In this document: piece by piece, positions 1 to 64,000 of the stretch
Numbering within the stretch: position 1 is the first letter of the stretch
Layout of the letters: each line of letters begins with the position of its first letter
Source: Lepidodermella squamata
Lineage: Eukaryota; Animalia; Gastrotricha
Direction: 5' to 3'
NCBI GenBank assembly: GCA_047495785.1
Contig: JBLDXI010000029.1
Location: 930,001-994,000, forward strand
Length of the DNA stretch: 64,000 nt
Made by a program: the position numbers and the translations under genes
The notes under the pieces: model-generated
What the model was told of the DNA's origin: nothing
Seen by the model: only the letters and a program-made list of their open reading frames with translations
Database searches by the model: none

Positions 1-69
1 GTTACAAGGTTTGAGTTGAAAAAACGGGCAATCTACGTTCAGGCATCAAGATATTTTATATTTGAGTAA

Positions 70-1092
70 TCAAGACCACGAAGTGGCATTAGACGAGCTT
101 TGGTTGGTCGCCAGCGCTGCCGCATTGTCAGCACCTGCAACATTAGTAATTTGCTGTAACGAGGAATTTCCATTTTTTGACGATGACGGTAAAGCTTTCG
201 TATTTCCAGGCGGAGTCGATGGCGTAGTAGTTGGAGGCGAAATACTAGGAAGTTGTTGATCCAGTTTGTTGGAATTCGTACGAAGAACTCGGAAGAATCG
301 GCAAACTACATCGCTTTCATTTACAGGAACCGTATCGAAGTGATTAACCACCATTTCTTGCAGCTGGTTCTTATTACCAGCCTTGCCCGATATTTTATGA
401 GTCTGTCGATACCTGCGTAAAACTTGAAGTGACATCGTTTTCACTATGCTTTCAATTAGTTGACGGTTGGCAGCGATATCGCTTTGAGAAGGTGCGTCTG
501 CAGCAGCACTGCCAGATCTCTTACCAGTAAAACTGTCATTCGTATTCTCGTCATCACTCGCATGTTGTTGACGCCGTACGACTTTCGAATTACGAACCCG
601 TTGAATCAAGTTTTTGTGGTGATCACAAATGTAGATGTGCTTGCAATTAATATCTGTATTCAGCTTCAGCCCTTTCTGACTAGCCATTTTGTTGATCTTG
701 CGACTGAAGCTAGCATTACCAGCAACGCGATTACATCGTTTTCCGCAGTCGAGTAGGCAACAGTACTGCTTGGCGTCTTGAGTTTGATCCGATTGCGCAC
801 TGTTGCTGGGTGGATCGATGCTTTCCACAGGGGCTGGTTCGTTCATCGCTACATCAGGGGGAGGGGGAGCTGAGACTGGAGCTTGATTTGGCCATACCTC
901 GACAGAGGAACCCACAGAGGGCGGAACAGCAACGACTCGTTGGATGATGGGGAGCTGCTGAGTTGAAGTAGCTTGAGTGGCGGTTGTAGCTGAGGCATCC
1001 ATTGGCTCAGCTTTGGGCCGTGCATCGACAGCACCTTCTTCTGACGTCACTTGCGTTTCCAAGATCACATCAGGGACAGGGTCTTGCTCCAT
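70..1092 (-). CDS. SAP30: Sin3 histone deacetylase complex subunit SAP30/SAP30L
   Basis: SAP30 zinc finger CCLLDCGKRCNRVAGNASFSRKI...HIYICDHHKNLIQ and C-terminal Sin3-binding region LRRYRQTHKI...KNQLQEMVVNHF...VNESDVV. First ATG at 1092. Confidence 0.92.
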   Translation of the reverse strand: MEQDPVPDVILETQVTSEEGAVDARPKAEPMDASATTATQATSTQQLPIIQRVVAVPPSVGSSVEVWPNQAPVSAPPPPDVAMNEPAPVESIDPPSNSAQSDQTQDAKQYCCLLDCGKRCNRVAGNASFSRKINKMASQKGLKLNTDINCKHIYICDHHKNLIQRVRNSKVVRRQQHASDDENTNDSFTGKRSGSAAADAPSQSDIAANRQLIESIVKTMSLQVLRRYRQTHKISGKAGNKNQLQEMVVNHFDTVPVNESDVVCRFFRVLRTNSNKLDQQLPSISPPTTTPSTPPGNTKALPSSSKNGNSSLQQITNVAGADNAAALATNQSSSNATSWS

Positions 1093-1811
1093 CAAACAGA
1101 AAAACAGAAGTTCTATTAGGAAAGTGCACAGTTAAGTCATAACGTTCACGGAATACTTAAGCATGATGTGTGTAACTCATGCAAAATAATTATGCATTAA
1201 AAAGTAAAATCAGGATGTCAAATACTTTGGATGAACTTCAATGATAGCTACGATAGGCGTCTTGGATAAAAAGATATGCGTCGTCCCGTCAATTCCGGCT
1301 TGAAATGAATCAGCCTAAACAAGCTCAGAAGCCGATTGCAGGTGAAAGGCATACGACAGCCGTCAGCCAACGGGGTTGCGCCAAGGAGCGGGTGCATCAG
1401 CCAACAACAACCCACACCACTTGCAGAAAAAGCTGAACGCGAAAACGCGCGGCGTTCAAAATCTAGCAACAATAATATTTTGCAATATTCTTATTTGCAA
1501 TATTTGTATTCGTTCGGATTATTTCACGGCAACAACGTTGAAAAAATTAGCTTGACTTGCGCGCGCGATGATTGCACACCTGGTCGGCAAACTGACCTTT
1601 GAACCTTTTCTTAGTGTCCGGCGACAAGTTCTGCGGGGGCCTTGCCACATAGGGTTACGCTATTCAAGCTAACCGCTAAACTAAATTTTAAATTTTCCAG
1701 ACCGATGTATTTTATCTTTGCCTTCATACCATCAATTGGATTATTCCGTGCCCAACTTACCAAGCATTTTATGAACTTTTCATGTTTAGAAGAAGTCTGT
1801 AAATCAGTTTA

Positions 1812-2960
1812 ATGAGTGTCAATAAGCGCATTCTTTGCGCGGCTTGGAATCAGGATTATGGTTGCTTCGCGTGTGGGTTCGAAAATGGATTCAGAATCTT
1901 CAACACTGATCCTTTGAAGGAGCGACAGAAGGTTGAATTCACCGATGGTGGAATCGGAATTGTTGAGATGCTTTATCGATGCAACTATATTGCTCTAGTT
2001 GGTGGAGGCCAGCGGCCTAGATTTCCGCCAAATCGTGTGGTAATATGGGACGATTTAAAACGAGAAACAATCATCGAATTAGATTTCCCATCCCCTGTCA
2101 GAGCTGTCAGATTGCGCCGAGATAGAATTGTGGTCGTATTGGACTCTGTAATTCGACTGTTCACATTCACTCAGCAGCCTAAGGAGTTACATAGCTTCGA
2201 AACTCTGTATAATCCTAGGGGCGTATGTGCCCTTAGCCCAGCTAGTACCAACTCCTTACTGGCGATACCTTCACGAAGTAAAGTTGGATCCATCGACCTC
2301 ATCGATCTTGCCGACGCTGATAGAGCCCCATTGGTTATAGCTGCTCACAATTCTTCATTGCGAACCTTGAGTTTCAACTCCGTCGGTAGTTTGCTAGCAT
2401 CAGCCTCTGAGAAGGGAACTTTGGTGCGGTTATTTGATACGAAAACTGGTCAATGCTGCCAAGAAGTTCGCAGAGGAACGCAACCAGCTACCGTCTATAG
2501 CATCGCCTTTTCTCCTGATAGCAATTTCTTCTGTGTGGCGAGCGACCGCGGGACGGTTCATGTTTTTGAAACGGAGTCAGTTCCAAAGGAATCACCGGAT
2601 GGCGAGCAAGCTCCTTTGTCGTCTTCACCCCCTTCCAATGGCTCGAATAACAAATTCACCAAATTACGCAATAAAATTGCTGGCTCCGCTGGAGCAAAAC
2701 ATTCCTTTGTCAAGCTACCCGTTCAGTCACAAAGCAGCGGGTTATGTTTGGCGGCATTCGGTAACTCCTCGGAGACCATTGCTGTTATAAGTACAGATGG
2801 CTCATACGCACGGTATCGTCTGCATTTTCCAAGTAAAAGGCTGGTGAATTCCAATGGAAATCTCCAGTCTTGGGACTCCGCGGGCGGTGTCACCGCTACA
2901 CGTGATCTATTTGCACATTTTCTCGACTTGCGCGAACAAAGCTACGGCGACGGTATCTAA
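1812..2960 (+). CDS. WDR45B: PROPPIN WD40 autophagy protein WIPI3/WDR45B (ATG18 family), single exon
   Basis: NQDYGCFACGFENGFRIFNTDPLKE, EMLYRCNYIALVGGG, ASASEKGTLVRLFD, and the phosphoinositide-binding VRRG (F/LRRG) motif. Confidence 0.93.
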   Translation: MSVNKRILCAAWNQDYGCFACGFENGFRIFNTDPLKERQKVEFTDGGIGIVEMLYRCNYIALVGGGQRPRFPPNRVVIWDDLKRETIIELDFPSPVRAVRLRRDRIVVVLDSVIRLFTFTQQPKELHSFETLYNPRGVCALSPASTNSLLAIPSRSKVGSIDLIDLADADRAPLVIAAHNSSLRTLSFNSVGSLLASASEKGTLVRLFDTKTGQCCQEVRRGTQPATVYSIAFSPDSNFFCVASDRGTVHVFETESVPKESPDGEQAPLSSSPPSNGSNNKFTKLRNKIAGSAGAKHSFVKLPVQSQSSGLCLAAFGNSSETIAVISTDGSYARYRLHFPSKRLVNSNGNLQSWDSAGGVTATRDLFAHFLDLREQSYGDGI

Positions 2961-3380
2961 AAACTTCAGTTATTTATTATTTCTATAAATTTGTGGAAAT
3001 TGAGTTGTTGTACGAATATAATGCTATAATATGTCTGCTTTTCTCTTATTCTTTCGACGGATTGAAACAAAAATTGATTTTCAGTGCTATGCACGTGGAG
3101 GGGTTTCCTCTTCCTGAGGCAGCTTGTATAAAAACCGTGTCAAATCGGTGCTACTTCAAGTTTGTACGTGTTTTTTTTCGTGAAGTTGGTTATGCAGAGA
3201 TAACGACGATAGATGATCGATAATTGTTGCAATCGAATAATTTAATTATTGCCAAATAATCTATTCTTATCCAAATTGAAGATTGAAAATCACGAGTAAA
3301 ATTCCTCTATTACAAATTAGAAATCGATTGCGTATAATTAATTATTTTTTGTTAATAGGGTTTGTGTTAAAAAGCAAACT

Positions 3381-6300
3381 ATGAGGTGGCTCGTCGGCAA
3401 ATCTGGATGTAAGTAACACTTTTTTCACGTTTTGTGTTCAACCACACGTTTACTGCCGTTAGTGATATTCTTTACGCATTATAAGAAGTTTTAAACGTGT
3501 TTAGTAATAATAGAAAGCTATTTAGTACACAAAAAGAAATTTGAGATGGGGAATTTCTATCTATAACTTTTCTTTAGACCAGAAAACCACTTGGCTTCTG
3601 CGGAGATACATGGCTACTGGTGAATATCAAAACTTTCGCTATGCGAAGAACAACGATGTCGCTATTATCAAGGTGAGTTATCGCGAAAATTATAGGACAT
3701 TTAATTTTCAAGGCTAGCGAATTTATTACGTAATTTTTTTTACAGATCGACATGAAAGACTCGAAAGTAAATACGCTGAACATGAAGTTGCAGCAAGAAT
3801 TCGAGCATTTAGTCAACACAGTCGCATCTGACGCGTCAGTCAAAGCCGTCGTCCTCATGTCGGCTAAGCCCGGCTCATTCGTAGCTGGCGCCGATATTGG
3901 CATGCTTGAGCGCTCGAAGAGCGCCGAGGAGACGCAAAAAATGTCCGAAGAGGGTCAGAAATTGTTCCAACGCATCGCTGATAGCAAGAAGCCGTACGTT
4001 GCCGCTATTCAGGGTAACTGCCTCGGCGGCGGTATGGAATTAGCCCTGGCTTGCCACTACCGAATTGCGGTCAAGGATAAGAAAACGACCCTGGGCCTGC
4101 CCGAGGTTATGCTCGGTCTTCTGCCCGGTGCGGGTGGTACTCAACGTCTGCCGGCTATCGTGCCGCTCATCGACGCGCTACCTCTGATTTTAACCGGAAA
4201 GTCGCTGAAAGCTCAACAGGCGAAAAAATTGTTCTTAGTCGATCAAATCGTCGAACAATTAGGCCCGGGTATCAAAACTGCGGAGGAGAGGACGATGGAA
4301 TATTTGGAGGAGGTCGCGATTGAAGCGGCTAGGCAGCTAGGTTCGGGTAAAATGACCATCCCAGAGCGGACTAATACCCGGAAGAAAATCATCGATTGGC
4401 TTGTTTCCTTCGAATACGTTCGTAACAAGATTTTCGAAAAGGCGAAAGCGGGTGTTATGAAGCAGACCCATGGTCTGTACCCAGCCCCGCTTAAAATCCT
4501 CGAGGTTGTCCGCGAGGGTATTGAACATGGCATGAAGAAGGGCCTGGAGCTCGAGGCGAAACGGTTTGGAGAGCTGTCGCAAACTGGCGCCTCGAAGGCG
4601 CTGATTGGCCTGTACCACGGCCAGACTGCGTGCAAGAAGAACAAATTCGGCAAGCCAGCGACTAATGTTAAGACGATTGGAGTCCTCGGGGCGGGTCTTA
4701 TGGGCGCTGGTATTGCTCAGGTTTCGATCGACAAGGGCTATCGGGTGTTGATGAAGGACGTTACTCAGGAAGGACTCGGCCGGGGCCAGCAGCAAATTTA
4801 CAAAGGTTTGTTCAAAAATCTTGATTATCTTGTGTACATTTTATTATTAACAAAAATGGATGATAAAATAGAAAATTTCCAATGTTGGGACCCAAATTTA
4901 CTTCTTGGTTTTAATTTTGAATTTTACTAGTCTTTCCTGAGAAATACTTCATAGCTAAGAAGCCTCGACGGGATTTTTTATTTATTAAGCAGAAATTCTC
5001 CGGGATTCCGCGTTTCATTTTTCAATGAGGATCAAAAGCGATAAAATAATTGATTAGTTCGAGGGCATGTGCGAATTTTGGAGATTATAAGATGGGAATC
5101 GTTGTGGGGTTTATAATCAAATTTGTTTCGACCGCAAGATCCTATTAAAAAATACTAATACCTTGGTATAGGAAGAAGAGGGGATTTTCCGTTATTTTTT
5201 TGCCACTTGCATAAGTCGTTTTAATGCGATATTCATTATCCTAATGTTTACTTAATTTTTGTGAAATTTTCGAAACTTTTAGGCTTGAACGATCAGGTTA
5301 AGCGGAAGCGTATCACCTCGTTCGACGCCGAGAAGATTCAATCGAATTTGATCCCGACGACGAACTTCGCCGGTTTCGAACACGCTGATCTCGTCATCGA
5401 AGCCGTGTTCGAGGAGCTGTCCATCAAGCACAAGGTTGTGAAGGAGACGGAAGCCGTCGTGCCCGAACGCTGCGTTTTCGCCTCGAACACCTCCGCCATC
5501 CCGATCGGCCGCATCGCCGAGGCGTCGAAACGGCCCGACCGCGTTGTTGGCATGCACTACTTCTCGCCCGTCGACAAGATGCAGTTGTTGGAAATCATCA
5601 CGACGGACAAAACTTCGAAAGAAGCCGCGGCTGTTGCCGTCGATGTCGGCCTTAAACAGGGCAAGGTAATAATCCGCACTGCAGTCCTCTAAACTTTATC
5701 GATCAGGATCAGGATCAGGATCAGGATTTACGATTTCTCCTCGCCCTGACGGACTCAAGCTTTCACCATAAGGCGGAGCTTGTGAGAAAATCGCGAGCTT
5801 ACGCTCTAGGAAAGTTTGAACTGGTTTAATAACTACATAATTGAAATCCCTACCCCTGGTACTCCAGTTATTGCTGACTGTTTCTCCAGGGCCCAGGCAT
5901 TAGTGCCCAGGTGGCTTTTCCACTCACTCAGCGAAGCCTACAAACGCCGTCGTAGCAAGAAAGCTACCAAAAGACTAGTTTGGAGGAATATTTACAAGAG
6001 TAGAGATAATTTACAAGAGGTAATTCACGAGCCAAAATATAAGATAATTTAATGACGGAGCTATAAAGAAAATAAAGTATATTACATTTGGTTGAGTATA
6101 GGCTTTGAAAAATATAAATAGAAATTTGGAAAACTCGATTTTAGATAACGAATGATTAGCCGCCAGTATCCCTAAAAATGACTGGAAAATTTCGAAAATT
6201 TTCATTTGAGATTGAAATGACACAAATTTTAAAATTTGATTTTTTTATAAAATGACGGATAATAATATGGAGAAATCATAAAATAACTTTTAAACTCATG

Positions 6301-7968
6301 TAATTTTAAAATATTTAGATTTGAAAATGGGCTTCAAAGTTGAACAGTAAAAAATTAAGTTTTCGAATTTATGTGTGATTTATTGAAGTCGAAATTTCCT
6401 TTGGGTAATTTACGGTGAGTAATCTAAATTTTTTTTTATAGAATCAAGCTAGTCTCTTTTAAGGAGGATTAAAGTCTCCTAGACGTCTGAAGCTTTAAAA
6501 TTCAAAATCCTCACCAAAAATAGGGTTGAATTATGTGAAATCTGAGAAACGACATTATTCAAGTCAAAACCTGTACAGATGTTCTTAAATTTCGCTCAAC
6601 TCCACTTTTCACTTGTTGACAGTCACATTGAAAAATGTCATTTAAAAAAAAATATGTATATTTAATTGAGTTTTTTGAGCGCAATTGTTTTGCAGAGATT
6701 CGTTTTTAAAGCTGCTTATTTATGCTCTGCTTGTTTTTAGGTTGTGATTGTTGTGAAAGACGGTCCCGGTTTCTACACCACCCGCATTCTGAGCCCAACT
6801 ATGGCCGAATTGACGCGCGTCCTGCAGGAAGGCGTCTCCCCCACCGATCTGGACAAGATCGCGAAGAAGAGCGGCTTCCCGGTCGGTCTGGCGACCCTTC
6901 TCGACGAGGTCGGCATCGACGTCTCCGCCCACGTTGCCACGTTCATGGCGAAGGAGTTCGGCTCACGCATGGCTGGCGGTAACATCAAGATCATCGAAGA
7001 GCTGGTTGCTGGCAAGATGCTCGGCCGCAAGACTGGCAAGGGCCTGTTCGTGTACACTGCCGGCTCGAAAGAGCGCCCGGAAAATCCGGACGCGCTGGCC
7101 ATCCTCAAGAAGTACCACGTTGCGCCCAAAGTCGAGTAAATTTTTGCTATTCTTAGCTAATATTTCAGATTGAATGTATGATTTTTCTGTGATTTTATCA
7201 GAAACACCCAGCAGCATGTGTTCGAACGTATTCTGCTTCGATTCGTCAACGAAGCCATTTTGTGCCTGCAGGAAGGCATTCTCGCTACCCCGGTGAGTTT
7301 TCGCTTTGAAATATTACCGTTGATAATTTCCTGACAAAATTTGAGCTAATAGTCTGACTTTAATTTCTTTAATTTCAGCAAACAATTGATAATTTGTATT
7401 TTCTTAAATTTATTTTCTCCCATTGAGAACTCTGCTTTTGGAAAATTTACGGCTAAAACTATCAGGATAATGGAATATGATAGAAGTTCGAAGAATTTCG
7501 AAAAAATTCTGATTTTCCATGGATGGAAAATTTCGAAAAGCGTAACAATTGGGAAATTTTCAAGTTTTGATGATGTGAAAGGTACTTCAATGGAAACCTA
7601 AGTTTTTAAATAGGTTGGAAATTTTCGACTCCTTGAGCCTTAAGCCATTGACTATTGACGTTTTCGAATAGACTTAGATATTTGTTGACCTCTTAATTTC
7701 ATGCGAACCATTGTGAAATTATTCATTGCTATTCGTTAAATTTGTTCTTGTTTTTAAATAGCTTGAAGGCGACATCGGCGCGGTGTTCGGTCTCGGTTTC
7801 CCGCCATATTTGGGCGGCCCGTTCCGCTACGTCGACCTGACGGGCGCCGATCAGGTTGTGGCGAAGATGGAGAAACTCGCGTCGATCTACGGCTCCGAGT
7901 TCGCGCCGTGCCAAATGCTGAAGGACATGGCGAAGAACAACGGCAAATTCCACAAGAAGGCGGAATAA
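3381..7968 (+). CDS. HADHA: Mitochondrial trifunctional enzyme subunit alpha, 7 exons (approx. 3381-3408, 3578-3672, 3746-4805, 5283-5665, 6741-7135, 7202-7292, 7762-7968)
   Basis: Enoyl-CoA hydratase motifs ([34 protein letters not shown]), GAGLMG Rossmann fold, [34 protein letters not shown] introns join the ORF pieces in frame. Confidence 0.96.
5701..5806 (-). mobile_element. Possible 3' end of a LINE/SINE in a HADHA intron: hairpin followed by an (ATCCTG)4 tail
   Basis: (GATCAG)4 at 5701-5726 lies next to an imperfect GC-richer hairpin (gatttctc...gagaaaatc) inside an otherwise AT-rich intron. Confidence 0.35.
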
Positions 7969-8829
7969 AAAATCATATGTGCAGCAAAATCATACCAGAC
8001 ACCAGTTTATTATACGTAATATCGTAAACAAAATGAACTGACCGATCGAAATCGGTTGAAAGAGAACTTTAGCCATTATGATATGCAGAACTGCTGCTAT
8101 AAAATCGAACCCGATCGTAATTTGTGTAATTATGCAGATGAAATATCAGTTGTGCGTAGCAATAAAACCAAACCCTGGTAAAAAATGCAACTATGCGATG
8201 ATAATATTATTATTTTAGTTGTGGTGAATAAACGAGCCAAGTCTCTTTCTGAAAGTTGAGATTGCGTGATCATCCTTTTTTGTGTTCTGTTCCTCTTTCT
8301 TTCTTCGTGACGAGAAAAACTGCGCAAAATAAAATCGTATTAAATTAAATTTAAAATTGTCATATCTTCATTTTTGGGCGTTGAATAACGAAGATAAGCT
8401 GAAAGAACTGCAATAGTAATTTAAGATATCACCTTTGCTCGTAACATTTGTGACGAAATTTCGACCTACATTAATTGACGCGTCCAAGTTCGTTCTCGCT
8501 ACAGATTTCTAGCTACTACTGGTATTTTCACGGAGTGTCCTCCTGTTACCGGAACCAAATTTTCTGTTGCGGGACCATATTTGCCTGTTAGCGGAACCAA
8601 ATTTCGGAATATTTAGTGAACGTGAAACCATTTTTCAGTAATTCCAACGATGCTATTGCAAACGCAGAATCAAAAGGTGTGATCACATTATGTTAGTATT
8701 GAACGAGAAATTGGCGGAACTAATTTATTTTTACTCTTAAAAATAATTTTCCAAAATATCGTATCAAATATTCACTGATTCGAAGTCTTCATTATTTTTT
8801 GCCCACCAGGGCATCGGCAATGATTATTT

Positions 8830-9393
8830 CTACTGGGGAGCAGCGCCAGTCTCGACGGCGACGCTGTAGGAGAAGTTGTTGGAGGCGGAGTAGCTGCCGC
8901 TCTTGTGGCCCTTGCGACCCTTGTTGCGCTTGCCGCCGAACTTCTTGTGGCCAGCCTTCTTGTTGAACTTGCCGTGACGCTTGTTCTTGCGGCCGCCGAA
9001 CGAGCCCGATCGCGAGTACGAGCCAGACTTGGACATGCGCTGGTGCACGCGCTTGAACTTCTTGGTGGACACCTTGCGGGTGTGCTTGTTGGTGCGGGCG
9101 GACACGGATGCGGACACCGACTTGGAGTACGAGCCGCGGCGCTTGTTGCGCTTCGAGACAAACTTCTTGCCGAAGTTCTTCGCCGGCCGCTTGTTCTTCT
9201 GGTACGAGCCGCTCTTCGAGACGCTGTACGAGTAGCTTCGGGAAATTTCCTTGTTCGGCTTGCCACGACCAGCTTCAGTCTCGGTGAAGGCTGAAAAAAG
9301 AAGAAACAAAGAATACTTGCCGAAAGCACTAGGCTTGAATGCTTTACCAAGAGCCACGAGGATGGCAACAGCAATGGCACAAGCGAAACGCAT
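8830..9393 (-). CDS. Secreted, highly basic Lys/Arg/Ser/Gly-rich protein (2 exons; 57-nt intron approx. 9291-9347)
   Basis: Spliced signal peptide MRFACAIAVAILVALAFTETEA; in-frame GT...ttttttcAG intron; strongly G/C-ending codons; TATAAA upstream. Confidence 0.8.
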   Translation of the reverse strand: MRFACAIAVAILVALGKAFKPSAFGKYSLFLLFSAFTETEAGRGKPNKEISRSYSYSVSKSGSYQKNKRPAKNFGKKFVSKRNKRRGSYSKSVSASVSARTNKHTRKVSTKKFKRVHQRMSKSGSYSRSGSFGGRKNKRHGKFNKKAGHKKFGGKRNKGRKGHKSGSYSASNNFSYSVAVETGAAPQ

Positions 9394-9471
9394 TTTGGAA
9401 ATGTTATTCAAGATTTAAGCGAATATCAAATAGAAATCGAATATTGATGGTGATCGCGGGATGGGGCAGGA

Positions 9472-9495
9472 TTTATAGGGATGGCTAATTGGTTA
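9472..9495 (-). promoter_or_regulatory. TATA box (TATAAA, 9472-9477) and CCAAT-like element upstream of the basic secreted protein gene
   Basis: Minus strand reads ...aaccaattagccatccctataaatcc..., about 80 nt upstream of the ATG. Confidence 0.5.
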
Positions 9496-9670
9496 GGCGT
9501 TAGGCGAATTCTGGCATAATTGATATTTTTTGTTGTTAATTGAGTTGAAATAAAAGGGAATCATTGGCTAACGATGGAATGGCGTAACAACGGAACCTCC
9601 CTCTTCTACTCCAAACCGAATACCCAAAGTTCAAAGAAAACTAAAGAATGAAATCAATGAATAAAAGGTG

Positions 9671-9731
9671 TTCCCTGAACCCGGGCCGCCGCGGTGAAAG
9701 CGCGGAATCCTAACCACTAGACCATCAGGGA
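9671..9731 (-). pseudogene. tRNA-Glu(TTC) pseudogene with an 11-nt deletion in the T arm
   Basis: TCCCTGATGGTCTAGTGGTTAGGATTCCGCGCTTTCACCGCGGCGGCCCGGGTTC|AGGGAA. The expected GATTCCCGGTC-like segment is missing (61 nt instead of 72). Confidence 0.85.
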
Positions 9732-9803
9732 GTGCATGTTTAGCAATTGCACTGCTTGACTGTAGAATAATGCGATCGAAAATGAAACGATTAAAAAATG
9801 ATG

Positions 9804-9876
9804 CGCCCTCCGGGGGACTCGAACCCCCGACCCTGTGATTAAAAGTCACATGCTCTACCGACTGAGCTAGGAAGGC
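9804..9876 (-). tRNA. tRNA-Lys(TTT)
   Basis: 73-nt cloverleaf GCCTTCCTAGCTCAGTCGGTAGAGCATGTGACTTTTAATCACAGGGTCGGGGGTTCGAGTCCCCCGGAGGGCG with a downstream T6 terminator. Confidence 0.96.
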
Positions 9877-10191
9877 CCTTGCAAATGACGGCAATTGAGA
9901 TCAAGTTGAATGTGCTTGTAAAACTTGGCTTTGATTTCTTAGGGCTAACGAATGCTTAATTTGAATATGCACACTTTATACCTTTATTCTGAGCGCTTAA
10001 ATGCTCGCAGGAGGATTGACATGTAGGTACCAGTTTCAGTAATCATTTTATCTTTGTCTGAAGATGGTGTAATATCTTTTCAAGGTAACTAATTCAATCG
10101 AAAACCCAAGTCAAAATTTGCTAATTTATCGTGTTTTGAGCATCCAACTTCGGGTCGTGTTCAAAAGTCGAATGTGCTGGTGAGCATGTGT

Positions 10192-10568
10192 GGAGGCGGA
10201 CAACGCGTGAGTACCCTTTCAAGATTAGCTGCGAGTTGATCGCTGTCTCCTCCGACCGGCCGATCCCCCAGCCTTTGTGTGTCTTGTCGTTGTAGGTCTC
10301 TTCGCGCTGTCGCTCAATCGAGTAGCGGTGCCGCAGCACGTCGCGCGACGATCCACCGATCGATCGAACGACCGAACGCTCGGCGACCAGTAAGCTTTGG
10401 CTCTAACTCATGGGTGTATGCTGTGTCTTCTAGGCTACCAACCAGTGCGCCACCAGTGCCTAGCGGTAGTTTAGCTCCAGACCTCCTCTCTCTCCCTTCC
10501 ATAACGCCTCCACCAGCGGTGCCGTGGGCCTTGGCTCCCAGGAGCTTTGAGGCCGGCGCCCTTCTTTT
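10192..10568 (+). ncRNA. 7SK: 7SK snRNA (invertebrate type, approx. 377 nt)
   Basis: 5' GGAGGCG pairs with CGCCTCC (10505-10511; M1 stem). Paired TTGATCGC...GCCGATC motif (10236-10265; HEXIM-binding M3). 3' hairpin GGTGCCG...CGGCGCC ends in a CTTCTTTT Pol III terminator. Sits between tRNA genes. Confidence 0.8.
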
Positions 10569-10885
10569 GCGATTTTTGCCAATTGATTATTCAAAACGCT
10601 GGAATAGTTCAAGATAGTTCAAGTTTCACTAAGATTTAATCGTGAAATTGATGAGGGACGGGAATCTTTCGGAAATTACATATTTTTCGCCAAAATCTGA
10701 CGCGTTTTTAAAATGGCGAGAAATACAATCTGCATAGAGAGTGGACTTGACCTCGTTTGACGCTTGAAACGCCGAAGTGCTTAACGTGAATTCTCAAGGT
10801 TTAAAAGCGGCGTCCGGCGACCGGAGAAGGCAACATAGCGAGGCAAACTCATTTGTTTCTTTTCACGGCTTTGATGCAAAACTAT

Positions 10886-10967
10886 CGCTGCCAGTAGGAT
10901 TTGAACCTACGCGCGGAGACCGCATCTGATTTCAAGTCAGACCCCTTAACCACTCGGGCATAGCAGC
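10886..10967 (-). tRNA. tRNA-Ser(TGA)
   Basis: 82-nt cloverleaf with long variable arm, anticodon loop CT-TGA-AA, GGTTCAAATCC T arm. Confidence 0.95.
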
Positions 10968-11078
10968 TTCGATGAAGATAAAGACTTAAAATCCGCTCAT
11001 AAACAGAATTGTACATCAGCCAAAAACAAAACACAAAACAAACAATAACAAAACACAACCAAACGAAACATCAATTAC

Positions 11079-11615
11079 TTACATTTTATTCAACTTGTTA
11101 CGAACTGTAGCAGTAAATTTAGTGAAAGCTTCGTTGTTTTTGAGAGTCAGTCCGAACTCAGGAGAAAGTAAAGTAGTCATATTAGCCAGTACCTTGACTG
11201 CAGCAAACAGAGCTACACGCCCAGTCTCATCGCCAGCTGCCCACATGTGTCTCATCAGCCTTGTTTGAAACATCTCGTAAGACTCAGCGTCCGGGAGGCA
11301 GTCTTCAAACGTTGCAGCCGAGGCCAAGCCCTTACTTGGATGAGTAATCGTGGCTAGAGCGATGAGAACATTCGCAGTGTTTCGCAAATCAGCCATCGGG
11401 GTAGAAACAGGTTCCAGGATTCTTCTTACGAGAACGAAAACCAAATTCAAAGCAGCGTTGGAGTTTCTCAAACTTGTGCGGTCCACAGGGTCGTCGACGA
11501 CCTTGGCCAGTGCCAGAGCTATAGCTCTCATCACATTGTTATGAGCGTCCAACACAGCTGGATCGCATCGCTTGGAACTCTGCTTACAAACCGCTTCTGT
11601 GAAAAGTGCGATCAA
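11079..11615 (-). CDS. Unidentified helical ORF fragment (no initiating ATG at its 5' end; probably a gene or TE remnant)
   Basis: 178 open codons with amphipathic Ala/Leu-rich composition and no recognised motif. Its 5' end overlaps the MULE ORF on the opposite strand. Confidence 0.3.
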   Translation of the reverse strand: MIALFTEAVCKQSSKRCDPAVLDAHNNVMRAIALALAKVVDDPVDRTSLRNSNAALNLVFVLVRRILEPVSTPMADLRNTANVLIALATITHPSKGLASAATFEDCLPDAESYEMFQTRLMRHMWAAGDETGRVALFAAVKVLANMTTLLSPEFGLTLKNNEAFTKFTATVRNKLNKM

Positions 11616-13520
11616 TGTGTTAAGGTGTTATCATATGTGGCGGTTGATCAAGTCTTGGAAACTGTTGCTGAAGATACAGAGCAGCCAAAAACGCCGAGTT
11701 CGCCACAGGTCGTTAACTTAACTACAACGCCGGCTTTTTTCGGTCATGCCGCGGCCGGCCTCATTCCTGCTACACCTTCGCTCAGCGCCATTGATATGAC
11801 GAAAGCCATAGCAGAGGCAGCACAGCTTGTTTTCGATCGAATTTCGCAACAGCAGCAGCAGCAACAACAGCAAAACCTTCAGCAGCCGCAACAGCTCGTG
11901 CAATTACCGGAAATAGAAGTCGATGCCGAAGCTTTTGACGCTATCGATGAAGTCGAAGTCGAACTCGAAGTCGAAGTGCAGAATGAGACCAGGCAAGAGG
12001 TTCGAATTAGCATGAGCTCAACCACAAAGGGCAAGCCAATGCTGGTTGGTGATGATGGCCATTCTTATCGAGACAACTTGCGGTGTACACGAAAATGCAA
12101 CGGAACAGTCGTCAAAGTCGGTGATAAGTACTACCGCGGAAGTGAGTCGATAAATAACCCGAACAAAAAAAAGTTTATCAAATGCGAGTTTTCTCGTATT
12201 TTTTTTAGATGATTTCTGAGTAGGGTTTTTTGGGATTTAATTTGAAATTAGCGTAACAAGTCGAGAAAGTGAAAATATCGTAAAGTGCTAGAAATATCGT
12301 AAAATGATTCAATTAATTGATTAATTAATTAATAAAAAATGTGCCTCTGCGGTGGGGGTTGAACCATCGAACATTGATGCACCAGCCCAACTACGCCACC
12401 AGCGATCACATAAATGTTGTTGTTTTTATTGGTTTATAAATAACTTGCACTTTGGACTTGGTTGTTTTTGCGACGCCAAGTCCATATTTCATTTTCGAGA
12501 TTTCTTGACATTGCAAAAAATCTCGACATTTTTACGCTAATTTCAAATTAAATCCTAAAGAACTCCAAAACAGCAATTAAAATCACAGGGTCGATATCAG
12601 TCGAAAAAAACGCCACTCTATGAATGGCAGAAAAAGTCGTATTTTGTTCGTGATATCACTGTGCAATTTTTTCATGATAATCAACGTCGCAAAAAACTGG
12701 CACGCGCCGTCTACTTTTTTAGGCATTTCTCGCACTATGACAGAAATACTCCAATAACAGCAATAAAACCTCAAAATGACTGAATGAATCATCGTTGGCG
12801 ATGAAAAAAATAGCCACAAAACCCGTAACAAATAATGCGAATCCAAAAAACTCTTAAACAGTGTGCACTTTTTTGTTCGGGAATTGTTAATTGAAAATTT
12901 AATTTAATTAAAAAGTCACAAAATTATTATTATAAAAAAATATTAAATTTCAAGTTAAATAAATTAAAAATTAAAAAATTAAAAAATTAAATAAATTAAA
13001 AATTAAAAAATTCTTGAAATTGAAAATAATTGAAAATTGAAATTTCAGATTCACATAGCCATGACCGTCGTGATGCAGTGATCCGTAAGCGAGTCGTTCA
13101 AGCTGGGTTGAAGCAAGAATCAGCTGCCAAAGTGAACCAGCCTGTACCCGAGCTGTTCAAAGCTGCCAAGGGAAATCTGGCTAATACGGACCCCGAGGTA
13201 GCTGCGACCTTTCCGTCATTCGAGTCGATGAGCAAATCTCTCTACAAGGCACGCCGGGCAGTATATCCCAAGCAGCCGAAAACGTTGGATGAGCTGAAAG
13301 AAACATGGACGGCGGCTGAGTCTGATGTTAATCACCCTGCTCGAAAGTATTTGTTGTCTCAAGTTAACGCTATGTTTTTACGCTCGCTTATTACGATCGG
13401 AGTTATCGGGTCTTTTTGCCTTTTCGCGACCGACGAAATGTTTGGATTACTCGCGTCGAATGATCGCTGGTTCATGGACGGAACTTTTTCCATAGTTCCC
13501 GATATTTTCTTCCGCATGTC
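11541..13520 (+). mobile_element. Truncated Mutator-like (MULE) transposase gene with a FLYWCH-type zinc finger
   Basis: STTKGKPMLVGDDGHSY...RCTRKCNG...YYRG|NSHSHD, spliced via GTGAGT at 12141 and TTTCAG at 13048. This leads to WFMDGTFSIVP (first catalytic Asp of the MULE DDE domain); the rest of the domain is absent. Confidence 0.8.
12158..12881. mobile_element. Non-autonomous TIR element nested in the MULE intron
   Basis: Terminal inverted repeat CCCGAACAAAAAAAAGT / ACTTTTTTGTTCGGG, plus an inner inverted pair GGATTTAATTTGAAATTAGCGTAA (approx. 12233) / TTACGCTAATTTCAAATTAAATCC (approx. 12532). Confidence 0.65.
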
Positions 13521-14246
13521 TGTCGAGGGTGATGGTTCGACTCCCGGATGCAACATTTTTATTTGCTTTTTTTTTACTTTATTTTTGATTGATTTATTAA
13601 TTATTTATTAATAAAATGTTCAAATAATTTTTTTTATATTCCTGGCCCTTCTCCTGACTGTCCCATGTGGTCTCGGAGGACGTTTAAAAGGTTCTCATAA
13701 TTAAATAGACTAATTAAACCAAAAGACCAATTCGCCCCCATGTATGATTTTTTCATGGGGCAATTTGGGCGCAATTACCTGGACATACCTGGACATCGCC
13801 TCGGGTCGCGGTTTTTTTCCTTGTCATCACCAAAGGAAATGGTCGAAGGAAAAAATGTCATCTGAACTCAAAACCTTTCCATTGGTTACAGATAATTCCA
13901 TTCAAATGGGTCGTTTTTACCCGCCTAAACTTACCTGTAAAAACTGGCTTGCCGTGACCTCATTTTGGGACATAACTAGCTGAAAATGTTTACAGTCTGT
14001 TGAAGATTATCTGCACATTCAATTCGATTCATGATGACATCAATTTTCGGCCAAATCGCCCCCAGTGCCCATTTCACCCCAAACGACGGTACTATGCTGT
14101 GTGGGAAAGATTGCCTTTGAGCCTTATTTTCGATAGGCGATAATAGAACATGAGACTTCCTGATGGAAAAGGAAAACTGTAACATTCAAATGAGGAAAAG
14201 TTCATTTTTTTCATTTTGATAATCTGGCGACGGCAAAGGTAGGAAC

Positions 14247-14272
14247 TGTGTGTGTGTGTGTGTGTTGTGTGT
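14247..14272. repeat. (TG)n microsatellite
   Basis: Direct reading: tgtgtgtgtgtgtgtgttgtgtg. Confidence 0.9.
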
Positions 14273-14620
14273 TGGAAAATTATAAGGTGATTTGACGGCT
14301 GCTGTTACTACATTCACGTTGTACCACGTGCATATAATATGGCTGATGATGGTATTTTTGTATACAGCTATATAGCTGCTGTAGAGCATGTCGGAGGCTG
14401 ATACCTATTATACGTAAAACATTCAGTCACCTTGCATCTCATCAGCAGTTGTTCATCTTGTTCATTTTTATTTTTTTCATTTTTAATCAGCCCGGGTTTT
14501 TCTGGGATAGTCCCATTTTATTATTACAAGCGGCCGGTTGAGGGTTCAAGAGGCATAGTGTTCATAGTAGTGCAGAGGCGGAAAGGTCACCAGCCGCCGC
14601 CATTTTTGACTGGAAAATAG

Positions 14621-14634
14621 TTTGAGAACCACTG
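14621..14634 (-). mobile_element. Solo hAT-like terminal inverted repeat (CAGTGGTTCTCAAA)
   Basis: Resembles the CAGTGGTTCTCAA termini of hAT/Charlie elements; partner end not found. Confidence 0.35.
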
Positions 14635-14875
14635 CTTTACGGTCTTCACTTTCGATCATCACGAGTAGTTGTAAAATGCGTGCTGTTGTTACACACGCTT
14701 TTTGAGATTATCGTCGTGCTGTGTGCGATGAACAGCAACTAATTAGCAACTCTTTTTGCGCCACGCACGTGAGTAATGCGCACGCACAACAAAGCATTCA
14801 AAAATTAATAAAAAATGCGCCTTAATAATTTTCAAATTGCAATTTGTCGAAAGCTGATAGGCTCGCGTCAGTGAC

Positions 14876-15727
14876 TCAAAACACAAGAATTCGTCTATAA
14901 AAGGAAGAAAAGGAAGAGCGCCGCGTCAGAGCCGCGGCGCAATTGGAAGAGCAATTGGAAGAAGAAGGGAAGAGAGAGTGGAAGAATAGGGAAGAATAGA
15001 GGGAAGAAAGAGAGGGAAGAGGAAGAAATGGGACGAGGTTAACGCGCCCGACTATGCGCAGGAAACAATGAGCAGAAACTCTATCCATGTCGAAAATTCG
15101 GGGCTGGTTGGTAATCGCGAAGTTACAAACAGTGAGTATAAATGGCTTCGCTAGTGCGCAAGTCGTTGTACTCTCGCGGAGAATATTCCCGACTAAAGCA
15201 GTCATGTGGTTGCTAATTTTGTTATCACTTATGATGGCATTATAATACCCATCGTTATATTCCGGCCATTTGATTGCCAACGTTTTCAGAACTATTGAAG
15301 ACATCTCAGTAATTGATTGCCGCAGCTTGGTAAAAATTTTCGGCGCGTTCCACATTAGAGAAAGTTTACAGAGAAAGTGTCAGTAAAGAAGCTTATGTGG
15401 CAAGAAATACTTAGATATCAAATCGTAACGCTTTCTCTCGAGAAGTTTGGTCACAGTTGAAAAGATCAGCGCCTTGTCGACAGCGGTTGGTATTTCCTTG
15501 GAAAGTGCGCTGTAATCAACTGGCTCAGTCACAATGAAAACGCTGGTTGCAGCGCAAGGCTTGAAATGATTGAGAAACAGCATTCCGTCGAGTTGACCTG
15601 GCCATATGTTCATGTCGATTTTGTCATTGAGGAGAGCCTCGGGATCGAAGCTATCTAAGCAAGCTTGCCATTCTTTGATCGTTTTTTCGTCTGGAACTGG
15701 CCGCGCGGAGGGTTCTTTCTTCGACAT
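14876..15727 (-). pseudogene. Unknown reading frame of approx. 280 codons interrupted by one in-frame TGA (15380-15382)
   Basis: ORFs 15380..15727 and 14876..15355 share a frame and are separated by a single stop. The 3' part runs into a low-complexity pyrimidine tract. Confidence 0.4.
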
Positions 15728-17091
15728 TTCCTTTTGTTCAGGGTGTTTCTCGATTAAAGTCTATGAGTTAAGAAGTGAAGTACTTGAAATTTGAATGCCG
15801 AAAGGCGCTGCGAGGCTATACTAACAAACAAAGAAGTGCTGAAATAAGTAATATGTACATCAAGCTACTCAAGTGAGAAACGAAAAAGCACTGTGCATTG
15901 AAATGAGCGACGTTAAATCTGCGTCTTCTGTCCTAAAATGTGCGTGCACAAAATAAATTTTAGTCTGACCGAAGAAAATTGATGAAATTAAGGAAATGTA
16001 TCAGGGCTATCGTAAACTACTTTAAGCGCTTGTCTGGAACATTACCATCCGCATAAACGTTGCCAACTTTTGCGGCGTAGTCAGTACCCAAATTGAAATA
16101 TGGGGTAAGCGCTACTATTCCACATCTTGTGAGGAATACTATTATTCCTCACAAGTTTCACATTCTATACAGAGCCTTGTGATGGATGACTACTAATCGT
16201 GATTCACAAGCTGCGGTACATCATTCATCCTCGTATACATTACACACGCTTGCGGCTTTGAGCGGTAACAATCGTGCAATATTACGCGTTGAATAATAAA
16301 CATCGGCTACTTTGGTGGACCGTGTTTCTGCCGTATTTTTCAGAAGCTAAAAATTGGCTAAAAATCTCAACTTGTTCAAGCACCTGAAAAAATGCTCATC
16401 AATTTTTGTAATAGGAAAACTAAGACTTGTGGAGGAAATATTTCGTCGTTAGTGCGGCTAAAAGTCCCATCTCCAAAAAAATTTATTTCGAGATAAATCG
16501 AAAAAAAACAGCTTTATTTGCAAAATTTTCACTACAAAATGCCACTGATGTGAAAAATAGGGGTAATCAAACCCGGCGAATCGAATGGCGCCGGCCATTT
16601 TTACCGGTGACGCATCGTTATTGCACAATTAGGTGGATTTTTTTTCATTTTTTGTTCGTGTTTTTTAAGGTTATGGTTCGAGTCCTTGCGAAAGCATTCA
16701 TTTTTGGCCGATTTTTGCCGACTTATTTTCACTTGGCATCGAATACCGCACTGAGTCATCGCCATTTTTTGTCGTGATCGAATAATTTTTGTGATGCACA
16801 TAGCACCATAATTTTTGTGCCCTATTCGAACTCATGCTTCTGGTGGAAAAAGGATGACCTGGAAAAAAATCCACGAATGTGGAGATGGGAATTTTGATCC
16901 CTGGCGAATTTTGAAATGCGGTTTTCATATTATTGACCAGCGTGAAAAACTGAGTTAGGAACTGGAAAAACCCCATTTCGATTTTTGATTTTTGATGGAG
17001 ATTGGAGATAGGAGATGGAGATCCATGTCAGTTACATCAATGCAATAATCCGCTGCTGGCTTTTACCTTGCTATTTAAATTCTTGCTTATA

Positions 17092-17525
17092 CCGTATTTC
17101 ATCGATTAATAGCCTCCCTCGAATAAAAGCCCCCTCGAATAATTGCCCGAAATTTTCGGCTATTTTGAGCATTAAAAGGTAAATAATAGCCCCCCTCGAA
17201 TAATAGCCACGACATGCTTTGTCCGAAGCATGTAGCGCGCTGGAGGAGAGAAAAAGCTGTCCTACTAGCGTCGCCTTACATTGCTAAGCGGATTAAAGGT
17301 GATGGACATAGGCCGTTGTTTGTGGATTTCGAGGATTAATTAGCGCGGGGTTCAGAAAACAGAGAATTCAACAGTGCAAACAACTTGCGATGATGAAATT
17401 TGCCGATTGCCGATAATTAATAGCCCCCCTCAAATAATAGCCCCCTCGAATAATTGCTTTTTTTTGGACCATTTTCGGTGTTTCGGAAAAATTAGTAGCC
17501 ATGGCTATTATTTGATGAAATACGG
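17092..17525. mobile_element. Tc1/mariner-superfamily MITE (434 bp)
   Basis: TIRs CCGTATTTCATCGATTAATAGCC / GGCTATTATTTGATGAAATACGG flanked by TA duplications (17090-17091, 17526-17527). Internal subterminal repeats AATAGCCCCCTCGAATA. Confidence 0.88.
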
Positions 17526-17699
17526 TATATGATAGAAAGAGAGGATTCATTAGACACTATAGAATACAAAAAGCGTAACCACTGAAAAATGCACTTTTCT
17601 CTTTATTAAAGATCTCATAGTTGCACAGCATCACCACCTCATACAACCTCAATTAAATGATTGAAATAAGCTTCAACAAAAAATTCATCAGGTTTTTCA

Positions 17700-20600
17700 T
17701 CACCGCCTGCCGCCTCGGTGTTTACCACCCCGCTGGCCTTTCTTATCGTGCCGCTTTTGTTGCGGCACCGCATCGCCAGAGCCCTGCGCAGCATCGACGC
17801 TACCGTCCAACTTGCGCTTGTTCATAATCGGCTTCGTTTTCACGGTCAACAGCCCACCAGACACTTTGGCGCCACCCTCCTTTAACAACGCCGCAGTCCC
17901 CTCGGCAGTCGCTTCCGCCCACTCTTCATCAGTACCCCGAATCGCGTACTGCTGTAAAGCTTTCATGTCAAAAGTCGGTTTCTTCTGGGTTGCCTCAGCG
18001 GTTTCTTCGGCATCCATTTTCTCTTCAGCCTGAGCAGTTTTCTTGGCCGATTTCTGCGCCTCAGCGGTCCGACTTACCGCCGACTTTTTTGCTTCTACCC
18101 GGTTTTCCAGTCCAGCCTCGATAGCTGTCAACAACTTACGAACACTTCGAGTGAGTAGTGCCAAGACCTGGGTGACTGGTAACGGATCTGCGGGCGGCGG
18201 TGGCGACAGGGCATGCGCGACGTTATCAATCGTTTTCCTCTGAATACCCAACCCGACTAAAATCGCAGCCTGGAGTCGCGAAACTGTCGTTTTACCGCCA
18301 TCAATCAACCCAAGGAAGTACAGCCACGTCAAATTTGGCATCAAATCCGCGACCAAATGGTGATCGACCTGGTTTGAGGCGTACGCGCTCAGACGGCGTA
18401 GGTCATGCGGGGAAAGCATGACATCGACTGAATTGATATCGATCTCGCTCGGGTTGCCAGCGACGTTGGTAACGCATTCGATCAAATCAAGAGCGAGGAG
18501 GGGTGGGAAGGATTCGGCGAAGGATAAACCGAGTAGGGCTAACAACCGTCGCCTGAAATCAACGCAATAAGCGACTAGCCAAGACGGCGGGGTGTTATCG
18601 TCGCTGTCTTCGCTAGGCAAAGACTTGAGCATGATGCAAGAATGTTCTCCGGTCACATCCGAAGCAGTTTGGCGGAGGTAGAGCGGGACAAAACCAGCTT
18701 TTCGCCAAAATTTGAATAACTGACCGTCAGATCCTAAGCCGTAGCTAACTGATAGGTAGTTGATAGGACCCTCCGGGCGTCGCTCCGTCAGTCGAGATAG
18801 CAGAGGTGGGATTTTCGAGTCGTGGCCATTAGCGGGTGAGTCATCGCTGGGAATGTACATTTTGCCGGCGTAGTACTCACCCAGAAGGCGGATAGCTCGA
18901 GAGCCGTAGCCCATGCGCCCGAAATCCGGGTTAGTCGCAATGCGGACGATTCGCGCGCCTGATAGAGATGTGGCGAAATTTGTGTCTTGGTACTGCTGCG
19001 ACAGCGTCCATGGCACGAGATCGCCGGCTGGTCGTTTGCCTCGAGCCAGGCTTTGCATGACAGCTTGCTTCGAAACTCGCCCTTCCAAAGCGACCTAAAA
19101 GGTGAAAAACACGATTAGAAAACATTCCAATGCAGTAGTTAGTAGCGCAACGATATTTCAAGCTTTCAACTGTTTGCATTCGATTCACGGATTTTCCCAA
19201 ATAAAAATTACTATAGCGTAAGAGAGCAATTAACCAAGGAATTCGAACAATTTCATGGCCGAAATATCATAGATTGTCAGACCTTTTTGGGCATTTTCAA
19301 GCGGAAAATAGGCTTGGAAATCGTTGAAAATTGCAAGAGACTTGGAAAAAAATTTCACTGGGACCACTTACAGATGTTCTTTGGGTGTTTAACACTTTTC
19401 TCAGTCAAGTGACTCGACTTTTCTCCTTTTAACATGAAAGCGAATTGCTCACCTGAATAACGCAGAGCACATCGGGTAGTTCAGCACTGCCAACGCCTTC
19501 AGGCAAAGGAGCCAGCAGCACGAAAATGTGATGAGCCGGCGCGTCTGCCAGCAACTGCATGTCATTCGGCGAATTTTTGTAATGCGCCGCAACGTAGAGC
19601 GACCAGACGCGGCTGAGGAACTTCTCGGCGCCGCGGTGGTACGAAAACAACGCATCACGGTTGACGTAGAACAGTTCGCAGGCGTCTGGAGGCGGGCAGA
19701 TTGATTTTGTAGACAACGCTGGGTTGTTGTCGACCTCGATTTCAGTCACGTCGAGGCACAAAAACCGAGTTAGCCACTTTTCGACCGGATCGTCGTTGCC
19801 ATAACGAATCGGCTCGTTCAATGCTAATTCATGCAATCGCCGCTGGCTAGAAACGGGAAATAAGCAAAATAGTTTATTGGAAGTTTTACATCATGATGAT
19901 CTCCTGTTTGGTACCAAATTTTGGTAAAATCGAAATCTTTCAATTGGATGACTTGGACTTATCATCTCAAATCAGCTATCAAATTCTCGTAAATTTTGAG
20001 ATAGTATTCCGTGTTTAACCAATTTTGAGTTTCAGCTTGATCGGTGCTTCACTGATGAAGAATTTTTGTTGATTCTAGTGAAAATGGACTGTATGAATAA
20101 ATTCAACTTGGCTGTCGAAGGGACTGGAACCTTAAGGAAAGGTTCAGATGATTATTATACAGATCTTCCAAATGGATCAATCAAAAATTAGCATTTTCAA
20201 TTGCCAAAACGATAAGACCAGTGTTACCCCTCATGGTTTTAAATATAAAGTTATCCAAATTTACGATGAGCGGAACCTCATTCGAAATGTGTCAAATTTT
20301 GATTTCCAATTAATTCTAAGAATTCGGGGTAATGTATGATTTCTTAGGTAAACGCTACGTCTTGCACAGAATTTTACGCTTAATTTCAAAATAATTTATT
20401 TAGAATTACGATAGCCTACAATAACATCTTTGGAAGTTCTGAAAAGTGGTTTCAGGCTCAAAAAATATTCTGAAACTTGGTACCGCAACAGAATTAGGTT
20501 CCGTTAACAAGAGAACTAATTCGAAAATATCTCGCACGCGCTTGAACTAATTTGAGCCCCAAGCTTGGGTTCGAATAATACAAAAATAGAATATAAGATA

Positions 20601-23600
20601 TAAGAATCAAGTTCCCAGTTTCAATACACCTCATACTCATATTGAAATTCAAGTTGAATCATATTGTTGCTGTTTTCCGAAATTTTCAAGTATAACAGAT
20701 AAATTTACCTAGGCGTGACTTTTTTATCTGCCGCACTCGACACCGGACTGCTAGAAGTTCGAAGCTGCTGTATCAGCTTGATCGACAACGACCGGCCAGT
20801 TCCTTCGTAACCGCTAATAGTCGACGCCATAAACGTCAACGGCGCACTAGACAACAACGCCCTGACCTTAGGCAGCGGAATAGCCGCAGCCTCGTCGATC
20901 AAAATCAAGTCAAACGCACTGCTACCGGCTGGAGCGACGCCGAAACGCTGGCTGGGCGAGGCGACCTGCCGCAACGCATCATCTGGCGTCATGAAAACGA
21001 TGTTCTGACGACGCCGATCGCGATGAATCGCAATTCGGACGACGGCTTTACTCGAGGCTGAGTTATCGCCAGAACCGCCTGACGTCGAAACAGCGACTAT
21101 ATTGCCACTAACCACGTCGAAATCGATGTGGCGCTCGTAGTTGAGTGAAACCAGCCCCTTTTGCACGAAATCGAACAGTGTTCGAACGTTTTCAACGGCC
21201 GGCGATGTGACGAGGATGTTGGAATAGCCGAGTGAGACTGCGGCGGAAATTGCGAGGCCGAGCGAAGCTGACTTGCCGCGGCCTCGCCCGGCGGTTAGCG
21301 AGACAACTACGCTGCTTGAGGTTGAGGTAGGCGCGTCTGCGAGCACGTCAATGCATCGCAGGGTTGCTTTTGCTTGGTCGAGGGTGACGCATTGCGCGGC
21401 GAGGGCTGCGGCTGGCTGCGAGCCGGCGAGTGCGTTTTTCAGGTCGACGAGTTGCGGGTCGGTGCTGCCGCCTAATTTGAGCGGGGCGGGCACTGGTTCG
21501 ACTTTTTCGCTGCCGTGGCCGAAAATCGGTAGAACATTTAGCTAAATAAAAGAAAATTGACTTGATTAATATAAATCATTGCTAATATTCGTATTAATAG
21601 GCTTCAAAATTGACTTATTGCGATTTGTTTCCGTATGTACGGAATAAGAACGCAAGGATTTTCGCAAAAATTTACGGAAAAACCTGACGTGCGGCAACGA
21701 TGAAAAACTCACAAAAAGACGCAAGGCTACACAATCTTTCAAATTTTTTTTAAACTATACTTTAAAAAATATAATCGGAAGCAGAAGCAACAGTGCTCTA
21801 AGTGTAACCTCCATGTTTGTAATGAACACTCAGTTAAGATGACTATTTGTGACTGCACCTGAACTGAAGAGCACCTATCTTCCATGCCCTCTTAACGATA
21901 AGCTCGATAAGAATATAATATGCCAATCGCCTAGAGTTCCTCACGATAAATTTTGTGCCTCGAAATAATTTCGGGTTAAAAATAATTGAAAACTCGTGTT
22001 CGAAGAATTTCTTGCAGAAGACGGCGAGAGGAAACCGGTCACGATAAAGATCACGACGACAAGCGTGGGTCGTGAGATAATTATGAAATCAAAGGTCAAT
22101 TTTTCTACATGTTCCCTCTTTTTCTTGCTCTTAATACGTAGAACCATGAAGCAATTGCCTCGTGGTTTGTAGCTTACATCGGCGTTCAACCATTTGTGCT
22201 GGAAGTTGATGGGGCCGAGAAACAATTTGACAATTCGACGGCTAAGTTATCAGGCTTGAAAAAATATTAGTATCCGCGATGGAAATGTTGGAAAAAGGCA
22301 CGGCTTCAGCTTCAAAATCACCGTTGGTTGGCACTATTAAGCGATCTAGTTCCGGAGATCGAAAGTCTATCTTAGCTAAGGAGTCATGTGTAAGGATATC
22401 TACCGAATTCGACAGCACGAACGGCGAAGCATCAACTGGGGAGCCTGACAACAAACGTAGAGATAACAAATATTCGCCCGAAGATGAAGCGAAGTTGAAA
22501 AAAGGGCAGGAAATTCCATTATTACGAATTGGCTATGGCAACAGGTTTTCATGCTCACATGGGGATGGAGATCGAGAAAGACGTGGTACAGCGAACATCC
22601 AGAGGCGAACTGGAATGCGGCCGGATCGAAACCGCCAGTGGTCACCGATTAGTCCGATATGGAAGAGGTCGATTTGACAACAAATGCGAAAACGTAAAAT
22701 GCTCCGGAAAAGTGAATTTGACGTTAATTGGCGCTCCTGAATTCTACAGTTTCAATCATTTTTGAGAATTTTTATGCTGGATTTTATTTCCTTAAGATGA
22801 GATTTTACGAACTTTTTATGACGAAATTTGATCAAAAATTATTCAATTTCTGAAATAAAATTTGAAACCAGAATTTTACGGAAAAGATGAAGAGAAAACA
22901 AAGTTTTTTGTGTAAAAAGTTCGGAAAACGGCAAACGGCATACTGCAAATTTTCACGCCATAACATTCGAAATAGGCTCAAATAGTTGAGTTCCCGGTCC
23001 TTAAGGCAATATTTTTGCCAACATTTTATCGTGGTGATTTAGTTTTTTTCTGGCTTTCACCTCAATTTTGATAACGCGAAAACACTGTTTCTAATGCAAA
23101 TTTTCTTCATTTTTTCAAGGAATTCCAAGTATTTCTTGAGCTCACGGAGAGAAAATTGCGTACCTGATCGTCAAGAACGAGACAATTTTTGCAGTCTCCT
23201 AGCGACAGAAGAAATCGTTTATTGAACCGTGACGTCATCGACCGATCCGCTTCGTCCTCATCTTCCTCGCCATCTCCTTCCTCATTTTCATCCTCATTTC
23301 CTTCATCACTTTTTTGCTTCTTCGCTTTTTTCGCGTCTTTACCAGCCGCAGCTCCAGCAACTCGATTCGAAAGCTGTTGCAGTTGTTCAAGGCCTTCATT
23401 GAGCAAAACTACCACGATACCACCGCCTTCAACTGTTTCAACAGTTCTCGCCAAAATATTTGGCGTCAGAGCCTCGAAGTCTTGCAAAACACACATGCCA
23501 AATGTGTTGCCGAGAATTCGATTTGTTTCAGCGTAGTAGCAATAACGAATATCCGTTGTTGTTATAAACATCTGGAAAGGATCTTCTTTCTCACTCGGGT

Positions 23601-23965
23601 CAAATTGTCCAGCTCGCATTTTCCGCTTCAATTTTTTCATAGCTTTTTGCCGGTGGCTGGTTTAGAAGGAAAATTATGAGAAATTCGAGGAAAAGTAATA
23701 GGCTAATGAAACCTTGTGAAGCCTAGCTCCTTCTTATAGCACCATAAAACTGAAGGTCGAGCTTTGAGCTGAGCTTTTGATAAAATGTGGTGCAAAATTA
23801 CGACCTGAAAATATCGGAATTACTTTTCTGAGTTCAATTTTCAACGAAAAAACACACTTGATCACGAGCCCGCTCTCCGACCAGCAAAAACACTGACCTG
23901 TGTCGCTTAGCTACGGCATTTTCAATAACCGACCGTATTCGGTTGTCAATTTTTTTCAACACCAT
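17700..23965 (-). CDS. NAT10: RNA cytidine acetyltransferase NAT10/Kre33, about 6 exons (approx. 23965-23858, 23804-23712, 23658-23164, 21541-20708, 19847-19453, 19094-17700)
   Basis: MVLKKIDNRIR start, VLQDFEALTPNILARTVETVEGGG, TAGRGRGKSASLG, IDEAAAIPLP, GYEGTGRSLS, HYKNSPNDMQL, SGARIVRIATNPDFGRMGYG. Confidence 0.96.
21990..22765 (+). pseudogene. Degenerate coding-like sequence nested antisense in a NAT10 intron
   Basis: GC-richer segment with overlapping ORFs (22279..22677, 22529..22765) and a GT...AG mini-intron (approx. 22094-22141). Frames are not contiguous and no motif was recognised. Confidence 0.3.
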
Positions 23966-24383
23966 CTTTCTATCAATAATTGAAAAAATTCACGTTTATC
24001 GTCAATTTTTTTATGATTCAAAAATTTATCGTGCGATCAACAAAATTCTTAAAAAGCGGGCAAGTCAGTCATATTATTGTTTCATTTCATTTAAGCGCAA
24101 AAGGAAAAACTAAGCGTGAGAAAGATCATTGGCGTTGAGAGCAGAATGAAGGCTATTTCATCAAGTGGCAAATATTCACTCGACAAAACCTTGCAGCAAC
24201 AGTTATTTCGACTAAAAATTAAGAAATTTCATACCTTCGTCACAAAAAATGGTTGTGTAAACATTCATTATTTACTTTGACGAGGCCTGGTCTGACGCTC
24301 GAAAAATTCTTTGAGAAAGACTATAACAAAGCTATAAAATTGCTGCGGTATGAGGCGAGTGAATATTTGCCAAATTGAGAAAT

Positions 24384-24968
24384 TCAGCGACCGGTAGGTT
24401 TTGGCCCAGGAACTGTAACAATACGCGGCCCAGACGGCGCCGGCCGAATAGCGATAGGCTGCGGCGGCAGAGGTTGCGCCACCATGAAGTTCGTAGTTGA
24501 GCTGGACGGCGTCGAAACACCGCCACACTCCGAGTCGGAAATACCCGCCCGACTGTCGTGAGGATCAGGGCGAGGCGAGAAAAACCGGCCGCCCTCACCG
24601 CGTTGCCGATTCATGGCATGCTTGTGCCGAGATTCGTGCAAATAAGGCCGCCGTTCACGCGTCAATCGGCCTAGTTGTTCGAGTTTAGCCCGTTGCTGCC
24701 GCCGTTTCAAAATTCTGCCGTACTGCTTAGCGTTAACGTACAGCGGCTCTTCGTCGCCGTCGCCTGCATCCGACCCGGTCGAAGTTGCCCCGTTCACAAT
24801 CTGCGAGGATGCGCCGATTTGCTGCAGGAAATCTGCCTGTGACATGGTACCTATCGTGCCCGCATTCGTGACCGAACCTGCCTGGTTCGACGGTACAACA
24901 ATGACAAATTGCGCACCAGGCGGCGCAGCTCCAGCCTGCAAAAACTGAAGCTGACCAGTAGATGTCAT
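24384..24968 (-). CDS. NFYA: Nuclear transcription factor Y subunit alpha (short form)
   Basis: [25 protein letters not shown]...[23 protein letters not shown] (CBF-B/NF-YA domain). Confidence 0.95.
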
Positions 24969-25448
24969 CAATTAACAGCAACTAAAAAATCAAGTGAAAA
25001 ACAGACTTTTATTCTTGATTTAATTCTCAACACCTTGTGGTAATATTTATACAAAAAGCGGGATTTCTCCCCGCATCATGCTCTTCAAGTTCAAAAAGTA
25101 TTCAGAAGCTCAGAAGGCTTCGTCATCAAATTGCCTATTATGGAGAGAAAAAGAATGACATCGATTCATATATAAAGTCACAAAACCCTTGCGGCAAATA
25201 TAATTAAGATAGCAATCAATGGCAACCAATCACAGTTGATTTTTTCAAATGTTAGATGATTTTTTGAAATAAGAGCCTAAAGAAAAATCTGACATCAAGC
25301 AAGACGGTAGAAAATTTCCGGCGCATAAAATGTGTCCTGACCACGGGTTAAAAGCTACCAAAGCGAGAGATTAAGACAGGGCACGCTATATTATACATGA
25401 ATCGAATGCGTTTTCACGTGTCATCTAGATGTTACTCCATAGGCCGCC

Positions 25449-26398
25449 TTAATTGGTGTAAGCTGGTGGAAGGGGGGCGACAGGAGTGTTTGCGTTCAAC
25501 TGCTGCGACTTGATGACATCCTCGTACTTCGGAGGCAACAGGATTTCAACATCCCCAGAGTCGTGGCCAGTCGGTGAAACAGTCATAGCTGGCGACAGAT
25601 CATAACTTGTGAGAGTGATAGCTGCGCGAGAACGCTCCTGCTCGCACAGGTATTTGTAGCAAGCCCAGACTAGGCAAATGAAGTAGGCCTGAAACGAAAT
25701 GTATAAAATAAATCATCTTAAGAGTCATATTCCAGCATTACCTTCAACGTTAGAATAAGGGCGGCCATCACAACTACAATAGCCAACATGTAATGAATGT
25801 TGACCGTATCGAGAGTTCGAGCTAGATAGCGGCTGTTGACTTGTTCTGTAACCCAACGACGAACGTCATCGTAGGAAAAGAATCCAGCAACTGTCAGGCA
25901 AGAAACCACGAAGTCGAAGATTTGAAGGCAGAAGAACGGCAAAATGTACGATGGGCGCCCTTGCCATGCTCCCTGCACCATCATGGCGGTGACAACGAAC
26001 GAAAGGGTTGTAAGTAAAAGAGCGAAACATTGGTTTTCAAAGTAACGCTCTTTTGATGCCGCGTCTCTAACGCGAATATCAAACACAACATTTACAGCTC
26101 CATCGGAGAGCTGATTCTTGCTATCGGGGAACAGTTCAAGCTTGCCATCCTCTGAGTTATTGCTCAGATCAATAACGTTGTCAATGAGCTGTGGCTGCTT
26201 GAAAAACAGGATGTAGTACAGCAAGAATAACATCCCTACGAACTGGAGAAGCTGTTTAGGAATGAAATTACACATAATGAAATATTTACAGGCAATAAGT
26301 AAGTTTATTACCATTTGCCATGTTCCAAATAGAACAGTGCCAGTCCGAACGTGCAGGCAGAAGCAGCACCGGTATTCGGACGGAATTCGTCCTCTCAT
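25449..26398 (-). CDS. LAPTM4: Lysosomal-associated transmembrane protein 4 family, 3 exons (26398-26312, 26251-25742, 25688-25449)
   Basis: RCCFCLHVRTGT N-terminus, YILPFFCLQIFDF, AYFICLVWACYKYL, and C-terminal PY motifs LPPKY and PPAY. Confidence 0.92.
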
Positions 26399-27638
26399 GC
26401 TTTTAATTAAACTTTCAGTTGTCTCTTTATCCTAAGACAAATGGTAATGAGAAATTGATAAAAACAGCAGATAATGAATACGGTGAAAAGACTAGCCTAT
26501 CAAAAGAATAATTTGTTTCTCTGGAAAGTTTACATCAGTGAGATTTGCTATCGGCGATAAGCTATCCGAGTTACACGTTTTTTCCATGGTGTTACCAGAG
26601 TGAGTCCGCAGTCACAGAGATTACATTTGCAATAGAAAAATTGTAACAGCTCCGAGAGGATAAGAAATCGGGCGAGTCATATGCCTCTAAAAGCCTTGGT
26701 ATCCACAGGGACTCAGAGGGTCACATCAAGAAATCTGACCAGCAACCCGGGAGCTGGGAGCTGGTCAATAATAGGTGAGTCCTAGTGTAATCATAGCGTA
26801 GATTACATGTAGTCCTGAACGCTCGATTTTGATCACATTTCAAGCGGGGCCAAGTAGTACCATAGTAATTTAAAAGATGAAAGATGCAATATAACTAAAA
26901 GCAAAAGAAACGGGGAAATGATGGTATTTTTCTATTAGGGTCCCAATCAATCGCTTGTCAATTTGAAGTTTGAAGGCACTGTGACCAAGGCCTGGCGCCT
27001 GACTAAATAAACAACCATGTGATCATCGATTTCGAAAAATTAATATGCAGAAATGAATGTGAAAGGAAATTAAACTTTCTAAAAATGCGCAGCCTGGCCC
27101 TGGGTAAGTAACTTTTGACGCCCCGGTTCCCGGTTCCTCAAGATAATGAAACATCAAACAGATTGTCATTCGTCATCAAAATGCAGGCATACCCAACTAG
27201 GATTTCTCATAGACGAAGAATATCCACGAACGCAAGAGTCGTTGAAGAGTCAGGTTTAAGCCCATCGAACATCTAACATATCTAACATCGAACATAGCCC
27301 AGCACTACGTTGACCTTTCCTCTCTGTCAACCCTTTTCATGATCCAAAAAAGTAAAAAGAAGTGTCGCCCGAACCAAGGTGATTTGTACTGCCTTGACAT
27401 CAACATTTTGTTTAATATATAAATATCTTAAGCCAAATATTTTCTTTCATTTTCGACATATTGCAAAATATTGCGCGGTAAAAAATTCAAATTTTGGCTG
27501 TTGCGCGCATGCATGCGGCTTGTTTGAAAGAGGTTTCCCCGGTAGCTTTCTTGGTTAACTGGAGAGGCTTAACTGGAGAGTAACAAATTAGTTTCGAAAA
27601 AAATCGGGAAAATTGGCGAATTATAGTTGTGTCTAAGG

Positions 27639-28281
27639 ATGGTTGATATTAGTGTTGACATTTTGGCGGGCGCGGCGGATCGTGGCAATCAGTTTTTCTC
27701 AGGTTCTTAGAAATATGCATGTACTGCTATACTGGAGGATATAATTGCGACGTTCCGCCATGGAGCCCACGAGTCTTGGAATGTTGGTAAACAAATTCAG
27801 CTTGAGAACGTTCTAGTTCCGTCGAATCCACTGACAGCAACGGTAGTGGTTGTGTACGACGCGCAGTACTTGGTATTGATGAAGATAGATCGCAAAATAT
27901 CAGCTCCGGTCATTAAGGGTGCTTCAACTGGACCGCGCTATTTCTCGCTTGGTTATGGCGATAGAGGAGATGACATCAGCATCTGTGATGTCACGATAAC
28001 CTTTGACCGCACGGATCGCCGATGCCATTTTTATGGGTCGTCTGGAACACGGCGTGGTGATTCCGGTGGTCCTTGTTTATGTATATGGGCTCTATATGGC
28101 TGTATATGGGGATCGTGAACTGATCGGCATGTGTGTTGGTGCCAGATTACCAGACCACTCACAAAAGTTCACCATCGGAGACATGGTGACGGACTGGAGT
28201 CAACGAGCTCACATTTTGAGTGCAATGGCAATGCTTGGTCTTGCTTCTTCTCTTTCAACCTGCTGTGATGCTTTCCTATAA
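27639..28281 (+). pseudogene. Trypsin-like serine peptidase pseudogene (no signal peptide)
   Basis: ATFRHG (His), QYLVLMK (Tyr at the expected catalytic Asp), GDSGGP (Ser). In-frame TAG at approx. 27708 and a frameshift at a duplicated TGTATATGGG (approx. 28080-28110). Confidence 0.7.
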
Positions 28282-28859
28282 CTAAGGAAGAATGAACATT
28301 GGCGCTTGGCAATCAGCGAAGTTCAAATTTGCGATTCCTTAAGTAAGACATTAATGGGATTCATGGGAACATCTGTACGCGGATACTCCATCCATCCCTG
28401 AAAAATCGTGCATACCTGTTGCATTTAAGGCTGCTCCTTCTGTGAATTGCGCACAAAAAAGGGTCAGCTGGAACTCGCATTACGTACAATGTGCGTCTCT
28501 TAAATCTTGAACTACTTGAGTTGTGCGGAATGACAATCAACTCATATTTAATATCTCATTAGTTGGTTTGATGACTTTGATGTTATTTGATATTTGATGA
28601 CTTGGGTCCAGAGAGCTCATTATATGCTTGAAATAGGCCATGTCAAACGAGTGGAAGCATCCCGCCAGTAGATTGCCGTAGGCTTTGATCTTTAAACGGT
28701 TCGTGAAAAGTTCAATGTCGCGCCCGGCTTGAATGCCTATCTTGGTCTTTTTATGATGGAATTTTATTACACGAGCCAACGAGTGGTTAGGCTATTGCTT
28801 ATTCTTATTCTTATATTATACCATTTTTCGTAATTAGGAGCAGTTTATTTACACCAGAC

Positions 28860-29222
28860 ATGAGTGCGAAATTGAATTACGTCGGCCGTCAAGCCATGTA
28901 TTCCATCAGATTGGCTACTCATGGTTGTACTAATCGTCCCGTTTACCATATAGTCGTTAGCCCATCAGCGGAGGAAAACAACAAGGCCAAACCGATTGAA
29001 GAGCTTGGCATTTACGATCCATTGCCAAATGCGAACAACGAAATCGTTGTCGGTATGAATGTTGAACGTTTCAAATACTGGATGACGAAAGACAACGTGA
29101 AAATAACAACTGCCGTTTCGAAGCTGCTGGGCATCTGCGGCGTACTACCCGTTCATCCTTTTTCATATATTGAAGCTCGTAAAAATCGCGAGCCGAAGAA
29201 AACTGAGGAGAAAAAAGAATAG
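28860..29222 (+). CDS. MRPS16: Mitochondrial ribosomal protein S16
   Basis: IRLATHGCTNRPVYHIVV...IEELGIYDPLPNANNE...GVLPVHP. Confidence 0.95.
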   Translation: MSAKLNYVGRQAMYSIRLATHGCTNRPVYHIVVSPSAEENNKAKPIEELGIYDPLPNANNEIVVGMNVERFKYWMTKDNVKITTAVSKLLGICGVLPVHPFSYIEARKNREPKKTEEKKE

Positions 29223-29260
29223 ACAATTTTTATTTGAAGTTAATTTGTCGAATTTAGACT

Positions 29261-29737
29261 ATGAATTTGATTGATTTTGTGCCGCTGACGTTGATTTCGA
29301 TTGTATGGGGCTGCTCCAATCCGCTTTTGAGGCGATATAGCCTATCGGTTAAAATTCCCGAACATTCATCCGCGTTCCGCAAAGTCCTACTTCATATTTC
29401 AAATATCAAGGTATAGAAATATGAACTCAGCGTTACAAGTTTTTATATGTATGCTTTTCAGTTTATCCTCAGTTTCATTATGAATCAATCCGGCTCTGTT
29501 TTATTTTATGCTCAGCTTCGGAATTCAGGTGAGTATATTTGATTTATTGGACGAATAATTCTATAGTTTCTGAATATAGAGTTGAGCGTAGCTGTTCCGT
29601 TTGTCAATTCTCTCACGCTTGTGCTCACCGCAGTTTTCGGCCAGCTAATCAATAGCGAACCTATGTCAAGTCGGTCATATCTTGGTCTTGCCTTAGTGGC
29701 CGCTGGTCTCGCTGTTTGCTGTCACTCTAAACTTTAA
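29261..29737 (+). CDS. TMEM234: Transmembrane protein 234, 3 exons (approx. 29261-29410, 29462-29528, 29580-29737); absent from the ORF track
   Basis: Spliced translation contains VWGCSNPLL, FIMNQSGSVLFY, ELSVAVPFVNSLTLVLT. GT-AG introns of about 51 nt; AATAAA at approx. 29760. Confidence 0.88.
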
Positions 29738-29921
29738 ATTATTCGATGACTTTTTTATCAATAAAAATGTCTTTCAGCTGTAATACGTATTTTTATTTCT
29801 CACTTGAACATGGGTGCACAAATCGATAATAAATGATGAGATCTTACGTAATTAATAATAATTTATCACAACATAATAAATTCCTTGACTATTAGCCGAA
29901 GGATCCACGAAATTCTTAGTC

Positions 29922-32900
29922 TTAAAATGCATTGGGTGCAGGTCCACACCAGTGAGTGATGAATTGCAACACATCTTGAAGCTCGCTTTGCTTCGACACC
30001 TTAGCAGTCAGCAAAAATTTGTTCCAATCGTCCTTATTTGCAACTTTATTCGACTTCTTGAATTCAACCCGGCTGTTTAGAACAGGATAACCGGTGATAA
30101 TACACGGCTGATAGCGCTGATTACCAGCGACTAAACTTGCCTCGAAAACTCCGCGATCGTCTTTTGGCAAACCTTGCTCGATTTGACGATTCAGGGACAT
30201 GGAAAGTACCCACTCCTTCAAATCATTCCTTTCACCCTCGGACAGCATCGGGTGGTCAGGGAGGGCTAATTCAGTCGGAACGTCAGTTCCCTCAAAGACA
30301 GACCCGTCGACTAAGGACATATCGTGGTCCTCAATTGCCTCCTCAATATCGAGGAAATAATTCGTTAGAACAAATGCCAATCGGTCCCAATTCATCTTCT
30401 TGCACGCAGTTCCAGCTTCAAAGAACACTTTATCCGCAATTACGATATCGGTAAAACGGAGAAGAGCGACTGAAATTTTAGCCGAGATAACTTCCAACTG
30501 CGGATTCGCAGCAGATGCGCATCGAACTGAATAATGATGAGCTATCCAGAGCAGAGTTTCAAACTGCGAGTATTCATCCGACTTGCCCGACCCGGTCGCC
30601 TGCATATTTTCGCACAACTGAAACAACATATTACGCAAATCGGCCCAGATTCGATAGCATTCAGGGCCGGAATACGAACGGGATGACATTATATCCAACG
30701 CAATTCGTTTGTAAATATTGTAATTTTGCTGAAAAGCCGGAGCGGTGTGGGTTGAGTATAACTCCAGGGCCTTGACCGTCTTGCCTTCCTTAATCAAAGA
30801 AGTCGCATACATTGCGACATATTTATGCAGAACATTCGCGCCTAGCTGCTTCGCCTTATCAAAGCACTTATCCCACTGGCCACGCTCAGCGTACATATCC
30901 AAAGCCGTCATAACATCGACCTCGGAGATGTGTTCGACTTTACCCGTGCTCTTCAACTGGCGCTTGTGCTGTTCATCAATGTAAGCTTCAAGCGCTGGTT
31001 CGTATTGCCGAGCGACTTTTCTAGCTCGGTTCACATCATCGCCGGCAATCAACGCATCGACGGCTTCTTTAATCATATCAGCTCGAATGAACAGCTCGGC
31101 GGCTTGTGTGTAGGAATGCTGCCCCATGAGTCGCGGCGCCACTTCACGGACAATTGCCGCGGCTTTGTGCGGTTCGGAATGGGTTAGGGCCAACTCGGCG
31201 GCTTTCATCCACGATTTCTGAAGCACGTTCTGGTCCGAGGTCATTTGCGTTGTCACTCGACGGTAACATTCAATCGCTCGGGCGTAGTCGCCGTTTTGTT
31301 CGTAGTTCCTCGCCTGACTAACCAAAGAATCGAAATCTCTGATAACAAGAAAAAAATATCAGTAGTAGGGTGCAAAAATGAAGTGGGATGGGCTAACTTT
31401 TTGACCATTGCTCCTGATTGCTTTTCGTAGTCGGCTTGTAGCAATTCCAACTTGTGGGGTAAGTATTCTTTGCAGACCCGCATTGCATCGTCCCACATTC
31501 CATGATCCTAATTCCAACAAAAAAATTTGACCTAGTATAGGATTCGGGTTATTTTGGCATCTGAAACTTACGCGATAGTATTTGACGATGAGCTCCGGTT
31601 TCTGAGCTCGAAGCAGAAAAGCCTCGCCCTTAGGGAAATCTTGTTCCTCAAACGCCAGTTTCGCCTGAGCCAGCAAAATATCAGTAAGCGAGTCCGGATC
31701 ATGCTGTTCAGCCACCCTAAGCGCAGCCGACCAATCTCGCGCATGAACGTACATCAAAACAGCCTCACGAGGCTTGCCAGCCTTGATGAACTCAACTTCG
31801 GCCTCGCTCAATTTGCCCTCATCTTCCAGAACGGTCGCCAACTTTTGATGCACATCAACCATACGTTCGGGTGCGACCTGTTTCGCAATAATGAAAGCGA
31901 GGTCGAAACTTCCTGTATCCAAGGCCATATCCAGCCCTAAATCGACCATTGAGTACTTCTGGAGTAAACGAATCGCTGCATCTCCACCAAGAGATTTTGC
32001 CCAGAGGAAAACAACTTGTTGCGCCGCTTTTTCACCACCATGCGTTTTCGCCAATCGAAAAGCGTCTTCGTAGTGATTCTTCTGGCGATACATATGAATT
32101 GCAGCTTTCCACTCGCCGGCTTCGATCAACATCTGTTCGGCGGCATTCAAGTTATTTTCGCCCTCCAGATCACGCGCGATGTGAATTAGGCTCTCCTTTA
32201 CGAGGTCCGGATGGTATTGCCGGACTAATCTCAACATGTCGGAATACATTTTCTGCTTCTTGTACATCGTAATAGCTTTGTCGGCTTCGTCAACCACGCA
32301 GTACAGTTTTTCGGCGTCCTTATATTTACCCTGGGCTTCGAGCTGTTTCGCCTGCATGAGGTACATGGCCGATACTTCCTCAGGGCGCATTGTTTTGCTA
32401 GCCAGGCGATGAGCGTCTTCCCAACGCCCAGCTTTATTATACATTTCAATAGCCTCTTTAACACTGCCAGACTCAAGGTAGAGACGTTCGGCCAGTTCCA
32501 ACTCGCCAACTGATGAATGGTGGTCAGCAATTTGTTTGTAGAAAGGAGCAGCGACTCGCTCATCGCGAATGCTGTGCTTCAAGATATCTACAGCTTTCGT
32601 CCATTGTCGAGCGACTATACACGCCTCGACGGCTTTGACATTCGCTCCGGCTTCAATGTAGTGATTTATCGCTGCGTCGGTTTGTTTGTTGCGGAACAGC
32701 GAGTCGGCCCACAGCAGTTCGAGTTTAACAACCTCTTGCGGGAACGAAATTCGGGCGAGGTCAACGGCTCGAGCGAATGCTTCAGCGCGTTTGAAGTTTT
32801 CCAACGCTCGTTGGTCCATGGCGGCACGTTGGTACAGATCACCGGCGCGTTCATAGAATTCAGCGCGGATGAGAGATTGCGCGACTCGCTCCACCAAAGC

Positions 32901-35543
32901 CGTGTCAGAGAGAAGTCGAGTATCCGCTGCAACTACAGCCGCGGCTCGACTTGGTAAATTAGCCTGAAAATAAGGATGGAAAATGTTACTCATTTGCGAA
33001 GCCGATTGGAATATCTCAACTAACCCGAAGATAGAGATCGATCGCTCCGTTGATATCGCCTTGATGTTCGCGCAGTTCAGCAGCTTTGTCCTCCTGGTGC
33101 GATGCCATTAGGTATTGCATGTACTTCTGATGCATATTATCCAAATCGTGATGACTACGCGCCTCTGCAACAGCGATAGCCAACTCCCATTTATGCATGT
33201 CTTGGTACATGCGGAAGATCTCTTCCAAATCATTGTTATCCAAATAAATCGACTCAGCCAGCTTGAAATTGCCCTCTAACATAGCTAAGCGAGCTCGGAC
33301 CTTGTAGTGATATCTAGCATCAGGTCCGCCGATTTCCAGTGCGATCTTATTGGTATCTCGCAGGAAGCGAGCAGATGAAATGTCACCCAAGGCAGCGTAA
33401 CATCGCTCAGCTATGTTCAACTGTCCAGTATCGAGGGCTCGTCGAACTAAACTTTTCCACATTGATTCTGATTCTGTAGACATTTCCAGCGTTTCGAGAT
33501 ACAGAACTGCACGGCCGAGATCTCCATCGTCTAATGCTGTGCCAAATTCAGTCATGCTCGCATCGAGGGCCACATTTGCACCATCGTTGACTACAACGAC
33601 AGTTTTGTTGTCTTGAAATTCGATCCCAACCGCCTCGCCTCGGATAGACTGAGTCGATACTCGCTCGGGGGTATCTGCGTTATACCAAACGTTCAGCTGA
33701 TCACGGCTCTGGGCGACAATGACATCACTGCCGGGGACCCACGCTACGAAAGTGCAATAAGCTAGGAGCGTCGATTTTTGCCTTGACTCGACATCGTACA
33801 AATGAAGCTTGCATTTCTTGTCGCGGAAAAGCAGCTTCTTGCCAGTTTCATTCAAATCCAGCCAGTCAATTTTTGTGTCGTGAATAACCTGACCCAGCGA
33901 ATGGCCTGAAACCATGTCCAAGATAGCAGCTGTTTTCAAATCAATCAAATACGCTAGCTTTTTGTTATCAGCAACGGACATTTGCCTCCTTTCGTTAACT
34001 CGAACACTGACCAGATTAGGCTGGGCAAATTCGGTTCGAACTGATGCTAAAGGTTCATCGACCCCATATTCAATGATACTTAGCTCACCATCGCTTGTTG
34101 CCAGACAAATTCTATCGTGGTCGAAGCAAAATCGGTCTTTTCCACCACCACGCCAGCCAATTTCGGACATTCGATTGTTGGAAATTCGGCCGACAATTAG
34201 GGAATCAGAAGTGTATGCAACGACGTACTTATCTTCGCCCAGAATTTTAACTTCTCCGATTTCGTAGCCGAACTTGGATCGCAGATCAAGTTTCATTTCG
34301 TTATTCAAACTTCGCACCAGGACTTGGCTGGGCCCGACGTAAGTGATTTCGAATTTATTTTTATATAGCGCCTTTCTCATACTGCAATCAAACTCTTCGA
34401 CTCCACCGCATAGCGTGCCAGCGACGAGACGCGATCCATCCCTTTTCCACGACAATGCGGTGATTGTGTAAAGATTCGAAATTTCTTTAGGTCGGCCCTC
34501 TTCCCAAGCCTGCTTCCTATGCGACCAGCTGAATACTCGCAATCGATCAAAGCTGCCTACGATAACGGTCTGACCGTTAGGTCCAGATGCGGCTGTTGTG
34601 AATTCATGCTCGCTAGGGTCAGAGTTGAAATCAAATTGTTGATGAGGACGGCCGTCGCCGCCATACATGGTAACACGTTTGTCGCAACCAGCAGCTATGA
34701 AGGAATCCATACCCCACGCTAATGCGTAAGGCGGACAAGAATGAACGCACATCTTCCCTCCACCCTAAAGTCAGATTAATTAAAGGCATCTCGTACGGTG
34801 ATGAATTAATATAACTGACCTTAGCTGGATTACCATCGTCATCAAAGAAGAATCTGATAATTGATCCATCCGCATGGCCCGATAAAGTGGTATTTCCACT
34901 TGCTGCTAATGACACAGTGAATGATTTTGTATCGTACATGTTTATCGTTTTGTTGTTCTTGACCAAAAGAGCTCGCACCTAAAAAGATTATCAAATAAAC
35001 CTCGTGATGCAAGAAGCGACAAAAGTTACCTGCCCGTCAGCTAGTCCAACGACAATGACATCATTCGGGAGCCACACCAAGCATGTTACAGCCGCTGGCT
35101 GAGGAAATCGGTTAGTAATTTTTTTGTCTTCGCCGCTGACAGAAATGAAGTGAGGATATTCATATCAAAAACTACACAAAAGTATACGACACTTACAAAT
35201 TTAGTCCAATCCTGTAAACAAAGACGATGTTATCAGTTTGGCCGACAGCTAGCTTGGTGGAGTCAGGAGAGAAGGCCATTCCCTTAACCAAATAGCTCTT
35301 TTTCCCGAACTATCAAAAGGCTAAAAGTTATAAATTTCTTGCAAAGCGTGTGAAATATACCTTTGAGTCGACAGGCTTGGTAGCGAACTTGTCCTTCTTT
35401 TCTCCATGATCATCATAGAGAACAATCACTCTCTCGCTATTGCAAACAGCGAACTTCTTATTATTTGGAGCCCATGCCACTGAGTCAATCCTCGCCTCCG
35501 AATCCTGCGAGGTTTGAACAGTTTTCAAGTGCTTCAAATGCAT
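29922..35543 (-). CDS. IFT172: Intraflagellar transport protein 172, multi-exon
   Basis: MHLKHLKT...[11 protein letters not shown]-terminus, WD40 region ([17 protein letters not shown]), TPR-like region ([11 protein letters not shown]), C-terminal PCIITGYPV...ANKDDWNKF. Short introns join the ORFs. Confidence 0.96.
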
Positions 35544-36353
35544 TGAAATATAATATCTATCTGTTAATAAAGTTTTTGAGGTCATGTGAGTTCAGTTTGA
35601 GATTCAAATGTCATAGGTTAAACGCATAACGCAGAACGAGGGAAGCTTTGCCTAAGCTGCATATCGGAAATGTCGACAATATCGGAGGGAGGCAAGTACA
35701 CACAATTAATCAATTGCACTGCTTTAAGCCGCTTCTGAGTTACTCGCGCCATGTATGAACATAAAGCAAATGTATCCCGTAACAAATCAAAGCGGAAGGT
35801 TGTGCTCGATGTGACTGCAAGGTAAGGCTGTGGAAGTCGACTTCGAGGAACGATGACTGGGCCGCAACGAAAGCGTTCGTAGAAACAAAAATTGAAACCT
35901 CTCCCAAAATTATTAATTGTGCATAATATAAACCTGTTTTTAAAGATATTCAAGAAATTAATAACTATTCCTGTCATTAACAAATGGGCACCGGCGCGGC
36001 GCGATGTGATTTTTTTGTATGCATTTTTGCGCTGAATGGCTGTCGAAAAGGTCGTGGCTGAGCGATGAACGATTCATGCCTTTCCTCGACATATTGACGG
36101 ACGGAGGCGGGAAGCGCTTCGATTATACCTTGGTTCAAGATGCAGGTAGCTCAAGAGTAATTTCGCATCTCAGCCGAAATGTTTTATTTTCGACCGTAAA
36201 TAATCAAAATTGAAGGTACAGAAGAAAATGGAAACAGGAATTCCGCTGTGACGTTGAATCTTCCTTCTTATTTGAGCTTCATTCTCTGCCTTTAGCTGGT
36301 GTCTGTTGTAAATTGTTTCTTTTATTATTGCTTTAGGACTATAGATCATTACA

Positions 36354-36764
36354 ATGGTCAAGTTCATTAAGGCTGGACGTGTTGTTCTTATCTTGAACGG
36401 CAAGTACGCTGGCCGCAAGGCTCTTGTCGTCAAGAACTACGATGAAGGCACCTCAGACAAGCCTTATGGCCACTGCCTTGTAGCTGGCATTGACCGCTAC
36501 CCTCTCCGCGTTCTCCGCCGCATGAGCCAGAAGAAGATTGCGAAACGGTCTACGCTCAAGTCATTCGTCCGCGTTGTTAACTACAACCACTTGATGCCGA
36601 CCCGCTACCTTCTCGACATCACCGTCGACAAGCAGATCGTCAATAAGGATGTCTTCCGTGATCCCGCGCTCAAGAAGAAGGCTCGTCAGCACGTTCGCGT
36701 GAAATTCGAGGAGCGCTACAAGACTGGCAAGAACAAGTGGTTCTTCACCAAGCTGCGATTCTAA
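36354..36764 (+). CDS. RPL27: 60S ribosomal protein L27 (eL27)
   Basis: [23 protein letters not shown]...YNHLMPTRY...[14 protein letters not shown]. Confidence 0.98.
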
Positions 36765-36949
36765 GCTTCTAGCAGAGTTTCTTAGAGATTTGCTCTTTGA
36801 TGTGCGTGGTGGTATATTAATATGCTGAAAGAAAGAAATAAACGGAAAGATTTCGCCGCTAACTCGCTGATTTTTAATTAAACCTAAACTTGTAGCAATT
36901 ATTCTCATAGGGATGTTTTAATAATGTAATAACCATGATTTGGAGATAG

Positions 36950-38443
36950 ATGCATGGAACAATTACTTCGCGATTTCAACCTATCGATTTAGCAACTGAA
37001 TCAGCTTATGCAGACTACCTGATCGCAAACGCTAAATGTGACCCCGTTAAATTTATCGACGTGAGCCGCTGTGTTCTATTCGACACGCCCTTCGTCGGAA
37101 GCCTTCTTAGCAATCATTTGGAAGATTCTGTCCGGAGACATCAAAAGCCTGACGTGCAAGCCGTCGTTAATCGGAACAACGCATTACCGTTGATCTGCGC
37201 GGCGGAGAAGACGGCCCATGTTGTCATGTCTTTCTACGCTCTGGAAGAAGGCTATTCAATATCTTTAAGGAACAAAGATGGCAAATGGGTCGAGTCTATT
37301 CGAATACCATATGCACATTCTGAAGTCATGTTCTCAATTGATCGCGGAGTGTTTCCTCCGGAGCTGAGCGAGCTTCTTCAATCTGTGAACCCTCCGATTG
37401 TGAGAAACGGCCATTTAGTTGTTGAATTGAGAGATTACCGACCGCCAGTTACAAGCACTGAGTTTTCTTATGACAGATCTTATCACTTATTATCGACAAC
37501 TTGTTCAACTGCTTCTTCATCTGGTACAACAGATAAGCAATTGATCAACGCTATTTGTTGTGATCCTCGACCTGCAGTCTTTCTCGTACGATCTGCATTT
37601 GCTAGAAATTCGAAACAAATATACAGCCCGAAACTTACTACGATTCTCAAGAAGAAATTCAGAAATTCGTTGCGAAGGATATCACCTCCAATCGAAGCGT
37701 CTAGTCGCTCTCTTTTCTCAGTTTTTAATCCGTTGAAAAGCCCGAGCTGTTCTAGAACGGTCAAATACGAGCCATCTTCTTCTAATTTATTATCTACGCT
37801 CCTTGACCAACATTCTTTGCGCTTTCCGACCGACAACATGTTCATGCCTTATAACCAACCAGGGTCTATGATCAAGATAACAAAATCGCCAGCTGAAGTT
37901 ATGGTTGATGAAATCGTATTGAAACAACTTTATCTCGCCGTGCAATCGACATCTCAACCCACTTTGAACGAACGATTCATCCGAGTTCGAGTTTATTATT
38001 CACCAATGGTTGGAGTTTTCAGTATTCAACTCGACTTCGCAGCTGCCCTAGCGAAAGCGTTATTAATGACCGAAGAAAATCGGTCGATGGAACGGCCTCG
38101 TTTGGGTACTCAAGGCGACGTTCTGGCCTATTTAAAGCAATACGTCGCTCTTTTAGCCGTCGAAGGCGGTGGTAAGGTCGAAGTGGTCCATTACAAACAA
38201 GTCAATAAGCAGTATGGTCTTGCCCTTGACCGGCATGGACTTCGAGCATTCGACCAAACGGCTGGAAATAACAAGTCAATAAATGCAATCAATCCGCAAG
38301 TTGAAGCCATTGAAGAACCAAGGCCTGGCTCTGGCTGTGGTGGCGATGGCCCGAGTACCCCATCGAGTTGTTTGCCTGCGAATACGGGTCTAACCCCGCA
38401 TAATTTAATAGTCGACCAACCGCCCTGTGAAAATGATCAATAG
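36950..38443 (+). CDS. SUPT20H: SAGA complex subunit SPT20 homolog (divergent)
   Basis: EGYSISLRNKDG...ESIRIPY...FPPELSELL...GHLVVELRDYR matches the Spt20 domain pattern. Confidence 0.75.
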   Translation: MHGTITSRFQPIDLATESAYADYLIANAKCDPVKFIDVSRCVLFDTPFVGSLLSNHLEDSVRRHQKPDVQAVVNRNNALPLICAAEKTAHVVMSFYALEEGYSISLRNKDGKWVESIRIPYAHSEVMFSIDRGVFPPELSELLQSVNPPIVRNGHLVVELRDYRPPVTSTEFSYDRSYHLLSTTCSTASSSGTTDKQLINAICCDPRPAVFLVRSAFARNSKQIYSPKLTTILKKKFRNSLRRISPPIEASSRSLFSVFNPLKSPSCSRTVKYEPSSSNLLSTLLDQHSLRFPTDNMFMPYNQPGSMIKITKSPAEVMVDEIVLKQLYLAVQSTSQPTLNERFIRVRVYYSPMVGVFSIQLDFAAALAKALLMTEENRSMERPRLGTQGDVLAYLKQYVALLAVEGGGKVEVVHYKQVNKQYGLALDRHGLRAFDQTAGNNKSINAINPQVEAIEEPRPGSGCGGDGPSTPSSCLPANTGLTPHNLIVDQPPCENDQ

Positions 38444-38755
38444 CGCTCAATTTTTAGTCGCAATTTTACCATTTGAAATCGATTATTAATAAATTGAAAT
38501 TTTTGAAATTGCGAATGAAAAATTGTGTGTTATGTTGCTGTAAAATTAATCATGAAGTGCTTATTATTGCTGCCGCTCTAAGTCTCCATTTTTGTCTCAA
38601 TTTTTACACACATACACAACGAAAATGATGTTCCGATTTTGTGTCGTTTATCTCTGATATTTTTTGTACATTGGTTCGTTTATAAAACGCGAAGAGTTTA
38701 TTCTATTGTTTTTTTCTAGTGATTTATTTCAAGTTTTTGTTTGCAACGAATCACA

Positions 38756-38942
38756 ATGATCACGGATCAGCAGCTAGCCGTTTTTGCGAATCTGCTCGGC
38801 GTCCTTCTGTTCGTCCTCTGCGTTTTCTATCACTACGTGGCTGCGATGAACCCGAAAGCGCAAAATGCGGCGAATAAGGGTGAGAAATTACTGGGAAAAA
38901 TTAATTTTAAAACATATTTTTTTTTAATTTTTAGAAAACTAA
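38756..38942 (+). CDS. OST4: Oligosaccharyltransferase subunit 4 (2 exons)
   Basis: [34 protein letters not shown]; intron approx. 38880-38934. Confidence 0.93.
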
Positions 38943-39482
38943 GTGCAATCATGTTCTACTCGTACGGTCTTTTTTTGACTATCTATTACCGCCGAAAATT
39001 GATGATGTGACAACAAAGTGAACACTAAGTCGCGTTAAAACGCATCTGCATTATTATTGTAATTAATGTTATTATTTAATTTGGCTGCTTTCCATATGTG
39101 ATGTGTTGCTGCATGTGAAAGAAACAACAAGGTGATCGAAAGAGGCCAATGAATTTTTGTGACTGGTCGTCGTTTAATCTCGAAGAGATCGACTGCCTCC
39201 TCCTGAACTCTGCTGCGTTATAATAATTATGGTCGCATTCCTCATCTTTCGTTATACATTATAATAATATAAAGCGGAGACGTGAAAAATTAGTCGAAAA
39301 TAAAAAGTTGGCGTTTGGGTTTTAGCTAAAAATGCAGCAGAGCTTTTTGAAAGCGGTTAATTCATAACTTATTCATTGGATCGATTTTTCCTGCTTCAAT
39401 ACCCCTGCTATTGAGGGTGTGCTACGAGTAACAAGCTGCAGTAGTCAGGCACGCAACGTGTTTTTTCACAATAGTAGTAAAA

Positions 39483-42400
39483 ATGAACGAGCAAGAATTT
39501 GTAGCAAATACCGAAGCAAATGAGTTAATTCCGATTTTCATCAGCTACCGATGGAATGAAACGAAGGAGGACGTCCGAAATATTGCTCAATATTTAAAGT
39601 CTCTCGACCGATTCAATGTATGGATAGATACCGAGGAAATGTATGGCGATAAAAATGAGCGAATGGAAGAGGTAAATTTAGCACATTTTACGCGGCGATA
39701 AAATTCGTGATTTCGTTTTCTATGGCAACGTATTTTTTCAAACTCTTCTATCATCGAGCGATTCAAGCAAGCTAAAATGGCATTCCTATATAGATTTCGG
39801 AAAAGTATAAATTCTCTAGATATTATCCCAGTAGAATTCCACATCAAAATTGAGGTATCCCCGCATTTTCCCAATTAATTTTTTTGAATTAGAAATCAAG
39901 TGCATACCGATTCGGGAAAACCGTTGCAAATGAATTATGAGGACTTATTTTTAGATTTTATTCTAGCCTTGACTAAATTACCCAACGATGTTCACTCAAA
40001 ATTTCAATTTGACAGACCTAAACTTGATGTGTATTTAAAGGGCATAAGGCAAGCTCGCGTCGTGCTGATTTTTTTCAACGACGACTACCAACAAAGCCGT
40101 GACTGTCGAAAAGAGGCCGAATCAGCGGACAGGAACGGCAAGGACATCATTTTCATTAAAATGCAACGCTCCAAGTGCGCTTTCGTGCCGTGGTTTGCGC
40201 CTATAATCAGCAGCAATATTTTCATCGATTACTTCAAGTTCAAAGACCCGGCCGTTGAAATTGTCAAACACATCGATAAATTATTGCACAGCTATTCGAA
40301 AGCTTCACACAATACAAATCATTCTCATCACAAAGTTGCAGCAAGGTGATTAAAATTCCAGAAAAATGATGAAATAACCATTTTCCTTTCTTCAAGATTT
40401 ATAACCGTGAAAGTTCCGAAGTTCAGTAAGTACCAAAATCGTCCAGAAGATGAGCGAAATATTCTAGAAGCTATCAATTCATTGATCACTGATGCTGAAA
40501 ATCAAGGTAAATATTTTCTTGCTTTTAACTTCGGATTTTCCGCATTTTCGATATTTTTTAGGAGCGTTAGTAATTTGCAGCGGCGGCGGTACGGGGAAAA
40601 CAACCTTGGTTGCCCAATTAATTCAATCAAACAGTGATTACTTCCGAAATCACCGTCTCTTCAGCGCCGTAGTCTGGCTAAATTGCTTCAAATGGACCAG
40701 CCCTGAGGCATTTGATGAAGGCGAATTCGTGAAAGCCCTACTCGAACTGGCGGAGAAAGCTGGCGAATTTAGCGGGTCATTCAGCCTCGAGGACGTTAAT
40801 TCCCAGTTTGAACGTGCCGATGAACGGCTTTTAATCGTTCTTGATGACGTTTTCAATCCTTCACTCTTAGGTAAGATGAACAATTAATTTCTCATTTTTT
40901 AATTGTTTGAGTTTAAAAACTTTTTGAAATTTAATAAAAAATTCCATACGAGGCGGAAAATAACCCGAAAAAAACCGAAACCCCATTCGGTTTTTTCCGG
41001 TATAGTTTTAGAAAGTTTTTAAAACTTGAGTTTGAATATTGAAATTCTAAAATATTTGGTTAATATTGTCCGGAATTAGGTCAACATATGAATATTCCGG
41101 AATATGCCAAGATTTTGTGTAATTTTTGAATTTTTTTAGAAACGATTTTCCGAACCCAGCTCAATAATATTCACTGCCTCGCAATAACTCGCGACGTCGA
41201 TGAGCTGTCGAAAACACACGGCCTCGTCGCATCGACCTACCGTTTGAACGAACTCGACGACAGCGCAATAATTGACATGTTCAAAACCGCATACCGGCTA
41301 TCGGGAAAACTGAACCAAAACCAGCTATCAAACCTGGCTAAGCTCTGCAGCGGATTGCCGATTGTTGTCAGTTTAATCGCAGCCAGGTTTCAAGACTGTG
41401 AAACAAGCCGCGATTTTACGGCAGAATACGAGACGCTACTCGAAGAAGTTCGCATAAAAGACCTGAAAATTGCCGGTCCTTACGGCACGGTGTCGAAACT
41501 GTTCGCCTTCAGCCTCGAACAGCTCGATGAAAACAGCCGGCAAATGTACTACGCCTTCCTACTTTTCGACCCAGCCCAGCCGATTGACGTGGAAGATTTG
41601 ACGATTTTATGGAATTATTCGAACCAACACCGAGCGCTGGTTTTCTGCCGAAAACTGGCGAAAAAATCGCTGGCTAGACCTGTTGTATCGGCTAATACTG
41701 ACCTGTACCTTATCCACCAACTTCTCCACGAAGCGGCTGTAGATTGCGCGGTTAAAAGTCAGAAATTGGCGGCAAATTTGGCTGATTTGAGGTCGAAAAT
41801 AGCGGCGAGATTCGACGATAACGACCCATCTTCATCTTTGAGTCAAGTCCTAGCCGTCGCCATTAAAAACCAACGCCGGTTATTGGTTGAAACAATTTTC
41901 GGCCGCGTTGATTTAAAGCTGCTGATATCAGCTTGCCGGCAAAAAATCGACTCGATTCCGTTCTTGTTGTTTCTCTACGATTTTATATGGGCCGATAATG
42001 GCAAGGCGATAACGTTCGGGGTGAACCATTCCTATCGGCTGTTGGTTCGGCTGATTTCTAGGGTGGCTAAATCCGCTGCTGTTTCTGATGAGGACCTGTT
42101 GGATCTGCTAAAGGAGAGCGACGAAAATGGCAGCTGTTTGTTGCTTAGAATTTTCGAAGAACATTACGTACAGGTCAGGATAAACAACATTTTTTTAATT
42201 TGAGAACATTTATTTTCAATTTAATTAAAAGAATAATGAAATTTGAAAAATGCAAAGTTTTGGACAAATGATTCGGAAATTGTTACAGGAATACCTTCTG
42301 CCAATATTTTCTTTTTGAGAAATATTAATTTTCAATTGTTCAAATTGTTCAAATTTCTTCTCAAATTGTGTAGGCAATGAAATTTAAAAAATAATTTTTG

Positions 42401-43906
42401 AAAATATAAAAATTGATTTGGAATTTTTTTGTTTCAGGAATACTGGTCTGATCGATGGCAACTGGCTGATATTTTGAAGCCGCGCGGAATGTATCGCGTC
42501 TACAACCAGTTATCGTGGCTGAAAAGCATTAGAGAGTCGAAAACAACCTTCTCCGAACTGTTCCTAGCCGCTATCGACAACAACGTAGCCAAGGTCGAAA
42601 GTCTAGCAACTTCAAGCCCGGCTGAAATTAACGCAAAACACGGCGATGCCGGTGAAACTGCGCTTATGGCTGCGGCTCGGTTTGGCCACATCGAAGTTGT
42701 GAAAAAACTGGTCGAATTAAGCCCGGATAGTCCTTATATTGTGAGCAGCCGAGATGGGAGAAATGCCCTGGTTTTGGCGGCTTACAACGGCAACTTGGAA
42801 ACAACCGAATATCTTTTCGAAAAAACGAAAAATGTTGAAACTTTGGTGGATAAAAAAGGTTTCTGATTCAGTTCAATTTGAAAATTTTATTTGTTAAAAA
42901 TTAAAATTAAAATTAAAAATTAAAATTTGAAAATTAAAATTTGAAAATTAAAAATTAAAATTTGAAAATTTAAATTTAAAATTTAAAATTTGAATATAAA
43001 TTTTTAATTTTAGGTCGATCGCCCATGCTGCTAGCTTCTATGAATGGTAATTTTGAAGTGGCCAAGTTTCTACTTGGAAAACGGTTCGAATTCATTGACG
43101 ACCAAGACCACGATTGCCGAAGTCCTTTGATGGTCGCATGCCGATTCGGTCATTTTGATGTCGTTAAATTTTTTGTCGAATCCACCCTCGAGAAGCAAGA
43201 CGCGAAAAAACTAACTGAAATGATAACCTGCGTTGATAAGCACAAAATGGCCCCGTTGCATTTCGCAGCAGCCAATGGCCATATTGAAGTTACTGATTTT
43301 CTCATCAAAACTGCGAGAAAAATTGGGTTGGGACCGGAATTTCATCGAGCTGAGGACAATCGAGGCACTGATTGCTTCATGATGACGGCGAGACGGGGCC
43401 GAGTCGACGTCATTAATTACCTGTACTCAATCGACAATTCCTTCATTGTTCGCATGCAAAAAGATGCGAAAAACGCGTTGATGTTAGCGGCCGAACGGAA
43501 TCATGTCAATGTCGTTCAGTTCATCTATGAAAAGAACCCGAAAGTCTTGCAGGCTCTCGACGCTCAGAGCAATTCTGCGATAATGCTAGCGGCTAAATTC
43601 GGCCATTTAGACGCAGTTCAATTTCTATGCGAATCTGCTAGGAATGATGGCGTTTTCGGTGAGGATCTTGACTCGGCTTTGAAGGAAGTATTCGTCAAGC
43701 AGCGGAGTAAATTTAACGGCGATACAGCGCTGTTAATGGCGGCGAGACATGGTCACATTGAGGTTGTCAAGTATTTTGTTGAAAGGTTTCTAGACGTCAA
43801 CACTGGGGAATCTTGGAAGTTGCAGATCGTTAATGATGCATTAGCTGTTGCAACTCAGACTCAACAGCACCAAGTAGCTGCTTATTTGCAAACATTTATT
43901 AGCTGA
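39483..43906 (+). CDS. TIR - NB-ARC (STAND ATPase) - ankyrin repeat protein, 7 exons (approx. 39483-39671, 40041-40345, 40397-40506, 40562-40869, 41140-42173, 42438-42858, 43014-43906), about 1,080 aa
   Basis: TIR_2: IFISYRW...VWID...MEEGIRQARVVLIFFNDDYQQSRDCRKE. Walker A GGGGTGKTTL, Walker B LLIVLDDV, sensor LAITRD, CSGLPIVV (GLPL), IHQLLHE (MHD-like). About 9-10 ankyrin repeats (GETALMAAARFGHIEVVKKL). Confidence 0.88.
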
Positions 43907-44487
43907 TTTTCGTGGTGAAAATAAAGGTCATTTTAAATTGCTATGTACCAACGTTCAAAAGCGCATTCTGAACTTCTGAATAAGCAAAACTAGTTGGCCG
44001 AAAATTGATCTGGGCGCAAGTTGCAGTTCGATTTTTGCATCCTAAATTTAGGGGTGCGGATTTGCCAAAGGGACATATGTTTCGATTAAGAGTAGTAACA
44101 ATTAGTTCAACTGTTCGAAATGCATTTCAAGTTGGACGACACATTCATCTTTCATCCTTTTGTTCTCTCCGAGCCAGCAACTACGTTTCATGGCCTCGCC
44201 GTGCTAGGTCGGCCAGCCGGTGCGAAAAACTCAGCCGACAAATCGTTAGCTAGACGCTCAATTTGTTCTGCTAGCGTATTGATCTTGCTCGAAGTCAACC
44301 AAACACGATAGGCGGCAGCCCTAGCCGCTGCATCGCCCAACGGCGTGGCGGTAGTTGCCATTGCAGGGGCGGCTTGAGTTTGGCTTGAGTTTCGTTGGCC
44401 GGCGGAACCTGAGCAAATAATTTGCTCTCGTCGCGAACAAGTTGGAAGTGTTCCGCCAGCTAGAAACAAACTTCATTCTACCTCATT

Positions 44488-45735
44488 TCAGAGCTTATAA
44501 AATTTACCTGTGGTTGAGTTTTCCAAAGCTTTGATCAGCGAGTTAAGGGGTTCATGTTCAGATAAAAGTCCCAGAAACCGACAATGAACATTTCTATCGG
44601 CACCGAAATCAATTAGAAGTTTGGCAGCGACAGCTAAATATTCCTTTGGACAAGTCAGTGGTAGTAATTCTGAATCCATTCTCAAGATTTCGCACAGGGG
44701 TGAATTGAAATTCGGATCACTGCCATTTGCCAGTAGTTGAGCTACGACTGCCGGCATTTTAGGATCGCACATGAGACTTTTGTCGCCCCAATTGTTCACA
44801 GCGCAATACAAAGCATTTTGCTCTCTTCTTAAGCCAACATGAGCTCCGTTACGGAGTAGCACGGCGACATTATCTGGATTTGACACTGCCGCAGCGTTAC
44901 ACAATGGTGAACTTGAACGTACCGGAACGTAATGGATATCGGCACCTCGATCTAGTAAGTACTGGATTGTGGAACCATTGCCTTTCTTGAACCAGCTCGA
45001 CGGCTGATTACAGGCTGCCATTACCAATGGCGAACGTTCACTCCATGGATTTGGTTGATTAACGCTCACACCACGGTCGAGTAACAACTTGAGCGAACCG
45101 ATTGAGTTTGCCCCGGCGGCAATATGGATCGGGTTAAATTGAACACCATCGAGAGACGCGGGTAACGAGATATCAGCGCCTCTCTCGATTAAAAGGCGCA
45201 CTATGGGGACTAAATCAAGCCTAATTGCCGCGTTAAGAGCGGTCCATCCATATCTGTTTTGAGCGTTTATTTTAGCGCCGGCATTCAGCAACAACGCTGT
45301 AATTTCTAGACTTCGCTCGGCAGCTGCGATTAGTGGAGTAGTCGAAAAGCCATAATCGCCAACTTCCATCATTGCGCTGCCATTTTGCGTCGCATTAAGA
45401 ACGGCCGCAACTAAAGAAACATCCCCAAAGCTCGCCGCCAACCTTAGCACCGTTTCGCCTTTGTCGTTACGTATGACAGGACCTCTCAACGCACCAGCGT
45501 CGATGAGCAGTTTGGCAACAGCTGAGGCGTTGACACGTATTGCAATGTGAAGCGGCGTATCGCTATCGTCGTTTTGAGCGTTGATGACCGATAAATTGTT
45601 TACATTATTTGCTAGAATTCGCCTGGCTGCATTTGAATCATTGGCAGCCGCGGCGTCGTGTAGAGCAGTCTGATTAAGAGTCAGGCCAAAACCAAGCAGG
45701 GTCGCAACAACGCAAAGCCTCAACTCAAGTAACAT
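44488..45735 (-). CDS. Ankyrin-repeat protein with an N-terminal signal peptide, single coding exon
   Basis: MLLELRLCVVATLLGFGLT followed by about 10 ankyrin repeats (DTPLHIAI, TTPLIAAA, GWTALNAA, NPIHIAA); several N-X-S/T sequons. Confidence 0.85.
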   Translation of the reverse strand: MLLELRLCVVATLLGFGLTLNQTALHDAAAANDSNAARRILANNVNNLSVINAQNDDSDTPLHIAIRVNASAVAKLLIDAGALRGPVIRNDKGETVLRLAASFGDVSLVAAVLNATQNGSAMMEVGDYGFSTTPLIAAAERSLEITALLLNAGAKINAQNRYGWTALNAAIRLDLVPIVRLLIERGADISLPASLDGVQFNPIHIAAGANSIGSLKLLLDRGVSVNQPNPWSERSPLVMAACNQPSSWFKKGNGSTIQYLLDRGADIHYVPVRSSSPLCNAAAVSNPDNVAVLLRNGAHVGLRREQNALYCAVNNWGDKSLMCDPKMPAVVAQLLANGSDPNFNSPLCEILRMDSELLPLTCPKEYLAVAAKLLIDFGADRNVHCRFLGLLSEHEPLNSLIKALENSTTGKFYKL

Positions 45736-45992
45736 GTTCTAAAAATAATAGAAGTCTTGTCAGAAAATATTTCACTCAAAAGACCCAGCAGAAAATAAAT
45801 TTGCTAATAATTTGTCCAGTTTGGAGTTCGCTTATGGAATACATTGGGCGTTGGAATATATGATCGATGGGTAAAAGACTCTTAAGAATGTTGAAAATTA
45901 CCAGCATTTCTAGATAACGCACTATGAACAGAAATTCTCAAGATTTAAATTTGTGTGAAATTTCTTTGGACAGGTTTTACGATAATGTTCGG

Positions 45993-48900
45993 TCATAAGT
46001 CCTCTCCTCGTAGACTTCTGATAAGATATTCCGCCACGGAGACAGCTGTCTCAATAGAATCTGACGCTTTAGATGGCACCATCGGAGTATTTCGTTTCGG
46101 AGGTTTGCTAACTTCTGCTTGCTCCACGTTAGCGGTTGATTGCCTTGCCAATTGCAGCTGTTTGGCGATGCTGGAATCTTCTATGCAAGGAACTACAGTA
46201 GCATTCCATTTATTCTCCGATGTGCACTTGAGTGGGATGACATTCGGGGCATCACCGGACACAGTGCTGCTAAATTTAAATCCGAAGGCACAGCGAGCGT
46301 AAACAGTTGAGTTAACATTGTAACCATCGACGACGATAAACAACAAATTGTCGGGTGGTTTCGTGACCAGGGTCGAATTTGCGCAAGATTGAACTCGGCG
46401 ACATCTAGGAACGTTAGGCGGAACCCAGGAACCATTCTGACAACTTTGCGTCGTGTTGGAGCCAATCATTTGGAAGCCGTCATCGCATTCGTATATTATC
46501 ATGGGAAGAGCTCTCTTCATAGGCGAAAGTTGAAGCCGATAACGCCCGTTAGTGATATTTCGAGGTTCAGTGCAGTTTAAATCGAGTTTCCCACGATCTT
46601 TTTCTAAATTTGCAATGGTTTGGAAATGTTGTTGCGCTTCTAGCGTTTGTTTAGCTACAGCCGCTGAACCTTTTGACGCCATATAGTCCATCAGACAAGC
46701 TTCGGAATTTCCACAAACTTCACGCGCAGCATTGCTGGCATTGGCTACATCGAAATGTGCCCTGACCGAGGTCAGTTCAGAAAAAACGTAATCCGAAAAT
46801 GTTGTGTTGTCGTAGTAGAGAAAAGACTCGTTTTCACTCTTGATCGACCAAACTCGAGCTAAGATCCGAGTTTTCGAGCTAGGCAATAGATGCCTGGTGT
46901 TGAGAACCGTACCGTTTCCATAAGTCATGTCATCCTTCGGATTGCCGTTAAAATTGCCCATCAGGCCGTCCATTGCCCCATTGCGTAACCTAGCACCGCC
47001 TGTCCTGCCACCTGTTGACATCATAAACTGTAACGTGTTAAAATAGCCTTTTGTTGCATCGATTGTCAGTGCGGACGATTCGATAGTTATACGGATAGCC
47101 GTTCCGCTCGAAGAAACATAGGCACCGGGTAACTGCTTGCCGTAGCGCATCGCTACGCGGTCGTTGTTCAGATAAACCTGAAGTATGCCGCTGGTTTTAT
47201 TAGCAGCAACGTGGACAACTTGAGTGTTGTTTTCTTGGTCTCGAAATCGGACGGCAAAGGCAGTAGTCCAGGTGGCGTCGGGCCATTCTCGTATAGGGGC
47301 TTCCATACGAGCCTGAATGGCTAGACCGTTAGGGTCATCTGTTCTCAACAACCAGTACTCGCCTACGGCCATGAAAGGAAAACTTAGGCCATCAAAAGTT
47401 GATATATGCGGGTCGCCGATGATTTGGCTCCAATAATAAGGTTCAATTTCAGATACCGCTCCCATCAGGATCCCTCCGGTCCCACCGATCCCTCCGGTCC
47501 CACCGATCCCACCGATCCAACCAGGCGAATAAACTGGATGATCCTGTTTGGTTAAAAAAGAAACTTGAATTGATCTGAACACAATTAATCTCAAACCGAA
47601 CCTTGAAAAAAACACAAGCCATATAGGCAGCGATCGAAATCCATAGGCTTGCCGCACTCTTAGCAGAAGAAACGGTAGCAACTACTCCTGCTAAATCAAG
47701 GAAAACCGCAGACGCCGATGCAGCAGCAACGGCAGACGCTGATGCAGCAGCAACGGCTGGCGTAGCGAGAAGAAGAGCGATACCTCCGAGAGCTAGACCG
47801 AGAAATTCTAGGGCCATCCAAGCTCGTTCCTGAGGACACGAGGGAATTAATTTTGAAAAACTTTTCGTCTTTCGCTTCTCAGTTATTCGTATTTCATCAT
47901 GTGCGCTGATGTAGGTTGAAGGTGCCCAGATAGTTACATCTCTAATATATTTACCGACTTCGGATTTCGGATTGACTAATTTGCCAAATATCCATCCCGC
48001 TCCAGCCAATGTTGCATCTTTATAAAGTTTCTCTTTTCGGTCGTCACATGCCATGTTGGCATATGGCTCGCAAGGAGTCATCGCTGTTGTGACTCCGTCG
48101 ATAACGTCACTTGCCCACTTGCCCAACACGTCACTTGCGACAGAACGCCGGCGCCGATCGACGCGTAAGGGGGCGCCGACAGCCTCTAGGACGGAATCTT
48201 CTTGAAGGAGATACTCGTCGTAGAGACGATACATTTCATTCTTTTGCTCCTCCAGGGAGTCGAGTACGTCGCCGAGGGTGACCTGAACTTTGCCGGGACC
48301 AGGCTGCCAGGCTGGCCAATTGCGCGTCATAATGATTTTTTGGAATTCTTGTTGCATTTCTTTCATATCTAGGACAAGGAGTGATTTTTTTAGCAAGGTA
48401 AGAATCGCTTATTCTGGGACAACACGAATATACATCCGCTAGACTGTATCTATCTAGTATATATTCCCATTATAGAAAAGAAAGTATGATGGATGAAATG
48501 GACAATGAATTCTAGGGAAAATGTTTGGAATTCTAGGTAATTTAAATAAAATAGAGACTCACCCATCAGAAGGCGACATTTTGGTACGTCCCCAAGCCAT
48601 ATTCCATTCGAGCAGATTCGAGTTACCGATGGGATAACAATATCATACTCATCGCCGTTTGATGCAATCACTCGGCAGTTGGTTTGGTTGGCGGCGTCGC
48701 AAGCTGACATCTCACAAGTTGGATTAAAACAGCGATACACCACCTTGGTATCATGAGAAACCTCCGAGCCAGGATATACATCACTTGGGAACTCGATATA
48801 GCCTAGATCAGGCCCATCGGGAACCAAACATGTCTTTTTCGGAGTTCTAACGGTTTCAGTGATAGATCTGCGTGTTGTCGTAGTGGAACTAGCTGGAACC

Positions 48901-49724
48901 GTCGACAGGCGCTCGCGGACAGAAACGATTGTATCGACACGAAAAACCCATTTACCGGGTTGGCCTATATTGGAACTCCTAGCTAGTTGCGTTATATTTC
49001 TCGTGCAAGATGTTGGAAAAGCGAAAAAGGTCTTGCCATCGCCCTTATCAAATCCGACCTTGGCAGAGGTTCCACCCTTGCCCGTACATTGCTCGCCGCC
49101 ACTCGCCGCCCCCGTTGTCCACTTTAACTGTTGATAGTTGAACACTACAAAGGTCATTTCGCCATCACTAGTTAGGACTGTTTGGAAAGTGTTTCGAGGG
49201 ATCATCGACGCGTTTCCCTTGAATGCGGAACAGCGTGATGCCCCATAGTAAGTCACATTGGCCCATGTTGCAATGAAAACCTGTTTCGGAGTAAAGACCG
49301 ATTCTGGATAGGCTCTCTTGATGTCTAACTCCAGCTGGATAGACATGTTTCGCGGGAGAGATTCGGTTAGGCGATAGTAAACGGCGCCTGTTTCCTCCGG
49401 GTCAAATTCGGCAGTATTTACATCGGCCCAAAACGCGGCTATCATACGGCTATCTGCTTCTATAGGACCACATATTGGAGTGTAAGTTGATATGCCGTTT
49501 TCAAAAGTCAGCGCGCCGTTGATATTCACAAATACTTTGGTTTCACGGCGGCCCAGGAATGGAAAATCGAATGGTGCCAAGTTGACGGCTTCTGAATAGT
49601 AGTCGTCATTGCCTGGTAATTTGGTATCGCCAGCATTGTTGCCGAAGGGCAACAGTTGAATAGCTGAAACGCTATGGTAGGCGAAACAGAGGAAATAGAA
49701 GATAACACATATATCAATTGACAT
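45993..49724 (-). CDS. Secreted NIDO - Sushi - unknown insert - VWD - Sushi x2 protein (SUSD2/Mesh-like parts), 3 exons (49724-48563, 48368-47602, 47543-45993), about 1,159 aa
   Basis: Signal peptide MSIDICVIFYFLCFAYHSVSA; NIDO (IAAFWADVNT, NTFQTVLTSDG, SNIGQPGKWVFRVD); CCP modules; VWD with GDPH (GDPHISTFDG...GLMGNFNGNPKDD). Exon lengths sum to a multiple of 3. Confidence 0.85.
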
Positions 49725-50166
49725 TTTTTTGAACTGAAGCTTGAGGCTTGACCTGTACACTTACTGGCGTCATCGTACATTTTTTGCTAATTATGGATTG
49801 CTCACACTTGGAGCAATAGCTGTGTGATCCGCGTACAGAGCTCCACACAACAGCTGCTGGCTTGCTGATGCGTGAAGCCGCTTGGCTGCCGGTGGCGGCA
49901 TTGTGATGCGCCGCTGGAGTCGTAGCCATTGCCTGTAAGTGCGCGCGAGTGAGTGAGTGGTGCTGGTGTCGATGGCAGTCAGCCGGGGGCGGCAGCTGAA
50001 TATGCAGCAGCAGGAGAAGACAGCAGAAGATAGACAAATTATGCTGCGTAGGCTGTTGATAGATCCAAGCCGTGTGATGAAGCTAAATGTCGAAGGGCAT
50101 AAATAAAGAGTAGAAGAGCATAATGAGTAAAACAGAGATACACCAAAGCCCTGAGTGTTTGGCAGG

Positions 50167-50241
50167 TCAACGGCCGAAAAGCCAACTATTTATTGACAGT
50201 TAGTCAAGTGCGGCCAAGTTCGCGCTCGGAGTAAGTCACCA
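50167..50241 (-). pseudogene. Internal fragment of a U3 snoRNA paralog (box B to the start of box C)
   Basis: Reverse complement of 50191-50227 matches 56811-56847 at 35/37 nt; the flanking TGGTGACT and TCGGCCGTTGA are also shared. Confidence 0.75.
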
Positions 50242-50261
50242 GTCAATTCAGATTACAATTA

Positions 50262-50433
50262 GGAAATTTACAGGAAATTTACAGGATGCAGGAATACTGC
50301 CAATATTTTCATAATTCGAGAACAATATTTTCAGTTTTTCAATTTTTTAATTTTATTCTCAAATTGTATAATGAATTTTGAAAAATATAAAAGATTAATT
50401 GGAATTTTTTGTTTCAGGAATACTGGTCTGATC
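50262..50433 (+). repeat. Diverged copy of the intron-5/exon-6 junction of the TIR-NB-ARC-ANK gene (42275-42453)
   Basis: Shared CTGCCAATATTTT, TTCTCAAATTGT, AAAATATAAAA, and identical TTTTTTGTTTCAGGAATACTGGTCTGATC. Confidence 0.8.
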
Positions 50434-51345
50434 AAAATTAATTAAGCAAAATTGAGCAGTTATTTCATTCGATCAATCAAGTGTGTAGCGTCGCAATTTA
50501 GATCTTCCCGAACTTTCGATTGATCGTGTAGCCAGAAAAGTGGGTGACCTGACCGCCGTTGGGAGCCCAAACAGCGACAATAACGAAATGATTGCCGACA
50601 TCGGCGATAAATGGACATGCCGGATCGGCGGCCTGCTGGAAGCCGGCCAGGTGCAATCAGCTGAACCGTTCAGGTGAGCTTTAATGTTGGCTTCATTCGG
50701 CTCCCGATTCTTCAAAACGAGAACACACAAAACTGCGCAACCTAAAAACAGGTTAAGATAACTGATATTTAGAATTTAGAAGCTAGCAGATTGGGAGCTT
50801 TCTACCTTTGGCACATGCCCAACGGCCACTTCCTGTATAGCTAGTTCTTTGCGGCTTGCCTTTCCAGTGACCGGAGCACGTAATGCTGAGCGTATTTCTG
50901 ATCGTAAGGCGTTGCTGGTATAGGTTGCAAACTTGCGCACAGTATACAGATATGAACTAAAGGTATATGTGGGATTCACTATTAGACTTCAGCTAATGAT
51001 CGTTTGATGTAGCTCCAGCAGTACGAGCTTTGTAATGCGCAGATTCTATCGAACGATCATTCGGTAGATGAGCCTTCATTGTGGACGCAAGATGAGCCAT
51101 ACAGAAATGACGCGATGTTGTGATTCATCTTACGATAAAACTATTGATCACATGCTGACGAACATGCTTCCATCAACGAGATTTTGTATGCCAAAATGAG
51201 TTTCTATGCGGCTCGCGTTCGATTCTCGTCGAAACGATTTGTAAACGATTTTTTCAAAAAGATGTAGACTATGCAAATTGTTTGCCTGAATCCGATACTT
51301 CTCATTCGACAACGCGCTCGAGCTGGCTGGCCCTCCTTCATTTCT

Positions 51346-51376
51346 AAGATCATACTTCTTGGGATCAATACTTTAT
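51346..51376 (+). ncRNA. U3: U3 snoRNA 5' end (box A' and start of box A), cut off by the LINE insertion
   Basis: AAGATCATACTTCTTGGGATCA resembles the conserved U3 5' end AAGA(C/U)(U/C)AUACUU...GGAUCA and lies exactly at the 5' flank of the LINE. Confidence 0.75.
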
Positions 51377-51428
51377 TGATACCGACGGCGACGATGACGA
51401 GGATGACGATGAAGACGAAGATGGCGAA

Positions 51429-52928
51429 ATGGAGTGGACAACTATCAACGAAAACTCGAAGTCCAAGTTCCGTATCGTGATAGTCGACGGAATATCGCCG
51501 ATTTTCTCGACCATCTACATGTGCCTAAGAGAACTGAACCGCGTGGCCCCAGACGTGAAACATGTTCGTGTCTGGGTGTATCCCCGTGGCGCTTTTGGCA
51601 TGCTCTGCAAGGATTTAGCCAGCGTCAACGCCGTCTTGAGCAAGGCCAACTGGCCTGAGAACGCCTTTGGCGGGAGAGCCCGACCACACAGGCCATCCAA
51701 GGTAGAGATTGATGAGGCACCAGGTGCCAAAGCGGTGTTGGAAGCGCAAGTCCCAACCGGCGAGCAAGCGGCGCGCATGGAAGCTCGAGCCAAGCATTTG
51801 GACGAAGACCGGCGTAAAGCCGTGTGTGTCAACTTCTTCGACGGGGCCTCTGTTGACGACATCCTCGACGGTTGGGAAGACGTCGTAGATCAGGTCTGGC
51901 CTATTAAAGGCACTACGACGTGCTTCGGGGTCCTCTGCAAATCGGTGCGTCTCTGTGAGGAACTCGTGGCCAGAGGGCGCGACTTTCTTGGCCTCCGCAT
52001 AGCCGCTAGGGTGTGGCGATCCGACCCAGAGGTAGAGATATGCGGCAGGTGTCTCAACATCGGCCATCTCACTGGGAACTGTCGAGCAGCTCTCCGGTGT
52101 GCTACTTGTGGGCAAGAAGGCCACGACAGCAGTAGTTGCAGGCAACAGGCGAAGAGGTGTGCAAGGTGTGATGGAAGTCATTCCGGCTTCTACAGAGGTT
52201 GCCGTATCGTTAAGAACGAGGCCGAGCGTCGCCGCAAAGCCGATGAAGCCGAAGCCAGAGCCATCCGGAACCGAAGTGCCGGCGACGCCACCCTCCGAAA
52301 TGGCATGTCATTCGCAGGAGCGACCGGAGGAAGACCAGTACCGCCACCAGTACCACCACCAGTACCGCCACCAGCACCACCAGGTTTCGAAGGATCTCAG
52401 CCCAACCCAGGGCTAGCAACTCGCAACATTCAGCCGAACGACTCGCTATCAACAGCTGAGCGATCTGAACTAACAGCCTTGCGCTTCAGCGTAGCCGCAC
52501 AGGCGGCTGAAATTGACCGATTGAACAACTCCGTCGAGCGCCTCACTGCCGCACTAGAGAGGCTGATGAATCAAGGTCTGCCAGCGCCACCAGTAGTCGC
52601 AGCACAGCCTTTTCCGACACAAGAGATGGAGGATAGGCTGTTCAATAGGATTATGGACGCCTTCAACCGGGCCAAGATCGCAGGTGATATGCGGGCCCAA
52701 GCGTTCCCACAGCATATCATTGCTCGCCCAGCCATGATGGCTTCGCCGAACATGGCCGTCCAATCTCCTTCGCACTACAGCGTCGAAAATCAAACTTCAC
52801 CACCCTTTCAATGGGACGCTGGTCAGCTTGGTCAACCCATGGTGATCCAGTCGCAGTTCAGCCAACAGCCTACTTTCGTTCAGCGACCATTCTCTGGAGT
52901 GCCCCTTCAATACTCCAATAATGCCTAG
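51429..52928 (+). CDS. LINE ORF1 (gag-like nucleic acid chaperone)
   Basis: Three knuckles CGRCLNIGHLTGNC, CATCGQEGHDSSSC, CARCDGSHSGFYRGC, then a Pro-rich linker and coiled coil. Confidence 0.92.
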   Translation: MEWTTINENSKSKFRIVIVDGISPIFSTIYMCLRELNRVAPDVKHVRVWVYPRGAFGMLCKDLASVNAVLSKANWPENAFGGRARPHRPSKVEIDEAPGAKAVLEAQVPTGEQAARMEARAKHLDEDRRKAVCVNFFDGASVDDILDGWEDVVDQVWPIKGTTTCFGVLCKSVRLCEELVARGRDFLGLRIAARVWRSDPEVEICGRCLNIGHLTGNCRAALRCATCGQEGHDSSSCRQQAKRCARCDGSHSGFYRGCRIVKNEAERRRKADEAEARAIRNRSAGDATLRNGMSFAGATGGRPVPPPVPPPVPPPAPPGFEGSQPNPGLATRNIQPNDSLSTAERSELTALRFSVAAQAAEIDRLNNSVERLTAALERLMNQGLPAPPVVAAQPFPTQEMEDRLFNRIMDAFNRAKIAGDMRAQAFPQHIIARPAMMASPNMAVQSPSHYSVENQTSPPFQWDAGQLGQPMVIQSQFSQQPTFVQRPFSGVPLQYSNNA

Positions 52929-55903
52929 TCTTAGTACACTTAGAAAAAGTAGAATCATCGTAATCCAGTGGAATTGCCAGGGCATCAAGGCGAAAAGAGC
53001 TGAACTTCTCCACATTATAGAGCAATATGGGCCTAATGTCATCCTGTTAAACGAGACATGGCTAAAGTTCGGCGAGAAATTCGACCTCCCTGGCTACACT
53101 GCTTTCCGCGTAGATAGACTAGGTGCGTCCGGGCTAAACTGTGGCGGCGTCGCAATCTTCATTAGTCAATCAAAGCCAATACTAGATTGTGCCGAAGTAA
53201 AGTTTGCGCCAGCCTCTAGAGGCGAGTGGCTTGCAGTTGAGCTGCTAGTAGGCGAAGTCAACGCCTCAACGAGAATTACGATTGCCACAGGGTACAATCC
53301 TTCAAATAGCCCATTAGACACATCTTTCATTAGAGAGGTCTTGAGTGATCCGTCTACAAACTCGATCTTCGCTGGCGACTTGAACGCCTGGGCGGAGGAG
53401 CTAGGTTGCGCGGAATGGAACGTTCAGCGAACGGGAAGTGGCGGGCTCTTTTCGGAGTTCCTAAAAACCTCCCCTGTGGTATTGCATAGCTCACCAACTG
53501 CTCCCACGCGGTTCAGGGAAGGTCACGTGTCGCGAGTCTTAGATGTGTGGCTAAGTTCACTGGCTGGTGATAAGTGTTTCAACCGTGCGCCTGCTGTTCT
53601 AGATTGGGTTCCTTCGAAGCGATCATGCCGTCACTATCGCGGGCCTCACACTCGTGCTCCCGGAGCGGAACTCCTGTTCACCGTTGGCCAATGCCTCGGT
53701 GCCGGCAGCCGCTCGGGACGTTCGTTTCGACTTTTTGAACGCCGACTGGCCTGAATACCAGAGAGTATGCGCGGAGAAGATAGCGCCAGTCGTTCGCCCA
53801 AAAGGCGGGGACTCGGTCAGGGCGCTGGACGTCTTCGCCGCAAGTATCTCCGAGGTAATAATGAGTAGCGCGAAAACCACGCTAACTCGTGTGCCGGTGG
53901 CTAAATTGCCTAAGGTACGTCTAAGCCACGCTGTAAAGCGGGCTATCGAGGCAAGGAATCGGTGTGACAGGAAAAATCGGAACGAACGCTCTGCTGCGTC
54001 TAAAGCGGCTTTAAATGCTGCGACACGGCAGGTGGCGCGAGAGGTCGCGTTAGAGGCGGATAAAAAATGTCGGCGACGGTTGAACCACATAGCACAGCTT
54101 TTTCAGGCGCAGCAAGCTGCCCTGGCGTGGCATCACGCACAGCGTATTTTGGGGGAATCGAAAGGCTCGCAACGCGTGATCCCCACCCTTGAATTAGCGA
54201 ACGGGAAGAAGGTGACTGCAGACCCAGAGAAGGCGAGGGTTTTTGCTGAAAATTGGGCGCCGACGTTCCAGGCCGCGCCTCGTAGCTCACCGCACCAGGC
54301 GGACCAAGAATTTTGGGACTCGATCGACCAAGCATGCGAGGTAGACGAAGAGCTCAACGCCTCTCTAACAATACCAGATAAGTTAGAGGTCATGATTTCT
54401 AGGAACGCCTTCAACTCCCAGCTTGCCCGGTTGAAGCTTAAAGCTCCTGGGGAAGATGGGATCCTCAACCCGTTGATTAAGAACGCCCCACCACCTCTCC
54501 TAGAGGCTATCCTTCTCCTGTTTAATTTATCTTTGAACGCCGGCTATCTGCCAGCTGCTTGGAAAATTGGAATTGTGGTACCGGTGCCCAAGGCGGGGAA
54601 ATCCCCACGGTCCCTGGATGGGTATAGGCCAGTTTCCTTAACCAGCTGCATGGCAAAGCTTCTGGAGGCCGTCGTGGCTGGGTTCATTCTCGAGTTCTGC
54701 TTGCGGAACAAGATTTTGACGCCGAGCCAAGTCGGGTTCCAGAAGTGGCTGTCAGTTTTGGATGCCATCCTCAGGCTTATGCACGACATCACAGACGGTT
54801 TCGTGCATAAGGATGAGTTGGGCAGACCCGATAAATTAACTACAGTTGTGGCGTTCCTAGACTATAAGGCAGCTTTTGATTCCATATGGCACAACGGTTT
54901 ACGCATGGTCTTAAAAGGCCTTGGCCTACCCGTGGCCGTTGTGCGATGGATCTCAGATTTTTTACGCGACAGGCGTATGCGAGTCAGAGTAGGTGATAGC
55001 TGTAGTGAGGATGTCGAAGTAGCTTGCGGAGTCCCTCAGGGATCACCATTATCCCCGATACTCTTCATCATCTACACATCTTCGTCCCTCCCAGCGGAGG
55101 TAGACAAGGACGACGCCCTCAAGAGAACTGCCGCGGCGGCATACGCCGACGACCAGGCTGTGTGGGCTACTGGGCGACCGGCCCCACTCGCAACTGCTCG
55201 TGTCCAAGCGGCACTTCGGGTCACAGAACGCTGGTCTCAGCGCTGGAGACTTGACCTGAACCCGAGGAAGTGCGAGTGGGTCGCATTCGGCGCCAACGTC
55301 AACCACACAGCTGGTCAACTCCAGTTGGGAGGCATCTGCCTGCCTAGAGTGCAACAGTTCAAGTACCTAGGTGTTTGGCTGTCCAAGCACTTGTGCTGGA
55401 CGCCGCACTTAGAGCACGTCAGCGCACGAGCCCTTCCTCGTATTTTCGCCCTTTTTCGTGGCAGGGTAAAGACTCACCCCACCTTGGGTCTCCTGTTCTA
55501 CAAGAGCGTCATCCGGCCGCTGTTGGAATTCGGTGCCCCGGCGTTCGCCAACTCGAAGCCACAGTTCATCGAAAAACTGGCGGTCTTAGAACGGCGGGCC
55601 CTTAAGATCATCTTGGGTCTCCCACGCCGGTGCCCGAATGAGATCTATCAGCGGCGGTTGAAGGCCACTTTTCCGGAGTTCCAGCTGATCGAAGAACGTT
55701 TGTCCACCCTATCGTTCAACTGCTTCAACAGGGCGCTTGAAGCAGGTAGCGTGCTAGGCGAAATAGTTCGTCAGAGTCGCGATAGGCCCGTGCCGGAGAG
55801 TATATCCCCAGTGCGTTTCTTTCTTGACCATCTATTGGGAGCTGGGCCTCTACCTTCGGTTCGATCGTCCTTTGATCGACTTCCAGCGATCCTAGCAGTT
55901 TAG
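52921..55903 (+). CDS. LINE ORF2, AP endonuclease plus reverse transcriptase, with one +1 frameshift at approx. 53603-53617
   Basis: IQWNCQG, LNETWL, AGDLNA, RVLDV, then SDH in the next frame. RT motifs KAPGEDG, YRPVSLTS, FLDYKAAFDSI, GVPQGSPLSP, YADD, KYLGV. Confidence 0.93.
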
Positions 55904-56723
55904 GCTGTTGTCGGGTGTTAGAGGCGGCAAGCCAGCGGCGGGTGGCGGTCCACGGAAGCAACGACCCGAGCGCAGCTTGTCGCGGGGAGGGCAGGTTCGT
56001 TGCGGGTGGCGATGAGAGCATCGCTCCCTGCACGGCCGGACCTTTCCGGTTCCTGACTAGTGGCGGATAGATGCTATCTGTGCGCTGTAGGTTCCCTCTC
56101 AGTTCCTCTCTTCTATCTTATTTCTTTCTCTAGTCCCCTAGGTCTTTTCAAATTATCTTTTCAAAATCTCTATGTATGTGAAAGGCAATCGGTTCGGGTC
56201 CGGTTAAATCGTATTTTGTTATGTGCCGCAAGAGGCCCCGGTTCGAGTCCGGCTATGTTTTCTGTTTTCTTGTCCTAGATCTTAGACTTTTTAAAAGTGA
56301 ATTGTAATGCCGAGGCATGGTCCTTAAGGCATGTTCTTAGTTTGCGGATCGTCGATCCTGGTAGCAGTTGGGCCTCGGGTGGCGGCACGCACCAAACGGC
56401 GGCCCGAGGCGATGAGTGGTTGGTTCCTTTTGGTGGCTGATGGACTATCTGTAGATTTTCGTCGATGCAGGCAGCGGTTGGGCCTCGGGTGGCGGCACGC
56501 GCAAAGCGGCGGCCCGAGGCGTTGGCTTGGAAGTATTCCCGTATTAACATTATAATGAACACTGTATATTTATAGTTATTTGTCATTCTGTCGACCTCGC
56601 TTAATACGCGGAGCCGTAGCTGTGTATATTCAATTTGCTAACACTGAGGGGCCACTAACAGCCCGGTAATCTCCTATTTAGCCTGCGGGCTGAGGAATTG
56701 TTTTTCTAATTTACCTAATAAAC

Positions 56724-56937
56724 CAACACTTCATATTAAGTTTTGCCCCAACGTCAGCCTCATCTGACGACAAACCCAAACCGCGATGACGAGACGTGGT
56801 GACTGGCCCTGAGCGCGAACTTGGCCGCACTTGACTGGCTGTCAATAGCCGGTCTCGTCGGCCGTTGATGAACGTTCCGGGATGGTGGCTCCTTAACTGG
56901 GGCCACTTCCGGAGGGGTCAGTCGCTTTCAGAGCGGC
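56724..56937 (+). ncRNA. U3: U3 snoRNA 3' portion (hinge, boxes C', B, C, D)
   Basis: AAACCGC-GATGA (C', 56785-56789), TGAGCGCGAA (B, 56810-56819), TTGATGA (C, 56865-56871), CAGA in place of CTGA (D, 56929-56932), closing stem CCGC/GCGG, long stem GACTGGCCC/GGGTCAGTC. Order and spacing match metazoan U3. Confidence 0.85.
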
Positions 56938-57212
56938 TCTTTAAAACATATGAATAATGTAGCTCTAGTGTAGATATGGAAATTCAAAACCACGGGGTTA
57001 GAGCCTATCGCGACCCTTGAACGTTCACCTACAACCCTACCAAAGCTAGTAAAAAATTATAATTTAAATAAATTTGAAATATTCAGAATATTGGTATCAT
57101 TTCAGCAAAAATAGATCGAACGATTGCTGCTGAAGACGGTAAACGGCCGAGATTTGGAGTAGCTATAATATCCAAAGCTGGTCAATGCTATATTCAAAAT
57201 ATTCAAAACATT

Positions 57213-57294
57213 CGCTGCCAGTAGGATTTGAACCTACGCTCGGAGACCGCATCTGATTTCAAGTCAGACCCCTTAACCACTCGGGCATAGCAGC
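57213..57294 (-). tRNA. tRNA-Ser(TGA), second copy
   Basis: Identical to 10886-10967 except for one substitution in the variable arm (57240). Confidence 0.92.
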
Positions 57295-58461
57295 TTGGCT
57301 GATGACAGAAATTTTGAAGATCCTGAAGACTGAGAATGTAATGTCTATGAATACTCGCGAGCTAACGATGACGAGCCGTCACAGCTCTGCTAATTAGGTC
57401 TGCATTCAGTCCGACTAGTCGGTTATTGAGGAGAGGAAACGGCCGTTCGAATGGTCAGACCAACAAACATTTGGCTTTAGAATTGCCTTCAGGTTTCCTT
57501 CATAATTGAGAGATTTTTTTCTACCCTAGATCGCGGAAAACTCATTTGAACAACATTGGGGTGAGAATGGCTAATTCAGAATCGCTCGATTCTGCAACCC
57601 GGATTGTGGCATATAGAATCGGCCTTGGAAGTCAGAGAGCTGCCATCTATGTCTCGAGCAATCTTCGCTCGGCAGCCGGAGCCAAAGCTGGTTTGTCTAG
57701 CTCGTGAAACCAACGCAATACAGCTTAACCATTAGGTACATTTCTGTTCTCAGCGGTGCTAAAAATAATTATTAGGACCTGTGAAGGAAAAACAGCCTTG
57801 TATTACGATGAATTCTCTAGTCACTGCCGCCTTTTCGTTTCGTAACTTCGTGAAGTTCTGTAACTTACATTCATTTTCTCCCTTTTCAAAAATAAATGTC
57901 AATTTTTGTGGTAAACGGATTATTTTGTGATGAACCTGCGTTTTGCTCCTCCACTGCTAGGCGTTTTAATTCCCATGTTCCTTGCATATTAATAGCTTCA
58001 TTATGACAGAAGTGGTACACATAATAGAAACGGCGGAAGTGCTACTTTACGGCTAATTGTTTTCCGGAATACCCGTGTGCGTCAGCAAAATTTGATGACC
58101 CTCAATAATGCTTCGCATATTACCCTAAAAAAGGCTGTTCATGTTCATAAAAATTTTATTTGAGATCTTGCAACAACACTATTATGCACGTCAAGTGAGT
58201 GCAGCGTTTAGTATATACCCACATCAAAAAATTCGTTGCACAAAAGCTTTACATTTTTCTTCGAGCAGCGCGATTTAGATCGATCAACTCTCTCGTATCA
58301 TGAATTATTCACATATGCGTTAAGCCTAGACATAAAAATCGGCTGCGTAGCCGCCCCTCATGCTGTGCTAATGGACTTTTTTAGTTTTTCCACCAACTGA
58401 CACAGCCGGATAAAAAAACGAAGGTACGAATAGGAATAAATGGCCGCTGACGTTATCGCTG

Positions 58462-60719
58462 TCACATAAGTTTCAAAGAATTTGCACCGTTGTTAGAAGC
58501 GCCGCGGTAGGCTGCACCTGAAGACGCCGAGCCGTGAATAGGCGACCCGTCGTCCTTTAACGGTAAAACAGAAAAAATGAAGCCGTTCAATTAAGACAAG
58601 CATTGAGCCTCTTAAAATGGGCCATGCGAATGAAAAATTACCTCCAGCTTCTTGAATTCAACCAACTGCGTGAATATGTAATCAAGAACGTGCCGGGCGT
58701 CGCGCGCTCCTGCAGGCAAATTCTGCGTTACGCCGAGGATGTGTCCACATTCGCGGACAAAATACTCGAGATCGTCATCACTCGTGCCTGGACAATAAAA
58801 AGGGAGTCAAACACGAATTGGCACAAGGCCAAGTTATGAGGCCTACATTTATTCGTGAGTTGAGCCAAGCGAACTTTGGCTGACGAAAATTGATCGTCCA
58901 GATCGAAGAGGTCTAATTTCGGCGGCGGCAGGTCACGGAAATGAGGCATAAAGGTCTGTAATCACATTATTGAAAATTCATTTGAGAGCAATTTGAGAGC
59001 AACGTCATTCACGACTTAAATGCCCTCAAGTCTCTACACTCTGAGTGCTTCAAGGAATGCAGCTTCAACCCTTTCACGGGGTTTTCGAAGACCCTGATCA
59101 CGACTTTGAAACCCGCTTGTCTCTATGTATCACGGTTAAGACTGTGCGGAAAGTGGTCGAAATCGCCCTTCGAAGATCCTATTGGAATTTCATATTCTAA
59201 ATTACTCTCAAGAAGGTCCCTAACATCCCCCTTCACTGATAACACTGACAACAGTCAGCCTAAAACAATTTCAAAAGTCAGTATTCAGATCATAATTCAG
59301 CTTTCCGCCCGACAGTTTTGAAGCTCAAGAATCACACACTTCGCCTGTATGAGTACGGTGTAAGTAGCGGTCTGATTGTTTAACATTCTTGTAGCAAGGA
59401 TCGCAAAGTAGTAATGCTCAAAAAGGCGATCAAAAATTCATCAAACTGAAATTACAGTGCACCGTCAAAGTCGAAATTCCGAAATCTTCCTTGTGGCCGT
59501 GAAAGAGTTGAGCTACTTATGAAGCTGAATCTCTAAGAAATATTGAATCCTGGTTTCTACCATCAAGTAACTTACAGCAGGTTCCAGCGGCAGTAAGGGT
59601 GTCTCAAATTGAGGTGAGATCAACGTCAACTGCTCATGTTTGACCTTCAACTCCTCGTAGGCCTTAAGAACCGTTGGCACAACGCTAGTGTTGATCGAAA
59701 AGATGGTATGATCAAAAAGTCGCGTAACATCCGGCGGGATGTCGTCACTTTCGTGCAAGCAAGCTTTTGGCTGTTCCGCTAGCATCGCCACATCTGGCAC
59801 GTCGACGTAGTCTGAAACTTCAGGATCCCCAGCATCGATAGGGTCGAGTCGAACTCGGTCTGTTGCTAGAAAATCGAGCAGCACGTCTAGGATTTTGAAG
59901 TTCTCCTCCTTATCGATGTATTTGTCATGGAACATGTGGCAAGACCCTAGAACGACTAGTTTACCGCCTTGCTTGTTCTCGTACATTGCACAGACTGGCC
60001 GGTTTAGCGGCAGCGAGACACTGCCGGTTGAAAGGACAGGTATAGACGGTTTTACCACATTCAAAGTAGCGCCGAATGGGTACAGAAAAGAAAGGGCCTG
60101 AGAATTGTTGGCTGACTCATCCAGAGCTAACATTTTCCCAGCAGCTTGAGCGATTCCTCTATTCAAGACACCATTAGCGACCAAAACTTCCTTAGGATGA
60201 GGATACTTGTAGTAAGAAGTTCGAATGACAGTATCTACAAAAGGCAATTACTTCAAATTATGAATTTAGCCTGTTTCTCTTACCTTGGTTAACTTCAACA
60301 CCAAACTGCTCGAGAACAAAGTTGATGTTTGTACCTAAACGAGTTTCTCCCCCTTCGCTTAGCATAACCATAAGTCCTCGGCCGTCTTCAACGTGCTTTT
60401 TCAACGCCTCACATTCAGGCGCTGTGTATTTCTCCTGAGGTCCGCCGGTTATAAAGATTTTGTATTCCTTCAACTTTTCGAAGGTTATTTCGCCTTGATA
60501 AGCGTTCACTTTCCAAGTATTTCGAACTCTTTTCGCGAATTCTTTGAAATTGTTATTGATATTCAGAATATTCTTTCGAGAAGCATCAACTGCCATGACA
60601 AGATTTCCTTGCATATTCAGCCCAGCCAAATCGTTGTTCGGTATAGTCTGAAATTTGAAATAAAAAATTATGAAATCACGTCATTTTTGGTCAGCAATTA
60701 CCTCTTGGATAGGCGGCAT
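58462..60719 (-). CDS. IFT52: Intraflagellar transport protein 52, about 6 exons (approx. 60719-60702, 60647-60284, 60235-59575, 58956-58846, 58787-58642, 58554-58462)
   Basis: MLSEGGETRLGTNINFVLEQFG, RTSYYKYPHPKE, FLYPFGATLNV, PQFETPL, FRDLPPPKLDLFDLD, RLAQLTNKC. Confidence 0.95.
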
Positions 60720-61513
60720 TCTGTATTGATTTGATTAAAATTCTAAAAAATATAATAGAAATCGTTTAAAATTTGCTAGCACACGCGTTACACTTTATTT
60801 GCTTGTTTTACAAGTGCGATATTATTCGATTTTTTCTTCCTCAATTCAACATAAACAATCATTTGCAAAGATCAATCAAATTAGATTTTTTCTCAAAATA
60901 CACAATTATTCACCGAATTTTTGTAATATAGTTGATTCTGAAATATATCACATATTTTTTCTCCTTAACCTAAGGCCACTTGAAAGTCTAGCATAATCTC
61001 AATCGCAATAAAAAATCTCGAAGTCTTCGTCACGCATGGTAGAACACATATCATTTTACTACGTCAATCATGTCACGCACTAATTCAAGGCATTATTCAA
61101 GGGGTAATTTGACAAGCACGCTAGGTTTCTACACAAATAATGCCGGATGCTTAGCTGGCATGAAAATATTTTCTTTTCAATTTCTCAAGCAAATAATTTC
61201 AAAACAACAAAAAACGACGGTTCGAAAGATGAAGAAAATACATAATTATAATTGTTTTCCGCATATATTGCGCCACTGATTTTCTCCAGGTTCCGTGAGA
61301 TAGCTAACAAATTGATTTTTTTTTAAGAAACTATAAAGTTACTTTGATAAAAATTGCTCGGAAAGAAAATTTTTGTGTTTGTAAAAACTGAAGAGTTAAT
61401 GTCCGGAAGTAATTCTTTTGTTTGTTTTTAGAATTCAGCTGTCACTATCAAATTTAGCAGCCAAATATCCAACAACTTCCAACGAAAATTAGAGACAACA
61501 CAAAACAGGTGTT

Positions 61514-64000
61514 TTAAACTTGAGTCAACGGTATAGCGTGGTTTCCTATACCGCCGGTGATATTTAGCCTCATAGGATGGTCGCGGGTTGTGATTTGGTG
61601 ATGGTGATGACTGTTATTGGCGGCGGGCTGGACGCCGTTAAACGAAGGTGTTCTATTCAGCCCAGCACCAGAAGATCGAGGCGATCGAACAGAAGAACGC
61701 CGGCCGTTGCGACTTCCAGCGCTGGGTTGCGGCTGGTTGTGTCTATTCGAGGCTATAACGGCATTTATTCCATTCGAGTTGACATCCTTAGACTGACGAG
61801 CTTCCTCTGCGAATTTGTAGACGATAAGCAAGCAATCTCGGCAGAGCTGAACAACCCGCCGGCAGCAATTGAGCTCAGTTTGCGAAATTGGATACGTCGA
61901 GTACGAAAATATCGCCTCCCAGTTCGAGCGGTTGAATACCGAAAACGTATTCCATAATCCTTGACCGTTATTGCAAAGCAAGCGGTTAAATAAGCGCTGG
62001 AACGTCCGGCCGATGGGCAACTGCTCAGCTTGTTCGCAGTTCCAAATTTGCTGAATTACAGCCCAAACGTTTGATTTAACGATGTCGAGAAGCCGCTTAC
62101 GACGAGCGTGGTCGAGCCTAACCAGCCAATAGGTCGCAATCGGAGCTCGAAATTCTGACCAGTTTTCTGCAACTTCGAGCAAAACCGCATCAGTTTCAGC
62201 CTCTGTTTTCCCAGGAAATCTGATGTGAAGCGCTCTGAGGCACTCAAGACATGCATTGGCCAGATTCTCGTCCACTTCCGTCGAGCTTTGGTTGTTGGTC
62301 AATACTGGAGCTGACGTTGAAGTTATCAATGGTGCAGCGGTGTGGACGCGTGCTGACCTCGGAAGTCGTAAAGGGGGCGGAGCTTCGTTAGCTGCTCTTA
62401 CGAGAGACTGGTCTCGAGTAGATTGAGTCCCATTCCGGCCTGTATGACCGGCAGTTTTGTTTGCCAGCGGAGCATTGCGTGACTTCTTTGACTTACGGCC
62501 GGGTCCTTCGCTGCCGTCATCGTCATGCTCCATAATGACATCTTCCTCCAGATCCGAAAATTTTTGAGCGAGTATGTTGTACAGTTGGGCCTGTTCTGGG
62601 TTATTAGCATCGTCACTACTGCCGTTGAGCTTTGAGAGACGCTCAAACACTTCCTCTTCTTTCGGAGCGCGAAGGTAAGTATGCTCTATTTCGCGCATTA
62701 ACATAGCCGATCGAGTTGGTAGCAGGGCAGCGCATGCACCAAGCAGCAGCTTTCCAAAACGCTCTTTGGAGAAGATGTCTGCGGGGGGAAAGACGCGACG
62801 AAAAAAACCACAGTGGCGATTTTCGTAATCTTCACGGGCGGCTTCGAGGCGAATCCTGTATAGCGACGTCTCTAGCTCTTCGACTTCACTGTGCCGTGAA
62901 AACAGAGCGGATAAATCGTTCTCTGAGCGGCGACTCGGACGCAAGAGCCGACGTTGCGATTGTGTTTTATCGATTGTGGCTGAGGCGAGACGATCAGATA
63001 ATCGAATGTTGAGTAAGCTCATGGTATCTTTTAGAAGTTGCAGTTTCAACTTCTTATCGAGATCAGTATCAGTAGCGAAGCTAGGGGACCGGTTGACTTC
63101 AAGGAGCCATGGCTTGAGCTTTTCATCGAGTAATATATCGAAACCAAGTAATTCGAAACACACACTTTCCGCCAATGGAGTATGACCAGGTCTGCAGCTG
63201 CGATAGGCAAGTAGGAGATGAGGCTCCGCAGCAATAATTGTTTTGACGACCAGATCAGTAATGCGGCGCCACAAATGGGCAACATCGATATCGTGCTTTC
63301 GCAAGTATGAGGTAAGGAAACGAAGAGACCGCTTGCTACCGTTCATGCCGGCCGAGTCTCCGCGATCAAATGAGGCATTGTTTTTGTTGACTGCATAGTT
63401 TGTGAGATGCATGAATAACTTGTTGCAATTGTCGTCCGTTGGAGGACGGTAGACTTCGGTGGCAAAACGCACAAGGCCATCCGAGTACAAGAATATTCGA
63501 AGCGGATCACAACTGGTGATCAGAGCATAAATCCTCAAGTCGCATTTAAAACCGTCGATAAGGAATGGTTTATCGATGTACTCTTGAACAACATAACCAT
63601 CGAATTGCCTATCTTGACTTGTACTGCTGGATAGAATTTTATCGAGGTTTTTCGTGAGCCATATTCCGTGACCTTGAGCTCCATTAGCAGGTTTCACAAT
63701 AAAGAACTTCATTTTCTTGGCGTTCTTCAGCTCCCGATAATAGGAAATAAGAGATGACATATCAGTCGGTAGGTTCCACGTTTTGGGTACAAAGTCAAAC
63801 TCTTCTGGATGAGCCTTGGCCAGTTTCGCCATATTTCTCGCAAGAGTGTCTTTGCGGCTGATCTCACTCATTCCAGGAAAATGATTGATTTTCTGATATG
63901 GTTTGAGCTCGGCAACTCTTTCGGCACTGATAAAGGCATCGTTCCATATCAAAAACGTGTTAGTGTTCTGTTCGGTATTGGGGTAAAATCCACTGTGCTG
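61514..64000 (-). CDS. TTLL7: Tubulin polyglutamylase TTLL7 (5' end outside the window)
   Basis: QKINHFPGMSEISRK, FIVKPANGAQGHGI, VQEYIDKPFL, MHLTNYAVNK, AYRSCRPG...ESVCFELLGFDILLD, WLLEVNRSPSF. The frame stays open to the window edge. Confidence 0.92.
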   Translation of the reverse strand, partial: QHSGFYPNTEQNTNTFLIWNDAFISAERVAELKPYQKINHFPGMSEISRKDTLARNMAKLAKAHPEEFDFVPKTWNLPTDMSSLISYYRELKNAKKMKFFIVKPANGAQGHGIWLTKNLDKILSSSTSQDRQFDGYVVQEYIDKPFLIDGFKCDLRIYALITSCDPLRIFLYSDGLVRFATEVYRPPTDDNCNKLFMHLTNYAVNKNNASFDRGDSAGMNGSKRSLRFLTSYLRKHDIDVAHLWRRITDLVVKTIIAAEPHLLLAYRSCRPGHTPLAESVCFELLGFDILLDEKLKPWLLEVNRSPSFATDTDLDKKLKLQLLKDTMSLLNIRLSDRLASATIDKTQSQRRLLRPSRRSENDLSALFSRHSEVEELETSLYRIRLEAAREDYENRHCGFFRRVFPPADIFSKERFGKLLLGACAALLPTRSAMLMREIEHTYLRAPKEEEVFERLSKLNGSSDDANNPEQAQLYNILAQKFSDLEEDVIMEHDDDGSEGPGRKSKKSRNAPLANKTAGHTGRNGTQSTRDQSLVRAANEAPPPLRLPRSARVHTAAPLITSTSAPVLTNNQSSTEVDENLANACLECLRALHIRFPGKTEAETDAVLLEVAENWSEFRAPIATYWLVRLDHARRKRLLDIVKSNVWAVIQQIWNCEQAEQLPIGRTFQRLFNRLLCNNGQGLWNTFSVFNRSNWEAIFSYSTYPISQTELNCCRRVVQLCRDCLLIVYKFAEEARQSKDVNSNGINAVIASNRHNQPQPSAGSRNGRRSSVRSPRSSGAGLNRTPSFNGVQPAANNSHHHHQITTRDHPMRLNITGGIGNHAIPLTQV

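Follow-up and report, generated by a model that had tools for sequence, protein, structure and literature searches.

A LINE that splits a U3 snoRNA gene of the gastrotrich Lepidodermella squamata belongs to a family, here called family A, that probably (we put this at about 75%) lodges in small-RNA genes at T-rich sites, at +24 to +33, and borrows the promoter of its host, with no aim at U3. The targeting counts come from a partial census of the genome that covers ~13 family A copies and nine resolvable insertion events. Seven of the nine lie in sense orientation at one fixed nucleotide, 24–33 nt downstream of the start of a small-RNA-type gene.

A LINE splits a U3 gene directly downstream of box A

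The window is a 64,000-nt stretch of contig JBLDXI010000029.1 (positions 930,001 to 994,000, forward strand), and positions are those of the window unless a contig is named. The interrupted gene and the element comprise the following features.

51271–51278, + strand: U3 promoter, ATGCAAAT box; 75 nt upstream of the U3 start
51346–51377, + strand: U3 head, first 32 nt, with boxes A′ and A; 31/32 nt shared with intact paralogs
51374–51377, + strand: target-site duplication TATT, left copy; repeated at 56734–56737
51378–56733, + strand: 5′-truncated LINE of family A, 5,356 nt; its 5′ end falls within the ORF1 of full-length copies
51378–52928, + strand: ORF1 without its N-terminal part; three CCHC zinc knuckles; frame open from the junction
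52921–53617, + strand: ORF2, apurinic-type endonuclease part; homology to P0001
53603–53617, + strand: ORF2 frame break, directly upstream of the endonuclease SDH motif
53618–55903, + strand: ORF2, reverse-transcriptase part; PF00078 in all homologs
55904–56733, + strand: 3′ UTR without a poly(A) tail; AATAAA 11 nt from the end
56734–56737, + strand: target-site duplication TATT, right copy; intact U3 carries TATT once
56738–56937, + strand: U3 body, with hinge and boxes C′, B, C and D; Rfam U3 83.2 bits

The Rfam U3 model (RF00012) scores 83.2 bits at 56720–56937, on the 3′ part of the gene alone, against a gathering score of 34, and the head matches the first 32 nt of intact U3 paralogs with one mismatch. 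Both results bear out the claim of an earlier note on this DNA that a sense LINE splits a U3 gene. Joining 51346–51377 to 56738–56937, with the element and one TATT copy removed, restores a full-length U3 gene of 232 nt, as that note had anticipated (~225–235 nt), with 97.4% identity to the intact paralog L014 (232 nt, 102 bits). In addition, the U3 body is 98% identical to a neighbouring paralog (C29:1068743–1068942). The genome contains at least 27 U3 matches scoring 75–110 bits and 30 U3 heads, and the intact paralogs score 95–110 bits.

Alignment to an intact U3 paralog, a check proposed in the same note, places the breakpoint after U3 nt 32 and identifies the target-site duplication as TATT, which intact U3 genes carry once at the insertion site. 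The break is therefore directly 3′ of box A (GGGATCA...), not within it as had been supposed. The imperfect 11-nt duplication previously considered for the junctions did not hold up as a target-site duplication: its right-hand member, CAACACTTCAT (56724–56734), is the element's own conserved 3′ end, since all family A copies terminate in ...AATAAACCAACACTTCA, regardless of flank.

A search for sequencing runs gave four, none of them recorded as RNA, and no contig spanning the element junctions was listed among the run contigs aligned to the window. Other contigs skip the element, at a depth of up to 1871; they were considered as evidence of an empty allele and rejected, because they hold only 23–29 letters on the shorter side and represent intact U3 paralogs. 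For the U3 genes as a set, the effect is ordinary, with one of ~30 copies knocked out by a dead insertion.

The element is a truncated APE-type LINE

Judged by its sequence, the window LINE is a recent, dead-on-arrival, 5′-truncated and frame-broken copy of family A. Its G+C content is 54%, versus 46% in the flank. Full-length copies of ~6.3 kb reach ~960 nt farther upstream, and their ORF1 begins ~570 nt farther upstream than that of the window LINE, which has its first ATG at 51429 and its stop codon at 52926–52928. The truncation points at the 5′ end vary among copies, the 3′ end is constant and the target-site duplications are short (TATT, TTAT or TAT), as expected of LINE-type insertions. 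The 3′ UTR is 98–100% identical across the ~13 family A copies and 81–82% identical in a sister family, family B. A spliced-leader LINE family of the same genome has parts of its 3′ UTR in common with family A.

ORF2 consists of an N-terminal apurinic-like endonuclease followed by a reverse transcriptase, the arrangement of an APE-type LINE. Specifically, the endonuclease part is 37% identical to residues 3–218 of P0001 (E = 9e-36), a protein that contains PF03372 and PF14529; a PDB search with this part gave no match, and the domain was confirmed through P0001. The reverse-transcriptase part matches the R2 and LINE-1 ORF2 reverse transcriptases in the PDB (E = 1e-13 to 1e-9). In the downstream frame there is a stop codon at 53600–53602 and the SDH motif is read from 53618, so the frameshift in ORF2 lies between them; contigs of other copies show 1-nt and 3-nt gaps around this site. 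RNase H and a C-terminal zinc finger are absent from ORF2 of the window LINE. Furthermore, no restriction-like endonuclease was found downstream of the reverse transcriptase, and no cysteine-rich or PD..D/ExK tail of the Utopia and NeSL kind.

The nearest named reverse-transcriptase hits point to the Jockey/R1/I group, not to Tx1, and bear the automatic labels R1DM-like, jockey and transposon BS at 25–27% identity. The closest homologs outside the genome are metagenomic, with at most 44% identity, the top value for the reverse-transcriptase part, and a protein atlas search with the element returned generic reverse-transcriptase clusters only. Eighty metagenome loci are only 22–37% identical to the element; in the 20 of them that were inspected, no snRNA or U3 lies beside the element, and only one 18S end was seen.

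Most resolvable family A insertions lie 24–33 nt after the start of several gene kinds

The earlier note proposed a U3-targeting element that borrows the U3 promoter. A family specific for U3 would account for the window copy, which is sense-oriented and 32 nt past the U3 start, and for a second U3 gene (C33:1782581) with a 78-nt insert, at C33:1782613–1782690, at the identical nucleotide. However, the tails of families A, B and C all fail to match the 78-nt insert, and the window copy is truncated, with a broken frame. The window copy is the single family A event in U3: it occupies one of the 30 U3 heads, 28 of which continue straight into the U3 body, and it is one of ~13 family A copies, the other ~12 of which, like all four family B copies, lie outside U3. 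Because sister copies lie elsewhere and only 1/30 U3 heads is occupied, family A is not U3-targeting, and on this census U3 is a minor target. We find a U3-specific family scarcely credible. What survives of the proposal, at the level of the family, is a sense-oriented, targeted element that borrows, as its leaders suggest, a small-RNA promoter.

Besides U3, family A occupies three further kinds of multicopy gene, here called X, Y and Z, which makes four host kinds, all with an upstream ATGCAAAT box. In gene X, three clean independent events, with differing 5′ truncation points and a TTAT duplication, share the insertion site ...CCCCGTAC[TTAT]GACTC, and the empty X site is seen beside occupied ones. 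In gene Y, two events lie at ...GGC[TAT]GCTTTC, and 20 Y copies are uninterrupted. In gene Z, one family A copy is in place, on C15.

Two family A copies (C33 and C54:1650634) lie outside any recognisable gene, as would be expected of chance insertion by a LINE without target preference. Such insertion is nevertheless very improbable in view of independent repeat hits at the same nucleotide of X (at least three) and of Y (two), together with those in Z, U3 and U5, all in sense orientation. By our own estimate, ~200 such genes, with 16 nt each on one strand, amount to ~1e-5 of oriented positions, so seven of nine events is far beyond chance. Unrelated flanks around other copies had been named as the sign of random insertion; the other family A copies are indeed not in U3, but their flanks are not random, with 7/9 events in small-RNA-type genes.

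The sites themselves (slash at the junction) read GTAC/TTAT in X, TTAC/TTAG in Z, TACT/TTAT or ACTT/TATT in U3 and AGGC/TATG in Y. The loose likeness of the X, Z and U3 sites, and the exactness of the landing nucleotide within each gene, are what a pure sequence look-alike would produce: a family specific for a short motif in X or Z, whichever is its main host, with the U3 copy as a stray and the common distance coincidental or due to shared ancestry. We regard this as unlikely. The common motif is only about 4–6 nt long and the Y site fits it poorly; a genome of 121 Mb offers many thousands of such strings, yet 7/9 events fall at +24–33, in sense orientation, in four unalike genes.

Host genes and their promoter box

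In all seven U3 genes examined the ATGCAAAT box is found at −72 to −75; its position is −70/−71 in Y, −72 in Z and about −74 in X. We call X, Y and Z small-RNA-like genes on the basis of their copy number, the common box, the leader ends described below and the fold of Z, which is stable (z = −4.3). An Rfam search of the flanks and of intact X, Y and Z gave only chance microRNA-like hits and two histone stem-loops. Y was also considered as a U7 snRNA, on account of GATTTTGGCTAG and of a histone gene beside the C33 copy, and this was rejected: there is no Rfam support, and on C33 the Y sequence is part of a leader carried by the element.

U3 genes have T runs at their ends and lie after tRNA genes, a hint of polymerase III. 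In sense, however, the LINE contains 25 runs of at least four T, so polymerase III could not transcribe it.

Full-length copies carry the first nucleotides of host genes

Every full-length copy bears a Z leader of 26–32 nt, and three such copies start with Z nt 1–26 or 1–32. These Z leaders come in two variants, each fitting a different Z gene type, and in the C33 copy Y nt 1–26 stands ahead of the Z leader. In each case the 5′ end of the leader coincides with the transcription start predicted from the ATGCAAAT box. The Z and Y leaders thus point to transcription from the promoter of the host gene. On this reading, the stacked leaders (Y before Z) would be a rare direct record of the successive homes of an element, and the leaders would show where transcription begins in three uncatalogued RNA gene families.

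Leaders of this kind could also be acquired by template switching, if the enzyme finishing reverse transcription jumped to abundant Z or Y RNA, as in U6-L1 chimeras; for L1, switching onto snRNAs has been documented, and it has been proposed for snRNA-derived SINE heads (PMC4494074). A jump of this sort is expected to run from a variable point, often the 3′ end of the small RNA, back to its 5′ end. The leaders end instead exactly at the integration nucleotide of the family (Z nt 26 or 32, Y nt 26), and the C15 copy occupies a Z gene with that same junction, so that we judge template switching improbable.

A proposed route of insertion

We propose that family A moves between small-RNA genes as follows. 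Full-length copies apparently have no promoter of their own, and the leaders suggest that they would be transcribed from the host promoter, necessarily by a polymerase able to pass T runs. Because transcription would begin at the host start, each new copy would carry the first 26–32 nt of the host as its leader. Integration would take place 24–33 nt after the host start, at a short T-rich site of the form pyrimidine/T(T)AT, with a duplication of 3–4 nt; landing at about +30 of the host gene is shown by the insertions themselves. The anatomy of the copies suggests target-primed reverse transcription without a poly(A) tail. Site choice would combine a loose sequence motif with a cue tied to the promoter-proximal position. 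Priming in which the element's 3′ tail would base-pair with the target was considered and rejected: once the nick is made, the primer strand complements the downstream flank, and the tail is unlike that flank.

Family B, which is 82% identical to family A, interrupts a U5 gene at about nt 26–30, and the U5 head sits immediately 5′ of the full-length element. U5 genes are without the ATGCAAAT box, so the box itself cannot be the promoter cue for family B. A wider reading, which we advance tentatively and with some doubt, is that a guild of APE-type LINEs finds +25 to +33 of many small-RNA-type genes (U3, U5, X, Y and Z) without recognising a long DNA word, uses the host promoters and records former hosts in stacked leaders. 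Such a guild may be guided by a protein, or by a nucleic-acid structure, that is linked to the initiation of transcription.

Comparison with known position- and site-specific elements

To our knowledge, LINEs that home to multicopy RNA genes have one target per family, chosen by sequence. Family A does not behave as such a single-target LINE of the R1, R2, Keno or Utopia type: its landing nucleotide is exact within each host, and its hosts number at least four. Ty3 and the Dictyostelium elements TRE5 and TRE3 integrate in a position-specific manner at polymerase III genes, where TFIIIB and TFIIIC direct them to sites outside tRNA genes or at their start. As in those elements, the site of family A would be set by the distance from the transcription start in many genes and not by a long sequence; unlike them, family A lands ~30 nt inside the gene, in sense orientation, and would use the host promoter. 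If the proposed reading is correct, a multi-host, fixed-distance LINE that keeps a 26–32-nt leader would be a LINE equivalent of Ty3 and other position-specific elements, and would offer a natural system for learning how a target-primed retrotransposon reads promoter-proximal position.

A literature search for U3 as a target found nothing. The elements of snRNA genes given in one review are only Keno and Utopia, both in U2, and the DNA transposons Dada-U1 and Dada-U6 (PMC4640811). Keno, of the Tx1 clade, is an APE-type LINE with specificity for the genes of U2 snRNA (Kojima and Fujiwara 2004, as cited in passages of PMC4640811 and PMC4494074). Like family A, it occupies one fixed position, in sense orientation, within a multicopy gene for a small nuclear RNA, but it has one target (U2), whereas family A occupies at least four gene kinds (U3, X, Y and Z) and sister family B occupies U5. 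Utopia and NeSL, LINEs with a restriction-like endonuclease that occupy U2 genes and spliced-leader exons (PMC4640811), resemble family A in targeting small RNA genes near the 5′ end and in tandem insertions in the target; they differ in having one target per family, and the endonuclease of family A is of the APE type. R1 and R2 of 28S rDNA are likewise site-specific, dependent on host transcription (as family A would be), free of a poly(A) tail and rich in 5′-truncated dead copies. In contrast, family A has several hosts, none of them rDNA, and retains the leader on the new copy; R2 uses a ribozyme to remove the upstream rRNA sequence (Eickbush and Eickbush 2010, as cited in a passage of PMC4494074).

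A LINE splits a U3 snoRNA gene just 3' of box A

The window sequence at 56720-56937 is identified as U3 snoRNA by the Rfam model (83.2 bits versus a gathering score of 34), and the 5' end of the same gene lies on the other side of a LINE that we assign to family A. The features of the locus are as follows.

51346-51377: U3 head, first 32 nt, one mismatch to intact genes
51374-51377 and 56734-56737: target duplication TATT, 4 nt
51378-56733: LINE copy, family A, 5,356 nt, 54% G+C versus 46% around it
Junction to 52928: ORF1, open throughout, three CCHC knuckles
From 52921: ORF2, overlapping the ORF1 stop
53603-53617: ORF2 frame break, just before the SDH motif
3' end of the element: 3' UTR, 830 nt, AATAAA 11 nt before the end, without an A tail
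From 56738: remainder of U3

Intact U3 genes begin with AAGATCATACTTCTTGGGATCATTACTTTATTAAGTTTTGCC, and the assembly (121 Mb, 151 contigs) contains at least 27 Rfam matches at 75-110 bits and 30 U3 heads. Joined, the two halves give 232 nt with 97.4% identity to L014, an intact 232-nt paralog located on the same contig at a distance of 82 kb, verifying that a real U3 gene is precisely split and that removing the element restores a U3 of the roughly 225-235 nt expected in the earlier note. TATT is present at both junctions and only once in intact U3 genes, indicating a 4-nt target duplication. The breakpoint had been placed at box A; the insertion is indeed near box A, but it splits the gene just 3' of the box and not inside it. 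The imperfect 11-nt duplication suggested before is not one. Every family A copy ends in ...AATAAACCAACACTTCA regardless of its flank, so CAACACTTCAT (56724-56734) consists of the family's terminal sequence followed by the first T of TATT, and its reading as an imperfect copy of the U3 sequence at 51366-51376 is ruled out. The split gene is preceded, 1.1 kb upstream, by a 75-nt antisense fragment of central U3 (50167-50241, minus strand, 80% identity).

The window copy is young and dead

The first 227 residues of ORF2 align with the endonuclease part of a homologous protein, P0001, that carries PF03372 and PF14529 (37% identity, E = 9e-36). The rest is a non-LTR reverse transcriptase, with metagenomic proteins as best homologs (44% identity) and matches to PDB structures of R2 and LINE-1 ORF2; RNase H and a C-terminal zinc finger are absent from the window LINE. 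The copy begins within ORF1, while other family A copies extend ~960 nt further upstream, and this 5' truncation together with the ORF2 frame break shows that it is dead. Around the break, small gaps distinguish the sequencing-run contigs of other copies. Over its 3' 826 nt the window copy shares 98-100% identity with about a dozen other copies, and over its 5' 623 nt it matches two others at 100%; by these identities it is young.

Family A copies recur at fixed sites in three other gene families

The flanks of the other family A copies contain no U3, yet they repeatedly show the same sites in small-RNA-like genes. Of the 30 U3 heads, 28 continue directly into the U3 body, uninterrupted by any insert. 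The U3-specific reading proposed in the earlier note is not supported, and the window event is a dead, minor-target insertion.

The recurrent hosts are three unnamed multicopy families, here X, Y and Z, none of which matches an Rfam family. The empty site in gene X (L038) reads ...CCCCGTAC TTAT GACTCAAC..., and TTAT flanks both sides of the copies on contig C42 and at C54:3032749, whose 5' truncation points differ (window-equivalent ~56021 and ~55777, respectively). Gene X also hosts a near-full-length tandem pair on C74 and two rearranged copies on C54. Intact gene Y reads AGCTTAATGACTCCCGGCCTAGGC TAT GCTTTCATGATTTTGG; the genome has 22 matches to its first 26 nt, of which all except two are exact. 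Two insertions occupy this TAT, a 305-nt fragment (C32) and a longer copy (C1). Intact gene Z (13 copies) reads CACACGCGAACTCTATTACTTCAGCTGTTTAC followed by TTAGCAATAAG, and a full-length copy on C15 sits exactly between the two. Copies on C33 (between histone genes) and at C54:1650634 lie outside any recognisable gene.

A sister family, B, is 81-82% identical over the 3' region, ends in ...CACACTTCTGCAA and has four long copies. One full-length copy splits a U5 gene between ~nt 26 and 30, and another is flanked by a 15-copy sequence.

Several further observations concern these loci. The C74 pair (C74:975315-986860; L052/L027/L056/L026) lies head to tail within one X gene, and each copy opens with 10 nt (AACGAATTGG) that repeat, inverted, the sequence after them. 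This suggests that both inherited a 5' junction made by a hairpin or a template jump. The full-length C33 copy lies between two histone genes, flanked on both sides by an H2A-like 3' end and histone stem-loops (L053 240-284 and L031 2517-2562). X (L038:501-690, minus strand) has a repeat unit of ~0.8 kb, Y (L079-L088; 22 copies) carries an Sm-like GATTTTGG, and Z (L090-L092) is ~190 nt long. The 3' half of Z folds as a long stem (z = -4.3), while X and Y fold no better than shuffles. The family B 5' UTR (L057 1380-1480) holds two copies of a motif, AATAAACTGGAAGGGCTGCAATTATTTCA, resembling sequence just downstream of Z genes (L089-L092, about 1660-1720). In sequencing run X3 (organism B), a contig from another organism or strain with a loose end at 56732 joins a B-like element end to the flank of copy B1, GGAA(C/T)TTGGTAATAGTG..., reflecting either an orthologous insertion or use of the same target in a relative.

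Insertion sites lie at a fixed distance from a shared upstream box

The sites in U3, X, Y and Z share no extended match, only a pyrimidine followed by T(T)A(T). The four genes do have in common an upstream box, ATGCAAAT (or ATGCAAAC), and all host-gene insertions are in sense.

Box and nick positions in the host genes, nicks counted from the starts
U3: box at -72 to -75 (seven genes); nick after nt 28
X: box 74-75 nt before a point 28 nt upstream of TTAT; nick after about nt 28
Y: box at -70/-71; nick after nt 24
Z: box at -72; nick after nt 32 (nt 27 in the short Z type)

The ATGCAAAT box is absent from U5 genes, which makes it a marker of family A hosts rather than something the lineage requires in general. 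Of the nine events that could be resolved, seven lie in a band 10 nt wide downstream of the starts of four different genes, a target space that we estimate at about 1e-5 of oriented genome positions. A short 4-6 nt motif alone cannot explain such clustering, which favours a loose endonuclease preference combined with a cue linked to promoter-proximal position.

Full-length copies carry host-gene leaders

The three full-length family A copies with readable 5' ends start not with element sequence but with Z nt 1-26 or 1-32, after which they continue TCGAATTCTACTT.... There are two leader variants, which match two distinct types of Z gene (ending ...TTCACCT(A) in the L092 type and ...GCTGTT(T/A)AC in the L090 type), and both stop exactly at the nucleotide of family A integration in Z. 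In the C33 copy, the first 26 nt of Y, ending at the Y integration site, precede the Z leader. At their 5' ends, both the Y and the Z leaders begin at the gene starts that the ATGCAAAT box predicts. The sequences show exact, repeated sense landings, short duplications and leaders for this family.

In the simplest reading, a copy resident in a Z gene would be transcribed from the Z start, and its offspring would carry Z nt 1-32; one of these may have landed in Y and been transcribed from the Y start, and its own offspring would then have landed on C33. Free Z or Y RNA picked up by template switching could also supply such leaders, but the switch would not be expected to end at the integration nucleotide every time. 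We therefore infer transcription of the element from host promoters. The idea of a targeted, promoter-borrowing insertion in the earlier note is supported for the family at large.

The window element contains 25 sense-strand runs of at least four T, so any polymerase that transcribes the element in full from the starts of Z and Y has to pass through these runs. The surroundings of U3 genes look like a polymerase III layout: the genes lie ~100 nt behind a tRNA or tRNA-like 3' end plus T run (window 51180-51260; upstream of L001-L020), with A/T-rich sequence around -25 and, in most cases, T4-T7 directly after the gene, an arrangement that would suit polymerase III. Neither ARAGORN nor Rfam calls a tRNA just upstream of the window U3.

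Relation to other elements

Family A behaves like the LINEs that target multicopy RNA genes (R1, R2, Keno, Utopia and NeSL) and differs from them in having more than a single target; Utopia and NeSL are also excluded by the type of its endonuclease. A 2015 survey lists as snRNA-gene elements only Keno and Utopia (U2), Dada-U1 and Dada-U6 (PMC4640811), and both dependence on flanking promoters and carried 5' extensions have been discussed for snRNA-headed SINEs and R2 (PMC4494074). Among the papers searched, none joins U3 snoRNA with site-specific non-LTR elements. What is noteworthy in family A is its multi-host, fixed-distance habit.

A second interrupted U3 (G000:C33:1782581-1782896; head 1782581-1782602, body from 1782691) carries an insert of ~78 nt at the exact boundary of U3 nt 32 and 33; it matches none of the tails of family A, family B and a related spliced-leader LINE family. 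Two divergent, shorter U3-like genes (G000:C12:966420-966624 and C12:979019-979223) have a perfect or near-perfect head and a body only 75% identical.

The spliced-leader LINE family, located in the 5S-linked rDNA spacer, has 3' UTR blocks in common with family A and ends ...AATAAACCAAAG just ahead of ...CTGAG|GTTAGT. A G+C-rich ~60-nt block, present twice in the window 3' UTR (56340-56410 and 56466-56520), also occurs in this family and as a tandem array of period ~235 nt on C27 (G000:C27:309923-311394) and C89. On small contigs, the related LINE family is accompanied by 5S rRNA genes and a piece of 18S (L042 409-527, minus strand, and 2771-3064, plus strand), indicating that 5S and the spliced-leader-like gene share the rDNA spacer here.
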